64,000 nucleotides of DNA, taken from the sequence record PZ386967.1; one strand, 5' to 3'. Numbering within the stretch: the stretch's first letter is position 1; each line of letters starts with the position of its first letter. Source of the DNA: a phage. This document shows, one piece after another, positions 1 to 64,000 of the stretch. Both the position numbers and the translations under genes were made by a program. The notes under the pieces were generated by a model. It was given only the letters and a program-made list of their open reading frames with translations, was not told where the DNA came from and made no database searches.

Positions 1-351
1 ACGTTCTACAGATTGAACGACCTGCCCGAGAGCCAGTGGGTTTGTGTCGGCGCCATCAGTAGGACTTGAACCAGTCCAAGTCCAGGTGATGCGTAAATTC
101 TGGTATGCTTCGTCAAGGGCGAACCCCATAACCTCAGTACCAGGAATGATACCCGTTGGAGACCAACCTAAACCAGCAGAGGAGGCGTTAGAAGCAGGCA
201 TCAGTACCTTCGCCCACGGGAGTTTGTCTGTAGGCAGGAGGACGGGATCGTCGGTGTGTACGCCATAGATGCGGACGGCGACGCGCCCGTTTTGGTCTGG
301 ATCGTTGACATCTTCAACGGTGCCGTAAAACCATCTCATATTGTCTAACAT
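1..351 (-). CDS. baseplate central spike/hub protein, gp5-like N-terminal OB-fold domain (partial; C-terminus lies beyond window start)
   Basis: Minus-strand frame open from ATG at 351 to position 1 (117 codons, hand-translated: MLDNMRWFYGTVEDVNDPDQNGRVAVRIYGVH...LPTDKLPWAKVL...). WFxGxVxDVxDPxxxGRVxVRIxGxH...PTDxLPWA pattern is typical of phage baseplate spike N-termini. Not in the supplied ORF track because it is truncated. Confidence 0.5.
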   Translation of the reverse strand, partial: MLDNMRWFYGTVEDVNDPDQNGRVAVRIYGVHTDDPVLLPTDKLPWAKVLMPASNASSAGLGWSPTGIIPGTEVMGFALDEAYQNLRITWTWTGSSPTDGADTNPLALGQVVQSVER

Positions 352-385
352 ATTGAGTTCCGGTTGTCAAACAAGGATTTGAAGG

Positions 386-393
386 TATTTATG
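386..393 (-). promoter_or_regulatory. candidate T4-type late promoter (CATAAATA on minus strand) about 34 nt upstream of gp5-like start
   Basis: Plus-strand tatttatg = minus CATAAATA, one mismatch from T4 late consensus TATAAATA; same spacing to start codon as the 6498-6505 element. Confidence 0.3.
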
Positions 394-690
394 CGCAGCT
401 GATTTTGCCTTATATACTATAGGAAGCTCTGCTTCCGTTCATTTTATTTGTTTTATTCGATCCTATTCGCTTCGCTCATCAAACCGCCCTATGCGGGCAG
501 CACCATTCCAATGCCATGGAGGCATAAGGGCGAGGCAATAACTGTACACCCCAGAACACTCCTTGAAAAATGGTATTTTACTGACAATCTGATTCAAAAC
601 AGACAAACACCAACAAATGACTCGGGAACAAGCCCATTATAGCAATTTCAGGTAAAAAGAGCGCGTGTTAACCGATTTTACAGTTAAGCC

Positions 691-716
691 AATAAAAATC
701 CCGCCGAAGCGGGATT
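691..716 (-). terminator. rho-independent terminator downstream of CDS 864..1670
   Basis: Stem ATCCCGC / GCGGGAT with CGAA loop; on the minus strand followed by TTTTTATTGG. Confidence 0.6.
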
Positions 717-863
717 ACTGTTTCTTAGACAACCTGACCTTGAGGGCTTCGGTTAACAAGTCAAGATGCCATGGCATCGACTCGTTGATTTCAAATATGC
801 TATAGCCGTGTAACTTCAATTCATCACACATCACGAAGTAGGATAATAAATCAGTTTCAAACA

Positions 864-1670
864 TTAAATGAAAATTTCATTAATACTATTGAATTCGATT
901 TTGTGCTCCTTACCACATTTCGGACACTTGATCGAACTCTTGTAGTGGATGCGCGGTATTTTATGGAAGAAGTTCTTCGTAATGCTGTCAATAACATCTG
1001 ATTCGATGTTATCCTTCACCCACTCAACAAACGCTTCTTTCACACGGCGGCGCTCAGTAGCCTCTTCCGGAGTGATTCCGATTTCTTCAGGATTCTCAAC
1101 CTTCCACACCTGACCGTCATCATCGTACAGACAGTCGATAAAGGTGGCCAGCATCATCTCAACGCTTGCAGCATCAGACAGTGCCGTAGCGTCCGAGAAG
1201 GAAGGTTGGCGCATCTTGAGGTGATATCCACCTGGCAGGTCAAACGTCTCCCGGAAGCCGTCCTGAGCAATGCATTTGACGTTGTTCAACGGGATAGGTA
1301 GAGTCAGTTCCTGCTCACAGGGAACCATCTGGTGCTTTTCTTGACCATCTCCCAGATCGATCGTTTCTTCAATCTGATTATTGCACTTATAACGAATCTT
1401 CATCAATTCACCGATGGAGATCATGCGCATGCGGATGAACACTTCCTCAACAACGCCGATTGGCAGTTTACTGAAAGGTGCGCCTGCATTTACACACTCG
1501 CTAAAGAGACTCTCCATCATGGCCGCGCGTTCTTCAATCGGCGTTTGCGGATCTGACACCTGAAGTAATAAAGTTTGTTGCCCCGCAGTAAAGGCGCGAT
1601 ATTTGATCACAGTAGGCCAAAAGTCGCTTTTATATGTCTTTTCTGTTCTGGGCAATGATGGTAAATTCAT
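864..1670 (-). CDS. hypothetical protein with C-terminal CxxC...zinc-ribbon-like motif (CPKCGKEH)
   Basis: ORF track 864..1784; start moved to ATG at 1670 (MNLPSLPRTEK...) which has GGAG 8 nt upstream and avoids overlap with 1714..2244. Function not recognised. Confidence 0.45.
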   Translation of the reverse strand: MNLPSLPRTEKTYKSDFWPTVIKYRAFTAGQQTLLLQVSDPQTPIEERAAMMESLFSECVNAGAPFSKLPIGVVEEVFIRMRMISIGELMKIRYKCNNQIEETIDLGDGQEKHQMVPCEQELTLPIPLNNVKCIAQDGFRETFDLPGGYHLKMRQPSFSDATALSDAASVEMMLATFIDCLYDDDGQVWKVENPEEIGITPEEATERRRVKEAFVEWVKDNIESDVIDSITKNFFHKIPRIHYKSSIKCPKCGKEHKIEFNSINEIFI

Positions 1671-1713
1671 AATGTATCTCCACGGTATATTGTAAGAGTA
1701 ATTATAACGAGGA

Positions 1714-2244
1714 ATGAAAATGCGCGGATTTTGTTTTAGTGAAATAGGCAAAGAACTGTCTATACAATATCCCGATCCCAACACAGACTTCTTTATCTTC
1801 CTGACTGATTATGCCAAGAAAGAGAATATCCTCCATGTGGCAATGAAACACGAAGATTATAAGTTCTGTCGGCTGGGTGTCAAAGACCTGCTGCGTTATG
1901 GTCTACAAGTGGTCATTGTAGACCCATACTACAGCCCTATCGACGATGAAGAAGTTCTACCCGTATATGTTCACCGCAACATCAATACATTGGAAAAGCA
2001 TTATCCAGATTGTATTGTCATCGGCGAACTCATCTCGTATTATCATCGTGTGCGAAAGCTGGAACAGATTAAAAGTTATTTTCAAGAGGGTGTTGGTCAA
2101 TATAAGATGAATGCCCTTAGTAGTGGATGGATGGTGCTGTCTTCAGCAGGCAGTGCTGACTATATTAAGATGCGTGTCTACCAATACGTTGTGGAGCGCG
2201 ATTATGAACTGGAGAAAAGTAATGCAAAACGAAAAACCCGTTGA
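1714..2244 (+). CDS. hypothetical protein
   Basis: 176-aa ORF, first gene of a plus-strand run ending at gp32; no recognisable motifs. Confidence 0.4.
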   Translation: MKMRGFCFSEIGKELSIQYPDPNTDFFIFLTDYAKKENILHVAMKHEDYKFCRLGVKDLLRYGLQVVIVDPYYSPIDDEEVLPVYVHRNINTLEKHYPDCIVIGELISYYHRVRKLEQIKSYFQEGVGQYKMNALSSGWMVLSSAGSADYIKMRVYQYVVERDYELEKSNAKRKTR

Positions 2245-2713
2245 ACGTGCTCCGATTGAGGAAGTACAACAACACGTCCTGGACCTTATGAAACACACAG
2301 TTTCTGATGCCGAAGGTAAAGTGCCGGATGAGTTCATCGGTGCGTTCGATCAGGTGGCTTTCGATACAGAGGGAGTTCCTTTGATCCAGACGATCGCTGG
2401 TATGGTTTTGTTTGAACCAAAAGCAGTAGAAAATGGCGTAATCGTCTACTCAGCCAACATCGGTGTGGACGGTGAGTCCCTGTCTCTCGAAGTTAGCAAC
2501 ATTGCTAAGTACCTGATCAAGTGTGGTTATGATCTGCAGGTTGTGACAGCCCACTACATCGATCCTCAGGGACAGATCTCCTACGGTGATGAAGCGCGCA
2601 AAGTGAAACGCCACATCGACACTACCGTGATCCTGCAGAGTATCCAACAGATGCAGAAGAACCTGGACCACCCTGGTCTGATCCTACCTGATAGCAAAAT
2701 CATCACCCGTTAA
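2222..2713 (+). CDS. hypothetical protein
   Basis: ORF track 2111..2713; internal ATG at 2222 (MQNEKPVER...) has GGAGAAAAGT upstream and overlaps the previous stop by 23 nt. Confidence 0.4.
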   Translation: MQNEKPVERAPIEEVQQHVLDLMKHTVSDAEGKVPDEFIGAFDQVAFDTEGVPLIQTIAGMVLFEPKAVENGVIVYSANIGVDGESLSLEVSNIAKYLIKCGYDLQVVTAHYIDPQGQISYGDEARKVKRHIDTTVILQSIQQMQKNLDHPGLILPDSKIITR

Positions 2714-2764
2714 CCCGGCGTAAATAGCCCATACACCAATGAAACTTCGTTATGGGCTATTTAC

Positions 2765-3355
2765 ATGAAATATTGCGGAATCGACTACTCCTATGGCTGT
2801 CCATCCCTGTGCTTCTGGGATGACAAAGACCCTCTTGATTTTGATCATCTGCGCTTCTACGCATATTATACTGTGGAGAAGTACTGCACTCAGATTCGTC
2901 AGAATATCCTTATCATGAAGCAACCGAAGTGGGAGACCCCAGAAGAACGCTTCTATAACATCTGTAAATGGGCTGAGGCTGTCCTGTTGACTGAGAAGCC
3001 GGATGTGATCACTCTTGAAGGGTATGCTATGGGCAACTCTAAGAACTCCAACAACATATGCCAGACCGCAGAGAATACCTCACTGTTGAAGCAAGCCCTG
3101 CGCCGTAACAATTTCGACTTCCAGATCGTGACGCCATCCCATGTGAAGAAGATGTTCACCGACAAGGGCAACGCGGATAAACACGCCATGATCGCTCACT
3201 TCGAGTCGCTGTTCAATGTTAATATGCGCGGTATAATGGATATGTTGGAAGTTAAGGATCCTAAGCCAATCGATGACCTCGTGGATTCGTTTGCGATAAT
3301 GGCTTGTGGCTCTTACTTCATTGAGAATAATCCAGACTTCAACAGAGGTATATGA
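2765..3355 (+). CDS. RuvC-like Holliday junction resolvase (putative)
   Basis: N-terminal CGIDYSYG (catalytic Asp context), ITLEGYA (Glu), C-terminal PIDDLVDSFAIMACG resembling the RuvC D-x-x-D-A motif. Motif-level only. Confidence 0.4.
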   Translation: MKYCGIDYSYGCPSLCFWDDKDPLDFDHLRFYAYYTVEKYCTQIRQNILIMKQPKWETPEERFYNICKWAEAVLLTEKPDVITLEGYAMGNSKNSNNICQTAENTSLLKQALRRNNFDFQIVTPSHVKKMFTDKGNADKHAMIAHFESLFNVNMRGIMDMLEVKDPKPIDDLVDSFAIMACGSYFIENNPDFNRGI

Positions 3356-3666
3356 TGGTCGATTATTGGTTGTTGGCGAACTTCCTGACGTTCGCTTTGT
3401 TGTTAGTGGTTGTCTTGGTCTGGGTGAAGTCGTTCTTCACTCTGGTTCATGCGTATGTGTACCAGATCAACTTCTACACGCTGTCCCCACATCGTGACAC
3501 GAACGTTCGTGCCGATCAACAGGCCGAGGCTATCCTCTCATATCAGTTCATCCACATGCGCGATAAAATGATCAAGCGTGTAGTGTTTTCTACAGTGATG
3601 TTGCTGGTTATCATTATGGTGCGTTTCGTACTGACAACCGTGGGGGTGTTCCATGCCGCTGTATGA
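3352..3666 (+). CDS. small membrane protein (hypothetical)
   Basis: Hydrophobic N-terminus (LLANFLTFALLLVVVLVWV) and second hydrophobic stretch; start overlaps upstream stop. Confidence 0.35.
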   Translation: MMVDYWLLANFLTFALLLVVVLVWVKSFFTLVHAYVYQINFYTLSPHRDTNVRADQQAEAILSYQFIHMRDKMIKRVVFSTVMLLVIIMVRFVLTTVGVFHAAV

Positions 3667-3898
3667 TTATCAATGCAAGGGCTGTGGTAACGCGATGACA
3701 CTGCGTAAATCTATTGCAGATCGCCATGAGCCTGAATCCAACCCTTGCACTGAGTGCGGAGGGGAGATTAAAATGATCGTGGGTGCTCCCAAGATTGTCT
3801 CTGGGGTGAAGGGACCACAATCAGCTCCAGACGGCTTCAAGGACGTCTTGCGTACGATAAAGAAGGGTTCGGGTAAGGGGAACACAATCGATGTCTGA
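3653..3898 (+). CDS. FmdB-family zinc-ribbon protein (putative)
   Basis: MPLYDYQCKGCG...CTECGG matches the MPxYxYxCxxCG...CxxCG zinc-ribbon signature. Confidence 0.45.
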   Translation: MPLYDYQCKGCGNAMTLRKSIADRHEPESNPCTECGGEIKMIVGAPKIVSGVKGPQSAPDGFKDVLRTIKKGSGKGNTIDV

Positions 3899-4136
3899 CG
3901 AAAAACAGCCAGCGCTTGTGATGACACCAGAATTATTTTCTGAAATCGTCCTACTACGCGCCGCCCAAACCAAGGATAGTATCCTTGAGACTCTGGCAGC
4001 TGTCTGTGAAGAGAACGACATAGACGAGACCAAAGTCAAAAAGATGATTACAGCACCATTGTTGTCACGACTGACAGCTGAGTGCTCCGATGCGCGCCTG
4101 ATCAAAGACGCGCTAAAGTCTAAGAAATTAGTGTAG
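3891..4136 (+). CDS. hypothetical protein
   Basis: 81-aa ORF in operon context, overlapping upstream stop. Confidence 0.35.
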   Translation: MSDEKQPALVMTPELFSEIVLLRAAQTKDSILETLAAVCEENDIDETKVKKMITAPLLSRLTAECSDARLIKDALKSKKLV

Positions 4137-4143
4137 GTCTATT

Positions 4144-4383
4144 ATGAGCAAAGAATCAATTTACAGCGCAATGAAAGCCTCCGAATTCCTTCCTGGCTCT
4201 ATGCGCTGGCGTGTGGGTAGCCTGAACGAGCATGCCGACCAGACGGATCGTATTCGTTACGTTACCCCTGATGGTCGCTCATATGTCGTTGAGTATCACA
4301 CGCACGACGAAGGCAAGAAGACGTTTTCGGACGTGTTCGACATTATTGAAATTGACCCAGCAAATCAAGTGCTTAAAGGTTAA
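4144..4383 (+). CDS. hypothetical protein
   Basis: 79-aa ORF directly upstream of the gp32 promoter/hairpin. Confidence 0.35.
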   Translation: MSKESIYSAMKASEFLPGSMRWRVGSLNEHADQTDRIRYVTPDGRSYVVEYHTHDEGKKTFSDVFDIIEIDPANQVLKG

Positions 4384-4407
4384 TTCAATGTAAGATCGGG
4401 GTATAAT
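4384..4407 (+). promoter_or_regulatory. TTCAAT-box / TATAAT promoter upstream of gp32, with -10 inside hairpin CGGGGTA-TAAT-TACCCCG
   Basis: TTCAAT at 4384-4389, TATAAT at 4402-4407; 7-bp GC stem flanks the -10; gp32 ATG at 4482. Confidence 0.4.
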
Positions 4408-4481
4408 TACCCCGCTTTGTAGCAAACTGAAATACATGTAACAGAATAGCCCTGAGGGGCGGAAACAGAGGAAATTAAGAA

Positions 4482-5492
4482 ATGGGTAATTTATTCGATC
4501 GTCTGAAAGCATCTCGTGGCCAGCAAACTGAAGCAATGCAGGCGCGTCTTGCACAGCAAGGCCAGAAGTCCGGTTTCCAGAAGGATCCTCGCATCTGGAA
4601 ATGGACTTGGAACAAAGATGGTATCTCCGAGAATATCATCCGCTTCCTGCCAGTCCCGCTGGTAGACCTCAAGGCACAGGAAGAAGGGACGATCGATAAA
4701 GATCAGATCCTCACCCCTTGTGCCATGATCATGAAGCATCAGTTCCAAGGACCTGGTGGTTGGTACATTGAGAACTCACCTCAGACGTTCGGCAACGACG
4801 ATCCGGTGCGCGACCATGACCGTCCGCTGTGGGCGCAGCAGAAAGAAACGAACGACGAAAAGCTGAAGGACATCCTGAAGAAACGTCTACCCAACACCGA
4901 TTACTACGCTAACATTCTGGTGATCAAAGATGTCAACGTACCGGAAAACAACGGCAAGGTCTTCCTGTTGAAATTTGGTAACGCCATCAAGAAAATCCTG
5001 GATCAGGCGCAGAATCCTAAGTTCCCAACCGACCCTAAATTCGATCCGTTCGATCTGTGGGAAGGTGCCAACCTGAACCTGAAGCTCTTTGGCGAGCAGA
5101 AGAAGTTTGGGAACTGGGAAGGTCTGGTGGCAAACTTCAGTAAGGTGGTGTGGGAGAACCCTGCCCCGCTGAGTGATGACGAAGCGTATATGGAAGACGT
5201 CTGGTCTCGTGAGCATAGCCTGTTTGAATTCTTCAATCCGGCTAACTTCAAAGACTACGACACCCTGGAAAAGCGCCTGCGCAAAGTTCTGGCAATTCCT
5301 GATGACCAGCCTCTGGTTGAAGGTGGTGCAGCCACGATGGCTCATGCTCCTAGCACCCAGACTACACATCAGCCAACTGCTCAAGACAGCCTGAAACAGC
5401 AACAGGCCGCGCCGTCGCAGGCTCAGACTCAACCGGATGCCAGAAACACGGCTACCATTGATGAATTCGAGCAGTATCTCAAGTCTAACTGA
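4482..5492 (+). CDS. 32: single-stranded DNA-binding protein (T4 gp32 family)
   Basis: IRFLP, YYANILVIKDVNVPENNGKVF and WEGANLNLK match remembered gp32 blocks; GAGGAAA SD; acidic C-terminal tail. Confidence 0.85.
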   Translation: MGNLFDRLKASRGQQTEAMQARLAQQGQKSGFQKDPRIWKWTWNKDGISENIIRFLPVPLVDLKAQEEGTIDKDQILTPCAMIMKHQFQGPGGWYIENSPQTFGNDDPVRDHDRPLWAQQKETNDEKLKDILKKRLPNTDYYANILVIKDVNVPENNGKVFLLKFGNAIKKILDQAQNPKFPTDPKFDPFDLWEGANLNLKLFGEQKKFGNWEGLVANFSKVVWENPAPLSDDEAYMEDVWSREHSLFEFFNPANFKDYDTLEKRLRKVLAIPDDQPLVEGGAATMAHAPSTQTTHQPTAQDSLKQQQAAPSQAQTQPDARNTATIDEFEQYLKSN

Positions 5493-5498
5493 TCAAAC

Positions 5499-5527
5499 AA
5501 GCCATCTTCGGATGGCTTTTTATTTTC
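5499..5527. terminator. bidirectional rho-independent terminator between convergent gp32 and 5520..6464
   Basis: AAGCCATC-TTCG-GATGGCTT hairpin with T-run on plus strand (TTTTATTTT) and A/T-rich flank on the other side. Confidence 0.65.
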
Positions 5528-6464
5528 CCATCACGTCTTTCAATATCCCCAACAGGCTTGTCTTCTCCGCCGCCGTCAGGTTATCGTTGCCCATGATGTC
5601 ACGAGAGATACCTACCGAGATGCGCTCGAAGTCCTGTATGCTTATCCCAGCCAGGTTGTTTACAAGTTGGTCAAGCTGTTTGTAAGCCAGGAGAGCCTCT
5701 CCTGTGAAGTTCCCTTCTTTCACCTTGCGATAAAGCTGTCCGGCTTTTGAGGCCGCAGTTTCCCAGTCACCACTGGTAAGAGCGTCAGCAATACCGAGAG
5801 GAAGAAAATCGCTGGAAAGGCTGCGTGTTTCATATTCTGTCTCCGAAAGCACTTTGTTGTAAGAGAAAGAAATGTTGTACTGGTTGAACTGGTCTGTGGC
5901 ACCTTTATCCAGCTCAATAGAACTGAAATTTATTGGGTGAGCCTCGACGATGTAGACGCGGTGGACCACTTGATCTTCGGTGTCAAGCTGTTCAATGCAT
6001 ATGTCAGTCACGAAGTCTTCGTAATATCCCATTTTGGTGGTGTGTGGATCAAAGATCAGACTCTTCCACTTGTCCATCACAGACTTCTCATAATAGTCAT
6101 TGGCTAATAAGAATGACAAGTCGAGGTCGACGTTGGACTTGTTGTTCGGCATCTTGATGTGATTACCGTTGCTTGTCATTGGAGTGGTGTCGATACCAAC
6201 CCCTGGCAATGAGGCAACCATACACATCATCTGAAGGGAACGGGACGTCTGGTTTGTCCCTCCAAAGAAAGCGTTTACAATACGGGCTGACTGCTTAAAC
6301 AAGTCACCGAAAGATGAATTGGTTCTGTACGCCTTTCCGTCATTAGCCAGAGTGGCATTGGAGTCAAAGATCCCTGGTGGTAGAGGGATGGTCACTCTGA
6401 AGCGGTTCTTGCGCGACAAGCCCCGCTGTAATATCTGTGTGATAAAATTGCGATAGTCTTCCAC
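5520..6464 (-). CDS. tail tube / baseplate-tail-tube junction family protein (gp19/gp48/gp54-like, putative)
   Basis: N-terminal RFRVTIPLPPGIF...VASLPGVGI resembles the tail-tube fold signature; GTG start with GGAG SD; TATAAATA late promoter 34 nt upstream. Confidence 0.4.
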   Translation of the reverse strand: MEDYRNFITQILQRGLSRKNRFRVTIPLPPGIFDSNATLANDGKAYRTNSSFGDLFKQSARIVNAFFGGTNQTSRSLQMMCMVASLPGVGIDTTPMTSNGNHIKMPNNKSNVDLDLSFLLANDYYEKSVMDKWKSLIFDPHTTKMGYYEDFVTDICIEQLDTEDQVVHRVYIVEAHPINFSSIELDKGATDQFNQYNISFSYNKVLSETEYETRSLSSDFLPLGIADALTSGDWETAASKAGQLYRKVKEGNFTGEALLAYKQLDQLVNNLAGISIQDFERISVGISRDIMGNDNLTAAEKTSLLGILKDVMGK

Positions 6465-6497
6465 GGTGAGGACTCCACTTAAATAAAATAACTGTTA

Positions 6498-6505
6498 TTA
6501 TTTAT
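6498..6505 (-). promoter_or_regulatory. T4-type late promoter TATAAATA (minus strand) upstream of 5520..6464
   Basis: Plus tatttata = minus TATAAATA, exact T4 late consensus, 34 nt from the start codon. Confidence 0.45.
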
Positions 6506-6517
6506 AGGAGTTGACAA

Positions 6518-7222
6518 ATGGCAAAGAATGCAGCTGGCGAAGAAGATCCGTTGCTGTTTCCGGCCGAGATGGACGCCCCCGAGCTGGTCAAGCGTTACAT
6601 CCGCAAGTACCGTCAACACTTCGGTCCAGAGGCGAAGCGTAACATCCGCCGTTCGCATGTGTGGTTCATGGAGCGTGTGTCTAAGGACGCCAACCTGAAT
6701 CCCAACCATATGAAACAGGCGTTTGCTGATCACAAACGTCCGGTACAAGGTGTGCGGTATATAGTCGGGCGTATGTTCTATTTCAAATATGATGCTCTGA
6801 CGAAGAATGAACTACCCTACTGGGATATGTACCCTCTGGTGTTCTTCTTCAACTTTGTCAAGGGTGATGGTATCACCTTTGGAGAGAAGGGTGTGACATA
6901 CCTCTGGGGACTCAACATGCACTACCTGCCACCGAAGCTCAGGCTGTTGGTGTTTGAGGATCTGATTAAGTTGCGTAACGAACGGGCATACCGCTCAAAG
7001 ACGCGTCTGAAGCTCACCTGGGAAGCCCTGAAGCGCTTCGCCAACCATCCGCTGTACAATCACTGTGTGAAGCTGTACCGCGCCGATCAGTTCCGTTCAC
7101 AGCTTTACGAGATTGAACCACAGTACTGGGAGATCGTTCTCTTCATGCGCACGGCTCGCTTCCAGAAACAGAGCCAGATGTCTGTGTGGAAAGATGCACG
7201 TCGTATGCATAAGAAGAAATAG
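6518..7222 (+). CDS. hypothetical protein
   Basis: 234-aa ORF with GGAG SD; basic C-terminus; no recognisable motif. Confidence 0.45.
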   Translation: MAKNAAGEEDPLLFPAEMDAPELVKRYIRKYRQHFGPEAKRNIRRSHVWFMERVSKDANLNPNHMKQAFADHKRPVQGVRYIVGRMFYFKYDALTKNELPYWDMYPLVFFFNFVKGDGITFGEKGVTYLWGLNMHYLPPKLRLLVFEDLIKLRNERAYRSKTRLKLTWEALKRFANHPLYNHCVKLYRADQFRSQLYEIEPQYWEIVLFMRTARFQKQSQMSVWKDARRMHKKK

Positions 7223-7285
7223 TTCTATAACCTGTTCCGAGGGATAATTCGTGAACGGGTAATCCTTCAACAATGAGGCTATAAC

Positions 7286-8035
7286 ATGTCACAAATGTAT
7301 CGTTTGTTCGGTCTGGAGTTTACGCCAGCCCGTCTTGAAATGAAACTCCCAAACTTTGAAAAGAGCGGGTTCGAAGTCGGTTGCGTCCTGGGGTTCGATC
7401 GCAATGGCAGATCTGTCCGTGAACACAATATCTTCGACGCGCTGGGTCTGAAAGAAGACAGCGAAACCGCAATTCAGTTCAGCGAAGACATTCGTTTTGG
7501 TCATGCCGACCTGTACGATTATGTCCGTGATGTGATCGCTGGATATGAACATGCCAAAGCGCATATGAAGATGGCGACAGAGGCTTGCCTGAAGCTGGCG
7601 CATTGTCTATACTTCTTTGGTCGCAAGCGTCAGAATCTCGATATGGTATTCCCATCGGAACTGCTTGAACGCTTCTCTGAAACCGAATTCCTGCTGAAGC
7701 AAGCTGACGGAGTTGCTGTCAAATCTAGTGAAGTATTCAAACACCCGATAAATCTGGTGTCTGGGCATCTGCTGGTAGGGCGTGATCAGGTCGACCTGGC
7801 GATTCATCCGGATATGGAGTATGATCAGAACTCCTGTCGTGCCATCCACAACTACGTAGGTGCCATTCTAGAAAACTTGTACTCAGCCATGGAAGAAGTG
7901 ATGGCAGCAGAACAACAGGAAGAAGTGATTCGTCGTATCCGCGAAGATATCGAAGGGAAGGTGAAACAGGATGTTCTGGTGGGATATCTACCAGAGCATT
8001 TCCCTGAAGTTCCAAACTTCTACCTGTCCAAATAA
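7286..8035 (+). CDS. hypothetical protein
   Basis: 249-aa ORF, same operon orientation. Confidence 0.45.
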   Translation: MSQMYRLFGLEFTPARLEMKLPNFEKSGFEVGCVLGFDRNGRSVREHNIFDALGLKEDSETAIQFSEDIRFGHADLYDYVRDVIAGYEHAKAHMKMATEACLKLAHCLYFFGRKRQNLDMVFPSELLERFSETEFLLKQADGVAVKSSEVFKHPINLVSGHLLVGRDQVDLAIHPDMEYDQNSCRAIHNYVGAILENLYSAMEEVMAAEQQEEVIRRIREDIEGKVKQDVLVGYLPEHFPEVPNFYLSK

Positions 8036-8049
8036 CTCCACTGTGAGAG

Positions 8050-8331
8050 GTGTGTATGAAACGTTATCTGAAGCTGACGACTGTCCTTGAGTCGATCATA
8101 GAGTATTTCATCATGCAACACCTCCGCGCCGACAACATGCATTTAGACGGTTGCCTGACGTATGACCACAAGATCATTGTCCATTCTGTTGAAGTGGTGG
8201 ATGATGATCTGATGATTGCAAATGTAGAACACTGTCTGTTTGATGAGTCGGTTGATGCGTACTGCCAACCACGGTTCGCAAAAGTCGAGCTAACAAATTG
8301 TTGGCCGCCGGAAATGGTTTTTCTATATTGA
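8050..8331 (+). CDS. hypothetical protein
   Basis: 93-aa ORF. Confidence 0.3.
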   Translation: MCMKRYLKLTTVLESIIEYFIMQHLRADNMHLDGCLTYDHKIIVHSVEVVDDDLMIANVEHCLFDESVDAYCQPRFAKVELTNCWPPEMVFLY

Positions 8332-8423
8332 CGTAGAAAGTTAATATTCACGCAAGTTCGCGCTCCACTTGGTCGCGCACCTTATAACACTAAGGTGTTA
8401 ACTTTCTTTTCAATAAAAAGTAG

Positions 8424-8452
8424 TTTACATCTATGAAAATGCAGTATATTAT
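8424..8452 (+). promoter_or_regulatory. sigma70-like promoter (TTTACA -17 bp- TATTAT) in AT-rich 190-bp intergenic region
   Basis: TTTACA at 8424-8429, TATTAT at 8447-8452, upstream of 8521..9360; a TTCAATAAA box lies just upstream. Confidence 0.45.
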
Positions 8453-8520
8453 GTTCTCACTACACAGTCAGAACAACAATATGCCGCGGATACGGTCTTA
8501 ATAACGAAAGGGTTTTTATT

Positions 8521-9360
8521 ATGTCATATATTCTTCATGTGGATTCTGGAACCAAAATTGAAATTGAAGGCAAAGACGTTGCTGCTATTCAGGCTGAAAT
8601 CAAAGAAGCAGGTCTGATCATCGGAAACGTTACCCTGCGCCGTATGGTTGAAGGTGTTCTTCAGGCTGCCAACGGCTTCGAACTGATTGAAGGTCTGAGC
8701 GCCGAAGAGAAGGAAGAAACTCAGCAGGCTCTGGCGCAAGCCCAAGAGCAAGCCCAAGCTGAAGTATCCCTGAAAGTCGCTGAAACCGTTGATGCTGAAG
8801 CACCGATCTCTGCCGATGCATGTGAAGCCCCAGTGTCCGACGCCCCGGTAGACGCGGTTGAAGATGCAGTCAACGCGGCGCTGGAAGAAGGCAATCAGCC
8901 GTCCGACGCGAAAATCGGTTCCTTAGCGTCTTCTATGCTGAAAGAAGCATCGAAGGGTAAGACCCTGACCCCGCAGGCAGCGCTGGTAGAGCGTAAACGC
9001 CGTCACACCAAACGTGAGGAAATGGTTGACTTGGCTCGCGCTTCTAATCACGGTCCGGTCTTGGCGGCGATTGAAGCTGGTGTTGTCCCCGGCGTGTTCC
9101 TGAGCTACGTGAACCCAGACATGCGTTGGTTCCAGTTCCCGGTCACCGAACTGGCTAACCCTGAAAACCTTCACGCCCGCACCAATACGTATGTCGACGT
9201 TGCGCCTATCGTTTCCGGTGGCTGGGGCTTCAGTCTGTACGTGAACGGCAAGTCCTTCACCAAACGTCAGAAGATCAAAGAGTCTGATGCTGAGTCTCTG
9301 GTTAAGGCGATCAATGAATGGCTTCCACAGGCTCTGGCTGAAGCGAAAGCTGCTGCGTAA
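8521..9360 (+). CDS. hypothetical protein (Ala/Glu-rich central region)
   Basis: 279-aa ORF following promoter region; no recognisable catalytic motif. Confidence 0.45.
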   Translation: MSYILHVDSGTKIEIEGKDVAAIQAEIKEAGLIIGNVTLRRMVEGVLQAANGFELIEGLSAEEKEETQQALAQAQEQAQAEVSLKVAETVDAEAPISADACEAPVSDAPVDAVEDAVNAALEEGNQPSDAKIGSLASSMLKEASKGKTLTPQAALVERKRRHTKREEMVDLARASNHGPVLAAIEAGVVPGVFLSYVNPDMRWFQFPVTELANPENLHARTNTYVDVAPIVSGGWGFSLYVNGKSFTKRQKIKESDAESLVKAINEWLPQALAEAKAAA

Positions 9361-9390
9361 TTTAAGTTCAGAAACTGTTCAAAAGATGAA

Positions 9391-9424
9391 GGGGCTGCTA
9401 TAATAGCAGCTCCTTTTGTTTATT
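9391..9424 (+). terminator. terminator hairpin that also carries a TATAAT in its loop (terminator/promoter unit)
   Basis: GGGGCTGCTAT-AAT-AGCAGCTCC followed by TTTTGTTTATT; TTCAAA box 15 nt upstream of the TATAAT. Confidence 0.5.
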
Positions 9425-9434
9425 GGAGCAGTTT

Positions 9435-10094
9435 ATGTCCTACTCCCTGAAGGGGTTGATGAAGCGCCCCGTCCACACATTCTTTAAACCACCCGTCGTA
9501 AAGGGGATCTACCCAGCACGAGGGCAAATCTACTACGTCAAAGGCTCCAATGGTAGCGGTAAATCCACTGTGCCGTCTCAGCTGGCGGAGAGGGATCCTC
9601 AGGCGTATGTCGTGACCCATAATGGCAAGGTCATGCTGACTGTCTGTCCTTCGTTCAACGTGGTCTGTATCGGTAAATATGACAAGTCGAAGTCCAAGGG
9701 GGTTGATTCCCTGAAGGACACTGAGCAGATGTTGTTCGCGTTGTCTATTGCTGACCAACCAGAATACTTGAAATATGATGTGATTTTCGAAGGTATCATT
9801 CCATCCACATTATTGAGTTCTTGGATCCCCCGTCTGACACGCCCACCACGTGAATTGGTTGTGCTCTTTATGGACACTCCTCTTGAAACGTGTATCACCC
9901 GCGTTAAATCACGTAACGGCGGTGTGGACTTCAATGAAAGTCTGGTGGTCGAGAAGTGGGAGAGAGTTCATGACCATCGTCAACGACATAAAGACTTGTT
10001 CCCTACGGTAGCTGCGGGTATGATGAAGTCTCACGGCCTAACGGTAGACCAGGCTGTGATGGCATTCCTCTGTCGTGATTTTGGGAGTATCTGA
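9435..10094 (+). CDS. P-loop kinase, polynucleotide-kinase (Pnk) kinase-domain-like, no phosphatase domain
   Basis: Walker A GSNGSGKST in a context resembling T4 Pnk N-terminus (remembered GCPGSGKST); ORF track start 9423 is TTG, ATG at 9435 has GGAG SD; stop overlaps next gene start. Confidence 0.5.
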   Translation: MSYSLKGLMKRPVHTFFKPPVVKGIYPARGQIYYVKGSNGSGKSTVPSQLAERDPQAYVVTHNGKVMLTVCPSFNVVCIGKYDKSKSKGVDSLKDTEQMLFALSIADQPEYLKYDVIFEGIIPSTLLSSWIPRLTRPPRELVVLFMDTPLETCITRVKSRNGGVDFNESLVVEKWERVHDHRQRHKDLFPTVAAGMMKSHGLTVDQAVMAFLCRDFGSI

Positions 10095-11140
10095 TGGAAA
10101 TCAAAGCAATTAACAACAATGACATGCTGAAGCAGGCTGTCTTGGCTATCCGTGAATTCGGGATCGAATCTGATCCTGGTAATGCTGAAATCAATACTGA
10201 TAGCACCCGCTTCCTTGATGGTGTGACTATCACTGTTTCCGATATTCGTGACCGCTGGCTCTCCGTTGAAGGTCGCAACTCATCGGCTATCGCTGCCATC
10301 GGCGAGACCTTCTGGGTGTTGTCAGGTCGCAACGACATAAAGTTCCTGTCACGCGTATTGCCTCGCGCTGCTAACTTTTCGGATGATGGGGTAACATGGC
10401 GAGCTGCTTATGGTCCGCGTCTGTACGCCCATGGCCAGCTGGATAGCGTTATCAACCGCCTGCGCAAGAACCCAAACACTCGTCAGGCGTACCTCACCAT
10501 CTATGACCCGGCTCTAGATTCGGATGCTGGTCTGGCGAAGTTCAGCGAGAGCGGCGAAGCAAAGACTAAAGACATGGTGTGTAACCTGGCTCTGTTGTTC
10601 GCCATCGTTGAAGGTCGTCTGAACCTGACGGTCATCAATCGCTCACAGGATGTTCTGTGGGGGATGAGTTCAATCAACTTCATTGAGTTCTCTATTCTTC
10701 AGGAAGTGATTGCTCGGGTGTTAGATGTTGATGTCGGTCAGTACAAGCTCTTCTCCAACAATCTTCATTACTACAACAATGAAGTCAGCCAGAAGCAGCT
10801 GGGAAAGATCACGAAGGACACCAAAGTAGAAGCTGGGTTCATCAACACCATGATTCACTTCACGAACGTGACCAACCAGAACCATATCCGCAATCTGTTC
10901 ACTGGTGTGCTTCATCACTGTGATATCGGTAGCCCGTGGGAAACTGTGGTTGCTCACCTGAAGGAATACGATGCGGATCGCGGCCTGATTGTACAGATGG
11001 CGTACTGTCTGCACTGCAAACTGAACGAAAAGCTCATTAACCTGGACCTGATTCAGGATCATGGCTTGAACACCGCGCTCACCCATTCTCCGGTTGACCG
11101 CAAGATCGTTGATCCTAAGTTCCTGGAAGGTGTAGTATGA
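10094..11140 (+). CDS. thymidylate-synthase-fold pyrimidine hydroxymethylase / TS homolog with about 100-aa C-terminal extension
   Basis: ETFWVLSGRNDIKFL, WRAAYGPRLY, RQAYLTIYDP, catalytic Cys in MVCNLALLF, NRSQDVLWGMSSINF align to conserved ThyA blocks; Asn retained at the base-specificity position (uracil-type). Confidence 0.6.
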   Translation: MEIKAINNNDMLKQAVLAIREFGIESDPGNAEINTDSTRFLDGVTITVSDIRDRWLSVEGRNSSAIAAIGETFWVLSGRNDIKFLSRVLPRAANFSDDGVTWRAAYGPRLYAHGQLDSVINRLRKNPNTRQAYLTIYDPALDSDAGLAKFSESGEAKTKDMVCNLALLFAIVEGRLNLTVINRSQDVLWGMSSINFIEFSILQEVIARVLDVDVGQYKLFSNNLHYYNNEVSQKQLGKITKDTKVEAGFINTMIHFTNVTNQNHIRNLFTGVLHHCDIGSPWETVVAHLKEYDADRGLIVQMAYCLHCKLNEKLINLDLIQDHGLNTALTHSPVDRKIVDPKFLEGVV

Positions 11141-11706
11141 TGTACCCAAATCTTGAATTCTTTACGGGGCGCAAACGCTCCGGTAAGGACTTCTGTTTGG
11201 AGTCCCTCATCAGCTATCACCAACTACAGGGTGATATGGACATCCAGCGCCTTTCGTTCTCAGATGAACTGCGCCGTGTGGCCAACTACATCTACCCATG
11301 GCTGCCAGCGGAGGTAGAGGATGCCGTGAAGGACGTTCCTTACGTGCACCCTGATAACCCCAAGGGCTTAACTCCACGGCAGATCTGGCTTCATCTGGGC
11401 AGCGATACGGGCTTGCGTTACGTACAGCCTGATCTGTTCCTGGCATTCTTCAAGCGCTTCCAGCTTCCTCTGGTAGAGCAGAACCCCCACGTCCATTATA
11501 TCGTGAGTGATCTGCGTACCCCTCAGGAATATGAATGGGCGCTGAGTACGAAATGTCCTATCACCCGTATTTCAAAGGCCGACCGTGCTGGTATCATAGA
11601 GGACGATATAGAGGCTTTCATTGACCAAATGAAAGTGGACTACGAATTCCTCAATCCATTTGATGGTTGGGAACCGTTCGTTAAATTCTACGGAGAACGT
11701 AAATGA
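11137..11706 (+). CDS. 1: deoxynucleoside monophosphate kinase (T4 gp1-like)
   Basis: FTGRKRSGKDF matches remembered gp1 N-terminal SGVKRSGKD P-loop; translationally coupled to flanking genes. Confidence 0.55.
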   Translation: MMYPNLEFFTGRKRSGKDFCLESLISYHQLQGDMDIQRLSFSDELRRVANYIYPWLPAEVEDAVKDVPYVHPDNPKGLTPRQIWLHLGSDTGLRYVQPDLFLAFFKRFQLPLVEQNPHVHYIVSDLRTPQEYEWALSTKCPITRISKADRAGIIEDDIEAFIDQMKVDYEFLNPFDGWEPFVKFYGERK

Positions 11707-12257
11707 TCACAGCAGGACATATCAAAAGCCTGCTCGAACTCCAAAAGGCCACCAACGTGGCCTATTTTGGGGAAGAGTGGAAGAATGTATGGAGTCAGAA
11801 CGCAGTCATCAACTCTATCTATCGTGAGTGGGCAGAGTTCCTTGATGAAACCACCCGTGACTGGAAGGTCTATGGCAACGACATCAGGTTTGACCATACG
11901 AACGCAGTTTATGAACTGGTGGACGTGGTACACTTCATGTTGTGCTTCATCCTTGTGGACCGCACCAAAGGTGAGATCGAAGAAGAATTTGAAGTCCTTA
12001 GCAATCGCGAATTCACCCCATCTGCTTTGGGTGTTGTAGGGCATCGCAATGTTACGTACCGCCTTGGGCAATTCATGAACGATCCTTGCGTTGAGACTCT
12101 CATGTTCTTCCTGTCGTCTGCGTGTTCTTATATGGAGATCGACATTGAGACTTACATGCTGGCACACAAACGCAAGAACGATCGCAATCGTCTGCGTGCT
12201 TCTGGTGGTGTGGATTACGACAAGTCCGCAGAAACCCCTCTGACCCTGGAGTTCTAA
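11703..12257 (+). CDS. 56: all-alpha dNTP pyrophosphohydrolase (T4 gp56 dCTPase/dUTPase-like)
   Basis: EWAEFLDETTRDW and ELVDVVHFMLCFIL resemble the dimeric dUTPase/MazG metal-binding helices. Confidence 0.5.
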   Translation: MITAGHIKSLLELQKATNVAYFGEEWKNVWSQNAVINSIYREWAEFLDETTRDWKVYGNDIRFDHTNAVYELVDVVHFMLCFILVDRTKGEIEEEFEVLSNREFTPSALGVVGHRNVTYRLGQFMNDPCVETLMFFLSSACSYMEIDIETYMLAHKRKNDRNRLRASGGVDYDKSAETPLTLEF

Positions 12258-12799
12258 TGTTTACAGTCGTCGTTTCATACCATGCGGAGAACGCTGCTCA
12301 GGCATCCTCCAAATTCGCCGAGCACATCATCGGCGGCGGCCATAATGTATTCCTTACCGAATACAACAGGCCTGTTAAACCGGGCGACGGTCTTTCGGCG
12401 ACTGTTACGCATAAGATCGCCAGCGAGCAACCAGAGTCTCTGTTCAGAATGATCGAAGAGTATGCCAGTGGTGGCATCAAGATACCAGATGAACTGGTAG
12501 ACGTCTATTTCGAAGGCTCGATCTATTACATCCACGCTATGCCAAAGGATATAACCATTGAACAGATGATGTATATCCTGAATATAGCACTGAACACTGC
12601 GTGCATCAACCGCACGAACTACAACAATCTGCGCAATATGTACCTAACCGACCGGCATAATGACGCATCGTCACTTGTTGAGACAATGTCCCTGAAGAGC
12701 ATCCAAGAGGCGGTTAACATTTTGTCCCAGAAGGTTATGGGTGTAGACTTACTAACGACGATTAACAACAAAGAGGAAGTGAAATGGCCAGTTCATTAA
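12257..12799 (+). CDS. hypothetical protein
   Basis: 180-aa ORF between pyrophosphatase and uvsX; overlaps uvsX start by 16 nt. Confidence 0.4.
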   Translation: MFTVVVSYHAENAAQASSKFAEHIIGGGHNVFLTEYNRPVKPGDGLSATVTHKIASEQPESLFRMIEEYASGGIKIPDELVDVYFEGSIYYIHAMPKDITIEQMMYILNIALNTACINRTNYNNLRNMYLTDRHNDASSLVETMSLKSIQEAVNILSQKVMGVDLLTTINNKEEVKWPVH

Positions 12800-13869
12800 T
12801 GGACCGCATGCTGAAGGTTGCTAAGAAACACGATGACCAGGCTTCAGTGCTGTCCCAATCAGACGCTCTGGAACCGTCTATCATCTGTTCTACTGGTATT
12901 CCCCTGATCGACATCGCATGGTCTGGGCGTATTGACGGCGGTCTGATCTCCGGTATCAAGATGATGGTGGGTGATTCCCGTACCTTCAAAACGATGTTCG
13001 GCCTGGTCGATGTCAAGGCGTACATGGACAAGTTCCCTGATGCTATCTGCGTCTTTGCGGACTCAGAAAAGGGTGCCAACGCAGATTACTGGACCTCTAT
13101 GGATATTGACATGGACCGCGTCCTGTACGTACCGATCGACAACGTTGAACAGACCAAGATCCGCTTGCTACAGATCCTACAGGAAGTCAAGAAAGGCGAC
13201 CATGTTATTGTCTTCATCGACTCTATCAGCCAACTTCCCTCCACCAAGGAAGTTGAAGATGCGATCAAAGGGAACGACACTCAAGACATGACCCGCGCCC
13301 GTGCCCTCAACAGCTTCTGGCGTGTCATGACTCCTGAAATCAACAGCAAAAATCTCGTGTGTGTTTGGATCAACTCCTATTACGATGAGATCGGCAACCA
13401 GTATGCCGAGCCCAACATCAAAGGCGGCAAGCAGGGCTTCTTATCCTCCAACTTGATCTGGTTTATCACCCGTTCTCAGGTGAAGGAAGACAAAGATCTG
13501 CTGGGCTGGAACTTCAACATAAGCATCATGAAAGGTCGCCATGTCAAAGAGAAAGCCAAGCTCCCTGTGACGGTACTGTACAACGGTGGTATTGATCGCT
13601 GGAGCGGCCTGCTTGAGATCGCTCGTGCTCTGGGTTATGTTGATATGCCGTCTTCCGGCTGGTATGTGCGTACAGCCAAGGGTGGTTTCGATCCTGAGAA
13701 GGAAAAGAAATATCAGAAGCGTCAGATGGGTGATGATTTCTGGTATCCGCTGCTGGAGAATGTCAACTTCGCCGATGACGTGAAGAAAATGTTCGGTGTT
13801 TCTAACGGTACTGTTATGCCTGCTAACATGCTGGAGCAAATGGACCATGTTATTAACACAAGCGAATAA
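12784..13869 (+). CDS. uvsX: UvsX recombinase (RecA-like)
   Basis: RecA-fold blocks GIPLIDIAWSG, VIVFIDSISQL; size 361 aa; GAGGAAG SD; positioned before gp41 as in T4. Confidence 0.85.
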   Translation: MASSLMDRMLKVAKKHDDQASVLSQSDALEPSIICSTGIPLIDIAWSGRIDGGLISGIKMMVGDSRTFKTMFGLVDVKAYMDKFPDAICVFADSEKGANADYWTSMDIDMDRVLYVPIDNVEQTKIRLLQILQEVKKGDHVIVFIDSISQLPSTKEVEDAIKGNDTQDMTRARALNSFWRVMTPEINSKNLVCVWINSYYDEIGNQYAEPNIKGGKQGFLSSNLIWFITRSQVKEDKDLLGWNFNISIMKGRHVKEKAKLPVTVLYNGGIDRWSGLLEIARALGYVDMPSSGWYVRTAKGGFDPEKEKKYQKRQMGDDFWYPLLENVNFADDVKKMFGVSNGTVMPANMLEQMDHVINTSE

Positions 13870-14176
13870 TAGTGGAGGGGGAGGAGACTCCCCCAATAAC
13901 TACACAATCATCGACCCTGGTGCTGATCAGCTGGCGATCATCAAGATCACTTCTGGCAAATTCCGTGGTGTTCAATTCCGGTTCGGCAAGGTGGCTATTA
14001 ACGAAGTGGACGGCGAACCCCGCCTGTCTTTCGTGACTGATATATTGAAGAAACCATTGCGTCTGATGTTTGTGAATTTGAAAGAAAATGACTTGTTCAC
14101 TGAGGTATCAGGGGATATCCTTGTAGACCTCATGCAGCGTAATGCTCAGGAATATAATAAATTTTTGGTGGGGTAG
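13847..14176 (+). CDS. hypothetical protein (start uncertain), between uvsX and gp41
   Basis: ORF track 13796..14176 starts at GTG inside uvsX; first ATG in frame is 13847 (GGAG 11 nt upstream), overlapping the uvsX 3' end. A GC hairpin (13876-13897) lies inside the 5' region. Confidence 0.3.
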   Translation: MLLTQANNSGGGGDSPNNYTIIDPGADQLAIIKITSGKFRGVQFRFGKVAINEVDGEPRLSFVTDILKKPLRLMFVNLKENDLFTEVSGDILVDLMQRNAQEYNKFLVG

Positions 14177-14182
14177 TGGCCA

Positions 14183-15607
14183 ATGTTACTCGAATCTGTC
14201 GTGCTTTCACAGTTGATTTACAATGAAGATTACCAAAGAAAGATCCTGCCGTACCTGAAAGCCGATTATTTTGACAACGAAGGCGAAAAGGTCATCTTTG
14301 GCCTGATTGACAGTTATACCTCAGAGTACAATGCCCGCCCGTCTGTCGAAGCACTATCTATCATTCTTGAACGGACAAAGTTGAACGAATATGTGTTTGA
14401 CCAGGCAGTGACTGCCCTGGAGAACATCAACGACAACACCTTCAATGAAGAGTGGCTGGCGAAGGAAACCGAGGCTTGGGCGCGGCAAAAAGCCGTACAC
14501 AACGCAATCAAGACCGCCGTCAACATCTACGGTGACGAGAAGCGCAAGGACGAGATGAACAACATCCCGACCATGTTGCAGGAAGCCCTGGCTATCCGGT
14601 TTGATTCATACCTCGGTCACATCTATTGGGAGATGGCGGCAGAGCAGTATGACCACATGAACTCCAACGAGGCCAAGATCCCGTTCGCAGTTGAGATCTT
14701 CAATAAGGCGACACGTGGTGGCGTTGGTAAGAAGACACTGAACATCGTAACAGGTGCGATCAACGCAGGTAAGACCACAACGCTGATTGACCTGACCGCA
14801 GGGTACTCGGAGCAGGGGCTGAACGTCTTTGTCTTCACCCTTGAAGTGGCCGAGAACGTCTGGCGACACCGTCTTGATGCCCGTATCATGCGTCGCGACT
14901 TTGAGTCTTTAGAGAAACTCACAAGGCACGAGTATATTGCAACGATAGAGAAGCTCCGCAGTCGCCAAGATGGTGCGCCCAAGGGTGATATCGTCATCAA
15001 GGAATATCCTTCTGGTACTGGACACACGGGTTTATTCCGCCGCGATATCCTTGAGTACATCCAGGCAACAGGTCGTGCTCCTGATGTTATCGTTATTGAC
15101 TATCTTGGCGAAGCTGCTTCCTCGCGCCTGCCTTCCCACCTGATGCAGAACACGAACGTCTATTACACGTCTGTGGCTCGTGAGTTTCGTGCGCTGGGAT
15201 TTGAGTTTGATGTCCCTGTATGGACTGGTATGCAGTTCAATCGTGAGAATCAGAATAGCACTGATGGTGGAATCAGTGATCTGGCAGATGCTATCGGTAT
15301 TCCGAAGGTGGCCGACTTCATCATGGCATTCTATGCTCCTGACGAACTGGCGGCGGTCAAGAAAGCCCGAGCCTCAATACTCAAGAACCGTTATGCCAAC
15401 AAGCAGAAGCTGAAGTCATTCCTGTTTGGTATGGACCAAGACAAACAGATCCTGTTTGACCTGGACTGGAACGAAGTTAAGAAGGATCTGACTGAGGCTG
15501 AGGCCAAATATGTCGAAAACGTACACATCAAACATGACCTCAACAAGTCCGGGGCTGCTGCCAGCGATGAGCAGAAAGCCCAAACAGTCAATAATTGGAA
15601 ATTCTAG
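14183..15607 (+). CDS. 41: replicative DNA helicase (T4 gp41, DnaB-like)
   Basis: Walker A GAINAGKTT, DnaB-like C-terminal RecA fold, 474 aa. Confidence 0.85.
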   Translation: MLLESVVLSQLIYNEDYQRKILPYLKADYFDNEGEKVIFGLIDSYTSEYNARPSVEALSIILERTKLNEYVFDQAVTALENINDNTFNEEWLAKETEAWARQKAVHNAIKTAVNIYGDEKRKDEMNNIPTMLQEALAIRFDSYLGHIYWEMAAEQYDHMNSNEAKIPFAVEIFNKATRGGVGKKTLNIVTGAINAGKTTTLIDLTAGYSEQGLNVFVFTLEVAENVWRHRLDARIMRRDFESLEKLTRHEYIATIEKLRSRQDGAPKGDIVIKEYPSGTGHTGLFRRDILEYIQATGRAPDVIVIDYLGEAASSRLPSHLMQNTNVYYTSVAREFRALGFEFDVPVWTGMQFNRENQNSTDGGISDLADAIGIPKVADFIMAFYAPDELAAVKKARASILKNRYANKQKLKSFLFGMDQDKQILFDLDWNEVKKDLTEAEAKYVENVHIKHDLNKSGAAASDEQKAQTVNNWKF

Positions 15608-15611
15608 GCAA

Positions 15612-15639
15612 TTCAATAAAGCGGGTCATAGGGTATAAT
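15612..15639 (+). promoter_or_regulatory. TTCAAT-box / TATAAT promoter with -10 in hairpin loop (TCATAG-GGTATAATT-CTATGA)
   Basis: TTCAAT 15612-15617, 16-nt spacer, TATAAT 15634-15639; upstream of 15672. Confidence 0.45.
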
Positions 15640-15671
15640 TCTATGATCTGAATGTAAACCAGGAGCACATC

Positions 15672-16007
15672 ATGTCACACAATGATTTTATGGCTGGCCT
15701 GGTGCAGGCCGCCAAACAGGTGTGCCACACCAAACAAGCGATTGAGCTGAGTCCGGAGCAGACTCTGGAGTTCTTCAACAATCGTAAAATCTGGGAGGAA
15801 TATGGAATTGGTATGATATGCCAAGAGGGTGAACTCGTACAGCTGGATCTGCCGTCATTCCCCCTTCCAGTGCGCACTAACACAGTGGAATGGTATACGA
15901 CGGAAGATGGTGTAGAGATCATCCCGAAGTTCCAGTATCACTCCATCGTAAACTTCTTTTTACGCCGTTGCGGGACTAATCTGATCCCACAAGGTATGAG
16001 ATCCTAA
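15672..16007 (+). CDS. hypothetical protein
   Basis: 111-aa ORF. Confidence 0.35.
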   Translation: MSHNDFMAGLVQAAKQVCHTKQAIELSPEQTLEFFNNRKIWEEYGIGMICQEGELVQLDLPSFPLPVRTNTVEWYTTEDGVEIIPKFQYHSIVNFFLRRCGTNLIPQGMRS

Positions 16008-16022
16008 CAAGAGGAACACCAA

Positions 16023-16337
16023 ATGTCTGTAGAACAAATCGGTTTTTATGTACTACCTTCTGATCCTGAATCCCGTCGCAAGCTGATAGGTGCGATTGAA
16101 AACTGTCGTGCCGCCCAGGTCCGCATCAAGTCGGAACAGACTTTCATTACTGAGACTCTGGCCGAGCTGGCGAAAGAGACGGGCATCAAGGCCAGCGACC
16201 TGCGCAAGGTTGTATCCGACCGCGCCAATGGAACTTACCATAAGACGATCGAAACGAGCGAGAAATATCAAGACTTGTACGAGTCTCTATTCCCGAACGC
16301 CAAGCCCGATCGAGATCCGAATGCCAGTGGCGAATAA
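16023..16337 (+). CDS. hypothetical protein
   Basis: 104-aa ORF. Confidence 0.35.
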   Translation: MSVEQIGFYVLPSDPESRRKLIGAIENCRAAQVRIKSEQTFITETLAELAKETGIKASDLRKVVSDRANGTYHKTIETSEKYQDLYESLFPNAKPDRDPNASGE

Positions 16338-16464
16338 GTCAATAGAACACCAAGAAGCCCAGTCAAGTACTGGGCTTTTTAACTTCAATAACTTTACTTT
16401 CAAGAAATAATCGCCTAATATTTAATCTGTATTGAAGAGTTACAACTACATCATGAGGCTGGAA

Positions 16465-17658
16465 ATGAACGTCAAAACATTCAATATTCCGATCGACAAT
16501 GAAGGGTTGGTAGTTGAGCGACTGAAGAAGCTCGAGCGCACTGCCGAAAGGTTGGGTGTTCCGTTTCCGACTGTGACTTATGGTGAACCCTTCAAAACCC
16601 ACACCCGCGACTTCACTGGTGAGATCCTTACTCACTGGTGGAAACCTGTTACTCTCGAAGGCGAAGGCATTGACCGCCCCGTCTCTTATGGTGGCTGGAA
16701 GATCATCGGTCAGTTCAATCACGAATATCCAAAGGTTATTCTTAACCGCCTGTCCGACAACATCAATCCTGACTTCATCCGTCACTTCGAGACAGAGAAC
16801 GTCTCTTGGTGTCAGCATTGCAATCTAGTCATCCGTCGCAAGAACACGTATGTGATTGAAAATGAGGAAACGCATACCCAGATGCTGATTGGTAGCACCT
16901 GTATGCATCATTATGTGCCTCATCAGAAGTCCCTTGACGCGATTATGTCTTACTATCTGGAAATCCAAGAGTTCTTCATGCCAGACGAGGACGACCCAGA
17001 GGGTATATATCGCGTCCAAAATGAGCGCTTCGTCGACACCCACAGTTTCCTGCGCGCATGCTTCCAGGTGATGCTAGCAGGCGTGGATATCAAGTCTGAA
17101 CTGTTTGACAAAGTACTGGGCTATGTCCGGTCTCATCAGAAACCAAAAGCAGGTTCCGATGAAGAGTATTTCGTAAACAAGGCACACGAATACCGTGAAG
17201 ATGCCGAGTCGGAAATGTACCATATGAAGCTTTTCATCAGTGCGCTGTCCGAATCTAATGAGTTCAATGTTCGCCTGAAACGCATGTGTGAACCCGGCTA
17301 TCACCTCATCAAGGATAACAACACAGTCCGCTGGGGTGCCAAGAAGTATTACGATTACATCCATCGTCCTCGTACTGACCGCAAGGCGGAGAACAAATGG
17401 GTGGGTGAAGTCGGTGAAATGCTGGAAGTGCAAGTCAGGTTCGACAAGCGCACCTTCCTCTTCTCCAATGAATATGGTGATAGCTACCTGTTTACTTTCA
17501 AAACAGCAGAAGGCAATACAATTACCTGGAAGACCTCTTATATGGATACAGAGTTCTTGCAGGGTGATATGATCATCCGTGGTCGTGTTAAAGAACTGAC
17601 TGAGTACAACGGCGTTAAACAAACTCAGGTCACCAGAGCTAAATTGAGGAAGTTATGA
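16465..17658 (+). CDS. hypothetical protein with Cys/His cluster (CQHCN...CMHH)
   Basis: ORF track 16432..17658 (TTG); ATG at 16465 has GAGG SD. Occupies the position where T4 has primase gp61, but no clear TOPRIM motifs were recognised. Confidence 0.4.
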   Translation: MNVKTFNIPIDNEGLVVERLKKLERTAERLGVPFPTVTYGEPFKTHTRDFTGEILTHWWKPVTLEGEGIDRPVSYGGWKIIGQFNHEYPKVILNRLSDNINPDFIRHFETENVSWCQHCNLVIRRKNTYVIENEETHTQMLIGSTCMHHYVPHQKSLDAIMSYYLEIQEFFMPDEDDPEGIYRVQNERFVDTHSFLRACFQVMLAGVDIKSELFDKVLGYVRSHQKPKAGSDEEYFVNKAHEYREDAESEMYHMKLFISALSESNEFNVRLKRMCEPGYHLIKDNNTVRWGAKKYYDYIHRPRTDRKAENKWVGEVGEMLEVQVRFDKRTFLFSNEYGDSYLFTFKTAEGNTITWKTSYMDTEFLQGDMIIRGRVKELTEYNGVKQTQVTRAKLRKL

Positions 17659-17767
17659 ATTTGATTGAGTTTGTTCTGAAGTCGTTCGCCTTCGGTCTGA
17701 TAGCATGTGGGATGATTACAGCTATGCTTCTCATCATAGCCCTGGTCATCCCCTTTAAGAGGAAACG

Positions 17768-17983
17768 TTGATGGAATGTTCATGCGGAGGGCAGGGCACA
17801 AGTGCTTACCTGCCATTCACCACTGTGAAGGAAGCCGAAGCCGCTGGATTTGCCGTGGACAAGGCTCCCTGTGTAATCGCCACGAAGGATTGCCCGTGCT
17901 GTAAGAGGCACTCTCAGGACGTCTTCTACGCTCCTGATGCGCGTCCGGCTACGGTCAACCTACTCTCATTGATGAGGAAGTGA
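17768..17983 (+). CDS. small Cys-rich protein (hypothetical)
   Basis: 71 aa with CSCGG...CPCC. Confidence 0.3.
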   Translation: MMECSCGGQGTSAYLPFTTVKEAEAAGFAVDKAPCVIATKDCPCCKRHSQDVFYAPDARPATVNLLSLMRK

Positions 17984-18160
17984 CATGCGCAAGTATTTCA
18001 ACTGGCTGTTGGCAAGCCCCTGAGCACCGAAATCCGTTGTCTGATAGATGCGATCGATGTTGAAATGGAATGGCGAGCGCCGGATTAATCGCACAAAGGC
18101 TCAGGCCGAAATTAAAATCGTGAAGAAGTCCACAAGGCTCTGGGTTTCATAACAAATAAT

Positions 18161-18186
18161 TCAATAAACTATTCACCCATATAATA
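18161..18186 (+). promoter_or_regulatory. TTCAAT-box / TATAAT promoter upstream of 18214
   Basis: AATTCAATAAAC, 14-nt spacer, TATAAT; GAAGGAA SD before ATG at 18214. Confidence 0.45.
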
Positions 18187-18213
18187 CATGGGAACTTACA
18201 GAAGGAACAGACC

Positions 18214-18555
18214 ATGACTACACTCGTAGAAACATTATTCCCAGGCTGCGTGCTTGGGCGCGGTGGATCCGAAGCCAACGGGCTACCGATTGACGTCGAA
18301 CCTCAGAACTGTGTTATTGTTGACAAGTTTCACGACAACCACTATGCCCTGAACAATCGTCGTGACCACTATCTTGTTTCCGTAGGAGATTCTTTGGTCA
18401 GTCTGCGCATCTGCAAGGCTATGCCAGGATCCGGCTATGGAGCATTCGCCTATATTCACAGCGTGTCAAATGACAAGCTGGGTAAAGAAGCCCTGGTTGA
18501 AAAATTCAAGAGTTGGAAGGATTCTTTCACCTCAATTGAACCCCCGAAGAAATAA
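18214..18555 (+). CDS. hypothetical protein
   Basis: 113-aa ORF. Confidence 0.4.
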   Translation: MTTLVETLFPGCVLGRGGSEANGLPIDVEPQNCVIVDKFHDNHYALNNRRDHYLVSVGDSLVSLRICKAMPGSGYGAFAYIHSVSNDKLGKEALVEKFKSWKDSFTSIEPPKK

Positions 18556-18572
18556 CTGAGGACTACACACTG

Positions 18573-19181
18573 ATGTCACTGAAAAACTTACTGAAACGCA
18601 TCTTCACCACTGTTGAAGCTAACGTCACCGCAGGTCTGGATAAACTGACCGACACCGAAAAGCGCCTGAACCTGGCTGCTCGCAAGCTGTCTGACGAAAT
18701 CCGTCGCCTGGAGGAAGCCCGTGTCACCAACGTCCGCAACGGCGTCAAGCTGAAGAAGACCGCAGAACAGAACCTAAGTGAAGCCGCCAAGCGCGAAGAA
18801 GTTCTGAAGGACGCCATCGCTCGTGGTGTCACACCAACCCGCGCCGACGCCCTGATTATTCTGCATCGCCGCCGTATCGGTGAAGCCCTGTTGGCTCAGG
18901 TGAAGGACATCGAAGCAAGCAGCGACAAACTGAACGGTGCGATCATCCAGCTGGGTGACAAACTGGACGAAGTCAAGTCCAATCTCGAGCTGGTTCGTGT
19001 TCAGAAAGAGACGAACGACCTGGGTCTGGTGCTCCCTGAAGATATCGATTATGCCGCTGGTATGACCACCATCGATATCGATGCCATCCTGCGCGAAACC
19101 GAAATCGCTGATTCGAGCTACTCCGCCAACAGCCCGTCGTCTATCGAAGCCGACAACTACCTCGCCAGCCTGAGCAAATAA
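18573..19181 (+). CDS. PspA/IM30-like coiled-coil protein (putative)
   Basis: N-terminal RIFTTVEANVTAGLDKLTDTEKRLNLAARKLSDEI resembles remembered PspA N-terminus ([23 protein letters not shown]...); about 200 aa, heptad-rich. Confidence 0.35.
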   Translation: MSLKNLLKRIFTTVEANVTAGLDKLTDTEKRLNLAARKLSDEIRRLEEARVTNVRNGVKLKKTAEQNLSEAAKREEVLKDAIARGVTPTRADALIILHRRRIGEALLAQVKDIEASSDKLNGAIIQLGDKLDEVKSNLELVRVQKETNDLGLVLPEDIDYAAGMTTIDIDAILRETEIADSSYSANSPSSIEADNYLASLSK

Positions 19182-19195
19182 CATCAGAGGGGCTT

Positions 19196-19756
19196 ATGCC
19201 CCTCTATCACTTCGGGGATCTTATGAACATTATTGATTCTTTCAACATACTCACTGGTGCTACTGCTTTCGTTCTTTTGTGTATTGGCAGTGCCTGGCTG
19301 AGAGGTCGACTGAAGAAACGGGAAGTCTTGAAGCGAGACCGTATTGACATCCACAAAATAATGCTGGATAGAACTTGCAAACATGGCCCCAGCGGTGACT
19401 TCCGTTTGTATTATTTGTCGGATGAAGTCACCCCTTCGGAATTCTTCAATTATGCGATGGCTGGGTTGCGATGGCCGGAGATAAACGGCGTTGTTCAGAA
19501 AACTGATTACGTGTACGTGAATATGGCTTCCCTGAACAAGCACGGGGAACGCGACGATCTGCGGATGTGGTTCTTTGGAGGAGAGGAACAAGAAGAGTTT
19601 GTAAAAGAACTTGCTCTCTTGCTTAACACGTACGAAAAGGCTGGTTGCCCACCACTCGAGGTGGAAGAATCAGTAGAATCTATCGTGGCTCGCGCTCGTG
19701 GTGAAACCGTGGATCTACTGAACAAATACGGCTTTGTCTGGGCGGAGGGTTCATGA
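19196..19756 (+). CDS. membrane-anchored protein (hypothetical)
   Basis: N-terminal TM helix (LTGATAFVLLCIGSAWL); follows the PspA-like gene. Confidence 0.4.
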   Translation: MPLYHFGDLMNIIDSFNILTGATAFVLLCIGSAWLRGRLKKREVLKRDRIDIHKIMLDRTCKHGPSGDFRLYYLSDEVTPSEFFNYAMAGLRWPEINGVVQKTDYVYVNMASLNKHGERDDLRMWFFGGEEQEEFVKELALLLNTYEKAGCPPLEVEESVESIVARARGETVDLLNKYGFVWAEGS

Positions 19757-19810
19757 TGGATACAGAAGTCATTATCAGCCAAGCAAGATCCCACACCCGC
19801 CAATAATCTA

Positions 19811-19832
19811 TTGAAGTCCCCAGGGTTATAAT
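19811..19832 (+). promoter_or_regulatory. TTGAAG-box / TATAAT promoter inside an 11-bp hairpin that also overlaps the ligase RBS
   Basis: CCAGGGTTATA...TATAACCCTGG stem (19820-19852); TATAAT at 19827-19832; GGAG of the SD lies in the 3' stem. Confidence 0.4.
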
Positions 19833-19861
19833 AGCAGCACATATAACCCTGGAGACACCGC

Positions 19862-21292
19862 ATGATCCCTATCCTTGAAACAGTCCGCCGACTTCGCGAA
19901 ACCAAAGGCAGCAATGCGAAGAAAGCCGTGCTGACCGAAGCATTCAAGAACAACCCAGACTTGGCAGACTTCCTGCAGTATGTCTATGACCCAATGACGT
20001 CGTTCTATCGGACTGAGTTGAAGCTCAGCGCGTACCCTCGCATGCTCGTCCGTGAGAAGACTGATGACATTAGCGAAGTCTATGGCGTCCTCGACCAGAT
20101 GGCGCAGCGCCTTGTCGGTGGCCAAAAGGCTGATGCCCTGTTGGCCTCTGTCGCCCTGAAGATGGATCCCCAATACCACGAACTCATTCAGATGATCCTA
20201 GACCGTGATATCAAGGCGGGTATCGCTGAGAAGGGCATCAATGCAGCGTTCAAAGCAGCGGGTGGCACAGGCCGACTGATCAACATCCTTCCGTATCATC
20301 GTTATGACAACATGACGATTGACCTGCTGAAGAAGATGGACTTCAAGCGTGGTGTCTACAGCCAGCTGAAGTCAGACGGTATGTTCGCCAACATCATATG
20401 TCGGTACAATAAAGAGCCTGAGATTCGCTCTCGATCCGGTTCCCTTATCGCAGGCGGTTCGGTTGACAACCTGTCACTGGTGTTCAAGGACATCATCTAC
20501 GATGCGGGGATTGGTGAGAGTGTGTTCCATGGTGAACTTCTCGTTGTTGACCTCAAGTCGAATACCATCCTGCCTCGTGCTGTCGGTAACGGTAAACTCA
20601 ACAGCGTGATTCAGACAGGAGAACCCCTAGAAGATCGTTATCGGGTGATCTACCGGGTGTGGGATGTTATCCCGTACGACAACTGGTTCAACGCCCAGCG
20701 CGTGGACACCCCGTATGAAACCCGCTTCGACATGATCATGCAAATGTTTTGTGAAGACGACGGTCTGGTTCAGGTTCAAGAAACCCGTGTTGTTCACTCA
20801 TTTGCCGAAGCCGTCGACCACTTCAAAGACGCGCTGGCTCGCAAAGAAGAAGGCACGATATGTAAGGCCGCAGACATGCCGTGGGAAGATGGTACTTCTT
20901 CTGAAGGTCTGAAGCTGAAGATGGAGGTTGAGTGTGACCTTGAAATCGTGGGCTTCAACGAGGCTGACAAGAAGGGTAAACACGCCAAGACTTTTGGCTC
21001 ACTGATTTGTAAAACTTCCGATGGCCTGCTTGTTGTTGGCGTATCAGGGATCTCAGATGAGCTGAGACGCCATATGTGGGAGAACCAGGGCGATTACATT
21101 GGCAAGATCGCCGCAGTGCTCTCCAATGGCGTACAGGACAAGACAGACGATGCGATGAAGTCTTTGTTCCTACCTCGCCTTGTAGAAGTCCGCATTGACA
21201 AGAAAGTGGCCAACACACTGGATGAAGTCTATGCGATACAGAAAGCGTACATCGAAAACATCGCATTCCTGTTGGAGAAGGGTAATGGGTGA
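19862..21292 (+). CDS. 30: ATP-dependent DNA ligase (T4 gp30-like)
   Basis: Adenylation motif I KxDG (SQLKSDGMF), 476 aa. Confidence 0.8.
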   Translation: MIPILETVRRLRETKGSNAKKAVLTEAFKNNPDLADFLQYVYDPMTSFYRTELKLSAYPRMLVREKTDDISEVYGVLDQMAQRLVGGQKADALLASVALKMDPQYHELIQMILDRDIKAGIAEKGINAAFKAAGGTGRLINILPYHRYDNMTIDLLKKMDFKRGVYSQLKSDGMFANIICRYNKEPEIRSRSGSLIAGGSVDNLSLVFKDIIYDAGIGESVFHGELLVVDLKSNTILPRAVGNGKLNSVIQTGEPLEDRYRVIYRVWDVIPYDNWFNAQRVDTPYETRFDMIMQMFCEDDGLVQVQETRVVHSFAEAVDHFKDALARKEEGTICKAADMPWEDGTSSEGLKLKMEVECDLEIVGFNEADKKGKHAKTFGSLICKTSDGLLVVGVSGISDELRRHMWENQGDYIGKIAAVLSNGVQDKTDDAMKSLFLPRLVEVRIDKKVANTLDEVYAIQKAYIENIAFLLEKGNG

Positions 21293-21296
21293 GTAT

Positions 21297-21518
21297 ATGA
21301 GTTTCTGGTGGGCGAAGTTCTTGGTTGAACTTCAGATATCCGGCATCGTCTTCTTGATCGCCTTGATCCCAGTTGCCCGTTCGGCGTTCAAGCAATGGCG
21401 CTGCAAACACAGCACCTATCGTGAGAACCATGCTTGCCATGCTATCTGCACCCATTGTGGGAAGGATCTTGGGTTTGTGGGCACTGTCCGCAAGATGAAG
21501 AATCACAAAGAGGTGTGA
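21297..21518 (+). CDS. small membrane / Cys-His protein (hypothetical)
   Basis: ORF track 21195..21518; likely start just after the ligase stop; hydrophobic helix then CKHSTYRENHACHAICTHCG. Confidence 0.3.
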   Translation: MSFWWAKFLVELQISGIVFLIALIPVARSAFKQWRCKHSTYRENHACHAICTHCGKDLGFVGTVRKMKNHKEV

Positions 21519-21522
21519 TCTG

Positions 21523-21780
21523 ATGGACGAGCTATTCGCATTGGTGATTGCATTAACGTTCTTACTGTCCTTGATTATCAGCTCGCTTGTGTTGTTGCTG
21601 GTGTGGATAGCTATTCCCGAGATCAATAACCACAAGGCGCTCGTTGTCGTGATTATCCTAGGTCTGAGTGCTTCCCTTACTCTTCACTATTCCAAACAGG
21701 AGTATAATCCTAACAAATATTACAAGACATTAGCGGACAAGTATCATGAGTTTAAGAATGAAAGAGCTTCCGGTAAATGA
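21523..21780 (+). CDS. small membrane protein (hypothetical)
   Basis: Two hydrophobic helices in 85 aa. Confidence 0.35.
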   Translation: MDELFALVIALTFLLSLIISSLVLLLVWIAIPEINNHKALVVVIILGLSASLTLHYSKQEYNPNKYYKTLADKYHEFKNERASGK

Positions 21781-22000
21781 CAAGAAGTACATGTACAAGG
21801 TTCTGCTGAGCCTCGGGGTGTCACAATCTGGGCTGGCTCGTTTATTGGATTGTTCTAATGTTGTGAACTACTGGGCGAAGGGATATCGTGTTGTCCCCCG
21901 CTCCTTCCGTCGCTTCATCCTGGTGTTACAGTTCATCAAGAAGAAAGGGCTGATGGAAGAGTTATTGCAATTTATTAAAGAAGAGGAACGCAAATGCTAA
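21746..22000 (+). CDS. HTH (XRE/Cro-like) DNA-binding protein
   Basis: LGVSQSGLARLLDCSNVVNYWAKG helix-turn-helix pattern. Confidence 0.45.
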   Translation: MSLRMKELPVNDKKYMYKVLLSLGVSQSGLARLLDCSNVVNYWAKGYRVVPRSFRRFILVLQFIKKKGLMEELLQFIKEEERKC

Positions 22001-22653
22001 CAGAGTGGCAGAAGATGGAGTTCGAGCGGGCGTTCAACGTTTACTGTGTCTTCATGGCGATCAAGCTGCACTTCACCACTAAGGACTTCGATTACAGCTT
22101 GTATGGGCCGATGAATTACAAGTTCGAGACGTTCTTGGCGAAGGAGGCCGTGTGCAAACAGTTTGCTCGCCTTGCCCGTCGGTTCGAGTCATCACAGGGT
22201 GAAGTGGTAGAGAACTACATCATTGCCAACTTCATCAAATCACCCAAGACCTGGGTGACGACATTGCTTACACGCCAGGCTCAGGCCAATTATGATGAAT
22301 ACCGTAAGCTGTACGAGAACTTCACATATAACTTCCTTGAGGAGTTCGAGCGGGAGATGATCCCTGCCATAAGGGAGCGCAACTGCACCTTCATTGAGTA
22401 CATCAAGGGGACGGGTACAGGCCATCCACCGTTGCTGACAGACATCATCATCAAGAAGTTCCCGATTTGGTTCCTTGTCGGTCTGAACAAGATCGTTGGT
22501 TTCATTCATCTATACGATACGATTCTGCGTGATGACATCTATTGGAACTCGGAGGCGTTCTTGCTCAGGAAGACGAATGCTGTGGTTCCGGATGAGGATA
22601 CCACATATTCAAAACAGAGACTCCGTGAGCTAATACAAGCCCACGGAATTTGA
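21994..22653 (+). CDS. hypothetical protein
   Basis: 219-aa ORF, convergent with the structural block. Confidence 0.45.
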   Translation: MLTEWQKMEFERAFNVYCVFMAIKLHFTTKDFDYSLYGPMNYKFETFLAKEAVCKQFARLARRFESSQGEVVENYIIANFIKSPKTWVTTLLTRQAQANYDEYRKLYENFTYNFLEEFEREMIPAIRERNCTFIEYIKGTGTGHPPLLTDIIIKKFPIWFLVGLNKIVGFIHLYDTILRDDIYWNSEAFLLRKTNAVVPDEDTTYSKQRLRELIQAHGI

Positions 22654-24600
22654 TTACCATTCCCACAGGATGCGGGAATTATCTGTTTTGTTCTCAGGCT
22701 CAAGATATGAGCTGTTGAAGTTATTGGTCGTGTTGATCCTCTTAGAAGCATCCACATTCTGCTGTACTGGCATCACGACGCTGGCTGGAGGCGGTGAATA
22801 GCCGCCTTGTACTTGCTCAATATTAGACAGCGCCCTCCCTTGTGTTGGCATGGCCCCGCCCAGAGTACCACCCCCGATAGAACCATACGCAGCTTTCAGC
22901 TGAGAGGTGCGGTCATTAGTCATATTCTTGTCATCCGAAGACGCACCAGAAGGTATTGGAGTCAGCGTTTGTGGATCGATGTTCGGTTGTGCTGGCTTCT
23001 GTGGCTGCTGGGTCTCTGTCACATTAGGAGACGGATTCTCATCAGTGTCAATCAGCATAGACTGGCGAGCCTCATCCATCTTCTGCTTCGCAGCCTGTCC
23101 ACCCAGAGCGTCAGGGATGATGCTGACGAACTTGTCAACGATATCGAACATCGCATTGGTGATTGTGTTCAGCATGTTGAAGAAAGGTTTCTTCACATTT
23201 TCGGCAAATCCCTTCTTGATATCGTCAATGACCTTGTTGGCCACACCCATGCCCTCGTCGATCACACTACTGATACCCCCTGTGATCCAGTCTACCAGCT
23301 TTATCAACTCGGACTGTAGGTTGTCTGCTAACTTGCCAGGGATATCCGTAAGAGACGTGTCTCTCCCGATCCCTGCAAACAAGTCGTTGCTAATCCAGTC
23401 GATAATACCATTCAGCCAACGAGCGGGAGCCTCAGTGATCATGAGGGTGTATTTGCGCAGGGTTTCACCCGCCTCGGTATCAAAGCCAAAGATCTTGGAC
23501 ACCCAGTCAAATAGATCACCAAATCCACCAACCAGTTCTGATATCCCCGCCCGTACTCGGTCAACTATCGTGACAGCACCTTTACCCAGGATCTCCTTCG
23601 CATCAATGAAGCCTTTACCGAAGTCCCAGATCATAGACAGGAGAGCCAGTGGGCCGACTTTCAGGAACTTAAACACCTTCCCAAATGGACCCAGAAGTTT
23701 GGTGATACCTTCTCCCAGCTTGGAGAACATGCCGAGGAAAGTCCCGACAACACCACCGATGATCTTGAACGGCTTGAGCAAGAAGCCCTTCAGTGCATTC
23801 AGGCCAAGCATGGCCGCCACCGCCGCCCCGATACCGGAGGAATCGTCTTTCTGGTCATCGTCTTTGGGTATAACAGAACCCGCCTGAGGATGACCACCCG
23901 TTTCTTTGTCGGTTTCCCCACGGCGCATCTCGTCCTTCTCACGCCACTTCTGGTCTTCATCAAAGATGCGTGTCAACACTCCAACGATATGACCACCCGT
24001 GCGCCCAATCTTGTTTTCAATGCTAGACAAGCGAGTAAGGGTGTCATCGGAGTTCTTTTTCAGTTCAGCAACATCGTCACGAACCTCGATCATCACTCCG
24101 TCGATCATGTTCAAGAATGATCCCACGCGGACCAGAGACACACTCTGCTCGTCCATGCGCTTGAGGGTGTCATCATTGGCAGACTTCAGCTGGTCTGAGA
24201 TCAGGTTAAGATACTCCAGGGACGTGTCATCTGTTGGCATGCGGGTGATCTCACCGAGGCGGTCAATCTTGCCTGCGATATTCTCCAGTTCCCGATTGCC
24301 TTCGTTACCCACATCGACAGTATCCTTCATCCATACGCTGAAGTCGCGGGTGAAGATCGGAGACATGCGAGCGAATCCCATGACGATCTCATTGACTGTC
24401 GGGATACGGATTTCAAATGGCTTGGACTCGGCCTTGGTGCCCTGTTTAGTGGCAGATTCCAGCTTGGCCAGATTCTTGTTCATCCGGTCAAGCTGTCTGT
24501 TGGTTTCATTCTGAGCGCGGAGTTGTTTGCGCTGCATCATCTCCGCCTTGATCTTGTCTAGAACTTTGACAACATCATTGTTCGTTGCTTCCTGTGCCAT
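22654..24600 (-). CDS. tail tape-measure-like protein (gp29-like, putative)
   Basis: 648 aa; N-terminal coiled coils, central Gly/hydrophobic-rich segment (GIGAAVAAMLGLNALKGFLLKPFKIIGGVVGTFLG). Confidence 0.45.
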   Translation of the reverse strand: MAQEATNNDVVKVLDKIKAEMMQRKQLRAQNETNRQLDRMNKNLAKLESATKQGTKAESKPFEIRIPTVNEIVMGFARMSPIFTRDFSVWMKDTVDVGNEGNRELENIAGKIDRLGEITRMPTDDTSLEYLNLISDQLKSANDDTLKRMDEQSVSLVRVGSFLNMIDGVMIEVRDDVAELKKNSDDTLTRLSSIENKIGRTGGHIVGVLTRIFDEDQKWREKDEMRRGETDKETGGHPQAGSVIPKDDDQKDDSSGIGAAVAAMLGLNALKGFLLKPFKIIGGVVGTFLGMFSKLGEGITKLLGPFGKVFKFLKVGPLALLSMIWDFGKGFIDAKEILGKGAVTIVDRVRAGISELVGGFGDLFDWVSKIFGFDTEAGETLRKYTLMITEAPARWLNGIIDWISNDLFAGIGRDTSLTDIPGKLADNLQSELIKLVDWITGGISSVIDEGMGVANKVIDDIKKGFAENVKKPFFNMLNTITNAMFDIVDKFVSIIPDALGGQAAKQKMDEARQSMLIDTDENPSPNVTETQQPQKPAQPNIDPQTLTPIPSGASSDDKNMTNDRTSQLKAAYGSIGGGTLGGAMPTQGRALSNIEQVQGGYSPPPASVVMPVQQNVDASKRINTTNNFNSSYLEPENKTDNSRILWEW

Positions 24601-24611
24601 GGGTCACCTCG

Positions 24612-26000
24612 TTAAACCTTCTGTGCTTGGCCTTTCTCAATCGCCTGAGGAGTAGTGGTGGAAGCAGTTGTCTGATTGGTCTGAGGTGGAAGCACCTGCT
24701 CCAGCAAACTGTCCTTGGCAATCTCAGCGATGCACTGATAATCTTTGGTCAGGCGGGAAATTTTGTGACGCACTTTGGTCACGATATAGTGGCCTGTCGA
24801 TAGCTTACTTAACTCTGCCAGGTTTTCGTTCTTCTTAGGACGGTTGGACTGGTCTTCGACGTAGAACACCTGACCGACGTTCAGGCGGTTATCACCAACG
24901 AGCAACACGCGCATCACAGTGCTGGCAAGACTGAAGTTGATAACACGACGAGCATAATCAATCTGCTCCGCTCCATCCGGCTGGGCTTCAATGTAACGGA
25001 CGTTCTGACGATTGAATTCATCTGAGAACATCGGGAACGGATCAAGGTGAGCCGTCTCTGCAAACCACTCAGTATAGATGCGCTGTGTTGGGGTGACTGT
25101 CTTGGTCTCAAAGTCGTAGACGCGCTCGTTCACCGCCAGGACATCGCGGTAGTTTGCCATAAATTGGTCACGCGTCAGCTTCTTCTCTGCCTTGATGATC
25201 GTGCGCATAAAGCGCTCAGAGTTGAAGTTGTTATCCTGCATGAGCGGTGCGTCCTGAGGATCACGGAATAACTTGTTCTGCTGAGCCAGTTCCTGCTTCT
25301 CTTCTGCCGTCAATGACTGGCTGCCCTGGTTGAACAACGTCGTCAGGCTCTTGAAGTGATAGCCATTGAAGTCTTCATAGAAAACGAATGGCATGAACAA
25401 TTCGTCATAAGAACGGCTCGCCATATAATCAATAGATCGCAGCACAGGCCAGAGCGGGGTGGCGAACCGCTCTTGAATTCCATACGACGGGTCGATGTCT
25501 TCGAACTTGGTGCGCGACTCCAACTGATTGAAGATTGCCTTCGCCATGTCAGAATACGAACCGTCGAGACCGAGGGAGCATCGGATCATGCTGTCCTTAT
25601 AGGCATCGGTGGTCACCATGTGCAACCAGAATGCTTTCTTGGACGAGCTGTTGGACTCATCAGCTACGCGCCCAACACGCGCTACGCGCAGGGAGAGAGT
25701 GGTGTATTCCGAGGCCGCCGGACTCTTGAATGACACCACAACTTCTTCACCACCCAAGATAGGCATTGTGTCAAGAATGTCCCACCCTTCTTTTATCAAG
25801 ACATTGGCTGTAAGTGATGGAGATGACTTCCCTTCAAGACCCAGATCCTGGAATACGTTGAACTCCTCAAACAACGCCGTCAGGTCATATGGCGTTGGTG
25901 ATCCGCCCTGGGGTGTATGAGGGAGTATCGCCATATACTTCAGGTCAAATGTTGTTGACGGTGTTACAATACCGTCTTGGGTCTCTCTGTTTTCGATCAT
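24612..26000 (-). CDS. putative baseplate/tail structural protein
   Basis: 462-aa ORF within a co-oriented block with tape-measure-like and tail-tube-family genes. Confidence 0.4.
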   Translation of the reverse strand: MIENRETQDGIVTPSTTFDLKYMAILPHTPQGGSPTPYDLTALFEEFNVFQDLGLEGKSSPSLTANVLIKEGWDILDTMPILGGEEVVVSFKSPAASEYTTLSLRVARVGRVADESNSSSKKAFWLHMVTTDAYKDSMIRCSLGLDGSYSDMAKAIFNQLESRTKFEDIDPSYGIQERFATPLWPVLRSIDYMASRSYDELFMPFVFYEDFNGYHFKSLTTLFNQGSQSLTAEEKQELAQQNKLFRDPQDAPLMQDNNFNSERFMRTIIKAEKKLTRDQFMANYRDVLAVNERVYDFETKTVTPTQRIYTEWFAETAHLDPFPMFSDEFNRQNVRYIEAQPDGAEQIDYARRVINFSLASTVMRVLLVGDNRLNVGQVFYVEDQSNRPKKNENLAELSKLSTGHYIVTKVRHKISRLTKDYQCIAEIAKDSLLEQVLPPQTNQTTASTTTPQAIEKGQAQKV

Positions 26001-26551
26001 TTCGCCAACTCCTGCTCCAGCTGATTGACAAACGAAGACACATAATCTGGGTCGAGTACTTGGATGTTCCGTTTGGCTTCATTCTTACTGATTGCATCAT
26101 CATGGTATGAAACTGCCGTCAGACCATAGTTAGCAATTATGGACGGCTCATCTAGGTCTAGGTTATATGCAAATTTGATAGCACGGGCGTCGGTCACATT
26201 GTTGAACTGGTCGACATAATAGGCTGTATCCCACATACCATCGATGCCGTAATCTGCAGTCAGTTCTTCAACAATACGGCGTTCCGGTTTCGGCCAGTCC
26301 TTATTGATGTCCATGATGCCGTTTATCAGACAAGGTATCCAAAACAACTCGAAGGATCCGTAAACGCGTTCTGCGAAAGACCTTGGGGTTTCCCCATCTT
26401 GGATCGTATACGGCAGGAGAAGTCCTTCGATGTCCTTAATTTTCTGTAAGATCATCACCCGGCGCGTTAAGTTCTGTAACAGCACCTGATCATTCTCTTG
26501 GACATCTTGCAATTGATGCCAAACAAGTGGAAACTTCTCAAAATATTTCAT
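25997..26551 (-). CDS. putative baseplate/tail structural protein
   Basis: 184-aa ORF with 4-nt start/stop overlap to the downstream gene. Confidence 0.35.
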   Translation of the reverse strand: MKYFEKFPLVWHQLQDVQENDQVLLQNLTRRVMILQKIKDIEGLLLPYTIQDGETPRSFAERVYGSFELFWIPCLINGIMDINKDWPKPERRIVEELTADYGIDGMWDTAYYVDQFNNVTDARAIKFAYNLDLDEPSIIANYGLTAVSYHDDAISKNEAKRNIQVLDPDYVSSFVNQLEQELAK

Positions 26552-26562
26552 GGCATCCTCTC

Positions 26563-27531
26563 TTAGAAGCTATCGCCTTCGGTTTCAAAGCGCCCTTTGT
26601 GTAGAGGCTCCAGTTCGATGAAGGTCATGTCAACCTGCGTGGACACGATACCATCATCTTTGTGAACCGCGTATGAACTGTCCGGCGTCTCGTTGACGAA
26701 CATGTTGGAAAGTACACAAGTGGAGATGCGGTGCAGCCACTGGTTACGCTCCCCATTGACCATGAACGTAATGTCGAATGTTGAAGGATGCAAGTAAAAC
26801 GCGCTGGAATTCTTGTTGTACTTGTACTCTGGGTACATATGCATCTTGAACATGCGGATGATCTCACGGACCATCTTGGCTTCCTTCTGAGATCGCGGCG
26901 TGAATTTGAATGTAAATGGAATCTCACGGTTGCGAACACCCTGGAAGATCATCTCCACATATGGGTTGGTCATGGTGCCTGTGAACAACTCAAGGGTGTC
27001 ATGAGCGTTAATGCTCGGCAGGAATGGAATAGCCTCCGACGCAGATTGGATAGCCTTGGTGGCAGCGAATCGCCCCATCTCCTTCCCGACGTTGAGCGCA
27101 TCACCCAGTTTAAACTGAGTCATGTCTTGGGCGGCGCGGGAAAGGAACTGTGCCCCCATACCAGCCAGCCCCAGCTCGCTACCGTTCCAGCCAACACCAT
27201 AGTTGGTTGTAATGGACTCCGGCATACACAGAACAATAGATTCGTTCGAACGAACGTGACGCGCCCATGCATATTTGGTGATGGAACCAGACTTGGACCC
27301 ATAGACCACAGGAGTATTCCCCAGAGGGTTCTGTATTGGGTTCTCGATAGTCTGAGTAGCCGTGTTGCCATAAGATGAACCGGAGATGCGGTTGATGTTG
27401 AATAGGACATAGTGTCCCAAGGTCTTACCCCCAGTAACGTCTAGGGGATAAGACAATTGCTTCTGAGCCTGGGACAATCCCTTCGTGTTCAGAACCTTGA
27501 TCTTATCGATTGTCTTCTTGAAGTCGGCCAT
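26563..27531 (-). CDS. tail tube / baseplate-tail-tube junction family protein (gp48/gp54-like, putative)
   Basis: 322 aa, beta-rich, similar size to T4 gp54; first gene of the minus-strand structural block. Confidence 0.4.
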   Translation of the reverse strand: MADFKKTIDKIKVLNTKGLSQAQKQLSYPLDVTGGKTLGHYVLFNINRISGSSYGNTATQTIENPIQNPLGNTPVVYGSKSGSITKYAWARHVRSNESIVLCMPESITTNYGVGWNGSELGLAGMGAQFLSRAAQDMTQFKLGDALNVGKEMGRFAATKAIQSASEAIPFLPSINAHDTLELFTGTMTNPYVEMIFQGVRNREIPFTFKFTPRSQKEAKMVREIIRMFKMHMYPEYKYNKNSSAFYLHPSTFDITFMVNGERNQWLHRISTCVLSNMFVNETPDSSYAVHKDDGIVSTQVDMTFIELEPLHKGRFETEGDSF

Positions 27532-27581
27532 GGTCTCAGCCCTTAAATAGATAGAGTGTTATGGCTATTTAGGACTAGATT

Positions 27582-28196
27582 ATGAGCAACTATCTTCAGG
27601 GGAAGTACACCCCGGTTAATCCCAAGAAGTATCAGGGGAATGTGAATAACATCATCTTCCGCTCTTCGCTGGAGTTGGTGGCTTTCAAGTTCTGTGATAT
27701 GAACTCCGCGATAGTGAAGTGGTCTAGTGAGGAGACCGTAATCCCTTACATTTCCCCAGTCGACGGGCGCACCCATCGTTACTTCATGGACCTCAAGGTC
27801 TGGACGCGCCGTGAAGGGCAAGAGGAACTACAGGTCACCCTCATTGAGATCAAGCCCAAAGACCAGATCAAGCAGCCGAAGAAGACTCCGAACATGAAGG
27901 AGTCGACATTCAACAATGCGATGCGAACCTGGTTGGTCAATTCTGCCAAGTGGGAGGCCACCCGCGAACTGTGTGCCAAGAAGAACTGGAAGTTCATTAT
28001 CTGGACCGAAGAGCATCTTGTTCCAGGTGAAGATCCGGATGTTCGTAAACAGTTTGAGCTGAAGTCGAAAAAGAAACGGGATATGGAGATGCAAGATCGC
28101 CGACATGCCGAACGTGTCAGGGTGCTGAAGGAACAGATGCGGAAGGAGATTAAACCCGCCCCAACGGAGCGGGATGATGGACTTCTATTACCTTAA
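27582..28196 (+). CDS. hypothetical protein (basic C-terminal tail)
   Basis: 204-aa ORF; Lys/Arg-rich C-terminus. Confidence 0.4.
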   Translation: MSNYLQGKYTPVNPKKYQGNVNNIIFRSSLELVAFKFCDMNSAIVKWSSEETVIPYISPVDGRTHRYFMDLKVWTRREGQEELQVTLIEIKPKDQIKQPKKTPNMKESTFNNAMRTWLVNSAKWEATRELCAKKNWKFIIWTEEHLVPGEDPDVRKQFELKSKKKRDMEMQDRRHAERVRVLKEQMRKEIKPAPTERDDGLLLP

Positions 28197-28201
28197 CTAC
28201 C

Positions 28202-28414
28202 TTAACTTCTTTTGTGGCCAGGGGCGTAGCAGGTATGCCTGTCGCGCCCGATTTGCCAGCCGTCTGCTCGCGCCTGTTTGACACAATCACCCCAAGTCTC
28301 ACCAGTGTATTGTTTGAACCCGCACTTGGGGTGATGCTCTTCCCAAGCCCAACTGCATGCCTTGCAATCTGAGCATTCACAATAAAGATCGATGGTGTAA
28401 CCTGAAATGATCAT
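28202..28414 (-). CDS. small Cys-rich protein (hypothetical)
   Basis: 70 aa with multiple Cys/His. Confidence 0.3.
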   Translation of the reverse strand: MIISGYTIDLYCECSDCKACSWAWEEHHPKCGFKQYTGETWGDCVKQARADGWQIGRDRHTCYAPGHKRS

Positions 28415-28416
28415 AA

Positions 28417-28824
28417 TCAGTCTTCTAGGTGATCGTAGATCTTCTGACGGAACGCATTACCACCAGCACAACCCTTGGCCAGCAGGTGGGTGCCGCCCGT
28501 ACCGATCACGCTGATTGTTGAGAAGCCCAAGATACGGCCTGTGATGGACTGATCAACCTTCACTGTCTCCACCTTACCGATGCGCAACTCATCAGCATCA
28601 CGACGGATGAAACCACGTTTGACGATGACACGCTTATTAGTCACAGCGAATTCAGTTGTCAATACATTTAAAATTGTTGGTATCAGAAATAACAAGCTGA
28701 ATCCAAATGTTGGGATAAACGTTAAAATAACCAGAACGTAAATCCAAAAACCGCTCCACCAGGTCGGGCGGGTGAAGGCAATAACGTGCTCGTCTTTGCC
28801 GAGCATACGATCTACATAACGCAT
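28417..28824 (-). CDS. membrane protein, bacterial PH-like domain (putative)
   Basis: TM segments followed by a soluble beta-rich domain. Confidence 0.35.
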   Translation of the reverse strand: MRYVDRMLGKDEHVIAFTRPTWWSGFWIYVLVILTFIPTFGFSLLFLIPTILNVLTTEFAVTNKRVIVKRGFIRRDADELRIGKVETVKVDQSITGRILGFSTISVIGTGGTHLLAKGCAGGNAFRQKIYDHLED

Positions 28825-28834
28825 GATAAATTCC

Positions 28835-29341
28835 TTATTTGTCAGGGTTCACTAAAACAGGGGTGGATACCAGTTCGCCGTTCTTCACAGAATGCTGGAC
28901 TACAACAAACTGATCGACCATGCGATATACTTCAATTCCAGCAGCCAGCATGTCAATAATGCCGTCTATGATACGATATGGTCGGTCATAGAACACTTTA
29001 GCGATCTTGCCACTGTCGATAATACGACGGGTGCACTCTGGGCATGGACTATGAGTGACAAACATCACTAGGCCACAACAGTCTTCAGTGTGCTGGGGGA
29101 GTTTGCTCAGAGCATTCTCCTCGGCGTGGATAACACCCACCGATACCAGTTGACCGTCTACTTCCTTCTCACAGACATTAGGAGCGCCAGGAGCAGTCCC
29201 GTTCCAACCGATAGACAGGGGCTGGTCAACACGCGGGTCAACGATAACACAGCCGACCTTCAGGCGCTGGGCATAGCTGGACAGGGCGTATGCATGAGCC
29301 GAGCGCATATGCGCAAATAACATACGGGGTTTGATAGCCAT
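28835..29341 (-). CDS. cd: dCMP deaminase (cytidine/deoxycytidylate deaminase family)
   Basis: Zinc motifs HAEENAL and SPCPECTRRI; ORF track start 29344 is GTG, adjacent ATG at 29341. Confidence 0.7.
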   Translation of the reverse strand: MAIKPRMLFAHMRSAHAYALSSYAQRLKVGCVIVDPRVDQPLSIGWNGTAPGAPNVCEKEVDGQLVSVGVIHAEENALSKLPQHTEDCCGLVMFVTHSPCPECTRRIIDSGKIAKVFYDRPYRIIDGIIDMLAAGIEVYRMVDQFVVVQHSVKNGELVSTPVLVNPDK

Positions 29342-29655
29342 CACATCACCAGTTTCTTTTCAAGGAGGAAGATCATGTCGTCTTGGTCTGCACGACCAAA
29401 GATCTGACCCATGGCGACCATCTGGTGGACTTCCCTGACAATGATTTCTTTACCAGGAGTAACTTCATCCAGGTCCATGATAGTGCTGACGCGGTCTACC
29501 ATGCGCGGCGGGTGATTAATGTAGCGCTGCAGGTACTTCTCGCGAGTGGCAATCAGGTTGTTCAGCTCGGAGATTTCAGACTCTTCTTCTGAGAAGCGCT
29601 TTTCCTTCGCCTGCAGTTCAGCCAGGCGCTCATACATTTCTTTTAATGGGGTCAT
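29341..29655 (-). CDS. hypothetical coiled-coil protein
   Basis: 104-aa ORF; promoter-like box/hairpin about 36 nt upstream. Confidence 0.4.
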   Translation of the reverse strand: MTPLKEMYERLAELQAKEKRFSEEESEISELNNLIATREKYLQRYINHPPRMVDRVSTIMDLDEVTPGKEIIVREVHQMVAMGQIFGRADQDDMIFLLEKKLVM

Positions 29656-29724
29656 TTCCGGTTCCTCTTAATAAACGAAGGGAAGTATATACTCCCCCTT
29701 CTTCAATAACCGCTGAATCTTTAT

Positions 29725-30105
29725 TCAGAGATAAGATTTACCGAGTTCGGTCAGGCGATAGAACGTCACCTCAGTGTTCGGCCAGTTCACGTAAGAACCG
29801 TCATGAACCATTGAGCCAGCTGGTTCGATCAACCCCTTGGCGAGCAGGGAAGCCCCAGTGCGGGGGTTGCCTTTGACGGAGGTGAAACCACCAGCGTTCG
29901 GGCATACCTGGAACGTCCAGACGGTGTTGCCCTTGTCATTGGTCCAGGATTTGGGATGAAAGTACCATTCACCATAACGGTAATGACCTTTCTCAAAGTT
30001 CAACATTCCTAAAAGGACGCAGAGTTGATGTCCTGTGATGCGCGGCTTTTTCATGACAATACTCCTTTCAGAGCTAAAACGGAAAGCACACCAATAATCA
30101 ACCAT
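29725..30105 (-). CDS. hypothetical protein
   Basis: 126-aa ORF. Confidence 0.35.
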   Translation of the reverse strand: MVDYWCAFRFSSERSIVMKKPRITGHQLCVLLGMLNFEKGHYRYGEWYFHPKSWTNDKGNTVWTFQVCPNAGGFTSVKGNPRTGASLLAKGLIEPAGSMVHDGSYVNWPNTEVTFYRLTELGKSYL

Positions 30106-30368
30106 GTCGGGATAATTGGCTTGCAGTTCATGTGGGTTTCTCCACCTTCGATGTTCGGGCTTCCTTGTATAAGAACGTGTTCACAGGAAGCTCTGAACGT
30201 CATTACACAGCCCATCAACACAATTGGCCTGATATAATAACCCGTTTTAGTTTGCTTCACGATACATGGAGAGGAGAAGCGCAGATATGGATCCCCTTTC
30301 CGGTAGCCTGTGATTGTGACCTTCTGCACTTCAGAAGGCACTTTTTGGCCAGGAAAATAAATTTTCAT
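30051..30368 (-). CDS. hypothetical protein (start uncertain)
   Basis: 105-aa ORF overlapping neighbour. Confidence 0.25.
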
Positions 30369-30943
30369 ATTTCAATCCCCAGATTGGTGTATAACAACTC
30401 AGACAGGGTTACAGGACGCTTGAATTGTTCCCAGCTGCAGTTCAGGTATTCGCGCTCTTCACGCATTTCACCGTGAAGATGGCCATGGATATTATACGCC
30501 CAGCGGTCTAATTGATAAGGAACGTGAGTGGTCAGCACACGACCAACCGGAGTATCACGCTCATACATCGCACCAAAGGAGCTAATCCATCCCTCTTGAT
30601 ACAGCTGCATCAACATCTTGAATTTGTCATGGTTGCCTTGCGCCACCCTGATGATAAAGTTCGGTCGCCAGTCATCAGGGACGGGGCGGCGCTTGAACTC
30701 ATCAATATTCCGCTTGGCACCCTCGCGCATCAGGCGAATGAACCCCTCAGCCCCGATGAAGCAGATGTCCCCAGCCAGTTCAAGGACGTCTCGGGACTTC
30801 AGCCCCTGAAAGATACTGTCGATAACTGCAGCATCATGTGCCTCTTGGGTATCGAACCCACGGGGCTTGAAGATCTTCTTGTGTCCGAGGTGAGTGTCGC
30901 CCAGATACTTTACAATTCCTGCCATTATGGTCTCCTCAACCAT
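30365..30943 (-). CDS. calcineurin-like metallophosphoesterase (Ser/Thr phosphatase-like)
   Basis: GDTHLG, GNHD and HGHLHG metal-binding motifs. Confidence 0.55.
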
Positions 30944-31353
30944 TCTAAAATCGGTACGTTCACAAACCCTTTATGCCAGCGATGGGGTTTATGGCCTCTG
31001 TTGTGTTCGAGCAAACACGTATCCGGTGGGACACTGAAGTGGATGCCTTCGATGTCGTAGTAATGCCCATCAATCAGAGTATACACATGACCTTCGGTCT
31101 GACTGTAATGGATCTCTGCTTGGGGATACACGTGCTTCAGAAGTAGAGCAACCTGGTAACACTTCCCGTTCTTCCCCACGTACTCGACATCCACCTGTTG
31201 TGGAAACACATCTTTGATAAGGTTTATCAATCTCGTGATGTCATTTACGACAACCGAACGTTTCATATCACCTCTCCCGAGGATTCGTTGGTGAACCAAT
31301 GATACTCTATCCCGGATATAGAAAAGCCCCTCACGGGGCTTGATCGTCTTCAT
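30925..31353 (-). CDS. hypothetical protein
   Basis: 142-aa ORF. Confidence 0.35.
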
Positions 31354-31633
31354 CAGGGAATATACGCCATCGACCTATTCCATACCACTCACCGATAGAG
31401 TTCCATGTCCTTTCCCCAGGCCAGCCGCCGACCGAGTAGTAATGCGTCACCAGCCGCCAGTAAGGAAGAGAGGCCGTGTTCACGCCGCCGTCGGCCTTTA
31501 GGCAGGCCAAGTACCAATTCGTGAGACTGAACGCCTGAAATAACGGATGAAGGAACATGAAGTACAGGTAGCCCAATATGGCTGTGAATACCCCAGCTGT
31601 TACGATCACACCGATGACAGTGAATACAATCAT
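31331..31633 (-). CDS. small membrane protein (hypothetical)
   Basis: Hydrophobic N-terminal helices. Confidence 0.3.
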   Translation of the reverse strand: MIVFTVIGVIVTAGVFTAILGYLYFMFLHPLFQAFSLTNWYLACLKADGGVNTASLPYWRLVTHYYSVGGWPGERTWNSIGEWYGIGRWRIFPDEDDQAP

Positions 31634-32262
31634 CCCACAACCTCCAGACCCATCAGATCTTCCATGGTCTTCTGAATACGCAGCCAGTCAAGCGCAGCGT
31701 CATAACGAGGGTCATGATAGACCATACCTTCCAGTTCCCACGCCTTGATACCAGCATACCGATCCTGCTGTCCAACACCCTTCAGCCAACTCACGATGTC
31801 GAAGGTGTGGTGGTAGTCCCAAGGCTCGTTGGAGTCCTGCTTACATGTCACCTCAATGATGTGCTGAGCCTTGCGCAGATCAAACAGGTTGCGATCACAC
31901 CAGTCGACCGAGCGCGGGTCTACCCCAAGACGATGACAACCCTTGCGGATTTCATCGGCCAATTGGAAGATAGAGATGTCATCTTCCTTGGGGTACAGAC
32001 TGACTGCGCGAGCCGCATCACACGGGTTACGTTTACCCGCCCCCAACCACCATTCTACCGTCCCAGCGTCCTTCACGCGACCAAGTTCGAGCTGCTCTTT
32101 GACATTCAGCTTAATGAACGTCGTGCGCTCCTCAACCAGCTGCTGAAGAGTATAACGCTTGGTCAGGTCGGCGATGGTGTGCGCCCAAGACAGCATGACT
32201 GCATCATCCCAGCGCCCCAAGGTTTCACTGTCGGCCACAGCCAAAAAATTTGATTTATACAT
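31630..32262 (-). CDS. dexA: DEDD-type 3'-5' exonuclease (T4 DexA-like)
   Basis: Exo I motif AVADSETLG, GTVEWW block and C-terminal HDPRYDAALDWL resemble remembered DexA blocks. Confidence 0.5.
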   Translation of the reverse strand: MYKSNFLAVADSETLGRWDDAVMLSWAHTIADLTKRYTLQQLVEERTTFIKLNVKEQLELGRVKDAGTVEWWLGAGKRNPCDAARAVSLYPKEDDISIFQLADEIRKGCHRLGVDPRSVDWCDRNLFDLRKAQHIIEVTCKQDSNEPWDYHHTFDIVSWLKGVGQQDRYAGIKAWELEGMVYHDPRYDAALDWLRIQKTMEDLMGLEVVG

Positions 32263-32506
32263 GTTTATTCTCCCAACACTTTATTTTGGCTTTTACTGTA
32301 TAATAATTTTCATCAATGAACTTTTTGTTGACGCGCTTAATTTCTATCTCTGGGCAAAGTAACCCTATAGTTTCCCTCAAAATCTGGCTCACCCTGGCCT
32401 GTGAAATACAATAAATTTCTGATACTTCTTTCGAACTAGTTCCAGACATGACAAGTTTTAGAATATTGACCTTTTTATAAAATTCTTGATCAAACGCACA
32501 TATCAT
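32255..32506 (-). CDS. small HTH DNA-binding protein (sigma region-4 / Fis-like)
   Basis: SKEVSEIYCISQARVSQILRE helix-turn-helix. Confidence 0.4.
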   Translation of the reverse strand: MICAFDQEFYKKVNILKLVMSGTSSKEVSEIYCISQARVSQILRETIGLLCPEIEIKRVNKKFIDENYYTVKAKIKCWENKHV

Positions 32507-32509
32507 TAT

Positions 32510-33124
32510 TCACCCCTCCTCGTCGATGATTTCTTGCTCATCTTCGACAATCATGATACCTTCTGCGTCCAGATGAGAAAGTTCCATCAGATCATTATCG
32601 AATCCGTCTCCTTCCCTGATATAGAAGACTGGGACGACACGACGGCGGGTCTCTTCATACACGCTTTCAGAGATTCGATTGATATGGCGTACTACACTGT
32701 AGAGGTTCAGGCCACCAATACCACAGCCGATAGCAGGCAGGCCGACATAGACAGTTTCGTCTTTAGTTGCTTCCACAATTTCATGCACCTGCTCAAACAG
32801 GGTCTGAACAGAACTGATGACAGACGGCATGCGAGCGTTCGGGCCTGGATAAAACTGAGTGTAGAGGTTCGCGCCCCAAACGCCCTTGCTGTGGTCAAAT
32901 GCATAGGACATACCACCCAGGCGTTGCTCTGGACCACGAGGGTCGTTCGCATCGACTTCGCGCAGCGCTGGGAAGTTGTTGCCGATGTGCAGAGCAATGC
33001 CCGCACCCATGGTAGACCAGCAGTTGGCACCGTGGGCAAAGATGTCGATCAGATTGAAGCTACAGGCGGCTTTCAGTAGATCGCCGCCATTGATTACATA
33101 TGTGGTCATGCGTACTGTCTCCAT
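32510..33124 (-). CDS. macro-domain protein (ADP-ribose binding/hydrolase family)
   Basis: VINGGDLL...IDIFAHGANCWSTMGAGIA matches the macro-domain N-A-A-N...G-G-G-V signature. Confidence 0.55.
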   Translation of the reverse strand: METVRMTTYVINGGDLLKAACSFNLIDIFAHGANCWSTMGAGIALHIGNNFPALREVDANDPRGPEQRLGGMSYAFDHSKGVWGANLYTQFYPGPNARMPSVISSVQTLFEQVHEIVEATKDETVYVGLPAIGCGIGGLNLYSVVRHINRISESVYEETRRRVVPVFYIREGDGFDNDLMELSHLDAEGIMIVEDEQEIIDEEG

Positions 33125-33348
33125 TCAATAATGCTGTTGTCAACACATGACACTTGGATGATGCCTGTGCGGTGGTGATAATCAGTCATCTGCATGATAA
33201 AGTTGTTCCCATTGCGGATAATGGTGTTGACAACGATACCCTTGGCAGCAAGGCGTATTACAATGGCAGTGCAAAGACGGTCCATGTAACCGGACACAGA
33301 ACCTGGTTCGAAGCATCGCTCGAACAGATTTTCAAATTCTGGGCTCAT
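33106..33348 (-). CDS. hypothetical protein
   Basis: 80-aa ORF. Confidence 0.3.
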   Translation of the reverse strand: MSPEFENLFERCFEPGSVSGYMDRLCTAIVIRLAAKGIVVNTIIRNGNNFIMQMTDYHHRTGIIQVSCVDNSIIEWRQYA

Positions 33349-33398
33349 TTGATGTTACCAAACAAGAGGTCGAGGCGGTAATAATACCGCCTTTTTCT

Positions 33399-33809
33399 TC
33401 AATAGAGGTCTTCGGAAAAGAGTTCGCGGAATGGGGTTGTCTTCAGGCGCACCTGATTGATCTGTCCAGCTTCACGGGCTACGATGCATGCCTCTTCACG
33501 AGTAAGGAAGTTGCCCTGGTTGTCGATGAATCCCTGTTCGCGGGTATGGGTGGATTTAATGACGCCTGCCTCTTTCAGGATCTTGAGCTGGTTGTTCATG
33601 AATCGGCTGTGGTGACGGTCAGCAACGACGATTACATCACCATATTTGTTGGCGGCAGCGACCACACGACGCTCCCAGGCACCTTCGGCAGGAAGTTCAC
33701 GAGTGTACAGGGGAATCATCGTATCACCGATGTCATCCCCCTTCACCTGTGAGAACAACTTGCCTTCAGTTCCCGTTGGGAGTTCACGAAAATATCCCAG
33801 TAATTTCAT
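33399..33809 (-). CDS. hypothetical protein
   Basis: 136-aa ORF. Confidence 0.35.
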   Translation of the reverse strand: MKLLGYFRELPTGTEGKLFSQVKGDDIGDTMIPLYTRELPAEGAWERRVVAAANKYGDVIVVADRHHSRFMNNQLKILKEAGVIKSTHTREQGFIDNQGNFLTREEACIVAREAGQINQVRLKTTPFRELFSEDLY

Positions 33810-33860
33810 AATCTATTCAATCCAAATTTCAGGTTCAGAGATGTCGACCATATCCACTGT

Positions 33861-34091
33861 CTAGTTCTTCAGATCATGGAAACAGTCGCCGAGGAATTGT
33901 ATTTTGCCGTCGGTCAGGAATAGATGGCAAAATGATGCTGGATCAGTTGCATTCACCAGCAGGCTCGGTGTGAACGTAGGCTCAATAACATTGTTGTTCC
34001 ACGACCACATCGGACCTTGGGTTTCGCCCTTAATGTGATATAGATGAAGCATATCACACCCAGGACAATGAAAATACAAGGAATCATCCAT
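33861..34091 (-). CDS. small Cys-rich protein (hypothetical)
   Basis: 76 aa, HCPGCD...C motifs. Confidence 0.3.
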   Translation of the reverse strand: MDDSLYFHCPGCDMLHLYHIKGETQGPMWSWNNNVIEPTFTPSLLVNATDPASFCHLFLTDGKIQFLGDCFHDLKN

Positions 34092-34126
34092 AGACAGAAG
34101 TTTAGGGCTCAGAAGCTATGTTATGA

Positions 34127-34414
34127 TCAACCATCTACAGTGGCTTCAGGATCGTAGGGGCGCAGTTCACCAACCAGTTTCGGAAAGAGTGCAATCCCGA
34201 ACAGGTTGAAAGAACGCATAGTGCCGACCATTGCAACATCTTCCCCTTCCTCGATATCTTTCAGGGCGCACATTGGGTAATATTCATCGACCTCTGGGTC
34301 TTCCGTCTCACCATAGAGACCAAACGCTACCTCTTCTTTGATAAAGCGAGGAACCAAGATATCAAATAGGATAATGATGAATACCATAGGTGCTGCAGAA
34401 CGGAGATAGAACAT
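34127..34414 (-). CDS. small membrane protein (hypothetical)
   Basis: Hydrophobic N-terminus. Confidence 0.3.
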   Translation of the reverse strand: MFYLRSAAPMVFIIILFDILVPRFIKEEVAFGLYGETEDPEVDEYYPMCALKDIEEGEDVAMVGTMRSFNLFGIALFPKLVGELRPYDPEATVDG

Positions 34415-34455
34415 AGCACAACCCTCCAGGTGAGGAGGGGCGAACCCCTCCGATG

Positions 34456-35787
34456 TTATAGGCCAAGAGCCTTTTCAAGGTCATCAAGGTCTTCAGTGTA
34501 AAGATCGATGTCCTCTTTCTTACTTAATTCCTTGTGCTGTGCTTCAAGGTTCTCAATCTGCTTGAGTAGGCGCTCACGGGCATCCAGAGTAATAGACGAC
34601 AGAGGCATCTTGAACAACTCGTCAAGATCACCACCAAAGTCCGGGTAGTCCTGCATGAACAGAGACTTCAGCACGTCAATCTTTTGGCGGAGATCAACAC
34701 GCGTCGCCCATTCAATGAACACCGCCCGGTCACCCAGCTTGCGGATCCTGTCTGCCATGTCCTTCAACAGATACTGGCGACGGTCTTCATACCGTGACAG
34801 GCGATAATTGAAGAACGGCAGCAACATGTCCCGCCAACCAGAATAACGATGAATGACCCCGTCTTCATCCCAGGCCGTCCAAACAGGCTTGTTGGCTGAA
34901 TACAACTTGAACATCTGCTCAACCTGATTATCATCCAGCTTGGACAGTTCGCCGCGCTTAAACACAACCGTGATATCCCAGCCATCTTCCGTCGTGTCGT
35001 TGGCGTACTCGGTGAGGATACCTGCCTTGTACAGAGGCAGCAACACCTTGGTCTCATAGGTCTTGGCAAACCAACCCACTGGGACTTCGGTGATATGCAG
35101 GGTCGTGGCATTGACGCGACGGAAGATGCCGCGACTGTATGCTCTTCCTTCCTCAGTATAGCCTGTCTCTCCTTTGAAGCCGTTCCAGTACGGTTTTAAG
35201 TCTTTCGGGTCTTCGCCACGGAGAAGCGCTCTCAGGGCATTCAGCACGGACTTAACGCAATGACACGGGGTGTCGGTGGAATATCCGGTGCCGATACCAT
35301 TGATCCCATTCACCAGGAACATGGGTAGGATGGGCAGAAAGAACTTCGGCTCCAGTCTTTCTTCACCAAGGTAGTTGTATTCCAAAATACCCTCATCCTC
35401 CTTGCGGAAGATCTTGCGGATAACGTCAGATACAGCGACGGATATGTATCGGGCAGATGAAGCATCACGCCCCATGATAGAACCAAACTGGCCATCGCGG
35501 TCAAAGTACGGGATGTTGTTCGTGCCTGGGAACCCCTGAGCCATGTTCACGATAGTGCCGCTCATGTTCTCACCACCAGACTTGTAGTTGGTGCGAGCGG
35601 CGGCGAACATACCAAGGCGGTCAACAATCTCCTCCTTGTTGTACTCAAGAGCAGCGAAAAGGATCTTGCGCTGGCTTGGCTTGAGGCTGTCGATCAGCTG
35701 AGGGATTTGACGGATGCTGTTGACCACAGAAAACTGCTTATGGTCAGTGTTGACAAAGTCCGTTACAGTAATGCTCTTAGCAACCAT
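34456..35787 (-). CDS. 52: DNA topoisomerase II medium subunit (T4 gp52, GyrA-like)
   Basis: LKPSQRKILFAA resembles the GyrA LKPVHRRILYAM block; ORF track start 35868 overlaps gp39-like; ATG at 35787 follows the upstream stop by 2 nt with GAGGA SD. Confidence 0.7.
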   Translation of the reverse strand: MVAKSITVTDFVNTDHKQFSVVNSIRQIPQLIDSLKPSQRKILFAALEYNKEEIVDRLGMFAAARTNYKSGGENMSGTIVNMAQGFPGTNNIPYFDRDGQFGSIMGRDASSARYISVAVSDVIRKIFRKEDEGILEYNYLGEERLEPKFFLPILPMFLVNGINGIGTGYSTDTPCHCVKSVLNALRALLRGEDPKDLKPYWNGFKGETGYTEEGRAYSRGIFRRVNATTLHITEVPVGWFAKTYETKVLLPLYKAGILTEYANDTTEDGWDITVVFKRGELSKLDDNQVEQMFKLYSANKPVWTAWDEDGVIHRYSGWRDMLLPFFNYRLSRYEDRRQYLLKDMADRIRKLGDRAVFIEWATRVDLRQKIDVLKSLFMQDYPDFGGDLDELFKMPLSSITLDARERLLKQIENLEAQHKELSKKEDIDLYTEDLDDLEKALGL

Positions 35788-35788
35788 C

Positions 35789-37698
35789 TTATTCATCCTC
35801 AGTTTCAAACAGGCAAACATCGCTAAACCAGGTTTTACGGTAATCGGCAGCCTCATCACCGAAGCCATTCTTCAGTGACTGTTGGTAGCCATCGTCCAGC
35901 GTGACCGTCGTAGTATACGCATCTAGGTTGTTTAGAATACGTTTGAAGTCTTCAGTGCTGTTACCACCAAGACCTTTCAGATATTTCTTCTTCGTGATCT
36001 TCTTGGCATCAGGCGTCTTCAGGAACTCCTCATACTCGGCGTTGTTCATGAACTCATGCATCACCTTACCACACCACACACGCATGTAAGGGGTGCGCAG
36101 GAGCTTCAGCCTGCCCTGACGGACATACTCCGGCCAGTAGGTGCAATACAGGGTGATCAACAACCCACGGATGTGGATGCCGTCATCGTCCGCATCGGTA
36201 GCCACAACAGTCTGTGGGTAACGGGTGATATCAAGGGGCTGGCCTGGCACTGCGCCGCCATGGATCGTACACAGGTTCTTGAACTCTTCATTGTTCATCA
36301 CCTTTGAGCGCGGGGCGTTCAGGCAGTTGATGAACTTACCACGAAGCGGGAACAACCCGATCTTCTTGGTGTCGCGGGCGTTCAGGATAGGATTGGAGGC
36401 ACTATCACCCTCTGTCAGCAACAGGGAGCATCCGCTGCGGTCACCACGGGCGGTCGCCGGGTAATACTTCTCAATCTCACGATAATCCCGCTTGCTGATG
36501 TCCTTCTTGGCCTTTTCAAACTCAGCATCATCCTGCTCATTGCGCAGGGAAGCCAGTTCTTTGCTCAGACCAGCTGTAACGAACTCAAGCGCCTTGCGGA
36601 TCAGTTTATCACTGGGCTTGTACGACGTACCGAACTGGCTGACAGGAGTGGTCATGCGCTCCTTGGTCTGGCTGTCAAAGCGCGGGTTGTTGATGTCGGC
36701 AGCGATGAACAAGGACATGTGGTTCTTGATCATTGCTGGCTTCAGTTCGGTCTTGAACTTCTTCACCAGCTGGGGACGAATCGCTGCCACGATCTGGTCA
36801 GCAACATAATCAACGTGAGGACCACCGATGTGGGTGGCAATAGAGTTCACGTATGATGCGTGCATGAACGTACCGGATGAAGGGGCTACAGCAACAGACC
36901 AATCCCCGGTTTCGTCAACAGCCGAACCAGCATGGAAGTAATCAACGAAGTGGCCAAAGCGGTCAATCCGGATTTGCTTCCCGTTGAGAACAATCTTCAG
37001 GCGCGGGTTACACGCAGCCACTTCAAACGCGCGGCGATAGATCATCAGCAGGTTGTTCTGGTCAAGTCCTTTGACGCCCAGACGAGCATAGTCAGGGATC
37101 CAGGCGATGGATGTGCCAGGACTGTTCACGTTGCTGATGACTGGGTTAGATTTCTTGCTCATGTTGTCTTCAAACGTCTGAGTATAAGACTTCTTGCCGT
37201 CATTAGTCGTGACGCGGAACCATTTGGAGAACACGTTGACGAGGGACGCCCCTTCGCCATTCTGACCACCGGACTTCTGGTTGTTGTACTCTTCGTCTTC
37301 GTCGTTGAAGTTCGATCCCGCATATAGAGAGCCGAACAACATTTCAGGAAGCCACTCGTTGGTGACGCCATGCTTGACCACAGGGATACCCCCGTTGTCA
37401 GCAACGATGATTTGACCGTTCATCGGGGAAACTGTGACGGTGATTTCCGTCAGGGATTTGCCCTCAGGGGTCTTGCTGTGTCAACACAGTTGGTGATGAT
37501 TTCATCAAACTGTTTGATCAGCGCGGGGGAGTACTCAAAGTTGTCACGGAAGATGACTTTGTCCTTAGTTGGGTCATACACCCACACCGTCCCCACAGAC
37601 GAACGAATACTGCCCAGATGACGCTCTGGGCGGAGTAGGATATGCTCAACGTGAGTGAGCTTCTTGTACTTGCGTTCAATATCAATTTTGTTGGACAT
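35789..37698 (-). CDS. 39: DNA topoisomerase II large subunit (T4 gp39, GyrB-like ATPase + TOPRIM), reading frame interrupted near 37450-37470
   Basis: N-terminal fragment 37450..37698 carries the GHKL N-box context (ITNCVD); 35789..37423 carries IVADNGGIP, GSNFND and TOPRIM LLLTEGDSA. The frames are joined by a single-base shift at a C4 run (plus GGGG at about 37467-37470). Confidence 0.7.
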
Positions 37699-37747
37699 CG
37701 GCCTATCCCGTCAATGGTAAACACACAAGATTATGTATGGGGTCGGC

Positions 37748-38329
37748 TTATAGACCAAATTTGCTACGCCACTTTTCAACCTTGTGTTCAATAGCGTGCT
37801 CCACTTTAATGCGAGTGGCCATCAAAGAGGATCCATGGATCGCCCCTTCCCCACACCCCATGCGCGCAACATGCTTGATTAGGTCATTGACGAGTTGATC
37901 CAATCTGTCTTGACTGCGATAAGGCTGGTTGCACAACCGGATAATCCGGCCATGATAATGATGGATAAGATTCAGATGCTTTTGAGGATCACGATCAATC
38001 AGACGGAACCAGTCTTCTTCCAACAGATTAGAAGAAATATCGTTCACTGTCGCCATGTGGTTGATGACAGAGTCGATCATTTCGGCCTTGTTCATAGAGC
38101 CGCGCATTTGGACGTCGTCATAATCCATGACGTACAGAAGGTCAATAGCAGAGATAATGACATCAGCAACTTCGCCATTCAACGGCTCAGAAGATACTAT
38201 GCCATGAAACACATCAGACAGTTCACAGATCTCTTCACCTAGTTTGTTCAGAACAAACACAGGCGAGCGGTCTGGGGTATGAGCAGTGCAGTCATAAGAA
38301 GCGTCGACGATAGTGTGTAGAAATTTCAT
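37748..38329 (-). CDS. MazG-like nucleotide pyrophosphohydrolase (putative)
   Basis: LGEEICELSDVFHG...EVADVIISAIDLL resembles the MazG EExxE...ExxD helix pair. Confidence 0.45.
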   Translation of the reverse strand: MKFLHTIVDASYDCTAHTPDRSPVFVLNKLGEEICELSDVFHGIVSSEPLNGEVADVIISAIDLLYVMDYDDVQMRGSMNKAEMIDSVINHMATVNDISSNLLEEDWFRLIDRDPQKHLNLIHHYHGRIIRLCNQPYRSQDRLDQLVNDLIKHVARMGCGEGAIHGSSLMATRIKVEHAIEHKVEKWRSKFGL

Positions 38330-38829
38330 TTCAAAGTTCCTTGTATGCGGAGACGATTAATGTGGGCAATGATATAGTCCATAGAGTTTTGAAAACTGTA
38401 TTTCCCGTTCTGAACGTATGCATGGATCAGGGGTAGGCGACTGTACGCCAATCTGATCTTCAGACGTTCAGGCATTGTCTGGAGTTTCATACTAGTTGCA
38501 AATAGGATATCGCGCTTGAATTCTTCGGTAGACGGGTCCAGGACAATGACGCGGGAAGCCGCCAATCCCTGTCCATATTGCTTGGCCTCATAACCGTCGA
38601 GCAGGCGCAGGTTGTCATCCCTATACTTCAGCCAATACCAGTACCCCTCCATGGAGTTAAACACACCATGTTCATGGGTAGTCATTGGATGATGGGTAAA
38701 ATGCGAGAGGAAGCGCCCGAGTTCCGTCTGGCTCCGGCTGTAGATGTTGAAGTGATTCTTACCCTCTGTTGCAGGGGTCATCTTGTTCTGTGGAACGCTC
38801 ATTAACAGCATCATGATGTAGTTTCTCAA
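38326..38829 (-). CDS. hypothetical protein
   Basis: 167-aa ORF. Confidence 0.35.
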   Translation of the reverse strand: MRNYIMMLLMSVPQNKMTPATEGKNHFNIYSRSQTELGRFLSHFTHHPMTTHEHGVFNSMEGYWYWLKYRDDNLRLLDGYEAKQYGQGLAASRVIVLDPSTEEFKRDILFATSMKLQTMPERLKIRLAYSRLPLIHAYVQNGKYSFQNSMDYIIAHINRLRIQGTLK

Positions 38830-38856
38830 ATCAAAGTATTGCTGTGTGTAGCCAGT

Positions 38857-39054
38857 TTATTTCTTCACACACCCCAAATAGGAGCAGAGTAAACCGACAA
38901 CAGAAAATATAATGGCAAGAAGGTAACGAGTCACCTGCATTTGTGGTGTTGTAAGCAGGCCGATAACGCTTTCGAGCGCCAGGAACAAACACACCCCAGC
39001 GATTACACCGAATTTGAACGAATTACGTTCTCTGTTAATTCTGAACTTGTACAT
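38857..39054 (-). CDS. small membrane protein (hypothetical)
   Basis: Two hydrophobic helices in 65 aa. Confidence 0.3.
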   Translation of the reverse strand: MYKFRINRERNSFKFGVIAGVCLFLALESVIGLLTTPQMQVTRYLLAIIFSVVGLLCSYLGCVKK

Positions 39055-39103
39055 TGCGCACCTCCTGTTAGGGAAATAGGGGAGTTTCCTCCCCTATAAC
39101 TAT

Positions 39104-39649
39104 CTAGCCCAGAAACACTACTAAAGTCAAATTAGTGAGGGCGCTGCGGCCTTCCCGCAGCATTTCATGCGCAGATGCAAGGCGCTTGGGGTCATGCAAC
39201 GTATCAGAGAACACGATGATGTTTGCTTTATCGATGCCCGTGCCCATGTAATGGGAGATGGTTGTCGTGTGCTGTTTCTTGTCTACATCGGGCAATGATA
39301 CATCCGCGCCTGCTCGGGAGCGGAAGAAAGAATCGCGTTCACTAACGCTATGGAAGACACCCATGATGTTGAGGTTGTTCTCTGTCTGGAAATCATAGGA
39401 CAGAATCTTCTTCAGCGCGGCGGTGTGCCCAGTCTGGCGCAGCATGCGATAGTACAGTATGTTTCCAGAACAGGTGGGGTCCGTCACACCTCCCCTCGAT
39501 TGGCGATCTTTCTGGATTTCATACGCATCCAGGATAAGTTGTTGGACCATTTCAATATGGGCAGTCAGGGAGATTTCGACTTTACGTTTGACCATGGATT
39601 TCATTTGGTGTATCCTCAGATAGGTTCCGCTCATGGGGAACGGTTCCAT
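39104..39649 (-). CDS. hypothetical protein
   Basis: 181-aa ORF; start uncertain. Confidence 0.35.
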   Translation of the reverse strand: MEPFPMSGTYLRIHQMKSMVKRKVEISLTAHIEMVQQLILDAYEIQKDRQSRGGVTDPTCSGNILYYRMLRQTGHTAALKKILSYDFQTENNLNIMGVFHSVSERDSFFRSRAGADVSLPDVDKKQHTTTISHYMGTGIDKANIIVFSDTLHDPKRLASAHEMLREGRSALTNLTLVVFLG

Positions 39650-39722
39650 TATACACCAAATGCTGGAAATGAAAAAGAGGCCGGAGCCTCTTTTGTTAAC
39701 CCATGATCATCGCGTTCATGGC

Positions 39723-39980
39723 TCATTCCTCTTCATATTTGCCTGTCCTGAAGTTCCACTTTCGCGCATTCTTCAGGTCGAGGTCTTTGAAGATGTTTCC
39801 AAAGATCTTTTGGAAGGAGGTCTGCTCTTGTTCTTCCTCAAGATCCTTGGGCTTCTTGACAGGCTCTTTCACCATACCGCCTTCGGGTTTCCCCACATCG
39901 GCGGTCGTGGTTCCAGGGGCTGCTGAGTCTTCAAGGAAGTCCTGGAAGCCTTTCATGATTAGACCGCAGCCATTTCGCAA
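39723..39980 (-). CDS. hypothetical acidic/basic small protein
   Basis: 85-aa ORF. Confidence 0.3.
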   Translation of the reverse strand: MRNGCGLIMKGFQDFLEDSAAPGTTTADVGKPEGGMVKEPVKKPKDLEEEQEQTSFQKIFGNIFKDLDLKNARKWNFRTGKYEEE

Positions 39981-40780
39981 CGAGTAGAGGTCACAGAGTG
40001 GCCGTCAGCGTCTTCAACAACACACCAGTACTCACCCTCGTTTTCGGCAGCAACTGCAGTGATAACCAGGCTCGCAGTTGCAGCAGTGGGGTTAGTGCCA
40101 GCATCGATCACCTCACCTTCACCACCAGGGACATCAGAGAAGTACCAAGTATGTGTGTATGGGGTAGTGCCGCCTGTAGCAGCGATGGTGAAGGTTGCGG
40201 ATTCACCTGTTGTTACATCCTGAGAAGCAGCCAGATCGGTAGACAGAGACAGAGCGCCAGCCACTGTGATGACGGTAGAGTCAGTGTGGTCACCTTCGAT
40301 GGTTACACCGTAAACAGTCACTGAACCCGGTGCCAGCAGCTTGAATTTACCACCACCGATGTGCACAGCTTTGGTCAGATCGCCAGAGTACCAGTTGACA
40401 CCCTGGTAGGTCGCGTTCTCCGGAGCGACGACCGCCTTCAGTTCAACAACCTGACCGACTTCACCATTAGCAGTTTCAGGGGTGATGGTCAGGCCAGTGG
40501 TCAGCACAGCGCTTGGGTCGTGGATTTCATAAGACAGCTGGAAGCCAACGGGCTTGGTTGGATCCACTTTGGTGACGCCATCGGCCTGCAAATTGCTCTT
40601 GGTCAGCAGTGCATCCAGACCTTTACACTCAGTCAGGATCTCGTCTGGGTCTTGGTTAAGACTGGTCTTTTCCCAACCACGAGCAGTACCTGTTACAGTG
40701 TGAAGACGCTCAGTTTCCGGTTTGTTGCGAACAACTTCCGGTGCTACTAATACAGTGATCGTTGGCATGGTTTCCTCCAC
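39959..40780 (-). CDS. Ig-like domain virion decoration protein (Hoc-like, putative)
   Basis: Thr/Gly/Val-rich beta repeats and a C-terminal I-set-like segment (TWYFSDVPGG...YWCVVEDADGHSVTSTRC). Confidence 0.45.
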   Translation of the reverse strand: MEETMPTITVLVAPEVVRNKPETERLHTVTGTARGWEKTSLNQDPDEILTECKGLDALLTKSNLQADGVTKVDPTKPVGFQLSYEIHDPSAVLTTGLTITPETANGEVGQVVELKAVVAPENATYQGVNWYSGDLTKAVHIGGGKFKLLAPGSVTVYGVTIEGDHTDSTVITVAGALSLSTDLAASQDVTTGESATFTIAATGGTTPYTHTWYFSDVPGGEGEVIDAGTNPTAATASLVITAVAAENEGEYWCVVEDADGHSVTSTRCEMAAV

Positions 40781-41139
40781 TCATCCAAATCGTTGTTCAG
40801 AGCCATCATCAGCTCATTATCTGGTTCGTATGAACCGGAACATAAATCATCGCGCCATACGCCTAATGTCAACAAAGCAGCCTTGAGGCGTGGCAACTGG
40901 GGCTTATCCACCTTCAAAACGAGCATACGGCAAGCGGCCTCTGTTTCGAACGTATTGAAGACGGTAATCAATTGATTGAGAATCAACCGAGGACTCTTAC
41001 CAGGGACAAATCTCTTCAATGATTGATTAATTAGCGAAATCCGCTGAATGTCTACCAGCAGTTCATCCCACGAGACAGAATCTACAATATAATGCCTCAG
41101 TGCATAATCCATCAAGTTGCTTTCGTCAACGATAGGCAT
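40747..41139 (-). CDS. hypothetical protein
   Basis: 130-aa ORF. Confidence 0.35.
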   Translation of the reverse strand: MPIVDESNLMDYALRHYIVDSVSWDELLVDIQRISLINQSLKRFVPGKSPRLILNQLITVFNTFETEAACRMLVLKVDKPQLPRLKAALLTLGVWRDDLCSGSYEPDNELMMALNNDLDEWRKPCQRSLY

Positions 41140-41169
41140 ATTGAATAAGTTCAGCTGTTGTACATCGGC

Positions 41170-41595
41170 TTATTTAATCTGCAATTTTTCGATCAGCTTC
41201 GCAATCAGCTGAATGCGATCTTCTTCTGTGATACCCAGCGGCGCAGCCAACAACTTGAGATCATCTTCACCCAGCAGGTTCAGAGTCTCGACTGTGATGT
41301 TGGTTTCAATCACAGCCCCGGTTTCAAACGGCTTGCCGAACTTGTCGCGACCATAACGCTTGAGGGTCGCAGCCAGCCCTGGAAGCTCCTGGAGGAGTTC
41401 CTTCGTGCCGTCTTGGTATTCGCACACCCAACCGTACCCGCCAGCGTAGACGACGCCTCCGTCTCCCCCTGGAGGGATGTTATCGATGGCGCGTTGTAGG
41501 TAGGTAGGCAACACACCTTCCTCCTTCGCCTGGATGTCATCGACTGGGGCTTCAGTTTTAATTTCAACTTTCTTGACTTCAGGTTTCTTCGCCAT
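41170..41595 (-). CDS. hypothetical protein
   Basis: 141-aa ORF. Confidence 0.35.
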   Translation of the reverse strand: MAKKPEVKKVEIKTEAPVDDIQAKEEGVLPTYLQRAIDNIPPGGDGGVVYAGGYGWVCEYQDGTKELLQELPGLAATLKRYGRDKFGKPFETGAVIETNITVETLNLLGEDDLKLLAAPLGITEEDRIQLIAKLIEKLQIK

Positions 41596-41820
41596 GTTTG
41601 GTTCTCCTATAGACTGTTACGTATTTACCACAGCAATTGCAGCAGTATACGTGCATCGCGTATCCTTCGTCTGTGAAGTCGCAACCACCACAGCGACAGA
41701 ACAATTTCACGAACTGTTGGTCATGAACTTCACGGGGAGGGAATTGTTTGTGGGAGTATTCCCTGGTCTCGCCTTCGAACTGAAAAGGAGGCCGGAGCCT
41801 CCTTGGTGGATGGGGTTTGG

Positions 41821-43386
41821 TTACTTGTACAGGCCTGTCACGTCAATGGACTTGTGCTGGCGGTTGTACTCGGCGGTGTAATCATCCAACACCAGGTATT
41901 CACAGCAGCGGATTTTGCTTGAACCAAAATCATCGGTGACCGACACGATGTCACGCGGGTTCAGCTTACAGCGAACGACACGCTGTCCCACAGAACCGAA
42001 ACACTCCTTCAGGTAGGCCAGGGAGCACACATGCAGACCATATGAACACAGTTCGGAGTTGTTGTCGTTCACGAATGAGCGAGCCATGCGCACGATAGTG
42101 CCTGGGGCGTTGCTGATCGTGTTGCTATGCTTGTCCATGTAGTTGCCGCGCACCGATTTGTAGAGGATGATGTCACCATCTTCGTCAATTTCGATGTCAG
42201 AGTACGCCATGAACTCGTAGATGCGCCCAGACTGAACCAGAGAAGCTGACGGGTTCTGGAACATTTTGTCCATAAACTTCGCCATGCGGTCCAGGTTGTG
42301 GAAGTCACCCTTCAGCATCAGCGCCAGTACACGCTTGGCGATGGATGTGCCTGTGATGTCATGACCGGACCAGCGGACACGGTTGTCAGACACGTCTACC
42401 AGACCAGCAGCGTACTTCGCGATGGCTTCACGAGGACGCATCAGCGAGTATGCCAGCTTCACGTCTTTGTCTTTGATCGCCTGTACGATGCGGTCATAGG
42501 CCGGGTGTGAAGTGGTGATCGTTTCCGGCTTGCCGTCAATCGCGATAACAACGCTGTCAGGCAGAATCAGGATCTGGTGTTCGTTCAGGAACACGTCCAG
42601 GTCTTTCGCGCCGAAGTCCTGCTTGGTCTTCTTATCATCAGCCACTTCTTCAACGTCTTTGACAGCGACGGCGAATTCTACAGAAGACAGAGCCAGACGC
42701 AGGGTGCGACCGAGGATGCCATCAAAGTAACCAACACGGCGACGGGCATCCAAGGATCCACGGATAGGATAGGTTTCCCCGTCAACCACAACGCTGATTT
42801 CAACGTTGCTCGGAACTTTGTCCGCACCTTCTGACAGTGCCACAGAAATTTCTGCCATCTCGCCGATAGCTTCAACATCGAAAGCGCAACTATCACCTTC
42901 CACAGGAGTCAATTCAGACTTTTCAAAGAAAGCCCCTTTGAAATTGCCGTCGTTAGTGAGACACAGATACTTGTTGTGGTTCGGCAGATATGCCCCAACA
43001 TACCATTCTGTGCCATCTTTGTCTTTGGCCGTGCCGCCCGGTTGGACCTCGAATACTTCTTGTTCTTCCGGCTTGATAGGAGAGATCACAGTTACCTTGT
43101 TTTTCTCCTCGGTAATCCGGACCAACAGAGCGCGAGCAATGGTCTTGGCGGACACACCGTACACCTTGGCCAAGAATGCATTGCTGACATTACCTGCCGC
43201 CGAATCCCTTTGGATATTGGCGATCTGATCTGTTGTCAGGGATTTCAGCGAAGTAGGGTCAACACCAATTTCCGTGTCGGAAACACGTTGTACAGTCGAG
43301 CGGGGTATGCCCAACAGAGTAGCAATTGCGCTCTGGCTTTTGCCTTCCTTCAAATACTTCAGGATCTTTTCGTCAATCTTGTTCAT
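41821..43386 (-). CDS. rIIB: rIIB-like protein (N-terminal HTH)
   Basis: Immediately downstream of rIIA-like gene; N-terminal HTH (SQSAIATLLGIPRSTVQR); C-terminal block NAPGTIVRMARSFVNDNNSELCSYGLHVCS resembles remembered T4 rIIB C-terminus. ORF track start 43473 is TTG; ATG at 43386 used. Confidence 0.5.
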   Translation of the reverse strand: MNKIDEKILKYLKEGKSQSAIATLLGIPRSTVQRVSDTEIGVDPTSLKSLTTDQIANIQRDSAAGNVSNAFLAKVYGVSAKTIARALLVRITEEKNKVTVISPIKPEEQEVFEVQPGGTAKDKDGTEWYVGAYLPNHNKYLCLTNDGNFKGAFFEKSELTPVEGDSCAFDVEAIGEMAEISVALSEGADKVPSNVEISVVVDGETYPIRGSLDARRRVGYFDGILGRTLRLALSSVEFAVAVKDVEEVADDKKTKQDFGAKDLDVFLNEHQILILPDSVVIAIDGKPETITTSHPAYDRIVQAIKDKDVKLAYSLMRPREAIAKYAAGLVDVSDNRVRWSGHDITGTSIAKRVLALMLKGDFHNLDRMAKFMDKMFQNPSASLVQSGRIYEFMAYSDIEIDEDGDIILYKSVRGNYMDKHSNTISNAPGTIVRMARSFVNDNNSELCSYGLHVCSLAYLKECFGSVGQRVVRCKLNPRDIVSVTDDFGSSKIRCCEYLVLDDYTAEYNRQHKSIDVTGLYK

Positions 43387-43417
43387 CTTGTAGTTCCCAC
43401 GTTGGTTAACAGGACTA

Positions 43418-46174
43418 TTATGCCCTGATAATGGAATTTGAAATAACGTCCAAGTAATCCGAAGATTTTTCAATCGGGTTCAGGGCGCTTGGTTTGTAAT
43501 TCTCTTTCAAGAACCGGACAACACGATGACGCTCGATGGTCAATCGGTTTTCCCGCCTTGCTTTCAATGACGGAGTCCTCGATATATCAAACGGTGTAAA
43601 TCCATGAAACCGCAACACATCCGAAGCGCATTCAAAGATCTGTAGCATCTGATGTTCTGAACGGAATATCTTTTCGTCACGCTCGTTGGCGTACAAATTC
43701 ACGTTAAGAGAATGTATTGTGTCCTGGAAATGGCTAAATCGACGCTTGTCATTGATTGAAACCGGGGCTTTCGCCAGGCTTTGGTAATGACGTACAGTCT
43801 GCTCATCCAAGATATCGTCCACAACTTTCATTAACTTGTTGTAACGGCTGACCAATTTGCCATAACGATCGTCTTCAACATCACCAAACGCCTGATGAAC
43901 CAGATGGCTCCCGTATTTTAATCGATCCGCCCCAAGGCGCATGCGGCGGTATGATTCCAGTATGCGCTTGGCGCTATCGCGCTCCATCATAGGCTTCACG
44001 TTTTCCAACATGATCTTCAGGATTTCATCGATCGGTATGAAGACCTCTGGGAACTTCTTCATCATTGGCACGGATTTACGACGAGCCAAGAAGATTCGGT
44101 TGTGAACGTTCAACATATCGCTGATGTACACTGGCTTGCCTTCATCGTCGACACTGACTGCGTGCTCATACAGAGATTTACGAATACCCCGCGCCGCCGC
44201 AGTCGTCAACGTTCTGTCCATCACCTGATGGATACACGCATGGCCAGACACCTCAATATAGACGATGCGCTCGCCCTTGTTGATGATATCTGAGATCTGG
44301 TCGCCCGTTAGTTCTTCATACTGGTATATGTCGAAGTTGCTGCGCGTGAACGGAAACAGGCCGGGGTCTTTGGTGACCGGGGGCGTGACATACGACAGTT
44401 CGTTCATGAACTTGACTTCAGCAGGCTCCAACACCGCACTCAGCCAATCGACGAACTTGTCGGCGAAGCACAGATAATCAACCGTCGTTTCTTCTTTACC
44501 AATCCAAGTTTCAAAGAAATCATAGAGAGCCTGAGAATTCTTGAACGCAGGGTTGTCCTTAGATTGGTTGCGCTTGGTGACATAGGATGTGTTCGGCTTG
44601 GCCACGATGACTATCGTCCCTGTATCTTTCAGCTGCTTGATCTTCAGGTTACGAGCACGAACACTATCTTCGATCACCACAGTAACATGCTGGCCGCGAT
44701 CAATCCACTTCTGGATTTCTGAAATGGTCAAATTACTGGACTCACCCCAGTCATAGAAGATCTCCATAGAGAACGGTGATGACAGCTCATTGAACGGCGC
44801 GGTATGGTCATAATCGCGATCAATCTCAACAGGCAGCGGGTAACGGTAATATGAATCATGAAAGCGCTTGTCGGCCGGGTATTCCTTTTCAACCATCTTG
44901 CGGAACCCACTGCCGAACATTTCACTCAGTTTTACCTTCTCCATATACAGGGCAAGAGGACCACGCTTACACGCCAGCTCCAGGTCACGCATCTTTTCTG
45001 TCAAGATTGCATTGGCGGTGCCCTTAAACTCCTCAGAGAGCGTCTCACGCGTGAATTCGTCATATGAAAGGTCTTCACGCGACGGTGGTACGTTCAGCGA
45101 TCCAAGTTCGAAGAACGTATAGGACGATGGAAACTTGCTCATGATGGAAGCAGTGTCCGGGTCCAGCTGGTCCAGGTCAATCGGGTACGACACGCCACCC
45201 ATTACAGCATAATGGGTGTTCCCCTGGCCTTTCGGCTGGATGTACGTGTTGTTGACCTTGAAATCATAACTGATATCTTCCCAGCTGAAGCGGTATGAAG
45301 CGTTCTCAACAATTGGACGTTGTTCAGGGCGCATAACACGACCAAGACGGACCAGTTCATCGGAGAATGCAGAGAAACGAGCGTTCTTCACCGGGATCTT
45401 CACCGTCATACCGTTGAACTCATCGGTGTCTTCCGGTTTAGGATCACGGGTTTCAAGATCTTTGGTGATCAGATCAACAGTCGGGATGCGCTTGGCATTC
45501 AGGTACATCAGGAAGCGATGGAGTTTACCGTCCATGCGGCTTTCCACAGTGAACGAATCCGATACCGCAAATGGTGATTTGGAGCCAAGACCGAATGCCC
45601 CAATCTGATCATCATCTTCTTCCTTCGTACTGTGGAAGAGAGTGGTATACAACCCAGGCGTACGAATGATTTCACCATCTTCGCGACGGAACACTAGACC
45701 ACCATTATAGAACGCAGGCACGCCGATGACCTCAGCTGAGTCAGGGATCTCGTCTTCCTTGACCACCATGTTGCCTTCCAGCAGCACTTCATCTTCCTGC
45801 GCTGGGATAGGCTCGCCAATGATCTTCTCGAGTGGTAGACCGATGCCGTAATCACGGATTTCCAGCCATGGCTCAAAGTCATCAGGCAGATGCACAACAA
45901 CCTGCTTACCCTTCGGTGCAAGGTATTTGCTATGGCGGGCAGGAGGCGGAGTGAGAGGCGCGTAGTGGGATGCTACCATACGGTGCATACGATCACGCAT
46001 GCCATGGGAGTCGATGGCGTTACAGACGGTTTCGCGCAGGGCTGCAGCCTCTTTGTAACGATACAATGATGAGAACAGAGTCTCAAACATCTTATCGTTC
46101 ATCTTCACGTTGAACGCCTGCCCCTGAATGGAAGACGACGAGCGGATAAAGTGCTCGGACTTGCGCATTTTCAT
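43418..46174 (-). CDS. rIIA: rIIA-like protein with GHKL-type ATPase domain
   Basis: Bergerat-fold motifs: N-box ETVCNAIDSHG, G1 DYGIG, G2 GAFGLGSKS; 918 aa; synteny with rIIB-like and topoisomerase genes as in T4. Confidence 0.55.
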   Translation of the reverse strand: MKMRKSEHFIRSSSSIQGQAFNVKMNDKMFETLFSSLYRYKEAAALRETVCNAIDSHGMRDRMHRMVASHYAPLTPPPARHSKYLAPKGKQVVVHLPDDFEPWLEIRDYGIGLPLEKIIGEPIPAQEDEVLLEGNMVVKEDEIPDSAEVIGVPAFYNGGLVFRREDGEIIRTPGLYTTLFHSTKEEDDDQIGAFGLGSKSPFAVSDSFTVESRMDGKLHRFLMYLNAKRIPTVDLITKDLETRDPKPEDTDEFNGMTVKIPVKNARFSAFSDELVRLGRVMRPEQRPIVENASYRFSWEDISYDFKVNNTYIQPKGQGNTHYAVMGGVSYPIDLDQLDPDTASIMSKFPSSYTFFELGSLNVPPSREDLSYDEFTRETLSEEFKGTANAILTEKMRDLELACKRGPLALYMEKVKLSEMFGSGFRKMVEKEYPADKRFHDSYYRYPLPVEIDRDYDHTAPFNELSSPFSMEIFYDWGESSNLTISEIQKWIDRGQHVTVVIEDSVRARNLKIKQLKDTGTIVIVAKPNTSYVTKRNQSKDNPAFKNSQALYDFFETWIGKEETTVDYLCFADKFVDWLSAVLEPAEVKFMNELSYVTPPVTKDPGLFPFTRSNFDIYQYEELTGDQISDIINKGERIVYIEVSGHACIHQVMDRTLTTAAARGIRKSLYEHAVSVDDEGKPVYISDMLNVHNRIFLARRKSVPMMKKFPEVFIPIDEILKIMLENVKPMMERDSAKRILESYRRMRLGADRLKYGSHLVHQAFGDVEDDRYGKLVSRYNKLMKVVDDILDEQTVRHYQSLAKAPVSINDKRRFSHFQDTIHSLNVNLYANERDEKIFRSEHQMLQIFECASDVLRFHGFTPFDISRTPSLKARRENRLTIERHRVVRFLKENYKPSALNPIEKSSDYLDVISNSIIRA

Positions 46175-46223
46175 AGTATAGAAATCCTATCAAGTCAAAG
46201 GGAAACATATTGGTTGAGTGGGT

Positions 46224-46250
46224 ATAATACGGTGGGCGTCTTCAATTGAA
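46224..46250 (-). promoter_or_regulatory. TTCAAT-box / TATTAT promoter upstream of rIIA-like gene
   Basis: Minus-strand TTCAAT (46250-46245), 15-nt spacer, TATTAT (46229-46224); adjacent hairpin 46251-46272 likely terminates the upstream gene. Confidence 0.4.
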
Positions 46251-46279
46251 AAAGCCCTCGGCTGAGGGCTTTGTTCAGA

Positions 46280-46627
46280 TCAATCTTCGGTGGCAAATCG
46301 CGCCTGGAAGTCGAATGTTGGGCGCTGGGCACCAGGTTCCAACTTCTCTTCCAGATAGCCGATGATGGTGCGGGTGACCGACACAGGCTCTTTGCGTGGG
46401 TTGACTGGAGTAGCCAGCGCGATGATAGAGGACTGCTGCTCTTCTACACGCGTGTATTCCACATTGAAGTGATAGCGAGAACCAAAGGCCGCCACTTCGA
46501 CTTCAACGATTTGTAGATCTTTCAGGTCAGTGCTGCTCAGGGTTCCCACGTTCAACTGTGAGCGCAGGTGCTCAACAATGTTGGAGTACACATACTGTGG
46601 GGTGATCAGCTGTTCAATAGAACTCAT
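46280..46627 (-). CDS. hypothetical protein
   Basis: 115-aa ORF. Confidence 0.35.
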   Translation of the reverse strand: MSSIEQLITPQYVYSNIVEHLRSQLNVGTLSSTDLKDLQIVEVEVAAFGSRYHFNVEYTRVEEQQSSIIALATPVNPRKEPVSVTRTIIGYLEEKLEPGAQRPTFDFQARFATED

Positions 46628-46768
46628 AACATATCCTCTACTTTTTGGGTTCGGTTTTACTTAATCGAGCGACCTCTGCTCGAAGGAAGATTATCTCGTC
46701 GGTCATCAAACATCACCCATGATCTGGCCAACTTTGGATTGCCTACAGAAAGATCCTTCAGGCGCTCC

Positions 46769-46969
46769 TCACTTACGTTTGCGCTTGTTCTTTCCATAGG
46801 TCTTCGCCTTCTTCTTGCGGGTTACAGATGGACGACCATGTCCCGGTTCGCCGGGTGTGCCACCCTGAGTGTAACGACGCCCCCACATATCATCACCACG
46901 ATGCGCGGCGACGATTTCCATTTCTGACAGCGCTAGCATAGCAGCAACAGCCGCAGATGATTTCTTCAT
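46769..46969 (-). CDS. small Lys/Arg-rich protein (hypothetical)
   Basis: C-terminus TRKKKAKTYGKNKRKRK. Confidence 0.3.
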   Translation of the reverse strand: MKKSSAAVAAMLALSEMEIVAAHRGDDMWGRRYTQGGTPGEPGHGRPSVTRKKKAKTYGKNKRKRK

Positions 46970-47421
46970 TTCGTTTCCCCCTTGGCAGCATAGGACAGTG
47001 CCTGAACAATCATTACAGCCAGATCGATCGGCGAGTAGGTGCTGTTCAGATCTTCTCGAACACTCTGCTCGATTTCTTCATCAGACTGGACCACAGGACA
47101 GTTCTTCCCCTGGCGACGGCGTTCTGTGTTGATCATATCACGCAGGAGCAGATCGGTGAAGGAGTACTCGTCAAAGTTCTCCAGGTATTTCTGAATCCCA
47201 GTGGATACAGGGGTTGGCTCCGGTTCCTGTTCCCCAGGATCTTTCAGGGCAGCAACAGTGGCATCAATATCCCACAGAGGGTTCAGCAGTAACAGAAGAT
47301 TAACTGTTTCTCCTGACTCTGAAGTCGGGTTCTTTCCCAGCACCTTGTACAGATTCTTCAGGGTGCTGTCGAAGGTCAGAACGGTCTGCGCCAGTTCTTC
47401 ATAAGTTGGTTTGGTAGTCAT
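46966..47421 (-). CDS. hypothetical protein
   Basis: 151-aa ORF. Confidence 0.35.
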   Translation of the reverse strand: MTTKPTYEELAQTVLTFDSTLKNLYKVLGKNPTSESGETVNLLLLLNPLWDIDATVAALKDPGEQEPEPTPVSTGIQKYLENFDEYSFTDLLLRDMINTERRRQGKNCPVVQSDEEIEQSVREDLNSTYSPIDLAVMIVQALSYAAKGETK

Positions 47422-47480
47422 CAGCGTTTGCTCCGGCGTTTGTTCTTCATCTTTCTTGGCTTGTCTGTCATGTTCCTGTC

Positions 47481-47526
47481 CACGAAAAAGGGATAGAGCA
47501 ATAATACCCTATCCCCTTTTATTGAA
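47481..47526 (-). terminator. terminator hairpin fused to a TTCAAT-box / TATTAT promoter (terminator-promoter unit)
   Basis: GGGATAG...CTATCCC stem followed (minus) by TTTTTCG; minus TTCAAT at 47526-47521 and TATTAT within the loop. Confidence 0.45.
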
Positions 47527-47532
47527 GAACGA

Positions 47533-47946
47533 TTAGTCTTCAGATTCTACTTTGCCGCCTCGTAGATCCCGAACTGGTTTACCGTCCGGTGCCATCACAT
47601 AAATGGTGTTGATTGTCTCAAACCAAGACAGCTGGTCAACACCCTCGGTGTATGGAGTCACCGGAACAGAAGTCTTGACCTCTTTGCCTTTCGTGTTCGG
47701 ATGTTCAACCACATCCAAGAACGCACATTTCCCGCTCGGAAGGATAACACCATCAGTAAACAGCACGATCTTCTTGCGAGGGTTGCTGGCCTCACCCAGG
47801 CACACCACCAGATGATGGATCATCTCGGGGCGGTCAATCAACAAGTCGTCTTTGATAATCCCTTGCTTGATAGCAGAGATCACCACTTCATCCAACAGAG
47901 CCTGCTGTTGGTCCAGTGTCAGGGATTCAGTGAGTTTCACGCTCAT
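47533..47946 (-). CDS. hypothetical protein
   Basis: 137-aa ORF. Confidence 0.35.
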   Translation of the reverse strand: MSVKLTESLTLDQQQALLDEVVISAIKQGIIKDDLLIDRPEMIHHLVVCLGEASNPRKKIVLFTDGVILPSGKCAFLDVVEHPNTKGKEVKTSVPVTPYTEGVDQLSWFETINTIYVMAPDGKPVRDLRGGKVESED

Positions 47947-47950
47947 GACA

Positions 47951-48520
47951 TCAGCCTTTGAAGTTAATCGGTTTCTGAATACCAGCGTCGAACGCGGCCT
48001 GGGTACGGGTATCGCTCACCACCTGGCAAGTCTTGTCAAGGTCGATGCGCGGGTAGCCGAACATGCCAGCAATCAACGAACCAGGGAACTGAGCCAGCTT
48101 GGTTTCGTATATTGTGCAGATATCCAGCTTCTTGGTCTGGCTGATGCGGAATTCATCACGCCCAGAACTGATCACCACCTGGATCTCTTTGTACAGGCTG
48201 GAATCGAACTGAATATTCTGCTCCTGGATCCACTGCATGACGGCCTTGGAACCATCAGCGCCATAACGCCCTTCGAACGTGCCTTTGATCACTTCCTTCA
48301 GACCGTCTTTATACATGTCAGGAATCTGCGCCGTCTCCTGAACTTTGAGCGTGTAGTTGCTCAGGTAGTTCTCGGAGTCTTTGTTGAACTTCCTAACCTG
48401 CTGCTCAGTGCGGTTGAAGTCGTTGAAGTAGCTGATGACTGTACCGATGCCGAGAATCACTACACCCAGCAAAGCCAAACCAATTATCCAACCTGTTGCA
48501 ATACCCTTAGATTGAGACAT
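47951..48520 (-). CDS. LemA-family membrane protein
   Basis: N-terminal TM helix; C-terminal FPGSLIAGMFGY matches the conserved LemA FPxxIVAGMFGF block. Confidence 0.5.
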   Translation of the reverse strand: MSQSKGIATGWIIGLALLGVVILGIGTVISYFNDFNRTEQQVRKFNKDSENYLSNYTLKVQETAQIPDMYKDGLKEVIKGTFEGRYGADGSKAVMQWIQEQNIQFDSSLYKEIQVVISSGRDEFRISQTKKLDICTIYETKLAQFPGSLIAGMFGYPRIDLDKTCQVVSDTRTQAAFDAGIQKPINFKG

Positions 48521-48538
48521 TCTTACTTCCTCTTTTGA

Positions 48539-49651
48539 TTAAAAATTAAACGGATAACGACGACCACCATTGTACTCCATTCGCTGCAATATGAAAATTG
48601 CGGTGAATGGTAAGCAACCCAGCAGAACAATAACCACAACTTCCCAGGTCTTGAGTTCCCGCCACTTCAGGTACTCCATTTCCTTCATCTCAACGCGGTT
48701 GTAGCCTTTGGTGATGTTAGCGACAACATCAGCCATGACACCGACGCCCATGTCGTGGCCTGTGAGAGTCATGCCATTGCGAGAGTGTAGTTCACGGTTA
48801 TACATACCATCAGCGAACGAAGTGCTCTTACCCCAGTTGATCTTCAGATCTTTGCTGATGTCGGTCACGACGATAACGTCGTTCTTTTTACCACCATCCC
48901 AAGCATAGACCAAGCCCTGGAAGTATTCAACTGGCTGACCGGATGTCACAACCCAGACGATATTGACCTGACGTGAAGCACCTAATGTTTTCAGAGTATT
49001 GTTCAGATAGTCGTTCCAGTATGTGGTCGGTAACGCCAGGCCGGACACATTCAACACACGAGTGACACGATAGTAGTCATAGACCTCAGGGTACTTGGGA
49101 ATCTTGTCTTTGAAGCGCTCAGCAAACTGCTGGTCCGAGCGAGAGAACAGAGAGTCCTTGTTACCCAGCACATAGTTCATGTAGGAATGCTCACGGGCTG
49201 CGGGTTCGCCGATCTGAACCTGCGCCCAGCGCGGCGGTTGACCAAGACCACGGCGATCAATACGGTCAATCGTCAGATTACCGACAGTAGTCAACACATC
49301 CCAGTCCACGTCATATGAATGCTCATAACATGTACTGCAATGGCGAGTGCGGGTACAGGACTTGCTACTGCCGGAGCCAGAGCACGATGTGGTGTAGTAG
49401 CAGTTGCATTCATATGAATGCTCACAGCTCACCTTATTCCGCTCCTTTGCAGTGACGTACCCGTTCAGGATCTCAACATCCCCTGAACTGCCAAGGGAGA
49501 ACGCAGCATAAGCCCCCGCCTGAATCAGACAGGATAGCACCACTACAATCGCGGTCGCTATCAGAGTCTCTTTCGGCTCATGGGTCTTGCGGTGGTAGGC
49601 CACAAACAGGATAGCCAGTACCAATGGCACACCAAACAGGAGGTAGATCAT
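48539..49651 (-). CDS. membrane protein with Cys-rich extracytoplasmic segment (hypothetical)
   Basis: TM helices at both ends; CEHSYECNCYYTTSCSGSGSSKSCTRTRHCSTCYEH cluster. Confidence 0.4.
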   Translation of the reverse strand: MIYLLFGVPLVLAILFVAYHRKTHEPKETLIATAIVVVLSCLIQAGAYAAFSLGSSGDVEILNGYVTAKERNKVSCEHSYECNCYYTTSCSGSGSSKSCTRTRHCSTCYEHSYDVDWDVLTTVGNLTIDRIDRRGLGQPPRWAQVQIGEPAAREHSYMNYVLGNKDSLFSRSDQQFAERFKDKIPKYPEVYDYYRVTRVLNVSGLALPTTYWNDYLNNTLKTLGASRQVNIVWVVTSGQPVEYFQGLVYAWDGGKKNDVIVVTDISKDLKINWGKSTSFADGMYNRELHSRNGMTLTGHDMGVGVMADVVANITKGYNRVEMKEMEYLKWRELKTWEVVVIVLLGCLPFTAIFILQRMEYNGGRRYPFNF

Positions 49652-50034
49652 TTGGATTCACCGACGAGCTGCGCCTTGGTCATCCCAAGGAGTTGATCTT
49701 TATGCTCAGGATTGGCACCGTTCTTTAACAACAAATCCCAACGCTCTTCATGGTACTGTGGGTCCAGTGCTTCATCAAATGTGATGTGGTGGCGGAACAT
49801 AACAGTTGCCACTGAATGGACACAATGAGCGGTTGCACGCTTCAGAGTATGCTCTGATGTGATGTGCTTTTGGTATTCAATCCCCATCAAATCCAGTTCT
49901 CTGAAAAGACAAGATAATGACAGGACACCCTGCGAATGCAACGCGACGATAGTGTCTTTCTTAGGGTGCAGCATACCATCTGTTTCTTTCATGAACAGAT
50001 CATACAGATACTGCTTGTATTCAGACTGTGTCAT
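49648..50034 (-). CDS. hypothetical protein
   Basis: 128-aa ORF overlapping upstream start. Confidence 0.35.
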   Translation of the reverse strand: MTQSEYKQYLYDLFMKETDGMLHPKKDTIVALHSQGVLSLSCLFRELDLMGIEYQKHITSEHTLKRATAHCVHSVATVMFRHHITFDEALDPQYHEERWDLLLKNGANPEHKDQLLGMTKAQLVGESK

Positions 50035-50101
50035 TTAGATTCTCCCATGACGAGTAGAGACATATCTTCAATTCGTTGTATTGCCATGATGTAGATCCTT
50101 G

Positions 50102-50141
50102 CAAAAAGAAAGGGGAACGGGCTAATATTAACCCATTCCCC
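50102..50141 (-). terminator. terminator hairpin with TTCAAT-box promoter elements
   Basis: GGGGAACGGG / CCCATTCCCC stem, minus-strand TTTCTTTTTG after it; TTCAATAAA box upstream on minus strand. Confidence 0.45.
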
Positions 50142-50167
50142 TTTATTGAAGAACGCAATCCGCAGTC

Positions 50168-50338
50168 AGATTACTTTTTCTTCAGCTCTTCCAGCTTGGC
50201 TTCAATTTGGTCCAGAATCTCTTTACCTTTCTGGACGATGGCTTCACCATCTTGCGCGTGTTTACGGAAGACCAAAGCACCAGCGATGAAGCCGACAACC
50301 GCGCCAGGAAGCGCATAAACCAGCAGATCTTGTAACAT
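50168..50338 (-). CDS. small membrane peptide (56 aa, hypothetical), not in ORF track
   Basis: Hand-translated minus ORF MLQDLLVYALPGAVVGFIAGALVFRKH...EELKKK with strong SD (GAGGATATTATC) and terminator downstream; coordinates approximate. Confidence 0.35.
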
Positions 50339-50374
50339 GATAATATCCTCGCTTTATAGGCGAGGATATTTATA

Positions 50375-51610
50375 TCAGCGTTTCAAGAGTGCCATGAGGT
50401 TGACGCTGCTGGACTTCGGCTTGTCCTCAACCTTGCGCACAGGCATCTTCAGGTTCGTACATACCTCGGATGGCTCCCAGCGCGTACCCTTTTGCAGGTG
50501 CCAGATATGCAGAGGAACACCAGTCTCAAAGAACACAGGCATCTTCCACTTCTGGACGCCTGGAACGTGCCCTGCAGGAGCCTTTTCGCACAACAGGGTA
50601 TCTGGCAGCCAGAGCGAACGGGCTTCCCAGAGCGCTGCGCAGGAGTATTCAGGCCAGACGCGTTCCATGTAGTCTATTTCATCCCAGGTACGCTCTGCGT
50701 CCCACCCGATGTAACGGGTATTCTTCAGTCGGAAGAATTTCTTCAGCCAACAAGCACCGGAGGTTTCAAAGTTCAGACGGTTGATGAACGTCAGGTGTCC
50801 GAACTCAGCCACACAATCCTGGAACGCCTGCTCAAGGTCGGCCTCAAGGATGTCACACTCTTCATCCGTGATAGGGCAACCGTTGATCTTTTTCTTCCCG
50901 TGTTTAGTCACCCAATCGTCACGGTTGGACAAGAACGCCGCGCCATTACGGTTGGACTCGCTTCCATCACGATCACGCAGCATGAAGCCAGGGACGTCAA
51001 TGGTGTATTCGTTCCCGAAGACCATGTTCAGGGCTTCCAGGAAGTTCCAGGCGCTCAGGCGACCGAAGTATTTCCAGGACATCGCCGTGTCCCACAGCTG
51101 GGTGAATTGTTCTGTCTTATCGATGCACACCAACATCCCACGGAAAGCGTCATATTGAGTACGGCCAGCCAGCCAGTCAATATAGGACTGAACACACGGA
51201 ATCATCTTGGACTTGCGGTAGCGGCAATCGGTATCGAATCGCATGCGATCAAAGTTCAGATTATACCAATCAGAGAAGCGCTGCATCTCTTCCTTAGACT
51301 GAGGCGGCACAGGGAACTCACTGTAGATCGTCCACGGCCCGACGGCGTTATAGCAACAACCCCACAGGAATGCCATCCAGATCTTGCGCTCGACTTTCTG
51401 TTCGAGGCTGATGCCTTCAGTGACTTCGATCGCATAGTCCATCAGACGCATCTGCTGGTTGTGCTCTTCTGTGTAGGACAGCGCCTCCACCCAAGCCTTG
51501 AGCAGGTACATGCGATTCTCAGGCTTGCGATAATCAACAGCCAGGTCAATCGGGTACTTCCATTCAGCCGGAGGTGTATAGCCCGTCGGCATTTTAGATA
51601 AATGATGCAT
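50375..51610 (-). CDS. hypothetical 411-aa protein (candidate DNA-modification enzyme by context)
   Basis: GAGGAAG SD; Trp/Cys-rich soluble protein; no motif recognised. Sits in a block with P-loop NTPase and HAD phosphatase next to the DNA polymerase. Confidence 0.4.
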   Translation of the reverse strand: MHHLSKMPTGYTPPAEWKYPIDLAVDYRKPENRMYLLKAWVEALSYTEEHNQQMRLMDYAIEVTEGISLEQKVERKIWMAFLWGCCYNAVGPWTIYSEFPVPPQSKEEMQRFSDWYNLNFDRMRFDTDCRYRKSKMIPCVQSYIDWLAGRTQYDAFRGMLVCIDKTEQFTQLWDTAMSWKYFGRLSAWNFLEALNMVFGNEYTIDVPGFMLRDRDGSESNRNGAAFLSNRDDWVTKHGKKKINGCPITDEECDILEADLEQAFQDCVAEFGHLTFINRLNFETSGACWLKKFFRLKNTRYIGWDAERTWDEIDYMERVWPEYSCAALWEARSLWLPDTLLCEKAPAGHVPGVQKWKMPVFFETGVPLHIWHLQKGTRWEPSEVCTNLKMPVRKVEDKPKSSSVNLMALLKR

Positions 51611-51971
51611 CTTTCGCTTCCTCTTCAGGAGCCACAGCTTCAGGCTCGGGAGCCAACTGAATGTCTTCTGGTTTCACAAACCCCATCGGACGTTCCCACA
51701 TATCGATGAAGCGGCGGTCGGCGGTCACAAACCAAAGACGGGCTGCAGTGTGGGTCTTACCCGAGATGAACATCTGGGCATTCGTCTGGGTACGGAACGG
51801 AGCCGCCTGCAACCACTTACCGAAGTCTTTGGACGACGGATTGGCATTCAGCTGGAACTGAGGGATGACGCAGTTCTTTTCAGGAATAAGGCGCACGGCA
51901 GTAATGTGCTTGGCGTTTCCGGTGTAGTCAATCGCAACAGCCACAGCATCGCGAGGGATTTGAATTTTCAT
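51594..51971 (-). CDS. hypothetical protein
   Basis: 125-aa ORF. Confidence 0.35.
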   Translation of the reverse strand: MKIQIPRDAVAVAIDYTGNAKHITAVRLIPEKNCVIPQFQLNANPSSKDFGKWLQAAPFRTQTNAQMFISGKTHTAARLWFVTADRRFIDMWERPMGFVKPEDIQLAPEPEAVAPEEEAKDASFI

Positions 51972-52171
51972 TTTGGTTCCTTGAATATTTTATAGCCAGC
52001 AGCGCCGATAGCCATAATCGCGCCGATACAATACAACATGGTCAGGTTCATCTTCTCTGAGGTTGTTAAGTCCAGAGGGGTGAAATGATAGGCTAGGGCA
52101 GTACACATTGAAACGGCTGCCATAACCAGACCAATGAACAACAGATAATTAGACAACCGTTTCATGATCAC
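51968..52171 (-). CDS. small membrane protein (hypothetical)
   Basis: 67 aa, two hydrophobic helices. Confidence 0.3.
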   Translation of the reverse strand: MIMKRLSNYLLFIGLVMAAVSMCTALAYHFTPLDLTTSEKMNLTMLYCIGAIMAIGAAGYKIFKEPK

Positions 52172-53085
52172 CCCTTCTTCATCAGGTCAAGGAGAGAGCG
52201 CGACGCTGCCTTCGTTGCTTCTGGCTGGGCGCTCGCCTTGGTTTTAGTTTTGGATGCCTTCTGCGGCTTCTCAGGGACTCTGTGCGCCAAAGGATCCTGG
52301 CCGCCGATTTCACGAGTCATCGGATTGGTTTCACAGTAGGCGTAGAAGTCTTTGGTGTCCATGTTAACTTCACGCAGTTCGGACCGTATCTGATGACAAA
52401 TCGCATTACCCACAACCCACAGCGGGGCGTCGTATGGGAGCACCGCCAACTCGGACTGCTGTTTGGTCGTGAACTCCTGGGTGTTGGTCTCTGGCGCTTT
52501 ATACAGGATATCCTGTCCGCTGTAATCATCAACAGCCACAGTGAAGCCCAGCGCCAGCATTTCGGCCTTCGACTTCTCAAACTCCTTGGAGTAAGATTCG
52601 TTGCGTGACCAGCCGGAGTTCCCTGCTTCTTTACCAGATCGACCACGGATACGAGCATCGTACTGATAGCGGTCGGGGTACGCAAAGTACAGCAGCGCCA
52701 ATGATTCAATCGGATAGTTCTTGAACATCCATTCAGGACGCCATTTGTCCGACAGCATGAGGGGTTCACCCTCACACACCAGAGTGTATCCCTGAACCAA
52801 CCAGCACTTGATTAGATCACGAGCAATATCGCCTGAGCCTGTAGCAGCATGGATTGCATCCATTGAAGTCCAGGAAGCCAGGCCGGATTTGTTAGACACG
52901 GTGTACTGTCCAACGAAGATTAACTTCAGCTCTCCGAACTTCAGGCCAAACGGGCGAGTCTTGTCACCAACGGTGTAGGTCAGTTCGGTAGGCTCCAGCT
53001 TCGTACGGAGCCATTCGATGAACTGGACCACTCTCGTACCCTTGCCCGTGGCCGAGGTGCCTTTCACTACGATAATTTTTGCCAT
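52168..53085 (-). CDS. P-loop NTPase / kinase (putative)
   Basis: Walker A VVKGTSATGKGT at N-terminus; 305 aa. Confidence 0.45.
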   Translation of the reverse strand: MAKIIVVKGTSATGKGTRVVQFIEWLRTKLEPTELTYTVGDKTRPFGLKFGELKLIFVGQYTVSNKSGLASWTSMDAIHAATGSGDIARDLIKCWLVQGYTLVCEGEPLMLSDKWRPEWMFKNYPIESLALLYFAYPDRYQYDARIRGRSGKEAGNSGWSRNESYSKEFEKSKAEMLALGFTVAVDDYSGQDILYKAPETNTQEFTTKQQSELAVLPYDAPLWVVGNAICHQIRSELREVNMDTKDFYAYCETNPMTREIGGQDPLAHRVPEKPQKASKTKTKASAQPEATKAASRSLLDLMKKG

Positions 53086-53390
53086 TACACAGCATCCTCA
53101 ATACGCCAGCTCACGCCGCCCAGCCAAGGTGCCCAGAACACAGCAACCTGCGGACGACCGTTTTCTTCAAACTTAACTTTATACTGGTCGTCGAAGTTAT
53201 AGAAGATTTCATCCGATTCAGAGCGCTGGCCGATCTTCACCAGTACATCATGAAGAGCCTTGGCTGCGCCGATAGGAGTTGGAGTCTCCTGCTGACGAAT
53301 GAAGTTGTTCACATGGTTAATCACGCCATCCATGTCGCTGTCACCGGAACGCTTGTCTGGGGTTTCCCCGAACTTATTCTGATCTTGCAC
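53085..53390 (-). CDS. hypothetical protein
   Basis: 101-aa ORF. Confidence 0.35.
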   Translation of the reverse strand: MQDQNKFGETPDKRSGDSDMDGVINHVNNFIRQQETPTPIGAAKALHDVLVKIGQRSESDEIFYNFDDQYKVKFEENGRPQVAVFWAPWLGGVSWRIEDAV

Positions 53391-53399
53391 GATGTCCTC

Positions 53400-54179
53400 C
53401 TATCGGACGTATTGATAATGACTAATCAGGCGGTTCACCACTTCGAAGATATTGTGGTTCAGGAAGTCGAAGTGATTCTGGCCTTCTACTGGTTTAATAT
53501 AAAGCATGTCTTCCGAATTCGAAAGATCCAGTTTTTCATAATTGCCCTGAGGAACAAAGATGACAAAGATGTTGTTCAGGCCGCACGGCTCGACATACTT
53601 CGGATTGTCATCAATCAGGACATCGCCAGCCAGCAGATGCTTTTCGTCGGTACTGACAAACCCGTTGAAGATACCAGGGAACTTATCATAGACAAACTGA
53701 CGCTTGCTGCGCTCGTGTTCCGGCTCACACTTGGACACTGCGATGAATTCAACATTGTCGAAATCTTCAAGCAAGATCTCCTTCAGATTTACCAGGAACT
53801 CGTAAGCGCCGGGGAGCGGGTTCATCTTGGCGTACAAGTCAGGGCGACGCCACCAGTCCATAGGATCGTTACCGCTTGGCACACGTTGTTTGTGCATCCC
53901 CAATTGGACTTCATGGTATAGCCACGCCGGATGCGCACGTTCACGCATCAGAATAGCCAGGTCGCCAGCATGGGACATATAACACTCTTTGGTGATCGGC
54001 TGGAACTGGTATGACTTATGTTCCCCCGTAGCGATAGCAGCGGCGGCGATGTTCTCTTCGTTAAACCACTGCACCCAAGGGGAGAGGCTGTCGACCAACG
54101 TCAGGTCAACATCCACGAGGACGCGATACAGGCCACCGACCTTTGATTTCATATCATAGATACAAACCAGGTTGTTCAT
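53400..54179 (-). CDS. HAD-superfamily phosphatase / 5'(3')-deoxyribonucleotidase-like
   Basis: HAD motif I DVDLT (VLVDVDLTLVD) near N-terminus. Confidence 0.45.
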   Translation of the reverse strand: MNNLVCIYDMKSKVGGLYRVLVDVDLTLVDSLSPWVQWFNEENIAAAAIATGEHKSYQFQPITKECYMSHAGDLAILMRERAHPAWLYHEVQLGMHKQRVPSGNDPMDWWRRPDLYAKMNPLPGAYEFLVNLKEILLEDFDNVEFIAVSKCEPEHERSKRQFVYDKFPGIFNGFVSTDEKHLLAGDVLIDDNPKYVEPCGLNNIFVIFVPQGNYEKLDLSNSEDMLYIKPVEGQNHFDFLNHNIFEVVNRLISHYQYVR

Positions 54180-54526
54180 TTGTCTTCCTCAACTTTATCG
54201 TAGCCTGTAGCAACACACTGTTCTTCGGTACAATCTGCATACAGAACGACGGAGGCCTGCTTCACGTAGGTGATGCAGTGGTAAGTTTCGTCTTCCTGGA
54301 TGGAATCGTCATAGTTGCAGACAGTTTGGAGCGGACCCGGAGTAGTGTTGTCCAGTGCTGCATGCGCCTTGATGGTGTCTTCCATCTTGGACACGGCCTG
54401 CTCATTGGTGAACGTCGGCGTGTCAAGGTCTACAGTAGAAGCAACGTCCAGAAGGGTGGAACACGCAGTGGTAGAGAAAGCCAGAGCACACACCAGAAGA
54501 ATCTTATTGAGTTTCATTTCAATCAC
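54176..54526 (-). CDS. secreted/lipoprotein-like small protein (hypothetical)
   Basis: Signal-peptide-like N-terminus ending in Cys (LLVCALAFSTTAC). Confidence 0.4.
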   Translation of the reverse strand: MIEMKLNKILLVCALAFSTTACSTLLDVASTVDLDTPTFTNEQAVSKMEDTIKAHAALDNTTPGPLQTVCNYDDSIQEDETYHCITYVKQASVVLYADCTEEQCVATGYDKVEEDK

Positions 54527-54553
54527 CTGTTTGTCAAAGGGTTAACAGGGGGA

Positions 54554-54579
54554 ATTATATCCCCCTTTGGTTTATTGAA
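54554..54579 (-). promoter_or_regulatory. TTCAAT-box / TATAAT promoter with -10 in loop of GGGGGA/TCCCCC hairpin
   Basis: Minus TTCAAT 54579-54574, 14-nt spacer, TATAAT 54559-54554; immediately downstream of DNA polymerase stop. Confidence 0.4.
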
Positions 54580-57579
54580 TCAACCTTTCTTCTTTTGCAT
54601 CATGGCAAGAAGGTTCACACGGCGCTTGTGCGACCAGCCGACCACGTCAAGGATGGACTGAATCGGGTCAATGAAGGACTTCTCAAAGGCCGCCTGATAA
54701 TCCACCCATTTGCCCAGACCAAGCTCCTCAGGGAAGAACTCAGGATATGCGAAGTAATTCTGGCCGAATGGGTTGCCTGGCTTCAACAACACCATCTGTA
54801 CCTTATCACCCGACTCGATCATCGGTAGACCCAGATCTTCGTTCTTCTCAACCAGACGGTTGTAGCCCACACACGCCTTGGCAGCAAAATGAGCACCAGA
54901 GATGAACGATCCGTCAGCAGCCACACACTTCTCTATGTCGGACACGCCGGAAGCCTTGGCGATATCGTCTACAGAGAGTTTCATGTACTCCTCTTTGTAC
55001 TGGGAGATGAGCGCCTGTACTTCCTCTTCAGTGCCGAGTAGGATCTTCTCATAGCACTTGACAAGACGCTCACGACACCATTCCGGCGTGGTGGACTTGC
55101 GGGCTTCCAGACCTTTGAACTTGATCTTCGGCTTCTCGTACTTGATACCCTCACTGTCGTACACGGCCATGGCATACATCTTCTTGGCTCGCCAGACAGC
55201 GGCTGACGCAATGACCTCACGCTCCCATACCATGCGCTGTTCAAATCCGTTCATGGTGTTACACAGAAGCTGTGCCCACTCATTGGTCTTCGGCTGGTAG
55301 TTGTCTTTGATCCATTGGTCGATATTATCAACCATAGCATGATGGTCAGTAACATCAGGCCACAACTGCTTGACAAGACGCTCAATGCAGATGTAGTTGG
55401 AGTCGGTATCACCTGCGATGACGAAGTCCTGGCCTGTTGTACCACACAGCTTGTTCAGATAGTCATCAGTGTAACGCTTGTTCCACTTGTTGATCAGCTG
55501 ACCGGATGTGGTGATGGCTTCGGCAATGTTGAGGTTGAAGTACTCTTTGAACCAGACGTTCGAGATAGCGCCATAACCTGCGTTCATCAAGATCTTCAGA
55601 CCTTGCTGTAGGGTGTCTTGAGCAACGCCCAGATCTTCCCACTTCTTCATCACTTCGGTCAGTGCATCAAGATCAATGTTCTTGTGCTCTTCATACCACT
55701 CTGGGTCATAGTAGCGAGACTTCATGGCAGACTCAAGATGGAAGTCGCCCTTCGACATCTCTTTACACCAGCCAGCCCACTGCTCATACTTCAGACCCTT
55801 GGCCTTCTCTACTTTACGGTCGCTGTAGATACCACGCATGATTTCAGACAGGAACGACATCTTCTCGTTGCTGAAGAATTGAACGTTCGGCGTGAACGAC
55901 ACGTTGTAGCGGCGCAGGGTTTCAAAGTGGAACTCACCCAGGGCAACCAACTCATCAACAACCTGCAGGCGTTCGTCAACCGCACGCAACAGCTTGTCGT
56001 GAAGGGCTTTCATCAACCGACGTTTGTGCATCGGCGTTGCCATGTTATTCATCTGAGCAGCCAGCTCTTCACACATAGCCTCAATAATCTCGCGGCGCTG
56101 GTGTTTGTCGCCAACGATAGTCTCTGGACCGAGGTTGTACTGCTGAATGATGTGAGGATACAGGGAATTCAAATCTTCCGAGAAGACCCAGAAGTAGATT
56201 CCTGGTGTCACATCCATGACGTATGCACCCTCAAAGTCGGTCGGACCATCGTATACACGCTGGATCTTAGGCACTATCCCCTTCTCGTACAGGCGATAGT
56301 AGCACATGGCCAGCCACGGAGCCACAGTTCCCAGACCGTCTTCATAGTTGGACTTGGTGCGGTAGGCCAGGACGAACATCAGCTGGAGCAGGCGCAGCTT
56401 CTGTTCAAGTCGCCATACCAGCTTAACGTCTTTGATACCATATCGGGTGTGTTTGCAGTAGTCGTTGAAGTACAGATCAAAGAGCGACTTGCTCTCACTG
56501 TAGTCCATCTTCTTCTCACCCAGCTCACAATACGCAATCCAGTCAAGAGAGTAGCGTTCACGGGTGGTGTACGTGTGTTTCTTGTAGATCTGCATATAAT
56601 CGAGCATAGGACAGCCCACGAACTGATACGTCGTGATATCGCCCTTCTTATCGCGAATGATACGCTTCTTAATGATACCCCAAGGACTGAGGCGCGACGT
56701 TTCAGCCTCACCCAGAACCTGATTCATGCGCTCAACAAGATACGGGCTATCGAACGTTTCAATGTTCCAGCCTGTCCAGCCGTCGAACTGACGCTCCGAC
56801 CAGAAGTCAAGGAAAGATCGCAGCAGATCTTGTTCGGTGGTGAACTCCTGATAAACAACCTCAAGGCCGCCGATCTCTTTGTCTTCGGTGTCGTATGCGA
56901 ATTTGTTACGATCTTTGGCACAGGGCATACCCCAGACCATGAACTTATTGGTCGCCATATCCTGAAGCTGGATCAGGGTAATGGGGAACGCCGCATTCAT
57001 GTCTTGGGTGATCTTGCCGTTGCTGTCAATGATAGGGAACTGATCAGTGACGTTGTTGCTGATGAAAGAACCAGGGAAGTGCTCACGGACAAAGTCATGG
57101 TTGGCCAGCACTTGTTTATGGAAGCGGCGAATGCGCGCCTCATTCCCTTTGAACGTCTGCTGCTCAATAGTTGGGTGAGGGAATGGACCTTTGGTCATCT
57201 TTCCGTCTTTCCACCCGGCGGAGAATACTTCGATATCGAGGTTAGCAATATGGATGTTGGAGTAATCCGGCTCAATCTTTCCAGGAAAGCTATGGGCGAT
57301 GAACTGGTATGCATAATCGGTCTGCCCATAAATGGCAGCACCCTGGACTTCCTTGTACTCTTCAAGATAGTTGTCAGCGTCACGCATGGAAGGGAACTGC
57401 TTGGCTACCAGGGGTTCATTGAGAAGGCCGACCTTTTCAACATTTGAATAGTCAGCCGTGGGTAAATAGAGAGTGGGTTCGAATTTCTTTTTCAACAGAC
57501 GGCGATTACCCATGTCATCTGCAATTCGAATCAACAGGTCATTGCCCCTGCGGGCAACGTTCGTATAGAAAACGGTCAT
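54580..57579 (-). CDS. 43: DNA polymerase, family B (T4 gp43-like)
   Basis: Exo I NLDIEVF, Exo II NIETFDSPYL, pol motif A DLNSLYP, motif B KILMNAGYG, motif C AGDTDS; GGAG SD; 999 aa. Confidence 0.9.
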   Translation of the reverse strand: MTVFYTNVARRGNDLLIRIADDMGNRRLLKKKFEPTLYLPTADYSNVEKVGLLNEPLVAKQFPSMRDADNYLEEYKEVQGAAIYGQTDYAYQFIAHSFPGKIEPDYSNIHIANLDIEVFSAGWKDGKMTKGPFPHPTIEQQTFKGNEARIRRFHKQVLANHDFVREHFPGSFISNNVTDQFPIIDSNGKITQDMNAAFPITLIQLQDMATNKFMVWGMPCAKDRNKFAYDTEDKEIGGLEVVYQEFTTEQDLLRSFLDFWSERQFDGWTGWNIETFDSPYLVERMNQVLGEAETSRLSPWGIIKKRIIRDKKGDITTYQFVGCPMLDYMQIYKKHTYTTRERYSLDWIAYCELGEKKMDYSESKSLFDLYFNDYCKHTRYGIKDVKLVWRLEQKLRLLQLMFVLAYRTKSNYEDGLGTVAPWLAMCYYRLYEKGIVPKIQRVYDGPTDFEGAYVMDVTPGIYFWVFSEDLNSLYPHIIQQYNLGPETIVGDKHQRREIIEAMCEELAAQMNNMATPMHKRRLMKALHDKLLRAVDERLQVVDELVALGEFHFETLRRYNVSFTPNVQFFSNEKMSFLSEIMRGIYSDRKVEKAKGLKYEQWAGWCKEMSKGDFHLESAMKSRYYDPEWYEEHKNIDLDALTEVMKKWEDLGVAQDTLQQGLKILMNAGYGAISNVWFKEYFNLNIAEAITTSGQLINKWNKRYTDDYLNKLCGTTGQDFVIAGDTDSNYICIERLVKQLWPDVTDHHAMVDNIDQWIKDNYQPKTNEWAQLLCNTMNGFEQRMVWEREVIASAAVWRAKKMYAMAVYDSEGIKYEKPKIKFKGLEARKSTTPEWCRERLVKCYEKILLGTEEEVQALISQYKEEYMKLSVDDIAKASGVSDIEKCVAADGSFISGAHFAAKACVGYNRLVEKNEDLGLPMIESGDKVQMVLLKPGNPFGQNYFAYPEFFPEELGLGKWVDYQAAFEKSFIDPIQSILDVVGWSHKRRVNLLAMMQKKKG

Positions 57580-57658
57580 GTAATTCTCCAGGTTATCCGT
57601 GCCGTTAGCACGTGGGCATATTTAACCATAGAGCCATTCATTGACCAAGGAGTTTATT

Positions 57659-58231
57659 ATGGCAATCCCCCTCGTTGGTATGATCCCAGGGGCGCTCAAG
57701 CAACTCTGGAACCTCGGGACTGATTTGATCCAATATAAGCGGGAAGTTGTACAGGCCAAACACGACGTCAAGCTGGAGGCCATCAAGTCCTCCTCAGATT
57801 GGGAGCTGTCTAAGATTACCGAAGTCGGCGGGTCTTGGAAAGACGAATTCTGGACTATCGTGTTGGCCATACCCGCCATCCTCGTCATGACTGCTCCGGT
57901 TGTGGAACTGATTCTGTTCCCTGGTGAGTATCATAAAGGGGATTTCATCAAAGCAGTAATCGGTGGCCTTCAGGCACTAGATACCGCACCTGAATGGTAT
58001 ACCTATTCGTTATTGACAGCAATTAGTGCATCATTCGGTATCAAAGGCTACAACCACTACAAAAGCAACAGGCGAAAAGCCCAAGCTATGGATGCTCTCA
58101 AGCAATTTGGGGTTCGGGTCGTACAGAAAGATCCCACTGTTGTTACTCAGTCGGGTGCTCCCGATCTTGAGTCTGCTCCCCCAGCTGGGTCTACTGCGAC
58201 CTCTGGTGCGTGGCCTGATCTGAAGAAATAA
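57659..58231 (+). CDS. multi-pass membrane protein (hypothetical; holin-like possibility)
   Basis: ORF track start 57641 is TTG; ATG at 57659 has AAGGAG SD; hydrophobic helices. Confidence 0.4.
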   Translation: MAIPLVGMIPGALKQLWNLGTDLIQYKREVVQAKHDVKLEAIKSSSDWELSKITEVGGSWKDEFWTIVLAIPAILVMTAPVVELILFPGEYHKGDFIKAVIGGLQALDTAPEWYTYSLLTAISASFGIKGYNHYKSNRRKAQAMDALKQFGVRVVQKDPTVVTQSGAPDLESAPPAGSTATSGAWPDLKK

Positions 58232-58235
58232 GTTC

Positions 58236-58263
58236 AAGGGGAGGAAACTCCCCTTTCTTTTGG
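58236..58263 (+). terminator. rho-independent terminator
   Basis: AAGGGGAG-GAAA-CTCCCCTT followed by TCTTTT. Confidence 0.6.
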
Positions 58264-58273
58264 TGTTTAGGGA

Positions 58274-58486
58274 ATGAATGTGGTAAACAAGAGATTGCTC
58301 GTCACCCAAGGCGGGGCGACGATAGTGCGCGGAAGGATCTATGAACAAACACAGCTGGGTGATCACAAGACACGCCTGACTATTAAGGCTCCCGATGGTG
58401 GTTGGCCAACAAAGGTGATTGTCCCAGACGGTCTCATAGAACGAGGGTCGGCGGTGTATAAAGGAGCAGAGTTCAAAATTTATTAA
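58274..58486 (+). CDS. hypothetical protein
   Basis: 70-aa ORF. Confidence 0.3.
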   Translation: MNVVNKRLLVTQGGATIVRGRIYEQTQLGDHKTRLTIKAPDGGWPTKVIVPDGLIERGSAVYKGAEFKIY

Positions 58487-58581
58487 AATATTTATTGAAT
58501 AAAGTTTACTTCTTCAATAACTGGCGTATACTTCTAATTGTAGTACGAACAAACAACAATCTGAAGAGAAGGAAATACATC

Positions 58582-59139
58582 ATGGCAATCGAAATTATCG
58601 CTCAATCCAAATCTGGTAAAACTGTAATGTACGGCACTGAAGAAGGCCGCGCAATCACCACTCTGGGCACAATTGACGGTTCCAACCCAGTGAAAGGCGG
58701 TCGCTACCTGGTTGAATACGGTTCACACCTGCTGATGGTAAGCAAAGTCGATGGTCGTGAAATCATGATTCCCCGCAAAGAGTACTTCGACTCGCGCATT
58801 GAAGCCATGAACTTCTTCCTTTTCCAGGAACGTCACGAACTGTTCGTTGAAGCGAAAGACGCAGGCCTGGACGATGCGACTGCCGAACTGATCGCTGAAG
58901 GTAAAATGACTCTTGAGGCTGCTCTGGGTGACATGGATTGCGATGCTGAAGCCCATTACATCGAATATTCCGCTTATCAGAATGAATGCGAAGACGATCC
59001 TGAAGATGACGGCTTCGACCCTGACCTTCACGGTGGCGAGGATGACAACACTCCTTCCCTGGAAGTGATCATGGCAGGCGGTCAGGCCGCTTGGGAGTGG
59101 CAGAACGAAAAGAACGCCTGGCTGGATTCCCACCTTTAA
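58582..59139 (+). CDS. hypothetical acidic protein
   Basis: ORF track 58495..59139; ATG at 58582 follows AGAAGGAAATACATC; highly acidic C-terminus. Confidence 0.45.
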   Translation: MAIEIIAQSKSGKTVMYGTEEGRAITTLGTIDGSNPVKGGRYLVEYGSHLLMVSKVDGREIMIPRKEYFDSRIEAMNFFLFQERHELFVEAKDAGLDDATAELIAEGKMTLEAALGDMDCDAEAHYIEYSAYQNECEDDPEDDGFDPDLHGGEDDNTPSLEVIMAGGQAAWEWQNEKNAWLDSHL

Positions 59140-59156
59140 TGTGAAGAAATAAAGAA

Positions 59157-59182
59157 AGGGGCTTAACGCCCCTTTTCTTATT
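59157..59182. terminator. bidirectional terminator between convergent genes
   Basis: AGGGGC-TTAA-GCCCCT with T-runs on both strands. Confidence 0.6.
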
Positions 59183-59636
59183 CTTCCCAGAAGTCTTCGT
59201 CGTCCCCGACAGCAGCCAGTTCCGTGTCCAGTTCTTCATCGGTAAACGGTGGCAGCACCCCGTTCTGAATCAGATAATCCATCTCATCATCTTCCAGCTG
59301 CAGGTCGGTGGCAATATACAGCGCTCCGCTGCCCTCTTCGTCCGTCTCGATACTGTACGAAGTGTATGGCACCCCATTCACTGTAATGATGATAGACGTT
59401 GGATCCTTGGGATCTACGTGCGCCTCGAACGGCACACCATCAATCGGTGCATCTTCTAGGAAGGTAGCAAGTGCTACGGCGGCGCGGACAACATCAGTGC
59501 CTTCAACGCCCGCATAGATCTCTTCCGCGCCTGTCTCTTCACGATCAAACAGCTCAATCGTGATACCGTCTTGAACACCAGTCCATACAGGGATGTCATT
59601 GGTGTATTCTGATTCAAACAATTTGGAGGTTGGCAT
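59178..59636 (-). CDS. hypothetical acidic protein
   Basis: 152-aa ORF, Asp/Glu-rich. Confidence 0.4.
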   Translation of the reverse strand: MPTSKLFESEYTNDIPVWTGVQDGITIELFDREETGAEEIYAGVEGTDVVRAAVALATFLEDAPIDGVPFEAHVDPKDPTSIIITVNGVPYTSYSIETDEEGSGALYIATDLQLEDDEMDYLIQNGVLPPFTDEELDTELAAVGDDEDFWEE

Positions 59637-59780
59637 GTTGGGTTCCTCAGTGGGTTAGCCATATGGGGTATTTAGGCTTCCCGCTTGGCGAGGTCTGGTT
59701 TGTACAGGACGCCTCTCGGAAATATTGGAGGAAGGTTTTCATAGATACCCCACACGGATTGTATGGGGTATTCAGGAGGG

Positions 59781-60974
59781 TCAGGAAGGGGTGAATTCGT
59801 TTACAGGAACTGTTTCAGGGATAGCCAGCTCAGGGCATGCTGCCTTCATCGGCTCGATGTATGGCTTGCTACCCACAATCCAGAACAGAGTGTTCTCATT
59901 GAGCAACTCGGGCTTGTGTTGCTGAACCCAGGTCATGACCTTGCCTTCATAGCGAGGATGCAACTCAATATCACCCCACTGATATTCCATCAGGTCATTA
60001 TAACGAACCCAATTAGTGGTATGAAGATCCCAATGGTGTACCTCAAAGCGAGGAAGCACGACCTCTGGCTCTTCCTTCTGCCTGATACCACTTAGGAGGC
60101 CAGCCAGCGAAACGCTCTTAGAGGCATGCTGAAGCTCCTTCTTGCCGTGTACATAGTCTGGGTTGTCGTGATAGCGACGGGTAAAGTCGACAATGTGCGG
60201 TAGATTGGCATGTTTGCCGATGATGCGCAGACGACTCTCGATAAAGTCCAGGCGGTTCGGACCGATGCCAATCAGATACACACGCTTCAGATTAGGCTTC
60301 GGATGCATTGCCAGCCCGGTCAGGATGCTTGTGCAAGAGTTGCACGATCCGGCTGGGATGATCAGGTCAGTAATGTGATCAGGAATGTTGGCAACCTGCT
60401 CGCCACCCAACATATGGAACCCAGCAATGCGCTCAGGGGAGTGGGCTGTATGGTCGAGGGTGATACCATACTCCAGATAATACGCCTTTGGATTCTGTTG
60501 TTCGATCAACTTCTTACAGCGCGGCTGGATGGTGCTGTTGTAACCCGAGCCGACGAAGTTGAACTCACTACCAAACCAGGCTGACATTGCCACCATTTCA
60601 TGGTTCATACAGGTGGTGGGTTTGGTCGCGCCGAGCACAGTAGTTGTCTTGCCGCCGAAGTGCCGAGAGACTGCCGTCGCCATAGGGGACTGCGGACTAC
60701 CAACGACAGTACCATGGATGATGTCAGGGGAGCCTCCGGTCATGAGGTGCTCAACCATCAACCAGATGGCCTGGCGGAGTTTGCTGCCGTTGATGCCCTG
60801 CTGGCCATTTGCATAATTGGACAGCGGCGCAAAATAATCTTCACGCTTGAACCAGACCTGCTGGTTGGTTTCGGGGTTGACGACAAGTTCGCACGGGGTG
60901 TGCTTGTAGAGATAATCTTCCCAATGGACCAGGTTGCGGTCGAGGGAAAGGATATCGAAGATGGTCTTGTTCAT
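59781..60974 (-). CDS. possible PLP-dependent (fold-type II-like) enzyme; low-confidence
   Basis: ORF track start 60995; ATG at 60974 has AGGAGAAAA SD. NGSKLRQA resembles the S-x-K-x-R lysine motif of Trp-synthase-beta-like enzymes, but the match is weak. Confidence 0.3.
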   Translation of the reverse strand: MNKTIFDILSLDRNLVHWEDYLYKHTPCELVVNPETNQQVWFKREDYFAPLSNYANGQQGINGSKLRQAIWLMVEHLMTGGSPDIIHGTVVGSPQSPMATAVSRHFGGKTTTVLGATKPTTCMNHEMVAMSAWFGSEFNFVGSGYNSTIQPRCKKLIEQQNPKAYYLEYGITLDHTAHSPERIAGFHMLGGEQVANIPDHITDLIIPAGSCNSCTSILTGLAMHPKPNLKRVYLIGIGPNRLDFIESRLRIIGKHANLPHIVDFTRRYHDNPDYVHGKKELQHASKSVSLAGLLSGIRQKEEPEVVLPRFEVHHWDLHTTNWVRYNDLMEYQWGDIELHPRYEGKVMTWVQQHKPELLNENTLFWIVGSKPYIEPMKAACPELAIPETVPVNEFTPS

Positions 60975-61044
60975 TCTATTTTCTCCTGTAGACATTGGCT
61001 TATCATAGTGTATCTACAGGAGTATAGAAAAGGAGAATCTCGGA

Positions 61045-61689
61045 TTACTTCTTGAACAGACGAAGGAACTTCATCATGTTATCCATGAAAGTTGGCTTCT
61101 TGGCCTTTTGTTTTACTGGAGCACCCTGATCATTCAGAACACGACTGGCCGGAGGAGTTGGATTCAAAGATTTAATTGCCTGATTCAAATCGGAATTATC
61201 CACGACACCCACTTCTTCACCGACCGTAACGCATGGTTTGATTAGAACGGATTTCTTAGACTGCTCATACTGATGAGCGATATCCAGATATTTCTTGCGC
61301 TCTGCGTAGAAATCAACAGACTTGACCTTGCGACGACGCCAATTGGCGCTTTCTTCGCCATAGAAATCATATCCGTTTCTGATCAGCCAGTGTACGGCTT
61401 GTTCAAAAGAACCGAAGACCATAAGTGGAGCACCCTGGCCTTTCTCAGATTGTTCCAGGCTACCATAACCCATCAATACAACCTGGCCTTTGATACTCAA
61501 ATCAAACGTCATACCAAGGTTCGGGATGTTTTTATCGCGGCGGAAGAACCCGCCATCACGGTAGACGTAAACAGGCGACAGGAACTCATTCAGAGTACGC
61601 TTGACACCCTTGTATCGGAAGAGTCTGACAATTGGAGGGGTGTCACGGGAAATCACTTCGTTCAATTCCCAGATAGAAACATTACGCAT
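61045..61689 (-). CDS. hypothetical protein
   Basis: 214-aa ORF; last protein gene before the tRNA region. Confidence 0.4.
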   Translation of the reverse strand: MRNVSIWELNEVISRDTPPIVRLFRYKGVKRTLNEFLSPVYVYRDGGFFRRDKNIPNLGMTFDLSIKGQVVLMGYGSLEQSEKGQGAPLMVFGSFEQAVHWLIRNGYDFYGEESANWRRRKVKSVDFYAERKKYLDIAHQYEQSKKSVLIKPCVTVGEEVGVVDNSDLNQAIKSLNPTPPASRVLNDQGAPVKQKAKKPTFMDNMMKFLRLFKK

Positions 61690-61805
61690 CGGTGTATCCT
61701 CAAATCTATGACAGGGGGTTAACGGTTAAATTTTAAACCCCCTTTGTATCATTGAACAAACTATGATAAAGGAGGACATGCTTGGGTCGATAAGAAGATA
61801 ATAAG

Positions 61806-61842
61806 ACAGGGATAAAAAGAAAGCCGGATAGGATATCCGGCT
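61806..61842 (-). terminator. rho-independent terminator closing the minus-strand tRNA cluster
   Basis: AGCCGGATA-GGA-TATCCGGCT followed on minus strand by TTCTTTTTATCC. Confidence 0.55.
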
Positions 61843-62058
61843 ATACCACATCGATGGGTTGGGTTGAAAGACTACACGCTTACACTGGTACTACCCTATG
61901 GGAGAGCGCGTCAGGAGTCGAACCTGAAGTCGTCGACGTAGAGAAAGCTATTTGCATTTCACTATCCTCGCCGCGATTTTCTTAACTTCCTAAACACCCC
62001 GATTACGAGAGAGTCGACATGCACATCTTCTAACTCTTCAGGAAGTCACGCCCGTAAT

Positions 62059-62147
62059 TTGGCGGAAGGTGAAGGATTCGAACCTTCGGGGGCTAAAAGC
62101 CCCACTCGATTAGCAGTCGAGTCCCTTAAACCTCTCGGGCAACCTTC
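62059..62147 (-). tRNA. tRNA-Ser (anticodon GCU), class II with long variable arm
   Basis: Hand-folded: acceptor GGAAGGT/ACCTTCC, anticodon stem CTCGA/TCGAG with loop CTGCTAA, variable hairpin GGGGC-TTTTA-GCCCC, T-arm GAAGG-TTCGAAT-CCTTC, discriminator G, encoded CCA. Confidence 0.8.
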
Positions 62148-62368
62148 CAATTTGGACGGGCTTCACACCCGATTGAGCATTTGATCTGCTGTAGCCCAAC
62201 TCCCCGCGCTTCTCAGCGCCGATTGGTTAACTGGCGACCAGTGCCTTCTGGTTCGATCTCCTGGAACTTTACAGGCTTTGCGCCCGACCATTTCTGGAAG
62301 TTGGGGCATCGTTTCCGATGTGGAGTCACCCCATTTTATACACAGCTGGCTGCAACGCTTACTGTGTT

Positions 62369-62452
62369 TGGTGTGAGTGGATGGATTCGAACCACCGCGC
62401 TGTTACGGGGAGATTTACAGTCTCCTGCATTCGACCGCTCTGCCACACTCAC
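62369..62452 (-). tRNA. tRNA-Tyr (anticodon GUA)
   Basis: Acceptor GTGAGTG/CACTCAC, anticodon stem GGAGA/TCTCC loop CTGTAAA, long variable arm, T-loop TTCGAAT, discriminator A, CCA. Confidence 0.75.
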
Positions 62453-62709
62453 ATTTGGTCTGCCGCTGCGTGCTGGGCCACGCTCGAGGACATCGGCCAT
62501 CCTTCCTCAGCTAATCCACGCAGCGGTAGATTTGTATCAGAGTGTCCGGTGTAGCAACCCGTGAGGTGCGCACTACTGTAGCCTCTACACTCTGAATTTG
62601 GTGGGCGTTACTATCGTCGTCTTCGGATTCCGTTCGGCTATTGGACAGAGGCTTGGAGCTTGTCGGTCGCGTACTTTATGCCTATTCACTTTCGTTCACA
62701 CCCATTGTC

Positions 62710-62785
62710 TGGCGACGATGGCAGGACTTGAACCTGCGACATACGGTTTAACAGACCGCCGTTCTACCGACTGAACTACATCGTC
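62710..62785 (-). tRNA. tRNA-Asn (anticodon GUU)
   Basis: Acceptor GACGATG/CATCGTC, D-arm GTTC-AGTCGGTA-GAAC, anticodon loop CTGTTAA, T-arm GCAGG-TTCAAGT-CCTGC, discriminator G, CCA. Confidence 0.85.
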
Positions 62786-62794
62786 TTGCAAATC

Positions 62795-62819
62795 ACTATA
62801 CCATATAAAGTTTATTGAA
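62795..62819 (-). promoter_or_regulatory. TTCAAT-box / TATAGT promoter positioned to start transcription just upstream of tRNA-Asn
   Basis: Minus TTCAAT 62819-62814, 13-nt spacer, TATAGT 62800-62795, 9 nt before the mature tRNA 5' end. Confidence 0.45.
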
Positions 62820-62956
62820 CAAACATTTATTTTACAACAAACTGTATTGGCGGGGTCTGAGGCTTTTCACCTCACCTGCTGGGTTTGGCCGCCCAGCCGT
62901 TCTCTATGAGGATTCACTGTCCGGACAGCTATCCATTAAACTATCGCCCCTCAATA

Positions 62957-63033
62957 TGGTGATCCTGATTGGGTTTGAACCAATGACCAATGAATTATGA
63001 GTTCACTGCTCTAACCGACTGAGCTACAGGACC
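62957..63033 (-). tRNA. tRNA with CAU anticodon (elongator Met or Ile2-lysidine type)
   Basis: Acceptor GGTCCTG/CAGGATC (one G-U), D-arm GCTC-AGTCGGTTA-GAGC, anticodon loop CTCATAA, T-arm ATTGG-TTCAAAC-CCAAT, discriminator A, CCA; no initiator-specific features. Confidence 0.75.
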
Positions 63034-64000
63034 AAATTATTGTGTGACCAACCAAGGACTGTCAACCCTTTATCCCGTTTGTGCATGATCAGTTCATACA
63101 GGCCTCTTTGTGCTGCCTCACGGCATGCGCTTCTGTTGGTCATTGGCTTACACTGTGGCCTCACAACAGGCGTTTATTTTTCCAGGGCTTTCCACTTACA
63201 AGTCTTAACCAGACCGGGATACGGGCTTGTAAGATCGGGTTGGACACAACTTTGAGGACACTGACGACGTATACGAGTCACCCATAACAGATATTCGGAT
63301 GCCAGTGTCCTCAAAGTTGCAACCAATGTCGCAACTCGCAGCTTCCATACAGAAGCAACTTGTCCTCTAACGCTCGGACCAAACGAGGCTGGCTGGTTGA
63401 TTCAGAGCCGCTGGTTGCTCCAGCAAGCATGGGTTGATAGCCCGGCAACATAGAATCACCCAAAGATGAAGAACATTCATGACTCACATCACACCACGAA
63501 TGGCCTGAAAGAGAATCGAACTCTTTAAATGCTCTTCATTTTGTGAACTTGAGAATACTACGCCTGTCTCGGGTTTCCCCTTAGTTCGGCCTCCCAGTCC
63601 TCGCCGCGCCGGGTAGCTAACCCTGATGGCTCGTCTGCTACTGAGTTCTTCTTGGTGCCCACCAGTGTCCGGAATGTGTAGACATCGCAATCTGCAAGGC
63701 ATGGTCTATTTCACCCAATGCTCTCTCAAGTTCACAAATCGAAGTGCCCTGACTCAACAGTATGGCCCAATATGCTGTTATCGTCCACCGGATTGGCCGC
63801 CCAATTTGTAGATCAACCTTTGGGTTTAAGATAAATTGTCAAGGCACTTCGATTTGTGTGCCCTTCACCTGCCAGGGATCAGGGCTGATGGCAAGACTTC
63901 GCTCACATCTTTCAAGATACTCGTGAGAATATCCTCAAAGATGTGGAGCCGTTTTAGGGAGTCGAACCCAAATGCTCGGCCAGCGCTGACCTTACATCCC

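Follow-up and report, generated by a model that had tools for sequence, protein, structure and literature searches.

A conserved Shine-Dalgarno hairpin precedes the predicted O-serinyl-thymidine DNA decarboxylase gene of an Ackermannviridae phage

Hairpins that sequester the ribosome binding site and carry an internal late promoter precede genes e, soc, 49 and I-TevI of phage T4. For the enzyme described here, the characterised counterpart is gp226 of phage ViI. Purified gp226 is a PLP-dependent decarboxylase that converts O-serinyl-thymidine (O-SerT) in DNA to 5-NeOmdU; it has the PLP spectrum at 410-425 nm, and it turns O-SerT DNA into a 301-u nucleoside with the loss of one labelled carbon (PMC8989533). 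Lysate mixtures from which gp226 is left out yield a +44 u intermediate (PMC8989533; PMC5889632). K92 of gp226 has been named as the likely aldimine lysine, an assignment that is a prediction even in ViI (PMC8989533). The evidence for 5-NeOmdU and for O-SerT decarboxylation comes from ViI gp226 together with the DNA of ViI and CBA120 (Lee et al. 2018, 2021; PMC8989533; PMC5889632), and an inhibitory effect of 5-NeOmdU on cleavage by Type II restriction enzymes has been reported (PMC6449724).

The window, by which we mean the whole stretch of 64,000 nt that was analysed, is from an Ackermannviridae (ViI-like) phage; its DNA is 97% identical to that of Escherichia phage vB_EcoM-ZQ1, and 267 Ackermannviridae matches were recovered. 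The gene of interest (Table 1) encodes a 397-aa product with the N-terminus MNKTIFDIL, and the NGSKLRQA motif that an earlier sequence-only reading had picked out in this product is there, at residues 62-69. An alternative in-frame ATG at 60995 would give a 404-aa product. This ATG is out of frame in relatives because the AAAA run found there is one A shorter in all of them. Relatives also retain AGGAG-N7/8-ATGAA(C/G) before the gene, and the PHROG 3650 alignment spans residues 1-397 end to end (E 2e-238); the true start is therefore 60974. Both the 404-aa ORF and the small upstream ORFs in the hairpin loop were rejected, since the one-base length difference in relatives shifts the frame.

Table 1. 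Positions of the gene, its leader elements and the associated genes in the window
Feature	Position	Strand	Basis
Decarboxylase gene, ViI gp226 ortholog	59781..60974	-	Orthology, PHROG 3650, PLP fold type II; function from PMC8989533
K65 codon AAA, predicted Schiff-base (internal aldimine) lysine in INGSKLRQA	60780..60782	-	Invariance, alignments
HPRYEGK motif, H339-K345	59940..59960	-	Matches DPVYEGK (Y294/E295) of ACC deaminase
Conserved 70-nt leader cassette, upstream stop codon to ATG	60975..61044	-	Conservation
Main stem, 5' arm CUCCUGUAGAUA (proximal anti-SD)	61011..61022	-	Folding
Main-stem 5'-arm segment CUCCUGUAGA		-	
Main stem, 3' arm UGUCUACAGGAG, contains SD AGGAG (60987-60983)	60983..60994	-	Folding
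16-nt loop CACUAUGAUAAGCCAA, -10-like TATGAT at 61007-61002	60995..61010	-	
Outer stem, 5' strand UUCUAU	61024..61029	-	6 bp with AUAGAA, 60979-60974
Distal anti-SD UUCUCCU in block GAGATTCTCCTT	61031..61037	-	Alignment; folds of L041-L043
Upstream gene, 214 aa, Vi01_181 homolog, no Pfam family	61045..61689	-	ORF and homology
Remnant of deleted gene (ViI Vi01_183, ART-PolyVal-like)	59637..59780	-	Sequence comparison
Downstream gene, 152 aa, Vi01_184 homolog	59178..59636	-	ORF and homology
5-hmdU DNA kinase 2, ViI gp243 ortholog	52168..53085	-	PF18747, E 3e-158; 84.5% identity to Vi01_196
Amino acid:DNA transferase, ViI gp247 (serine:DNA transferase) ortholog	50375..51610	-	PF18724, E 7e-60; 89.5% to Vi01_199
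Thymidylate-synthase-family protein, candidate dUMP hydroxymethylase supplying 5-hmdU	10094..11140	+	PF00303, E 1e-15

The protein agrees with ViI gp226 (YP_004327553, Vi01_182) at 360 of 395 residues (91%), and the two genes occupy reciprocal genome positions in synteny. The sequence-only reading had guessed a fold-type-II PLP enzyme with its Schiff-base lysine in NGSKLRQA, and had proposed a PLP-fold profile search, a structure prediction and a survey of lysine conservation as checks; each of these bears the guess out. K65, the lysine of the motif, corresponds to the published candidate K92 of ViI gp226, the offset coming from a 27-aa N-terminal insert in ViI. It is invariant in 55 homologs, with identity down to 42%, and in the family-profile search it aligns with the lysine of GGNK(T/L)RK in ACC deaminase (1rqx/1f2d). 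Y342, E343 and K345 are likewise invariant columns among the homologs; the match of YEGK to residues 290-300 of 1rqx is a local alignment that is not significant alone. The AlphaFold (AF2) model of the 397-aa protein is confident (pLDDT 91.2, pTM 0.90) and shows the architecture of fold-type-II PLP enzymes; Foldseek matched it best to 4d97, a D-cysteine desulfhydrase (E 1e-11), and to the ACC deaminase 1tzk. Pfam PF00291 (PALP) is matched over residues 26-249 at 29.4 bits (E 6.6e-7), under the gathering cut-off of 35 bits, and several closer relatives carry a precomputed PF00291 match. By its modelled fold the protein is thus a divergent PALP member, and not one by the curated cut-off. Searching NCBIfam with the 397-aa protein gave no match, nor did a single-sequence search of PDB sequences, ACC deaminase being reached by the family profile only.

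We are highly confident of the identity and the chemistry of the enzyme, a fold-type-II, ACC-deaminase-like PLP protein predicted to decarboxylate O-serinyl-thymidine in DNA. The activity has been demonstrated in the 91%-identical ViI gp226, and the present copy would share it; the proposal in the sequence-only reading of a decarboxylation or transamination step on a base-linked amino acid agrees with that published reaction. The enzyme is already known through its characterised ortholog, given the gp226 orthology, the conserved lysine, the fold and the partner genes. As judged from the alignments, the catalytic lysine and the Tyr-Glu pair of ACC deaminase and D-cysteine desulfhydrase are present and family-invariant; the protein is not filed under either function because the ortholog's published activity is decarboxylation on DNA. 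A rival reading takes it for an enzyme of metabolism, a fold-type-II threonine dehydratase, ACC deaminase or D-cysteine desulfhydrase whose substrates are free amino acids. GenBank titles ('threonine dehydratase' and 'threonine ammonia lyase' among them) and the nearest solved structures speak for this reading, which is scarcely credible beside an identity to such enzymes of 13-17%, a sub-threshold Pfam score, a purified ortholog that decarboxylates O-SerT in DNA, and the kinase and transferase genes in the same genome.

[quoted passage not shown] The gene had been described as lying near modification genes; such genes do exist, but at a distance of 7-9 kb and with a DNA polymerase gene in between. 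After replication, the kinase would phosphorylate 5-hmdU in DNA, and the transferase would then join serine via its hydroxyl to the modified DNA, so making the decarboxylase substrate. The serine on the DNA would keep its alpha-amine free; with this amine, PLP on K65 would form a Schiff base, and removal of CO2 would leave an aminoethoxy group. In the pathway by which ViI-like (Ackermannviridae) phages make 5-NeOmdU (5-(2-aminoethoxy)methyl-deoxyuridine), the decarboxylase would in this way catalyse the final step. The thymidylate-synthase-family protein is a candidate for the dUMP hydroxymethylase, a role suggested by earlier work (PMC5889632). The presence of decarboxylase, kinase and transferase together leads us to predict that the DNA of this phage carries 5-NeOmdU. 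In GenBank the gene is mostly a 'hypothetical protein', or is wrongly named 'threonine dehydratase', 'DNA repair protein' and similar; its annotation should become O-serinyl-thymidine decarboxylase of the 5-NeOmdU pathway. The current understanding of that pathway is unaltered by our findings.

Downstream of the gene, the remnant of the Vi01_183 homolog retains a hairpin (ATACCCCA...TGGGGTAT), an ATG and the 3' end. A tblastn search of the window with Vi01_183, whose ViI protein belongs to Pfam PF18760, gave no match. CTAAATACCCC precedes the 152-aa downstream gene, and a canonical terminator-like site (59175-59155) follows it; our scan placed another terminator-like site at 61842-61822.

The sequence-only reading had also described a hairpin overlapping the ribosome binding site of the gene, and had asked whether the RNA would fold so. 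The arms that it named were located at 61019-61012 (CCTGTAGA) and 60992-60985 (TCTACAGG), and the hairpin is real and longer than described. The main stem has 12 uninterrupted pairs closed by a 16-nt loop and is extended by an outer stem of 6 bp, so that the whole AGGAG, and not part of it, is paired together with the A of AUG; the predicted pairing probability of the Shine-Dalgarno (SD) sequence is 1.00. In a 91-nt context the fold has -21 kcal/mol (z = -3.55, with 1 of 200 shuffles equally stable), and the 118-nt leader has -25.9 kcal/mol (z = -4.0, 0 of 200 shuffles). The leader taken from the putative TSS has -5.8 kcal/mol (z = +0.6), no better than shuffles. Predicted SD pairing alone is not rare, since by folding alone 16% of the window's genes show a pairing probability above 0.9. 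The uninterrupted SD-covering helix is nevertheless the longest among 73 window genes, at 12 bp against 9 and 8 bp for the next two. Longer folds add an outer helix between CCGAGAUUCU and codons 3-8, which we judged not to be conserved because relatives have N-terminal insertions there.

In 19 loci, 65-67 of the 70 nt of the leader are identical (93-96%), whereas third-codon positions are 58-75% identical; the synonymous sites of the gene are ~60% identical, against 90-100% for the leader. A 76-nt leader query had a match in each of 267 out of 267 phage records, at 90-100% identity, and in a 16.6-kb alignment with ViI the leader ranks with the best-conserved 60-nt windows. Additional leader variants were taken from IMG/VR and a phage collection. 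Because close relatives are nearly invariant here, true compensatory changes are very few. At two positions a stem substitution leaves a wobble pair in the RNA (L015, C to U; L013, A to G), and the tenth of the 12 pairs is broken by a common U to C change, present in 5 loci. Across the alignment 81.7% of cells are paired, against 35-52% with the partners slid, a count flattered by the derivation of the structure from the present sequence. In the loci L019-L021, whose proteins are 70-71% identical to the present decarboxylase, the AGGAG is paired by a different arm, CUCCUUG(G)GU with ACUCAAGGAG, at a predicted probability of 0.94-1.0, and that arm belongs to GAGATTCTCCTT, a block with family-wide conservation.

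The hairpin is, as far as sequence comparison goes, restricted to enterobacterial Ackermannviridae: ~45 distant homolog loci (37-56% identity), outside genomes of Ackermannviridae size, have no conserved SD-sequestering hairpin. Within its range, the locus L013 has the hairpin in front of an inserted 535-aa endonuclease-like ORF and not directly before the decarboxylase gene. The latter starts there behind an ordinary AAGGA and is closely coupled to the stop codon that ends the inserted ORF, so that the hairpin is not indispensable for it. Rfam cmscan of 59000-64000, at E up to 1, gave no family for the leader, and tRNAs and chance matches elsewhere. A search of metagenomes with the loop pattern CTATGATAWGCCAATG gave, among the matches listed, chance ones only, none with AGGAG downstream. 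Few non-coding stretches near the gene are conserved as strongly as the leader.

A role for the hairpin in translational control or processing, as the sequence-only reading had suggested, is plausible and fits the comparative data. Concealment of the ribosome binding site by the hairpin is probable, and control of this type is ordinary. The leader most likely gates translation, and it may do so by transcript origin, as in T4 e and soc. Transcripts reading through from the upstream gene would fold the leader into the 12+6-bp hairpin, burying the SD and the first base of the AUG, and initiation would be blocked or throttled, as the folding and comparative data suggest. A promoter with the TATGAT of the loop would give transcripts from ~60995 that are free of the 5' arm and have an open SD. 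In that case its own promoter would be the sole source of the enzyme; as a route of release we hold this scheme, that of T4 gene e, soc and I-TevI, to be the most likely one. Taken as a whole, a decarboxylase behind a translation-gating leader that is relieved by an internal promoter is the best explanation we can offer, and we regard it as likely. Of its parts, the limitation of translation initiation by the hairpin is fairly probable, and relief by an internal promoter is a hypothesis that we hold tentatively.

A weak -35-like TTTTCT (61031-61026) matches at 3 of 6 positions, lies 18 nt from TATGAT and overlaps the 5' strand of the outer stem. Our scan flagged no promoter at the hairpin, and it reported no terminator between the 214-aa upstream gene and the hairpin, nor at the hairpin. 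In a search for T4-type late promoters, TATAAATA and CTAAATA each turned up twice in the window and not in the leader. A literature search found no usable report on Ackermannviridae promoters, transcriptomes, translation or the CTAAATA motif. In the alignment, the TTTTCT-18-TATGAT of the window's group faces the TTGGGT-17-TACAAT of L019-L021, with a shift of 3 nt between the -10-like hexamers of these clades. Between L019 and L020 both hexamer blocks are conserved and the spacer differs at most positions.

Also in favour of an internal promoter, some 10 other intergenic regions of the window have a -10-like hexamer in a stem-loop ~30-40 nt before a start codon, and in front of the DNA ligase gene the 3' arm of such a promoter-like stem-loop also runs into GGAG. 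In ViI late genes, a hairpin running up to the start codon comes after CTAAATA. Against it, the leader has no G-run/C-run stem such as the other promoter stem-loops of the window have. On a broader proposal, the leader would be a cis-regulatory cassette of enterobacterial Ackermannviridae, gating by transcript origin or processing, and one case of a genome-wide design. Sigma-70-like -10 elements, and in ViI late-type CTAAATA elements as well, may lie inside hairpins whose 3' arm is the ribosome binding site, and the cassette border may be an insertion hot spot for the homing-endonuclease-like ORF and for variable N-terminal peptides. We consider the proposal in this general form rather doubtful.

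Alternatively, the hairpin may throttle translation or serve as a processing site, the internal promoter being absent and expression of the gene polycistronic only. The SD would then be chronically masked, giving little enzyme, or freed by a phage factor or by RNase III-type cleavage of the interrupted helix of ~18 bp. The weak candidate -35 and the stretch free of any terminator or scored promoter between the upstream gene and the hairpin speak for such an arrangement. With its internal bulge, the 12+6-bp helix nears the length of an RNase III substrate, and a protein-binding site would fit the loop, whose conservation equals that of the stem. Still, a throttle leaves unexplained the hexamer blocks that L019 and L020 conserve around a diverged spacer, and the promoter-in-stem-loop layout is common in the present genome, so we think this alternative unlikely.

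A further possibility is that the palindrome acts as DNA, either as an operator for a dimeric regulator or as a PeSL-like recombination or shuffling cassette at an insertion hot spot, with RNA pairing as a by-product. The sequence itself is conserved, not pairing alone, and the cassette borders are sharp (CCGAGATTCTCC ... ATGAA) whatever the upstream gene, as L023 illustrates. An ORF is inserted right after the cassette in L013, and the decarboxylase N-terminus carries variable inserts after MN, from 0 to ~60 aa, among relatives; T4-type PeSL cassettes (promoter plus stem-loop) mediate such indels (PMC2839356, PMC4122927). Several observations nevertheless make a DNA-level role improbable. The two G-U wobble substitutions keep RNA pairing and not DNA pairing, and in L019-L021 it is the SD-pairing arm that has changed. 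PeSLs are repeated, whereas the leader is single in the window: searches for further copies (28-mers with up to 3 mismatches; blastn-short with 81 nt) gave 9-13-nt chance matches only, and so we do not regard it as a repeated element. GGGG-TATAAT-CCCC elements occur in other intergenic regions of the window, and the stem here, CUCCUGUAGAUA, has no such G-run and C-run.

That the hairpin serves the upstream gene as an intrinsic terminator or attenuator is very improbable: it does start ~23 nt past the upstream stop codon, and PeSL stem-loops have been shown to terminate transcription (PMC2839356, PMC4122927), yet AAAAUAGAAUG follows the stem, the combination of a GC-rich stem and a U-run behind it is absent, with no U-run on either strand, the scan reported no terminator, and a 16-nt loop is long for one.

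Should the leader gate translation, it would offer a handle on when, or at what enzyme dosage, the last modification step takes place. It would also be a readily testable case, from beyond the T4 group, of the control by transcript origin that T4 shows.

Among described systems, ACC deaminase and D-cysteine desulfhydrase (1rqx, 1f2d, 4d8t, 1j0a) are the best profile and fold matches; their lysine aligns with K65, and Y294/E295 of ACC deaminase correspond to the YEGK motif. The present protein has ~60 extra residues by comparison, including a low-confidence loop at 281-289, and its reaction is decarboxylation on a DNA-linked substrate, whereas theirs are ring opening and beta-elimination on a free amino acid. 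The chemistry, decarboxylation of an amino acid on DNA thymine, is the same in gp52 of Pseudomonas phage M6 (YP_001294560), a PLP-dependent C-alpha-glycinyl-thymidine decarboxylase. gp52 and the present protein share the N-terminal KRED..APL...SK(I/L)R, with K36 of gp52 aligned to K65, in an alignment of ~22% identity over 177 columns (hhalign E 2e-4, probability 45%; 278 versus 397 aa). M6 gp52 differs in acting after a radical-SAM isomerase and in being encoded in a tight operon with no comparable leader.

For the leader, PeSLs (Arbiol et al. 2010; Comeau et al. 2014; PMC2839356, PMC4122927) offer the same order of stop codon, promoter-like boxes, stem-loop over the -10, SD and ATG, and they too show indels at the cassette border, as in the endonuclease insertion of L013 and the variable N-terminus. 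Unlike them, the leader is a single copy with neither a G-run/C-run stem nor a U-tract terminator, and its 3' arm is the SD itself. The T4 hairpins resemble it in that read-through transcripts pair the SD and the start, with a -10-like element between the arms. They differ in their promoter, which here would be the weak sigma-70-like TTTTCT-18-TATGAT and not a T4 late promoter, in the leader being known here from sequence, and in the gene, here one for a DNA-modification enzyme and not for a late function. As for ViI gp226, the present phage belongs to the Aglimvirinae and ViI to the Cvivirinae; the ViI protein has its 27-aa insert after Met-Asn, where the present one has none, and the ART-PolyVal-like gene that lies directly downstream in ViI is deleted here. 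The neighbourhood is otherwise the same (tRNA cluster, Vi01_181 homolog, decarboxylase, DNA polymerase, kinase 2, transferase), and both the lysine motif INGSKLRQA and the 70-nt hairpin leader are found in ViI as well.

The 70-nt leader ahead of the decarboxylase gene (60975-61044, minus strand) is a real, conserved element that probably sequesters a Shine-Dalgarno sequence; it is of a familiar kind and, as far as we could find, undescribed. The enzyme that follows it is already known. The region matches 267 phage genomes, Ackermannviridae-like throughout, the closest being Escherichia phage vB_EcoM-ZQ1 (Aglimvirinae; 97.3%), and the syntenic gene in Salmonella phage ViI (Vi01_182, orf00226) encodes gp226 (YP_004327553), identical to the window protein at 360 of 395 positions (91%). 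ViI gp226 is among five gene products that together suffice for rebuilding 5-(2-aminoethoxy)methyl-deoxyuridine (5-NeOmdU) from 5-hmdU DNA in lysates (PMC5889632). When gp226 is omitted a +44 u intermediate builds up; the purified protein is yellow, absorbs at 410-425 nm, and converts O-serinyl-thymidine in DNA to a 301-u nucleoside by decarboxylation, with one labelled carbon lost (PMC8989533). The decarboxylation of a base-linked amino acid proposed in the sequence-only reading has thus been shown for this ortholog, and the window protein is almost certainly a decarboxylase too. Because the ortholog is characterised biochemically, novelty of the enzyme is low, and we infer only that the window copy does the same job. 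Public records name the orthologs hypothetical protein, threonine dehydratase, threonine ammonia lyase, PLP-dependent lyase/thiolase, DNA repair protein or RecN, and none names the experimentally shown function. The modification genes proposed to be nearby do exist: the kinase and transferase genes lie 7-9 kb away, beyond the DNA polymerase gene, and a thymidylate-synthase-family protein, also listed as a pathway partner, is encoded in the window as well (see table).

The fold-type-II PLP assignment, proposed from a weak lysine-motif resemblance, is borne out by several searches and by the gp226 biochemistry. Pfam PALP matches residues 26-249 below threshold (E 6.6e-7; 29.4 bits against a 35-bit gathering score), and neither a single-sequence search against PDB sequences nor an NCBIfam search gave a match. 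A search of 5.8 billion proteins returned 430 relatives, 55 of which (identity down to 42%) made up the conservation alignment. Its profile matches ACC deaminase (1rqx, E 1e-5; 1f2d) and D-cysteine desulfhydrase, with K65 on the lysine of GGNK(T/L)RK and HPxYEGK on DPVYEGK. The AlphaFold2 model from this alignment (pLDDT 91.2, pTM 0.90, a single disordered loop at 281-289) most resembles D-cysteine desulfhydrase (Foldseek against PDB: 4d97, E 1e-11, TM 0.53/0.64) and ACC deaminase, followed by serine dehydratase, cysteine synthase and tryptophan synthase beta. K65, in INGSKLRQA (residues 61-69), is invariant in the 55 sequences, as are N62, G63, R67, the SPQ motif, G209/N212 (probably in the phosphate loop) and H339-P340-x-Y342-E343-x-K345. 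K92 of ViI gp226, named the likely internal-aldimine lysine (PMC8989533), is K65 here, because ViI carries a 27-aa insert after Met-Asn that the window protein lacks. M6 gp52, the other characterised DNA decarboxylase, aligns weakly to the family profile (hhalign E 2e-4), with its K36 exactly on K65.

The gene had been placed at 59781-60974 with a 397-aa product (minus strand, beginning MNKTIFDIL), correctly so. An alternative start, the ATG at 60995, lies in frame and would lengthen the protein by seven residues. It was rejected, because every relative is one A shorter in the AAAA run ahead of the start, putting that ATG out of frame, the PHROG 3650 alignment spans residues 1-397 end to end, and the vB_EcoM-ZQ1 annotation likewise has the 397-aa product. 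The pattern AGGAG-N7/8-ATGAA(C/G) is common to all relatives.

The hairpin noted over the AGGAG of this ribosome binding site is confirmed, and is larger than first described: stems of 12 and 6 bp are predicted to pair all of AGGAG (60987-60983) plus the A of AUG. Folding energies are -21 kcal/mol for the 91-nt context (z = -3.55) and -25.9 kcal/mol for the 118-nt leader (z = -4.0; 0/200 shuffles). Predicted pairing of the Shine-Dalgarno sequence is in itself unremarkable, since 16% of the 73 window genes with a recognisable one exceed a probability of 0.9. The decarboxylase gene nevertheless ranks first among the 73 for the longest uninterrupted helix covering it (12 bp, against 9 and 8 bp for the runners-up).

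Features of the leader, the modification pathway and related stem-loops
Feature	Position	Strand	Remark
Main stem	61022-61011 with 60994-60983	-	CUCCUGUAGAUA with UGUCUACAGGAG; 12 uninterrupted pairs, 16-nt loop
Outer stem	61029-61024 with 60979-60974	-	UUCUAU with AUAGAA; 6 bp
5-hmdU DNA kinase 2	52168-53085		PF18747; 84.5% identical to ViI gp243
Amino acid:DNA transferase	50375-51610		PF18724; 89.5% identical to serine:DNA transferase gp247
Thymidylate-synthase-family protein	10094-11140		listed as pathway partner
Window stem-loop examples	4395-4415, 9392-9412, 15625-15648, 19811-19845	+	
Window stem-loop examples	29670-29697, 47480-47515, 54535-54575, 61715-61750	-	
CTAAATACCCC sites in ViI	upstream of 3376, 14015, 16611, 19835	-	compare window 59675 (-)
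CTAAATACCCC site in ViI	upstream of 31853	+	

In 19 related IMG/VR loci and ViI, 65-67 of the 70 leader bases match those of the window, against mostly 58-65% at third-codon positions of the adjacent gene and 92-95% at first and second positions. Positions 60983-61042 are 98.3% identical to ViI within a 16.6-kb alignment at 76% overall, ranking in its top handful beside tRNA genes. A 76-nt query found the element in 267 of 267 records (90-100% identity), from phages of Salmonella, Escherichia, Shigella, Klebsiella, Dickeya, Serratia and Enterobacter. Stem variants are scarce: a C to U at pair 1 (L015) and an A to G at pair 8 (L013) leave U-G and G-U wobbles, and five loci have a U to C at pair 10, which leaves an A-C mismatch near the loop. 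In three more distant loci (L019-L021, the same as L041-L043; 70-71% protein identity) the leader is homologous but diverged. In L020 and L021 the Shine-Dalgarno context, now ACUCAAGGAG, pairs with a distal arm, CUCCUUGGGU, that is conserved family-wide (10 pairs including one G-U), instead of the proximal arm, and L019 uses yet another combination; the pairing probability is 0.94-1.0 in all three. In a 10-sequence alignment covariation is weak, and paired cells reach 81.7% against 35-52% with slid partners, the structure being derived from one of the ten. No conserved hairpin of this kind was found in about 45 homolog loci outside the group (37-56% identity), which sit tightly behind an upstream gene. 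We conclude from these comparisons that selection maintains a predicted Shine-Dalgarno-burying structure in enterobacterial Ackermannviridae. The loop and flanks are constrained at the sequence level too, so the role of the element goes beyond its helix.

The cassette has sharp borders, starting at CCGAGATTCTCC regardless of the upstream gene (e.g. in L023) and ending at ATGAA. One relative, L013 (IMGVR_UViG_2595698455), has a 535-aa endonuclease-like ORF (1389-2996) inserted precisely where the leader meets the decarboxylase gene: its start is the ATGAAC of the cassette, and the junction carries a duplication of AAATAGAATGAA (compare window 60972-60980). The ORF matches DUF7487 and, weakly, a restriction-endonuclease-like family (REase_MTES_1575), and ends in TAG 3 nt before the decarboxylase ATG, leaving that gene only AAGGA and close coupling to the inserted stop codon. 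The hairpin therefore belongs to whichever ORF follows the cassette, and in L013 would govern the inserted one. In a Dickeya phage record, the stretch that matches the element carries the annotation "putative homing endonuclease F-LimX". The decarboxylase N-terminus is itself hypervariable: Met-Asn/Lys and the conserved K(T/S)IF are separated by inserts of unrelated residues whose length differs between phages, 0 in the window (60966-60974) and 14, 23, 27, about 32, about 46 or about 60 at the equivalent position in L002-L024, and database relatives are as long as 496-529 aa. Both the insertion and the variable N-terminus fit a recombination-prone border, and a DNA-level recombination cassette is an alternative reading of the leader.

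In ViI the decarboxylase gene is directly followed by Vi01_183 (149 aa; 31814-32337 in its locus). This gene is deleted in the window, where 59637-59780 (-) retains its upstream hairpin, ATACCCCA...TGGGGTAT, an ATG with a few codons and the 3' end, and its CTAAATA box reads CTGAATA. The protein at this position is annotated "N-acetyltransferase" in Shigella phage Gloob; the ViI protein instead matches Pfam ART-PolyVal (ADP-ribosyltransferase in polyvalent proteins; E 9e-11). Four tRNA genes cluster upstream of the operon (62063-63033, minus strand; Rfam tRNA, 56-76 bits), and plus-strand ORFs predicted there are artefacts. Two 60-nt blocks are 100% identical to ViI amid 76% overall: 58506-58565, which looks like a promoter (TTTACT-16-TATACT) for the gene at 58582 (+) downstream of it, and 50171-50230, in the gap beside the transferase gene and probably inside a small conserved ORF (ViI Vi01_200) that gene calling had overlooked.

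The translational control proposed in the sequence-only reading is plausible and agrees with the comparative results, and on balance we favor a hairpin that limits translation initiation. Terminator-like sites bound the three-gene block (61842-61822 and 59175-59155). A promoter/terminator scan found no terminator between the upstream gene (61689-61045) and the hairpin, so read-through transcripts would include the whole hairpin and yield little decarboxylase. Relief might come from an internal promoter, a possibility we hold somewhat short of even. TATGAT (61007-61002) lies in the hairpin loop with TTTTCT 18 nt upstream; L019-L021 have TTGGGT-17-TACAAT at the aligned positions, and between L019 and L020 both hexamer blocks are conserved and the spacer differs at most positions, a promoter-like footprint. 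Such a transcript would start about 7 nt after TATGAT and lack the 5' arm; from there the leader folds no better than shuffles (-5.8 kcal/mol, z = +0.6). Against this promoter, the -35 is poor (3/6 positions), the built-in scan did not flag TTTTCT-18-TATGAT, the -10-like hexamers of the two clades are offset by 3 nt, and the leader, single-copy in the window, lacks the G/C-run stems of other elements there. The hairpin may alternatively act as a chronic throttle or a protein-binding operator, or be released through RNase III-type cleavage. We found no transcript mapping for Ackermannviridae in the literature.

An internal promoter also fits the genome's other stem-loops. Elsewhere in the window, about ten intergenic regions place a -10-like hexamer inside a stem-loop 30-40 nt ahead of a start codon (GGGGGA-TATAAT-TCCCCC before 54517) or, more loosely, a TATAAT-like hexamer in or atop one, often with a G-run and C-run, at 30-80 nt; the window holds 38 such hairpins, where shuffles give 24 +/- 5. 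At the DNA ligase gene (19862) an 11-bp stem, CCAGGGTTATA...TATAACCCTGG, has a 3' arm that continues into the Shine-Dalgarno GGAG. In ViI, CTAAATACCCC stands ahead of late-type genes (tail spikes, head closure and others), and its ATACCCC... forms the 5' arm of a hairpin ending at the start codon, with the 3' arm (GGGGTAT or GAGGGTA) directly before it. These layouts suggest a general design, a promoter nested in a hairpin that would mask the ribosome binding site, of which we found no description in the searchable literature.

T4 genes e, soc, 49 and I-TevI have the same arrangement of hairpin and internal start, and the likeness to the leader here would lie in a short transcript lacking the 5' arm of the Shine-Dalgarno hairpin. 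The window's cassettes of promoter and stem-loop also resemble the PeSLs of T4-type phages, in which the stem-loop mostly lies between the -35 and -10 boxes or overlaps the -10 (PMC2839356, PMC4122927).

Follow-up and report, generated by a model that had tools for sequence, protein, structure and literature searches.

A probable tRNA operon of a Vi1-like phage that carries structured small-RNA genes as cassettes between its tRNAs

Two small RNAs of bacteriophage T4, species 1 and species 2, were sequenced in the 1970s, and their role has gone unexplained for fifty years. To our knowledge, the non-tRNA RNAs of phage tRNA arrays have been ignored since that time. The T4 genes rnaC and rnaD are annotated as stable RNAs, and neither has an Rfam entry. 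Other structured RNAs are associated with phage tRNAs: GOLLD and ROOL, which are phage or prophage RNAs of unknown function, often lie beside tRNA islands and some contain embedded tRNAs (PMC12286853), and theta (minimal HDV-like) ribozymes are small pseudoknotted RNAs at the 3' ends of phage tRNAs, where they serve maturation, described from gut phages, many with recoded genetic codes (PMC10879173). A current reinterpretation sees phage tRNA arrays themselves as counter-defence against immune systems that cleave tRNAs (PMC11464382, PMC13096335).

The locus described here lies on the minus strand of a 64,000-nt stretch of phage DNA (the window). With a probability of roughly 70%, we infer that positions 63065-61812 (-) form a tRNA operon in the genome of a virulent, Vi1-like member of the Ackermannviridae, in which four tRNAs are accompanied by independent structured small-RNA genes carried as cassettes. 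Promoter and terminator signals found by scanning flank the whole unit, which reads as follows:

63036..63065 (-): P1, putative sigma-70-like promoter, TTGACA-18-AATAAT, 11/12 matches in a consensus scan
62957..63033 (-): tRNA with anticodon CAT, Met according to ARAGORN, 70.6 bits in Rfam
62848..62950 (-): S1, 103 nt, conserved, weak covariation
62795..62819 (-): P2, candidate phage-type promoter read from the sequence, TTCAAT-N13-TATAGT
62710..62785 (-): tRNA-Asn (GTT), ARAGORN and Rfam
62599..62703 (-): S2a, 105 nt, 73-99% identical across relatives
62537..62595 (-): S2b, 59-nt three-way junction, fold with covariation
62456..62529 (-): S2c, abutting tRNA-Tyr, fold with covariation
62369..62452 (-): tRNA-Tyr (GTA), ARAGORN and Rfam
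62340..62367 (-): S3a, 7-bp hairpin directly 3' of tRNA-Tyr, Alifold on 19 sequences, pairs scarcely varying
62255..62332 (-): S3b, 78-nt pseudoknotted RNA, fold with covariation
62153..62254 (-): S3c and S3d, the rest of the Tyr-Ser spacer, conserved, several hairpins
62060..62148 (-): tRNA-Ser (GCT), ARAGORN and Rfam
61899..62053 (-): S4a, 155-nt tRNA-like RNA, fold with covariation
61843..61898 (-): S4b, trailer from S4a to the terminator, 80-98% identical in relatives that have it
61812..61842 (-): intrinsic terminator found by scan, U run after a 9-bp GC-rich stem

ARAGORN and Rfam agree on exactly four tRNAs in the window, all on the minus strand, which confirms the four canonical tRNAs of the initial annotation. 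The tRNA with anticodon CAT is possibly tRNA-Ile2 instead of tRNA-Met: its best matches in E. coli are annotated as tRNA-Ile, and the record of phage fGh-Ecl02 names it tRNA-Ile. P1 ends 2 nt ahead of the first base of this first tRNA. P2, which lies 9 nt upstream of tRNA-Asn, is a probable second promoter and resembles the Vi1-like promoter motif TTCAAT[N14]TATAAT quoted in PMC7283392; its AT-rich segment is present in the closest relatives only. The terminator stem is retained through compensatory changes in one relative (L026). The genes that neighbour the operon encode only DNA metabolism functions, and no gene for RNA binding or RNA processing was found next to it (Pfam).

The initial annotation had described the spacers between the tRNAs as structured non-tRNA RNA segments and no mere linkers, and both conservation and compensatory changes back that description. 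Across the Ackermannviridae, the spacer modules (187-333 phage records per module) show 81-100% nucleotide identity, on par with the tRNAs; in the same relatives, the adjoining gene of 214 aa shows 71-77% nucleotide and 55-74% amino-acid identity. Recent horizontal exchange rather than selection could partly account for such very high identity. As small protein genes the spacers were rejected, since their reading frames are not conserved among homologues: a 48-aa ORF (62309-62163, minus strand) has a frameshift or a stop in most of them, and the other modules hold only ORFs of about 37 aa or fewer, which differ between homologues. The earlier description of the spacers as free of ORFs is therefore roughly right, with minus-strand ORFs of 48, 38 and 34 aa present.

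Comparison with related phages, proposed in the initial annotation as a covariation check, supports four folds (S4a, S2c, S2b and S3b). The helices of these four modules keep 96-98% pairing with many double changes, compared with 24-49% in controls in which the pairing partners were slid. Read in the tRNA sense, 81 cells are G-U and 14 are A-C; therefore, the transcribed strand is the tRNA strand. Folding z-scores of the four spacers (-0.2 to -2.1) are thermodynamically unremarkable and uninformative as evidence, so the case for structure draws on conservation and covariation instead. Because their sequences hardly vary, S1, S2a and most of S3 show little or no covariation.

The best-supported modules are S4a, an expanded tRNA mimic; S3b, a pseudoknot; and S2b and S2c, in which a stem closes an invariant or nearly invariant core. 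In S4a, a 7-bp acceptor stem and a canonical T arm are combined with two long arms, which replace the D and anticodon arms, and the RNA has a 3' UCCCA. Its T-loop, GGTTCGACTCC at 61914-61924 (-), was already recognised in the initial annotation within 61895-61990; the accompanying statement that no cloverleaf could be folded does not hold, the cloverleaf-like RNA (62053-61899) being longer than the stretch then examined. The pattern GGTTCRANYCC occurs seven times in the window, against 0.54 expected, and 6/7 occurrences fall within 61914-63968 (-). Pairing in S4a is 95.9% (40-47% in slid controls), with 11 compensatory pairs across 5/6 helices, including the acceptor and T stems; in the closing stem of the first long arm, all 7 pairs are invariant. 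Three diverged types, 71-80% identical, share this one fold, and a covariance model of S4a aligns end to end with real tRNAs. None of the records examined annotates S4a.

S2c consists of a 13-bp closing stem around an invariant 44-nt core (62516-62473), followed by A-CCA-AAU; its pairing is 98.4% (32-44% in slid controls), with 11 compensatory pairs. The 10-bp stem previously noticed next to tRNA-Tyr is this closing stem, which a repeat search extends to 13 bp, with compensatory changes in 10/13 pairs. The motif CUGAGGA brought a hammerhead ribozyme under consideration, which was rejected by inspection in the absence of the GAAA box and of any Rfam match. S2c also occurs in N4-like phages, where it lacks the CCA, and in metagenome contigs of ~70 kb. 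S2b has a 9-bp closing stem and two hairpins, the loops of which (GGCUACAGUAG and GCUACACCG) are invariant or nearly so, and is 98.2% paired (24-49% in slid controls) with 5 compensatory pairs; unlike most modules, it ends in UACA, with a variable tail. Homologues of S2b are found in T5-like and N4-like tRNA clusters. In S3b, a helix GGGG/CCCC crosses a helix GACUCC/GGAG-UC, and three hairpins carry the loops GAAA, GAAA and GCAAA; pairing is 97.1% (24-45% in slid controls), and the 7 compensatory pairs include covariation in both crossing helices.

Less certain are S1, S2a and S3c/d, which are conserved and have predicted folds. S1, 89-100% identical in 187 phage records, would fold into three hairpins within a GGGG/CCCC closing stem, with G-CCA after it. 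This fold is compatible with the alignment, in which 97.9% of cells pair (<=52% in slid controls) and only 2 pairs are compensatory; the closing stem fits both a GGGG/CCCC and a GGCG/CGCC register. S2a has a closing stem GGGUG/CGCCC that shows one-sided changes only, then A-CCA-AAUU, and a variable internal hairpin in which compensatory differences between lineages were seen by inspection. The 220-nt S3 spacer between tRNA-Tyr and tRNA-Ser is 89-100% identical in 255 phage records. At its 3' end, S3d forms a 7-nt loop on a stem and then continues with U-CCA-AAUU, adjoining tRNA-Ser; one hairpin in S3c/d has a compensatory pair. The last 41 nt of S3 are retained in phages that lack the remainder of this spacer.

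None of the spacer modules matches a family in Rfam 15, and no published description of them was found in the literature. At E<=10, Rfam yields no further tRNA and nothing else meaningful in 61600-64000. The possibility that ordinary tRNAs had been overlooked in the spacers, which the initial annotation had suggested checking with tRNA finders and Infernal, was rejected on these Rfam results and on those of ARAGORN; S4a shares with tRNAs the acceptor stem and T arm only. Ribozymes, GOLLD/ROOL, Y RNA, SRP RNA and tmRNA give nothing above noise in Rfam; for tmRNA, ARAGORN reports no gene, and the fold of S4a has no G3-U70 pair.

In their distribution, the spacer modules behave as cassettes: whole units come and go, and their order changes. 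T5-like, N4-like and rV5-like phages also have modules in their tRNA clusters, in every case on the tRNA strand, and loops and cores do not vary between phage families that have nothing else in common. tRNA-Tyr is missing precisely between S2c and S3, at ACCAAA repeats, in four relatives (L007, L009, L010 and L016), and S1 lies either before or after tRNA-Met. The ACCAAA junctions could act as microhomologies, which would account for cassettes, tRNAs among them, being gained or lost whole and in register; such recombination may also have produced the CCA ends as a by-product. Each module is present once per phage, always within the tRNA array. The S2b and S2c cores have 0 matches in 185,579 bacterial and archaeal species genomes, and in E. 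coli genomes only the tRNAs are matched and none of the spacers; based on these results and on the single locus, a host origin or a MITE-like mobile repeat was rejected.

All four tRNAs and most modules have a closing stem followed by N-CCA, with the exceptions of S4a (U-CCCA) and S2b (UACA), and every unit is separated from the next by an A/U-rich linker of 3-10 nt (UAUUGA, GACAAU, AAUU, AUACAAAUCU, AAU, AAC, AAUU and AAUUAC). Based on these shared ends and linkers, we propose that the modules would be released by the host enzymes of tRNA maturation. Transcription would start at P1, and probably also at P2, and stop at the terminator (61842-61812); RNase E would cut the A/U linkers, RNase P would cut at each closing-stem base, and the 3' ends would be finished by 3' exonucleases or by the CCA-adding enzyme, freeing the modules as stable RNAs of 60-155 nt alongside the tRNAs. 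From their sequences, we read the modules as small stable RNAs that would accumulate as discrete species matured with the tRNAs, possibly as tRNA mimics.

Alternatively, the spacers could act in cis within the tRNA precursor, as folding insulators, as sites where nucleases enter or stop, or as leader or trailer hairpins, and be degraded once they have secured tRNA maturation and stoichiometry. Their placement is consistent with this: they directly abut tRNA ends with A/U-rich linkers, S3d is always ahead of tRNA-Ser, S2a usually follows tRNA-Asn, and S3a is a plain hairpin just 3' of tRNA-Tyr; theta ribozymes are likewise phage RNA devices that lie beside tRNAs for maturation (PMC10879173). 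However, modules also occur without their usual tRNA neighbour (S2c fused to S3, and S1 on either side of tRNA-Met), and an invariant 44-nt core, a pseudoknot and a 155-nt four-way junction go far beyond the elaboration and sequence constraint that insulators need; furthermore, the T4 RNAs of the same design, rnaC and rnaD, carry the annotation of stable RNAs. We therefore regard a cis-acting role for the spacers in general as unlikely; some pieces, such as S3a and S3d, may nevertheless serve processing in cis.

Degenerate tRNAs were another option raised in the initial annotation, according to which the spacers would be decaying tRNA genes and junk that only seem conserved through horizontal spread, for example by homing-endonuclease conversion as with T4 SegB, which mobilises T-even tRNA regions (PMC13096335). 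There are traces of such turnover in this region: the tRNAs for Trp, Gln, Arg, Ile-GAT and Ser-TGA vary between relatives, some relatives have HNH endonuclease genes here, the module order is mosaic, and the cluster of phage Det7 holds an annotated pseudo-tRNA. Neutral decay is rejected, however, for spacers that are conserved like tRNAs and whose helices are maintained by compensatory substitutions. The substitutions are non-random, as the contrast in pairing with the slid controls indicates, with G-U favoured over A-C; loops and cores are invariant in families that are otherwise unrelated, and the three types of S4a keep the same fold. Decay combined with horizontal spread is very improbable as an explanation.

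Equally improbable is self-cleavage of the polycistronic transcript beside the tRNAs by one or more modules acting as ribozymes: S3b, the obvious candidate, has its strands ordered as P1-P2-hairpin-P1'-hairpins-P2', P1 and P2 crossing as in theta and HDV-like ribozymes, and its homologue in the rV5-like Erwinia phage Hena1 starts 7 nt past the CCA of tRNA-Tyr, a placement that recalls theta ribozymes at phage tRNA 3' ends, yet no Rfam ribozyme or HDV-type model matches even at E<=10, and S3b differs from theta ribozymes in P1 length (helix 1 is just 4-5 bp), in P3/L3 geometry (the hairpin at the P3 position is 4 bp with a GAAA loop, so the usual P1.1 pairing is impossible), in the catalytic cytosine expected first in J4/2 (PMC10879173) (the base after the last hairpin is U or G in 14/14 sequences; GUAAAGUUCCA), and in distance from the tRNA (37 nt past tRNA-Tyr in the window, whereas the cleavage site of theta ribozymes, at the start of P1, lies within ~5 nt of a tRNA 3' end).

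As for the role of the small stable RNAs that we favour, decoding is probably not among their functions. More speculatively, and by pure inference, the modules could engage, as tRNA mimics or decoys, those host or phage factors that act on tRNAs, for example tRNA-targeting defence nucleases or processing and modification enzymes. In an extended form of this idea, which we put forward tentatively and consider doubtful, the ORF-poor locus of ~3 kb that has the operon as its distal third would form an "RNA island" in which tRNA mimics and other structured RNAs are swapped among unrelated virulent enterobacterial phages (Ackermannviridae, T5-like, N4-like and rV5-like) as RNA-based counter-defence, serving to decoy or inhibit immune nucleases that target tRNAs (for example Septu, retron-PtuAB, PARIS or PrrC/RloC). 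If true, it would by analogy give T4 species 1 and 2 a function. An old question becomes testable in tractable phage-host pairs, for example with CBA120, Det7, T5-like and N4-like phages, and in ~200 genome records the module genes are unannotated or masked by spurious "hypothetical protein" calls.

In comparison with described phage RNAs, GOLLD and ROOL are single RNAs of 580-800+ nt with Rfam models, whereas the modules here are 60-155 nt and shuffle independently; the GOLLD and ROOL models (RF01998, RF03087) have no gathering-level match in the window, and neither is listed in 61600-64000 at E<=10. Pseudo-tRNA or "tRNA-OTHER" calls in Ackermannviridae records likewise denote non-canonical tRNA-like genes of this cluster; the one in Det7, gene 194, is a different cassette, located between tRNA-Ser and S4a and absent from the window. 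In Klebsiella Taipeivirus phages, the homologous ORF-poor array contains the sRNA STnc100 (RF02076), which lies upstream of their first tRNA and has no match in the window.

The closest likeness is to T4. The analogy to species 1 and 2, already drawn in the initial annotation, fits S4a best, which shares with rnaC its position in the operon and its architecture. In both RNAs, an acceptor-like stem and a canonical T arm enclose two long arms; an A-rich 8-nt linker joins the first of these to the second, and 2 nt join the second to the T arm. Both rnaC and rnaD lie on the tRNA strand at the distal end of the T4 operon, with rnaC as the final RNA gene of its cluster; S4a is likewise the final structured gene here, ahead of the terminator. 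The acceptor stem of S4a is a perfect 7 bp, whereas that of rnaC has two U-U mismatches by inspection. At the level of sequence, rnaC receives 18.8 bits (E=0.007) from the S4a covariance model, a score within the range of ordinary tRNAs (15-28 bits). T4 rnaD ends in a closing stem followed by ACCA-AAUU, as S2a and S3 do, and rnaC and rnaD have the same CCA-AAUU junctions as this operon. Compared with T4, this operon has more modules, with several unrelated folds, some of them common to four phage groups. The locus adds at least four covariation-supported folds that are missing from Rfam, three of which recur in the tRNA clusters of other phage families, and includes one clear architectural counterpart of T4 species 1.

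The spacers of this phage tRNA operon hold several RNA structures that lie on the tRNA strand within one promoter–terminator unit, are subject to purifying selection, and are exchanged as cassettes among phages. ARAGORN and Rfam return the same four minus-strand tRNA genes that the initial annotation had folded, and a permissive Rfam scan (E ≤ 10) of 61600-64000 found no further tRNA or other credible family. Two promoters are predicted from sequence: P1, which ends just before the first tRNA, and P2, which is in an AT-rich insert before tRNA-Asn and closely resembles the Vi1-like promoter motif given in PMC7283392. The stem of the intrinsic terminator is kept by a compensatory change (both bases of a pair altered) in one relative. 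The unit includes the following features, S2b, S2c, S3b, and S4a being spacer modules with covariation-supported folds:

63065-63036, minus strand, P1, predicted strong sigma-70-like promoter (TTGACA-18-AATAAT)
62957-63033, minus strand, tRNA-Met (CAT)
62819-62795, minus strand, P2, predicted phage-type promoter (TTCAAT-N13-TATAGT)
62710-62785, minus strand, tRNA-Asn
62595-62537, minus strand, S2b, three-way junction
62529-62456, minus strand, S2c, closing stem around a core
62369-62452, minus strand, tRNA-Tyr
62332-62255, minus strand, S3b, a pair of crossing helices plus three hairpins (GNRA-type loops)
62060-62148, minus strand, tRNA-Ser
62053-61899, minus strand, S4a
61842-61822 (U run to 61812), minus strand, intrinsic terminator

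The region matches Ackermannviridae (Vi1-like), best of all Enterobacter phage fGh-Ecl02 (95% over the queried 2.3 kb), and genes nearby encode a family-B DNA polymerase, a 5-hmdU DNA kinase, and a PLP enzyme. In relatives, an ORF-poor region of ~3 kb, flanked by a small conserved gene and a 214-aa gene, has the tRNA cluster at its end. The sequence GTTTGTTCAAT, which overlaps the TTCAAT-type phage promoter motif, has exactly two copies in the 64 kb, both on the minus strand, just upstream of tRNA-Asn (62814-62824) and of the 214-aa gene (61751-61761); with one mismatch there are four matches vs 1.7 expected, so that the count alone is not significant. ARAGORN assigns the CAT tRNA to Met; in E. 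coli, its best matches (83%) carry a tRNA-Ile annotation, as does its counterpart in the fGh-Ecl02 record, and it may be a lysidine-dependent tRNA-Ile2 reading AUA. Upstream of P1, 63136-63153 is complementary at 15 of 18 positions to the variable-loop/T-arm region of this tRNA (62973-62990), an inverted repeat that may be due to chance.

Folding energies of whole spacers are unremarkable (z-scores -0.2 to -2.1), and the case is therefore built on comparison with 60 related loci (GenBank phages, IMG/VR, and metagenomes). Across relatives, nucleotide identity is 81-100% for the modules and 78-100% for the tRNAs, such that the spacers are conserved like tRNAs; the 214-aa gene has 71-77% nucleotide and 55-74% protein identity. 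S3 identity is at least 90% in 245 of 255 phage records. Alignment breakpoints bunch at a few positions and divide the spacers into S1, S2a, S2b, S2c, S3a-d, S4a, and S4b; these cassettes, tRNAs included, are present, absent, or in a different order from phage to phage. At the end of each of the four tRNAs, and of most modules, is a closing stem with N-CCA after it (exceptions being S4a, U-CCCA, and S2b, UACA), and an A/U-rich linker of 3-10 nt lies between every two units. In four relatives tRNA-Tyr is cleanly absent and S2c is joined straight to S3, the junction lying between two ACCAAA repeats (...GACCAAAU|tRNA...CACCAAAC|). It is plausible that such junctions would serve as microhomologies for in-register cassette exchange.

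The T-loop-like GGTTCGACTCC, previously reported without a cloverleaf, is present at 61914-61924 and proves to be part of the S4a fold, as a canonical T arm (5 bp, UUCGACU loop). In S4a, the 7-bp acceptor stem is followed by two long arms, the first of them branched, and then by the T arm and UCCCA; an A-rich linker of 8 nt separates the two long arms, and a linker of 2 nt separates the second from the T arm. The 12 distinct sequences compared fall into three diverged types; 95.9% of their cells pair, vs 40-47% after helix partners are slid. Double changes affect 11 pairs spread over five helices, the sixth (which closes the first long arm) being invariant. The S4a covariance model matches ordinary tRNAs end to end (15-28 bits), which makes its topology tRNA-like. 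The motif GGTTCRANYCC occurs seven times in the window vs 0.54 expected, with six of the seven on the minus strand (61914-63968). The 10-bp stem noted beside tRNA-Tyr is real and grows to 13 bp; in S2c this closing stem (10 pairs compensatory) surrounds an invariant 44-nt core that holds a second stem (pairing 98.4% vs 32-44% in controls). S2b pairs at 98.2% vs 24-49%, with five compensatory pairs, and S3b at 97.1% vs 24-45%, with seven, both crossing helices being represented. In these four folds pooled, G-U cells exceed A-C cells (81 vs 14), which indicates RNA on the tRNA strand. S1 has a compatible fold with hardly any variation (two compensatory pairs, closing stem invariant), S2a has one-sided changes only in its closing stem and one clearly variable internal hairpin, and one hairpin of S3c/d covaries.

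We infer that tRNA-processing enzymes would mature the modules into stable small RNAs; the chief alternative is that the spacers act purely in cis, in tRNA maturation. Neutral decay, as in the suggestion of degenerate tRNAs, is disfavoured; with tRNA-like conservation and covarying folds, the spacers are more than simple linkers, as originally claimed. Coding for small proteins is likewise disfavoured: the spacers had been called ORF-free, and short minus-strand ORFs do occur, but most homologues have a frameshift or interruption in the longest (48 aa). Several deposited genomes carry "hypothetical protein" CDSs over conserved RNA modules on either strand, and one a 65-aa "RNA ligase"; these calls are probably spurious. 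More speculatively, the modules might act as tRNA mimics or decoys; as context, phages use tRNA arrays to counter defences that cleave tRNAs, and Septu targets tRNA-Tyr (PMC11464382, PMC13096335), a tRNA that the operon contains.

Upstream of the operon, the ORF-poor sequence (63034-64000, running past the window end) is likewise structured-RNA-like. Across 13 relatives, multiple compensatory changes preserve its long helices, which could be RNase III sites:

63240-63263/63303-63326, helix, 23/24 bp
63733-63753/63838-63858, helix, 21 bp
63904-63922/63927-63945, helix, 19 bp
63531-63554/63724-63747, helix with one arm common to 63733-63753/63838-63858

A second GGTTCGACTCC T-loop, identical to that of S4a, is at 63958-63968 (minus strand), followed by ...AACGGCUCCA; it belongs to another large tRNA-like RNA, of which the window end leaves only the 3' half (63940-64000, minus strand), and the related locus L002 holds a complete version (acceptor stem GCCGUU/AACGGC, then ACCA).

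Elsewhere, S2b is found in T5-like phages, directly after tRNA-Lys, and in N4-like phages; S2c, in a form that lacks CCA and has a longer closing stem, in N4-like phages and metagenome contigs of ~70 kb; and S3b in the rV5-like Erwinia phage Hena1, 7 nt past tRNA-Tyr. At blastn sensitivity, matches to S1 and S4a are confined to Ackermannviridae. The S2b and S2c cores had no match in 185,579 bacterial and archaeal species (one genome each), and in 5,426 E. coli genomes every match was limited to a small part of the operon, with the listed top matches on tRNA-Met. T5-like clusters contain tRNA-like genes with an acceptor stem, T arm, and NCCA that ARAGORN misses; the S4a model matches tRNA-sized genes in two T5-like contigs (L058 8738-8848 and L054 1213-1310, both minus strand). 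In these genes, also missed by ARAGORN, the acceptor stem is good, the T arm is canonical, and NCCA is present, but the D and anticodon regions are non-canonical. Klebsiella Taipeivirus phages have a homologous ORF-poor array with the Rfam sRNA STnc100 (RF02076, 54 bits; L004 5967-6181 and L005 4694-4908), inserted at a point where the window has none.

We found no description of the spacer RNAs in the literature. GOLLD and ROOL occupy the same niche, phage tRNA islands, sometimes with embedded tRNAs (PMC12286853), and their models have no match here. Theta ribozymes, which are HDV-like, occur at the 3' ends of phage tRNAs (PMC10879173); S3b has their strand order, but was rejected as one: it is without the catalytic C where J4/2 starts, its first helix is short, the usual P1.1 cannot form, and it lies too far from the tRNA. 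The proposed analogy to T4 species 1 and 2 RNAs (rnaC and rnaD), from the distal end of the T4 tRNA cluster, is apt. rnaC has an acceptor-like stem, long arm, A-rich linker, second arm, and canonical T arm, as does S4a, and rnaD ends in ...GGCGCACCA-AAUUA, similar to S2a. The likeness of S4a to rnaC is one of architecture, and we do not propose homology because the model scores rnaC (18.8 bits) no better than tRNAs. The finding is thus real and of a known but unexplained kind, the non-tRNA RNAs of phage tRNA operons, to which it adds four well-supported folds, three of them common to several phage families.

Follow-up and report, generated by a model that had tools for sequence, protein, structure and literature searches.

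Predicted array of autonomous structured RNA modules upstream of the tRNA genes of a phage

The window analysed here is a 64,000-nucleotide stretch of phage DNA (sequence record PZ386967.1), and the kilobase at its end, 63034-64000, is free of ORFs. Read on the minus strand, this kilobase lies directly upstream of four tRNA genes on the same strand. All four genes are called by both ARAGORN and the Rfam tRNA model, with Rfam scores of 56-76 bits. The preliminary description of the region had placed it beside a phage tRNA array, and the four co-oriented genes directly downstream agree with this. The features of the downstream part are as follows.

62957-63033, minus strand, tRNA-Met(CAT), the first of the four co-oriented tRNA genes
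62710-62785, minus strand, tRNA-Asn
62369-62452, minus strand, tRNA-Tyr
62060-62148, minus strand, tRNA-Ser
61814-61842, minus strand, intrinsic-terminator-like hairpin and U run (AGCCGGAUAUCCUAUCCGGCU UUCUUUUU), closing the tRNA and non-coding unit

A megablast search with positions 62000-64000 matched 290 phage records, all effectively from the Ackermannviridae, in the genera Kuttervirus, Agtrevirus-like, Taipeivirus, Limestonevirus and Miltonvirus. The closest relative is Enterobacter phage fGh-Ecl02 (hereafter locus L001), with 95% identity across the full query. By sequence similarity, the source of the window is a Vi1-like Ackermannviridae phage. A search with the neighbouring 189-aa protein found only close relatives and did not widen the phylogenetic reach, and the region had no blastn match in 5,426 complete E. 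coli genomes.

Every relative examined has an ORF-poor zone between a small CDS and the tRNAs. In fGh-Ecl02, a 660-nt CDS and a 48-codon CDS bound the zone, which spans about 3.2 kb and contains the four tRNAs, one doubtful 49-codon CDS and no more. In the annotation of the other relatives, the zone is either blank or filled with 30-70-codon “hypothetical proteins”. The tRNA content differs from relative to relative, and homing-endonuclease genes (HNH and others) lie within the zone in PhaxI and Mutine. Judged from the relatives, the zone extends about 950 nt beyond position 64000. The suggestion that the element continues past the window is thereby borne out, as both the zone and the 5′ part of a tRNA-like unit lie beyond 64000 in the relatives. 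Positions 63034-64000 are probably the promoter-distal half of an approximately 2-kb minus-strand non-coding stretch 5′ of the tRNA genes.

Where does the transcription unit begin and end? The terminator-like site at 61814-61842 comes after tRNA-Ser and another T-arm-like element. Its counterpart in L001 scored as a terminator, and in the GenBank records of phages Magnus and Mutine the matching place carries a terminator annotation. No terminator-like site was found on the minus strand within the zone when L001 was scanned. We found no convincing promoter for the array. The sole strong sigma-70-like site, TTGACA (63060-63065) and AATAAT (63036-63041) with a 17-nt spacer, is located at the 3′ end of the module called S1 below. 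It ends 3 nt ahead of the mature tRNA-Met 5′ end and would initiate inside tRNA-Met, and its −35 hexamer varies among the relatives. We therefore rejected it as a tRNA-Met promoter, as it is badly placed and not conserved. The base composition and skew of the region are ordinary, save for a G excess on the minus strand.

A repeat search of the ORF-free kilobase recovered four inverted repeats, and the comparison with the relatives divided the region into the modules listed here from its 5′ end on the minus strand.

63944-64000, minus strand, 3′ 57 nt of “tl”, a 126-nt tRNA-like RNA whose 5′ 69 nt lie beyond the window
63958-63970, minus strand, T arm of “tl”, GGG-UUCGACU-CCC (GGGTTCGACTCCC) as read on the minus strand
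63904-63945, minus strand, hairpin I4, with a 19-bp stem (CACAUCUUUGAGG.../...AAAGAUGUG) and a 4-nt loop; inverted repeat 63904-63922 / 63927-63945
63539-63862, minus strand, core module of about 320 nt, holding helices I2 and I3
63733-63753 / 63838-63858, minus strand, inverted repeat I3, 21 nt with one mismatch
63531-63554 / 63724-63747, minus strand, inverted repeat I2, in which the perfect 12-mer GTGAACTTGAGA at 63543-63554 pairs with 63724-63735
63466-63539, minus strand, hairpin H_T, with a 12-14-bp stem (AUGAAGAGCAUU / AAUGUUCUUCAU)
63335-63462, minus strand, block of short conserved helices, including the invariant CCUCGUUUGGUCCGAGCG
63240-63326, minus strand, hairpin I1, with a 22-23-bp stem and an approximately 40-nt loop containing the conserved UAUGGGUGAC; inverted repeat 63240-63263 / 63303-63326
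63034-63245, minus strand, S1, a multibranch RNA of about 200 nt that abuts tRNA-Met

The inverted repeats of the preliminary description are real, and the two helices it had singled out, I2 and I3, are kept in 24 distinct relatives. Its 16-mer pair (63733-63748 / 63843-63858) lies exactly where it had been placed, and I4 lies where it had noted imperfect hairpins, at about 63905-63942. The 12-nt pair is also a true repeat, although its coordinates (63542-63553 / 63723-63734) were one base low. The two helices had been called nested; in fact, they stand side by side and have 3 nt in common (63733-63735). I1 had gone unmentioned.

Next, we investigated whether these structures are conserved as RNA. 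The minus strand of the 967-nt region folds with −354 kcal/mol (z = −5.8), and the plus strand with −322 kcal/mol (z = −4.3). Fifty related loci were fetched, of which 39 entered the module alignments; all module copies were located by BLAST and nhmmer, and duplicates were removed for each module. Each named structure was then tested in its alignment by counting the paired cells and the compensatory pairs, as compared to controls in which one pairing partner was slid along the sequence. The slid-partner control corrects for relatedness, whereas a shuffling control does not. A large part of the variation among the loci lies between two or three types of sequence that recombine in blocks, and therefore the independent substitution events are fewer than the cell counts imply.

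In I1, the core and S1 alike, more than 99% of the cells are paired, versus 24-46% in the slid controls. G·U pairs constitute 5-12% of the paired cells, and when the same pairings are read on the plus strand, the paired fraction drops from more than 99% to 88-95%. The functional strand is therefore the minus strand, because the G·U pairs survive only in the minus sense. Consistently, one-sided changes are wobble-compatible in the minus sense only; in the I1 and I3 stems, the independent single-base changes are all C-to-U opposite G in this sense. GNRA tetraloops are also seen only in the minus-sense reading, in S1 (GCC-GUGA/GUAA-GGC) and in the core (GGG-GAAA-CCC). Comparative folding with the homologous regions, the approach that the preliminary description had pointed to, thus yields strong covariation for the minus-sense structure. 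On these alignments, the region encodes a conserved minus-strand RNA secondary structure.

The same observations bear on a role at the DNA level, in which the repeats would serve as palindromes for protein binding, as an origin of replication or as a packaging site, or would be the terminal inverted repeats of a small mobile element. The length and perfection of the repeats would suit such a role, as would the motif CRCAAAWYGAAG, which occurs three times and changes in concert. In addition, some GenBank records begin within the I1 hairpin, and the annotations of phages kage and heyday include a 21-nt “repeat_region”. However, this explanation predicts neither the strand-specific G·U pairs nor the wobble-only one-sided changes, and the base composition, as noted above, is ordinary. 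The preliminary description had considered terminal repeats of a mobile element, but the repeats are single-copy in the 64 kb: the arms of I1 and I3 occur as one pair each, with no dispersed copies, and the modules occupy one syntenic position in all of the relatives. No direct repeats were seen beside I3 when the sequence was read by eye. The record starts are best explained as assembly breaks, and heyday is a short 144-kb record; we rejected the “repeat_region” and the record starts as genome ends, attributing them to assembly or annotation convention. We consider a DNA-level role very improbable.

Could the region encode small proteins? ORFs of at least 34 aa were projected on a 13-genome alignment. 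Every one of them is interrupted in some close relative by stops, frameshifts or loss of the start, which upholds the earlier view that the region holds no credible ORF. Two minus-strand ORFs have an SD-like GGGUGA 5-8 nt ahead of the AUG. The most persistent one, 63484-63702, loses its ATG in L034, acquires stops in L022 and L030, and is absent from L018. Between its two main sequence types, the differences at codon positions 1, 2 and 3 number 13, 19 and 13, with no excess at the third position. The other starts from the ATG at 63451; in L016, which is otherwise 97% identical, a 4-nt insertion disrupts it. It is also broken in L003, L005 and L028 (all by frameshifts) and in L011/L013, and is absent from L018. 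The region thus has neither a conserved ORF nor the third-codon-position bias of a protein-coding gene. The annotations of Magnus, SeKF_19 and Mutine do list many 30-70-aa CDSs in the zone, and the SD-like motifs favour translation. Against this stand the lack of conservation of both ORFs, the codon-position differences, and the location of the SD-like motif near 63456-63461 within a helix that has five compensatory pairs. Of all the explanations considered here, the small proteins deserve the least credence, although the ORFs may be translated in some of the phages.

The individual modules were analysed as follows. S1 consists of an outer helix, the CUUACAAG/CUUGUAAG hairpin, the GCAUGAACUGAUCAUGC hairpin and a GNRA hairpin at 63115-63124, together with an invariant A-rich strand, GGAAAGCCCUGGAAAAAUAAAC. 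Its alignment (A3), with 28 distinct sequences, spans five genera and takes in Dickeya and Serratia phages found by nhmmer. The 45 pairs in nine helices are 99.3% paired with 11 compensatory pairs, as compared to 24-39% paired in the slid controls. The identity of S1 across the genera is 78-92%, and that of the neighbouring PLP-enzyme gene is 71-90%; by this comparison, the conservation of S1 equals or exceeds that of the enzyme gene. Moreover, S1 is still conserved where homing-endonuclease genes or other inserts part it from tRNA-Met. Exact-pattern scans that covered 185,579 bacterial and archaeal species, each with one genome, did not find the S1 motif, which occurred in only two metagenome contigs; the core motif occurred only in Ackermannviridae-sized IMG/VR contigs.

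In the core, helix I3 (63733-63753 / 63838-63858) closes an 84-nt loop. The adjoining helix I2 (63543-63554 / 63724-63735) encloses four hairpins, among them the GGG-GAAA-CCC tetraloop hairpin at 63568-63584. In the core alignment (A2, 24 distinct sequences), 71 pairs in 10 helices are 99.5% paired with 16 compensatory pairs, while the slid controls reach 31-46% with at most three compensatory-type pairs. The two helices of the preliminary description taken alone are 99.9% paired and include compensatory changes; for example, pair 137-328 alternates between C-G (16 sequences) and U-A (eight sequences). The I1 alignment (A1, 12 distinct sequences) has 22 pairs, 99.6% paired with six compensatory pairs, versus 37-43% in the slid controls, and includes invariant U·G and G·U pairs. 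In the short-helix block, helix 63453-63462 / 63394-63403 has five compensatory pairs, and the block also holds a hairpin at 63409-63425. H_T (−26.9 kcal/mol, z = −4.5) carries in the window an insert with the T-arm-like AGAG-UUCGAUU-CUCU at 63510-63524, and three alternative interiors or stems occur at its position, with a wholly different stem in some relatives.

At the edge of the window, the preliminary description had noticed a T-loop. The T-loop is present, at 63958-63970 on the minus strand, but it belongs to the separate 126-nt tRNA-like RNA, “tl”. The full “tl” was recovered from the relatives (GCCGUUAUAUCUGACUG...GGGUUCGACUCCCUAAAACGGCUCCA). It folds as a four-way junction of a 6-bp acceptor-like stem, a long arm, a second arm and the T arm. 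The acceptor-type stem is GCCGUU/AACGGC; its 3′ strand is followed by the discriminator U and then an encoded CCA, which ends at 63944. As in tRNAs, the unit thereby has a UUCGAnU loop in its T arm, a closing stem of the acceptor type and a 3′ discriminator with CCA. The second arm, GGUCA-GCGC-UGGCC, shows one compensatory C-G to U-A change. Since this arm, which occupies the anticodon position, ends in a 4-nt loop, “tl” has no anticodon loop, unlike the tRNA cloverleaf with its D arm and 7-nt anticodon loop. Neither ARAGORN nor the Rfam tRNA model (RF00005) made a call at “tl” in the window or in 15 relatives. Neither the minus strand as the functional strand nor the membership of the T-loop in a separate RNA had figured in the preliminary description.

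“tl” scarcely varies among its 14 distinct variants, which come from three genera, while the sequences 5′ of it are wholly different. It is degenerate in fGh-Ecl02, the closest relative of the window, and is therefore dispensable in at least one phage. I4 begins inside the CCA of “tl”. This hairpin (−22.2 kcal/mol, z = −7.2) has 17 pairs in the consensus fold, three of them compensatory, and its stem is conserved and covaries around five alternative interiors: the 4-nt loop of the window (“empty”) versus inserts of 50-95 nt in the relatives, some of which contain T-arm-like hairpins.

These tRNA-like sequences raise the question of whether the zone consists of decayed tRNA genes and scars of homing endonucleases and is now functionless. 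The T-arm-like fragments at 63958-63970, at 63510-63524 and in the inserts of the relatives would fit such an origin, as would the variable tRNA content, the endonuclease genes in the PhaxI and Mutine zone, and the degenerate “tl” in L001. However, the helices that are not tRNA-like hold their pairing through compensatory changes, S1 is conserved like the neighbouring enzyme gene across five genera, and “tl” stays nearly constant between its dissimilar flanks. Present-day lack of function is therefore highly unlikely.

Is the region one RNA or several? The preliminary description proposed a large structured non-coding RNA with a multi-branched fold. The non-coding nature and the conserved RNA structure with abundant covariation stand, but the single large multi-branched RNA does not. 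The whole-region consensus fold contains local helices only, with spans of at most 184 nt; the two exceptions use bases of the truncated “tl”. Moreover, the modules change independently in the relatives. L018 lacks 63329-63708. L028 has a miniature core, in which the I2 stem and the GAAA hairpin are kept and the 170-nt I2 interior is otherwise gone. The Dickeya and Serratia phages keep S1 and lack the core, and modules can vanish while the tRNAs stay. The identities to one and the same relative are discordant: the I1 of the window is 71% identical to that of fGh-Ecl02 and 97% identical to that of a Klebsiella Taipeivirus, whereas its core is 98% and 96% identical, respectively, to those of the same two phages. 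Because the elements are gained, lost and swapped independently, and no helix with a span above 184 nt is supported, we conclude from these comparisons that the region is a modular array of autonomous elements, and not one large RNA.

A single 1-2-kb RNA with a global fold would be of the GOLLD or ROOL kind. These large RNAs often adjoin tRNA genes in phage genomes, and GOLLD (RF01998) and ROOL (RF03087) are likewise ORF-free and highly structured. A contiguous, ORF-free, densely structured stretch beside a tRNA array is what such an RNA would look like, and the GNRA tetraloops and T-loop-like motifs are used by large RNAs for tertiary contacts. In contrast to GOLLD and ROOL, the region is modular, has no conserved global fold and matches no covariance model. 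The preliminary description had pointed to the large ncRNA families and group I introns of Rfam; an Rfam cmscan at E<=1 of window positions 58000-64000 and L001 positions 5500-10200 returned the four tRNAs and chance-level matches only, with no match near the gathering score for GOLLD, ROOL, other Rfam large RNAs, group I introns or tmRNA. A permissive cmscan of the window, L001 and nine relatives added only the STnc100 match of the Taipeivirus relatives, described below, and chance-level miRNA, plastid and tmRNA matches; the tmRNA-type matches in the relatives are partial (E 0.0085 to 4) and lie outside the window. The unrelated inserts carried by I4 and H_T also argue against a global fold, together with the module losses and discordant identities described above. 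A single large RNA is accordingly quite unlikely.

The modular array can also accommodate a known RNA. The Taipeivirus relatives carry an insert of about 170 nt at about 63343/63344, and this insert is a full-length match on the minus strand to STnc100 (RF02076), with 48.7 bits in L006 and L022 (gathering score 47). STnc100, a known Hfq-type phage sRNA, has no match in the window itself (Rfam cmscan). It is described as a prophage-borne sRNA of enterobacteria (bioRxiv 10.64898/2026.05.13.724894; PMC12370729). Since the match occupies the same zone and strand, the zone can host genes for trans-acting sRNAs.

Considering the anatomy, we favour, with some reservation, the following model: the array of autonomous structured RNA modules would be co-transcribed with the tRNAs and cut into stable RNAs. 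The structures, their strand and their modularity are observed, as are the absence of coding capacity and of dispersed copies. The precursor would be a single transcript in the order “tl”, I4, core, H_T, short-helix block, I1, S1, tRNA-Met, tRNA-Asn, tRNA-Tyr, tRNA-Ser and terminator. Host enzymes would process it: RNase P and the 3′ trimming enzymes at the tRNAs and the tRNA-like unit, and RNase III at the near-perfect stems of 19-23 bp, I1, I3 and I4, that bracket the variable inserts. As judged from stem length and perfection only, these stems (22-23 bp in I1, 20-21 bp in I3 and 19 bp in I4) have the approximately two helical turns of near-perfect double-stranded RNA of an RNase III substrate. 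The products would be stable small RNAs, comparable to the species 1 and species 2 RNAs of phage T4.

The flanking stems of the bacterial rrn operons are cut by RNase III, which releases the 16S and 23S rRNAs. The stems in the present array resemble those around 16S and 23S rRNA and the T7 early-region RNase III hairpins: they are long and near-perfect (19-23 bp), and the sequences that form them lie on either side of a variable cargo in what would be a polycistronic non-coding transcript. Here, however, the cargos are 4-170 nt, and the cleavage is predicted from the anatomy, unlike that in the rrn and T7 transcripts.

What would the modules do? The strongest remaining rival to stable RNA products is a leader that acts only in cis. 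In this explanation, the hairpins and the tRNA-like fold would be entry sites for RNases III, P and E and blocks to exonucleases, so that the four tRNAs would be made in the right amount and mature correctly, with the excised pieces left over as by-products. In favour of this explanation are the contiguity and shared orientation of the region and the tRNAs, the lack of a terminator within the region, and the resemblance of the long perfect stems and the tRNA-like unit to processing signals. Pragai and Apirion reportedly found in the early 1980s that, in T4, an RNase III cut of the tRNA precursor is needed for the normal yield of tRNA-Gln, and we count this dependence in favour of the cis-only leader. 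Nevertheless, about 2 kb far exceeds what processing needs, and modules are lost without loss of the tRNAs. The invariant single-stranded motifs of S1 and the core, as well as the near-invariant “tl”, point to specific partners. S1 is conserved even where inserts separate it from tRNA-Met, and a trans-acting sRNA family, STnc100, fills one slot of the relatives. A leader of this kind is unlikely, though it deserves more weight than the other rivals.

We therefore regard a role in trans as the most likely one, in which the RNAs may bind or decoy proteins of the host or the phage, or act as regulators, and a purely cis role in tRNA maturation as less likely. The trans role is favoured because the unpaired motifs are invariant across genera, because STnc100 fills one slot of the relatives, and because S1 is conserved where endonuclease genes separate it from tRNA-Met. 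More speculatively, the zone might be an “RNA island” of the Ackermannviridae, with interchangeable cargos bracketed by stems and a CCA-ending tRNA mimic that punctuates the transcript. If so, this mimic, S1 and the core of about 320 nt would each represent a new class of phage RNA that acts in trans. Such RNAs might decoy tRNA-targeting defence nucleases or tRNA-handling enzymes, or sponge or regulate host factors, and the lineages would trade the modules by recombination, like anti-defence genes.

Structured stable RNAs attached to phage tRNA clusters are an already known kind; the families, the scale of about 2 kb and the stem-bracketed layout with exchangeable cargo are new. None of the folded elements is described in Rfam 15 or in the literature searched, and the literature on Ackermannviridae, Kuttervirus, CBA120 and Viunalikevirus transcriptomes and ncRNAs held nothing bearing on the zone. 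Ackermannviridae phages (Vi1-like, Kuttervirus and their allies) have been isolated widely and find use against Salmonella, E. coli O157, Klebsiella and Dickeya. The zone is present in about 290 deposited genomes, where annotators leave it blank or fill it with dubious 30-70-aa “hypothetical proteins”, and the covariation-supported structures correct these annotations. S1, the core, hairpins I1 and I4, and the tRNA-like RNA are candidate families for RNA databases. The stem-bracketed layout with swappable cargo also points to a strategy by which phages in general could express small RNAs and exchange them.

To our knowledge, the role of the T4 species 1 and 2 RNAs has been an open question for about fifty years, and the present array offers a second, much richer system for asking what stable RNAs do in phage tRNA clusters. 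The T4 genes for these RNAs, rnaC (species 1) and rnaD (species 2), are likewise non-coding and contiguous with the phage tRNA cluster on the same strand, and the T4 cluster also holds a homing-endonuclease gene. By location on the tRNA strand and by the predicted domain of a closing stem and T arm, the tRNA-like RNA would belong with these T4-type stable RNAs. The sequence homology of the region to rnaC and rnaD is limited to 13-14-nt T-loop matches (blastn, E>=0.29). The T4 genes lie 3′ of the tRNAs and total about 260 nt, whereas the present array lies 5′ of the tRNAs and spans about 2 kb, and the T4 cluster has neither large non-tRNA-like modules such as S1 and the core nor long bracketing stems. 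The fold of rnaC, with a closing stem, two arms and the T arm CCGGG-UUCGAAU-CCCGG, has the layout of “tl”. In addition, the annotated end of rnaD stops at CC, and the genome sequence continues as CCA.

The long inverted-repeat hairpins of the ORF-poor zone have similar basal sequences, which begin with CACAUCU..., CACAAAU... or CAACUUU... and close with ...GUG. The hairpins concerned lie at the following positions, in the window and in the related phage locus L015.

Window 63904-63945, 63733-63858 and 63240-63326: long hairpins
L015 4446-4538, 5452-5523 and 5669-5743: hairpins

In the corresponding zone of Serratia phage 3M, perfect hairpins of 18-19 bp start with CACAAC and CACATC. This likeness points to a putative paralogous hairpin family or to a common recognition determinant. 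Two GenBank records, those of phages heyday and dinky, start (position 1) exactly within the 63240-63326 hairpin, and the “repeat_region” annotated in several Danish phage records (kage, aagejoakim) is one 21-nt arm of the 63733-63858 hairpin. The former are probably assembly breaks and the latter automatic repeat calls, and neither is likely to mark genome ends. In addition, the Shine–Dalgarno-like GGGUGA recurs three times, in minus sense, in module loops or strands (63711-63716, 63456-63461 and 63278-63283); two of the three copies stand before AUGs of non-conserved ORFs.

The spacers between the tRNA genes, each 170-260 nt long, are likewise ORF-free.

62149-62368: Ser-Tyr spacer
62453-62709: inter-tRNA spacer
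62786-62956: Asn-Met spacer

The minus-sense folds of the Ser-Tyr and Asn-Met spacers are somewhat better than those of shuffled sequences (z about -2.1), and the Asn-Met spacer has short motifs in common with the core module and with S1, the multibranch RNA abutting tRNA-Met. Matches to fragments of the region, at about 63383-63463 (85%) and about 63189-63237 (96%), also occur in two records of Klebsiella phages whose lengths are atypical, pKP-BM327-1.2 (77 kb) and KP13-26 (144 kb).

How is the zone delimited and interrupted in the relatives? Its upstream border is marked by a 48-codon ORF for a hydrophobic peptide (MFYMMLLLILLIGITFTLLG...), annotated in some relatives (L001, L008, L009, L010 and L013). 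S1 is separated from tRNA-Met in PhaxI and in Mutine by a homing-endonuclease gene, labelled HNH in one phage and plain “endonuclease” in the other. This arrangement resembles that of segB in the T4 tRNA cluster and may provide a mechanism for mosaic module exchange.

L001 8942-9088 (-): 48-codon ORF
L009 1685-2326 (-): homing-endonuclease gene
L013 2058-2513 (-): homing-endonuclease gene

The Rfam family STnc100, an enterobacterial sRNA carried by prophages, has a full-length match within the homologous ORF-free zone of Taipeivirus relatives (48.7 bits versus a gathering score of 47). The insert site maps to about 63343/63344 of the window, which itself has no STnc100.

L006 2778-2991 (-): STnc100
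L022 1118-1331 (-): STnc100

Beyond the window end, in the zone's upstream half, faint and non-significant matches to permuted tmRNA and beta-tmRNA models recur at a single homologous position, with E values of about 1 and 0.0085 at best.

L001 8254-8404 (-): faint tmRNA-type match
L015 5780-5867 (-): faint tmRNA-type match

Between tRNA-Ser and the terminator lies a second tRNA-like remnant or mimic, which neither ARAGORN nor Rfam calls; relatives carry a “tRNA-OTHER” annotation at its position.

61900-61990 (-): tRNA-like element
61914-61924 (-): T-arm-like UCAGG-UUCGACU-CCUGA within it
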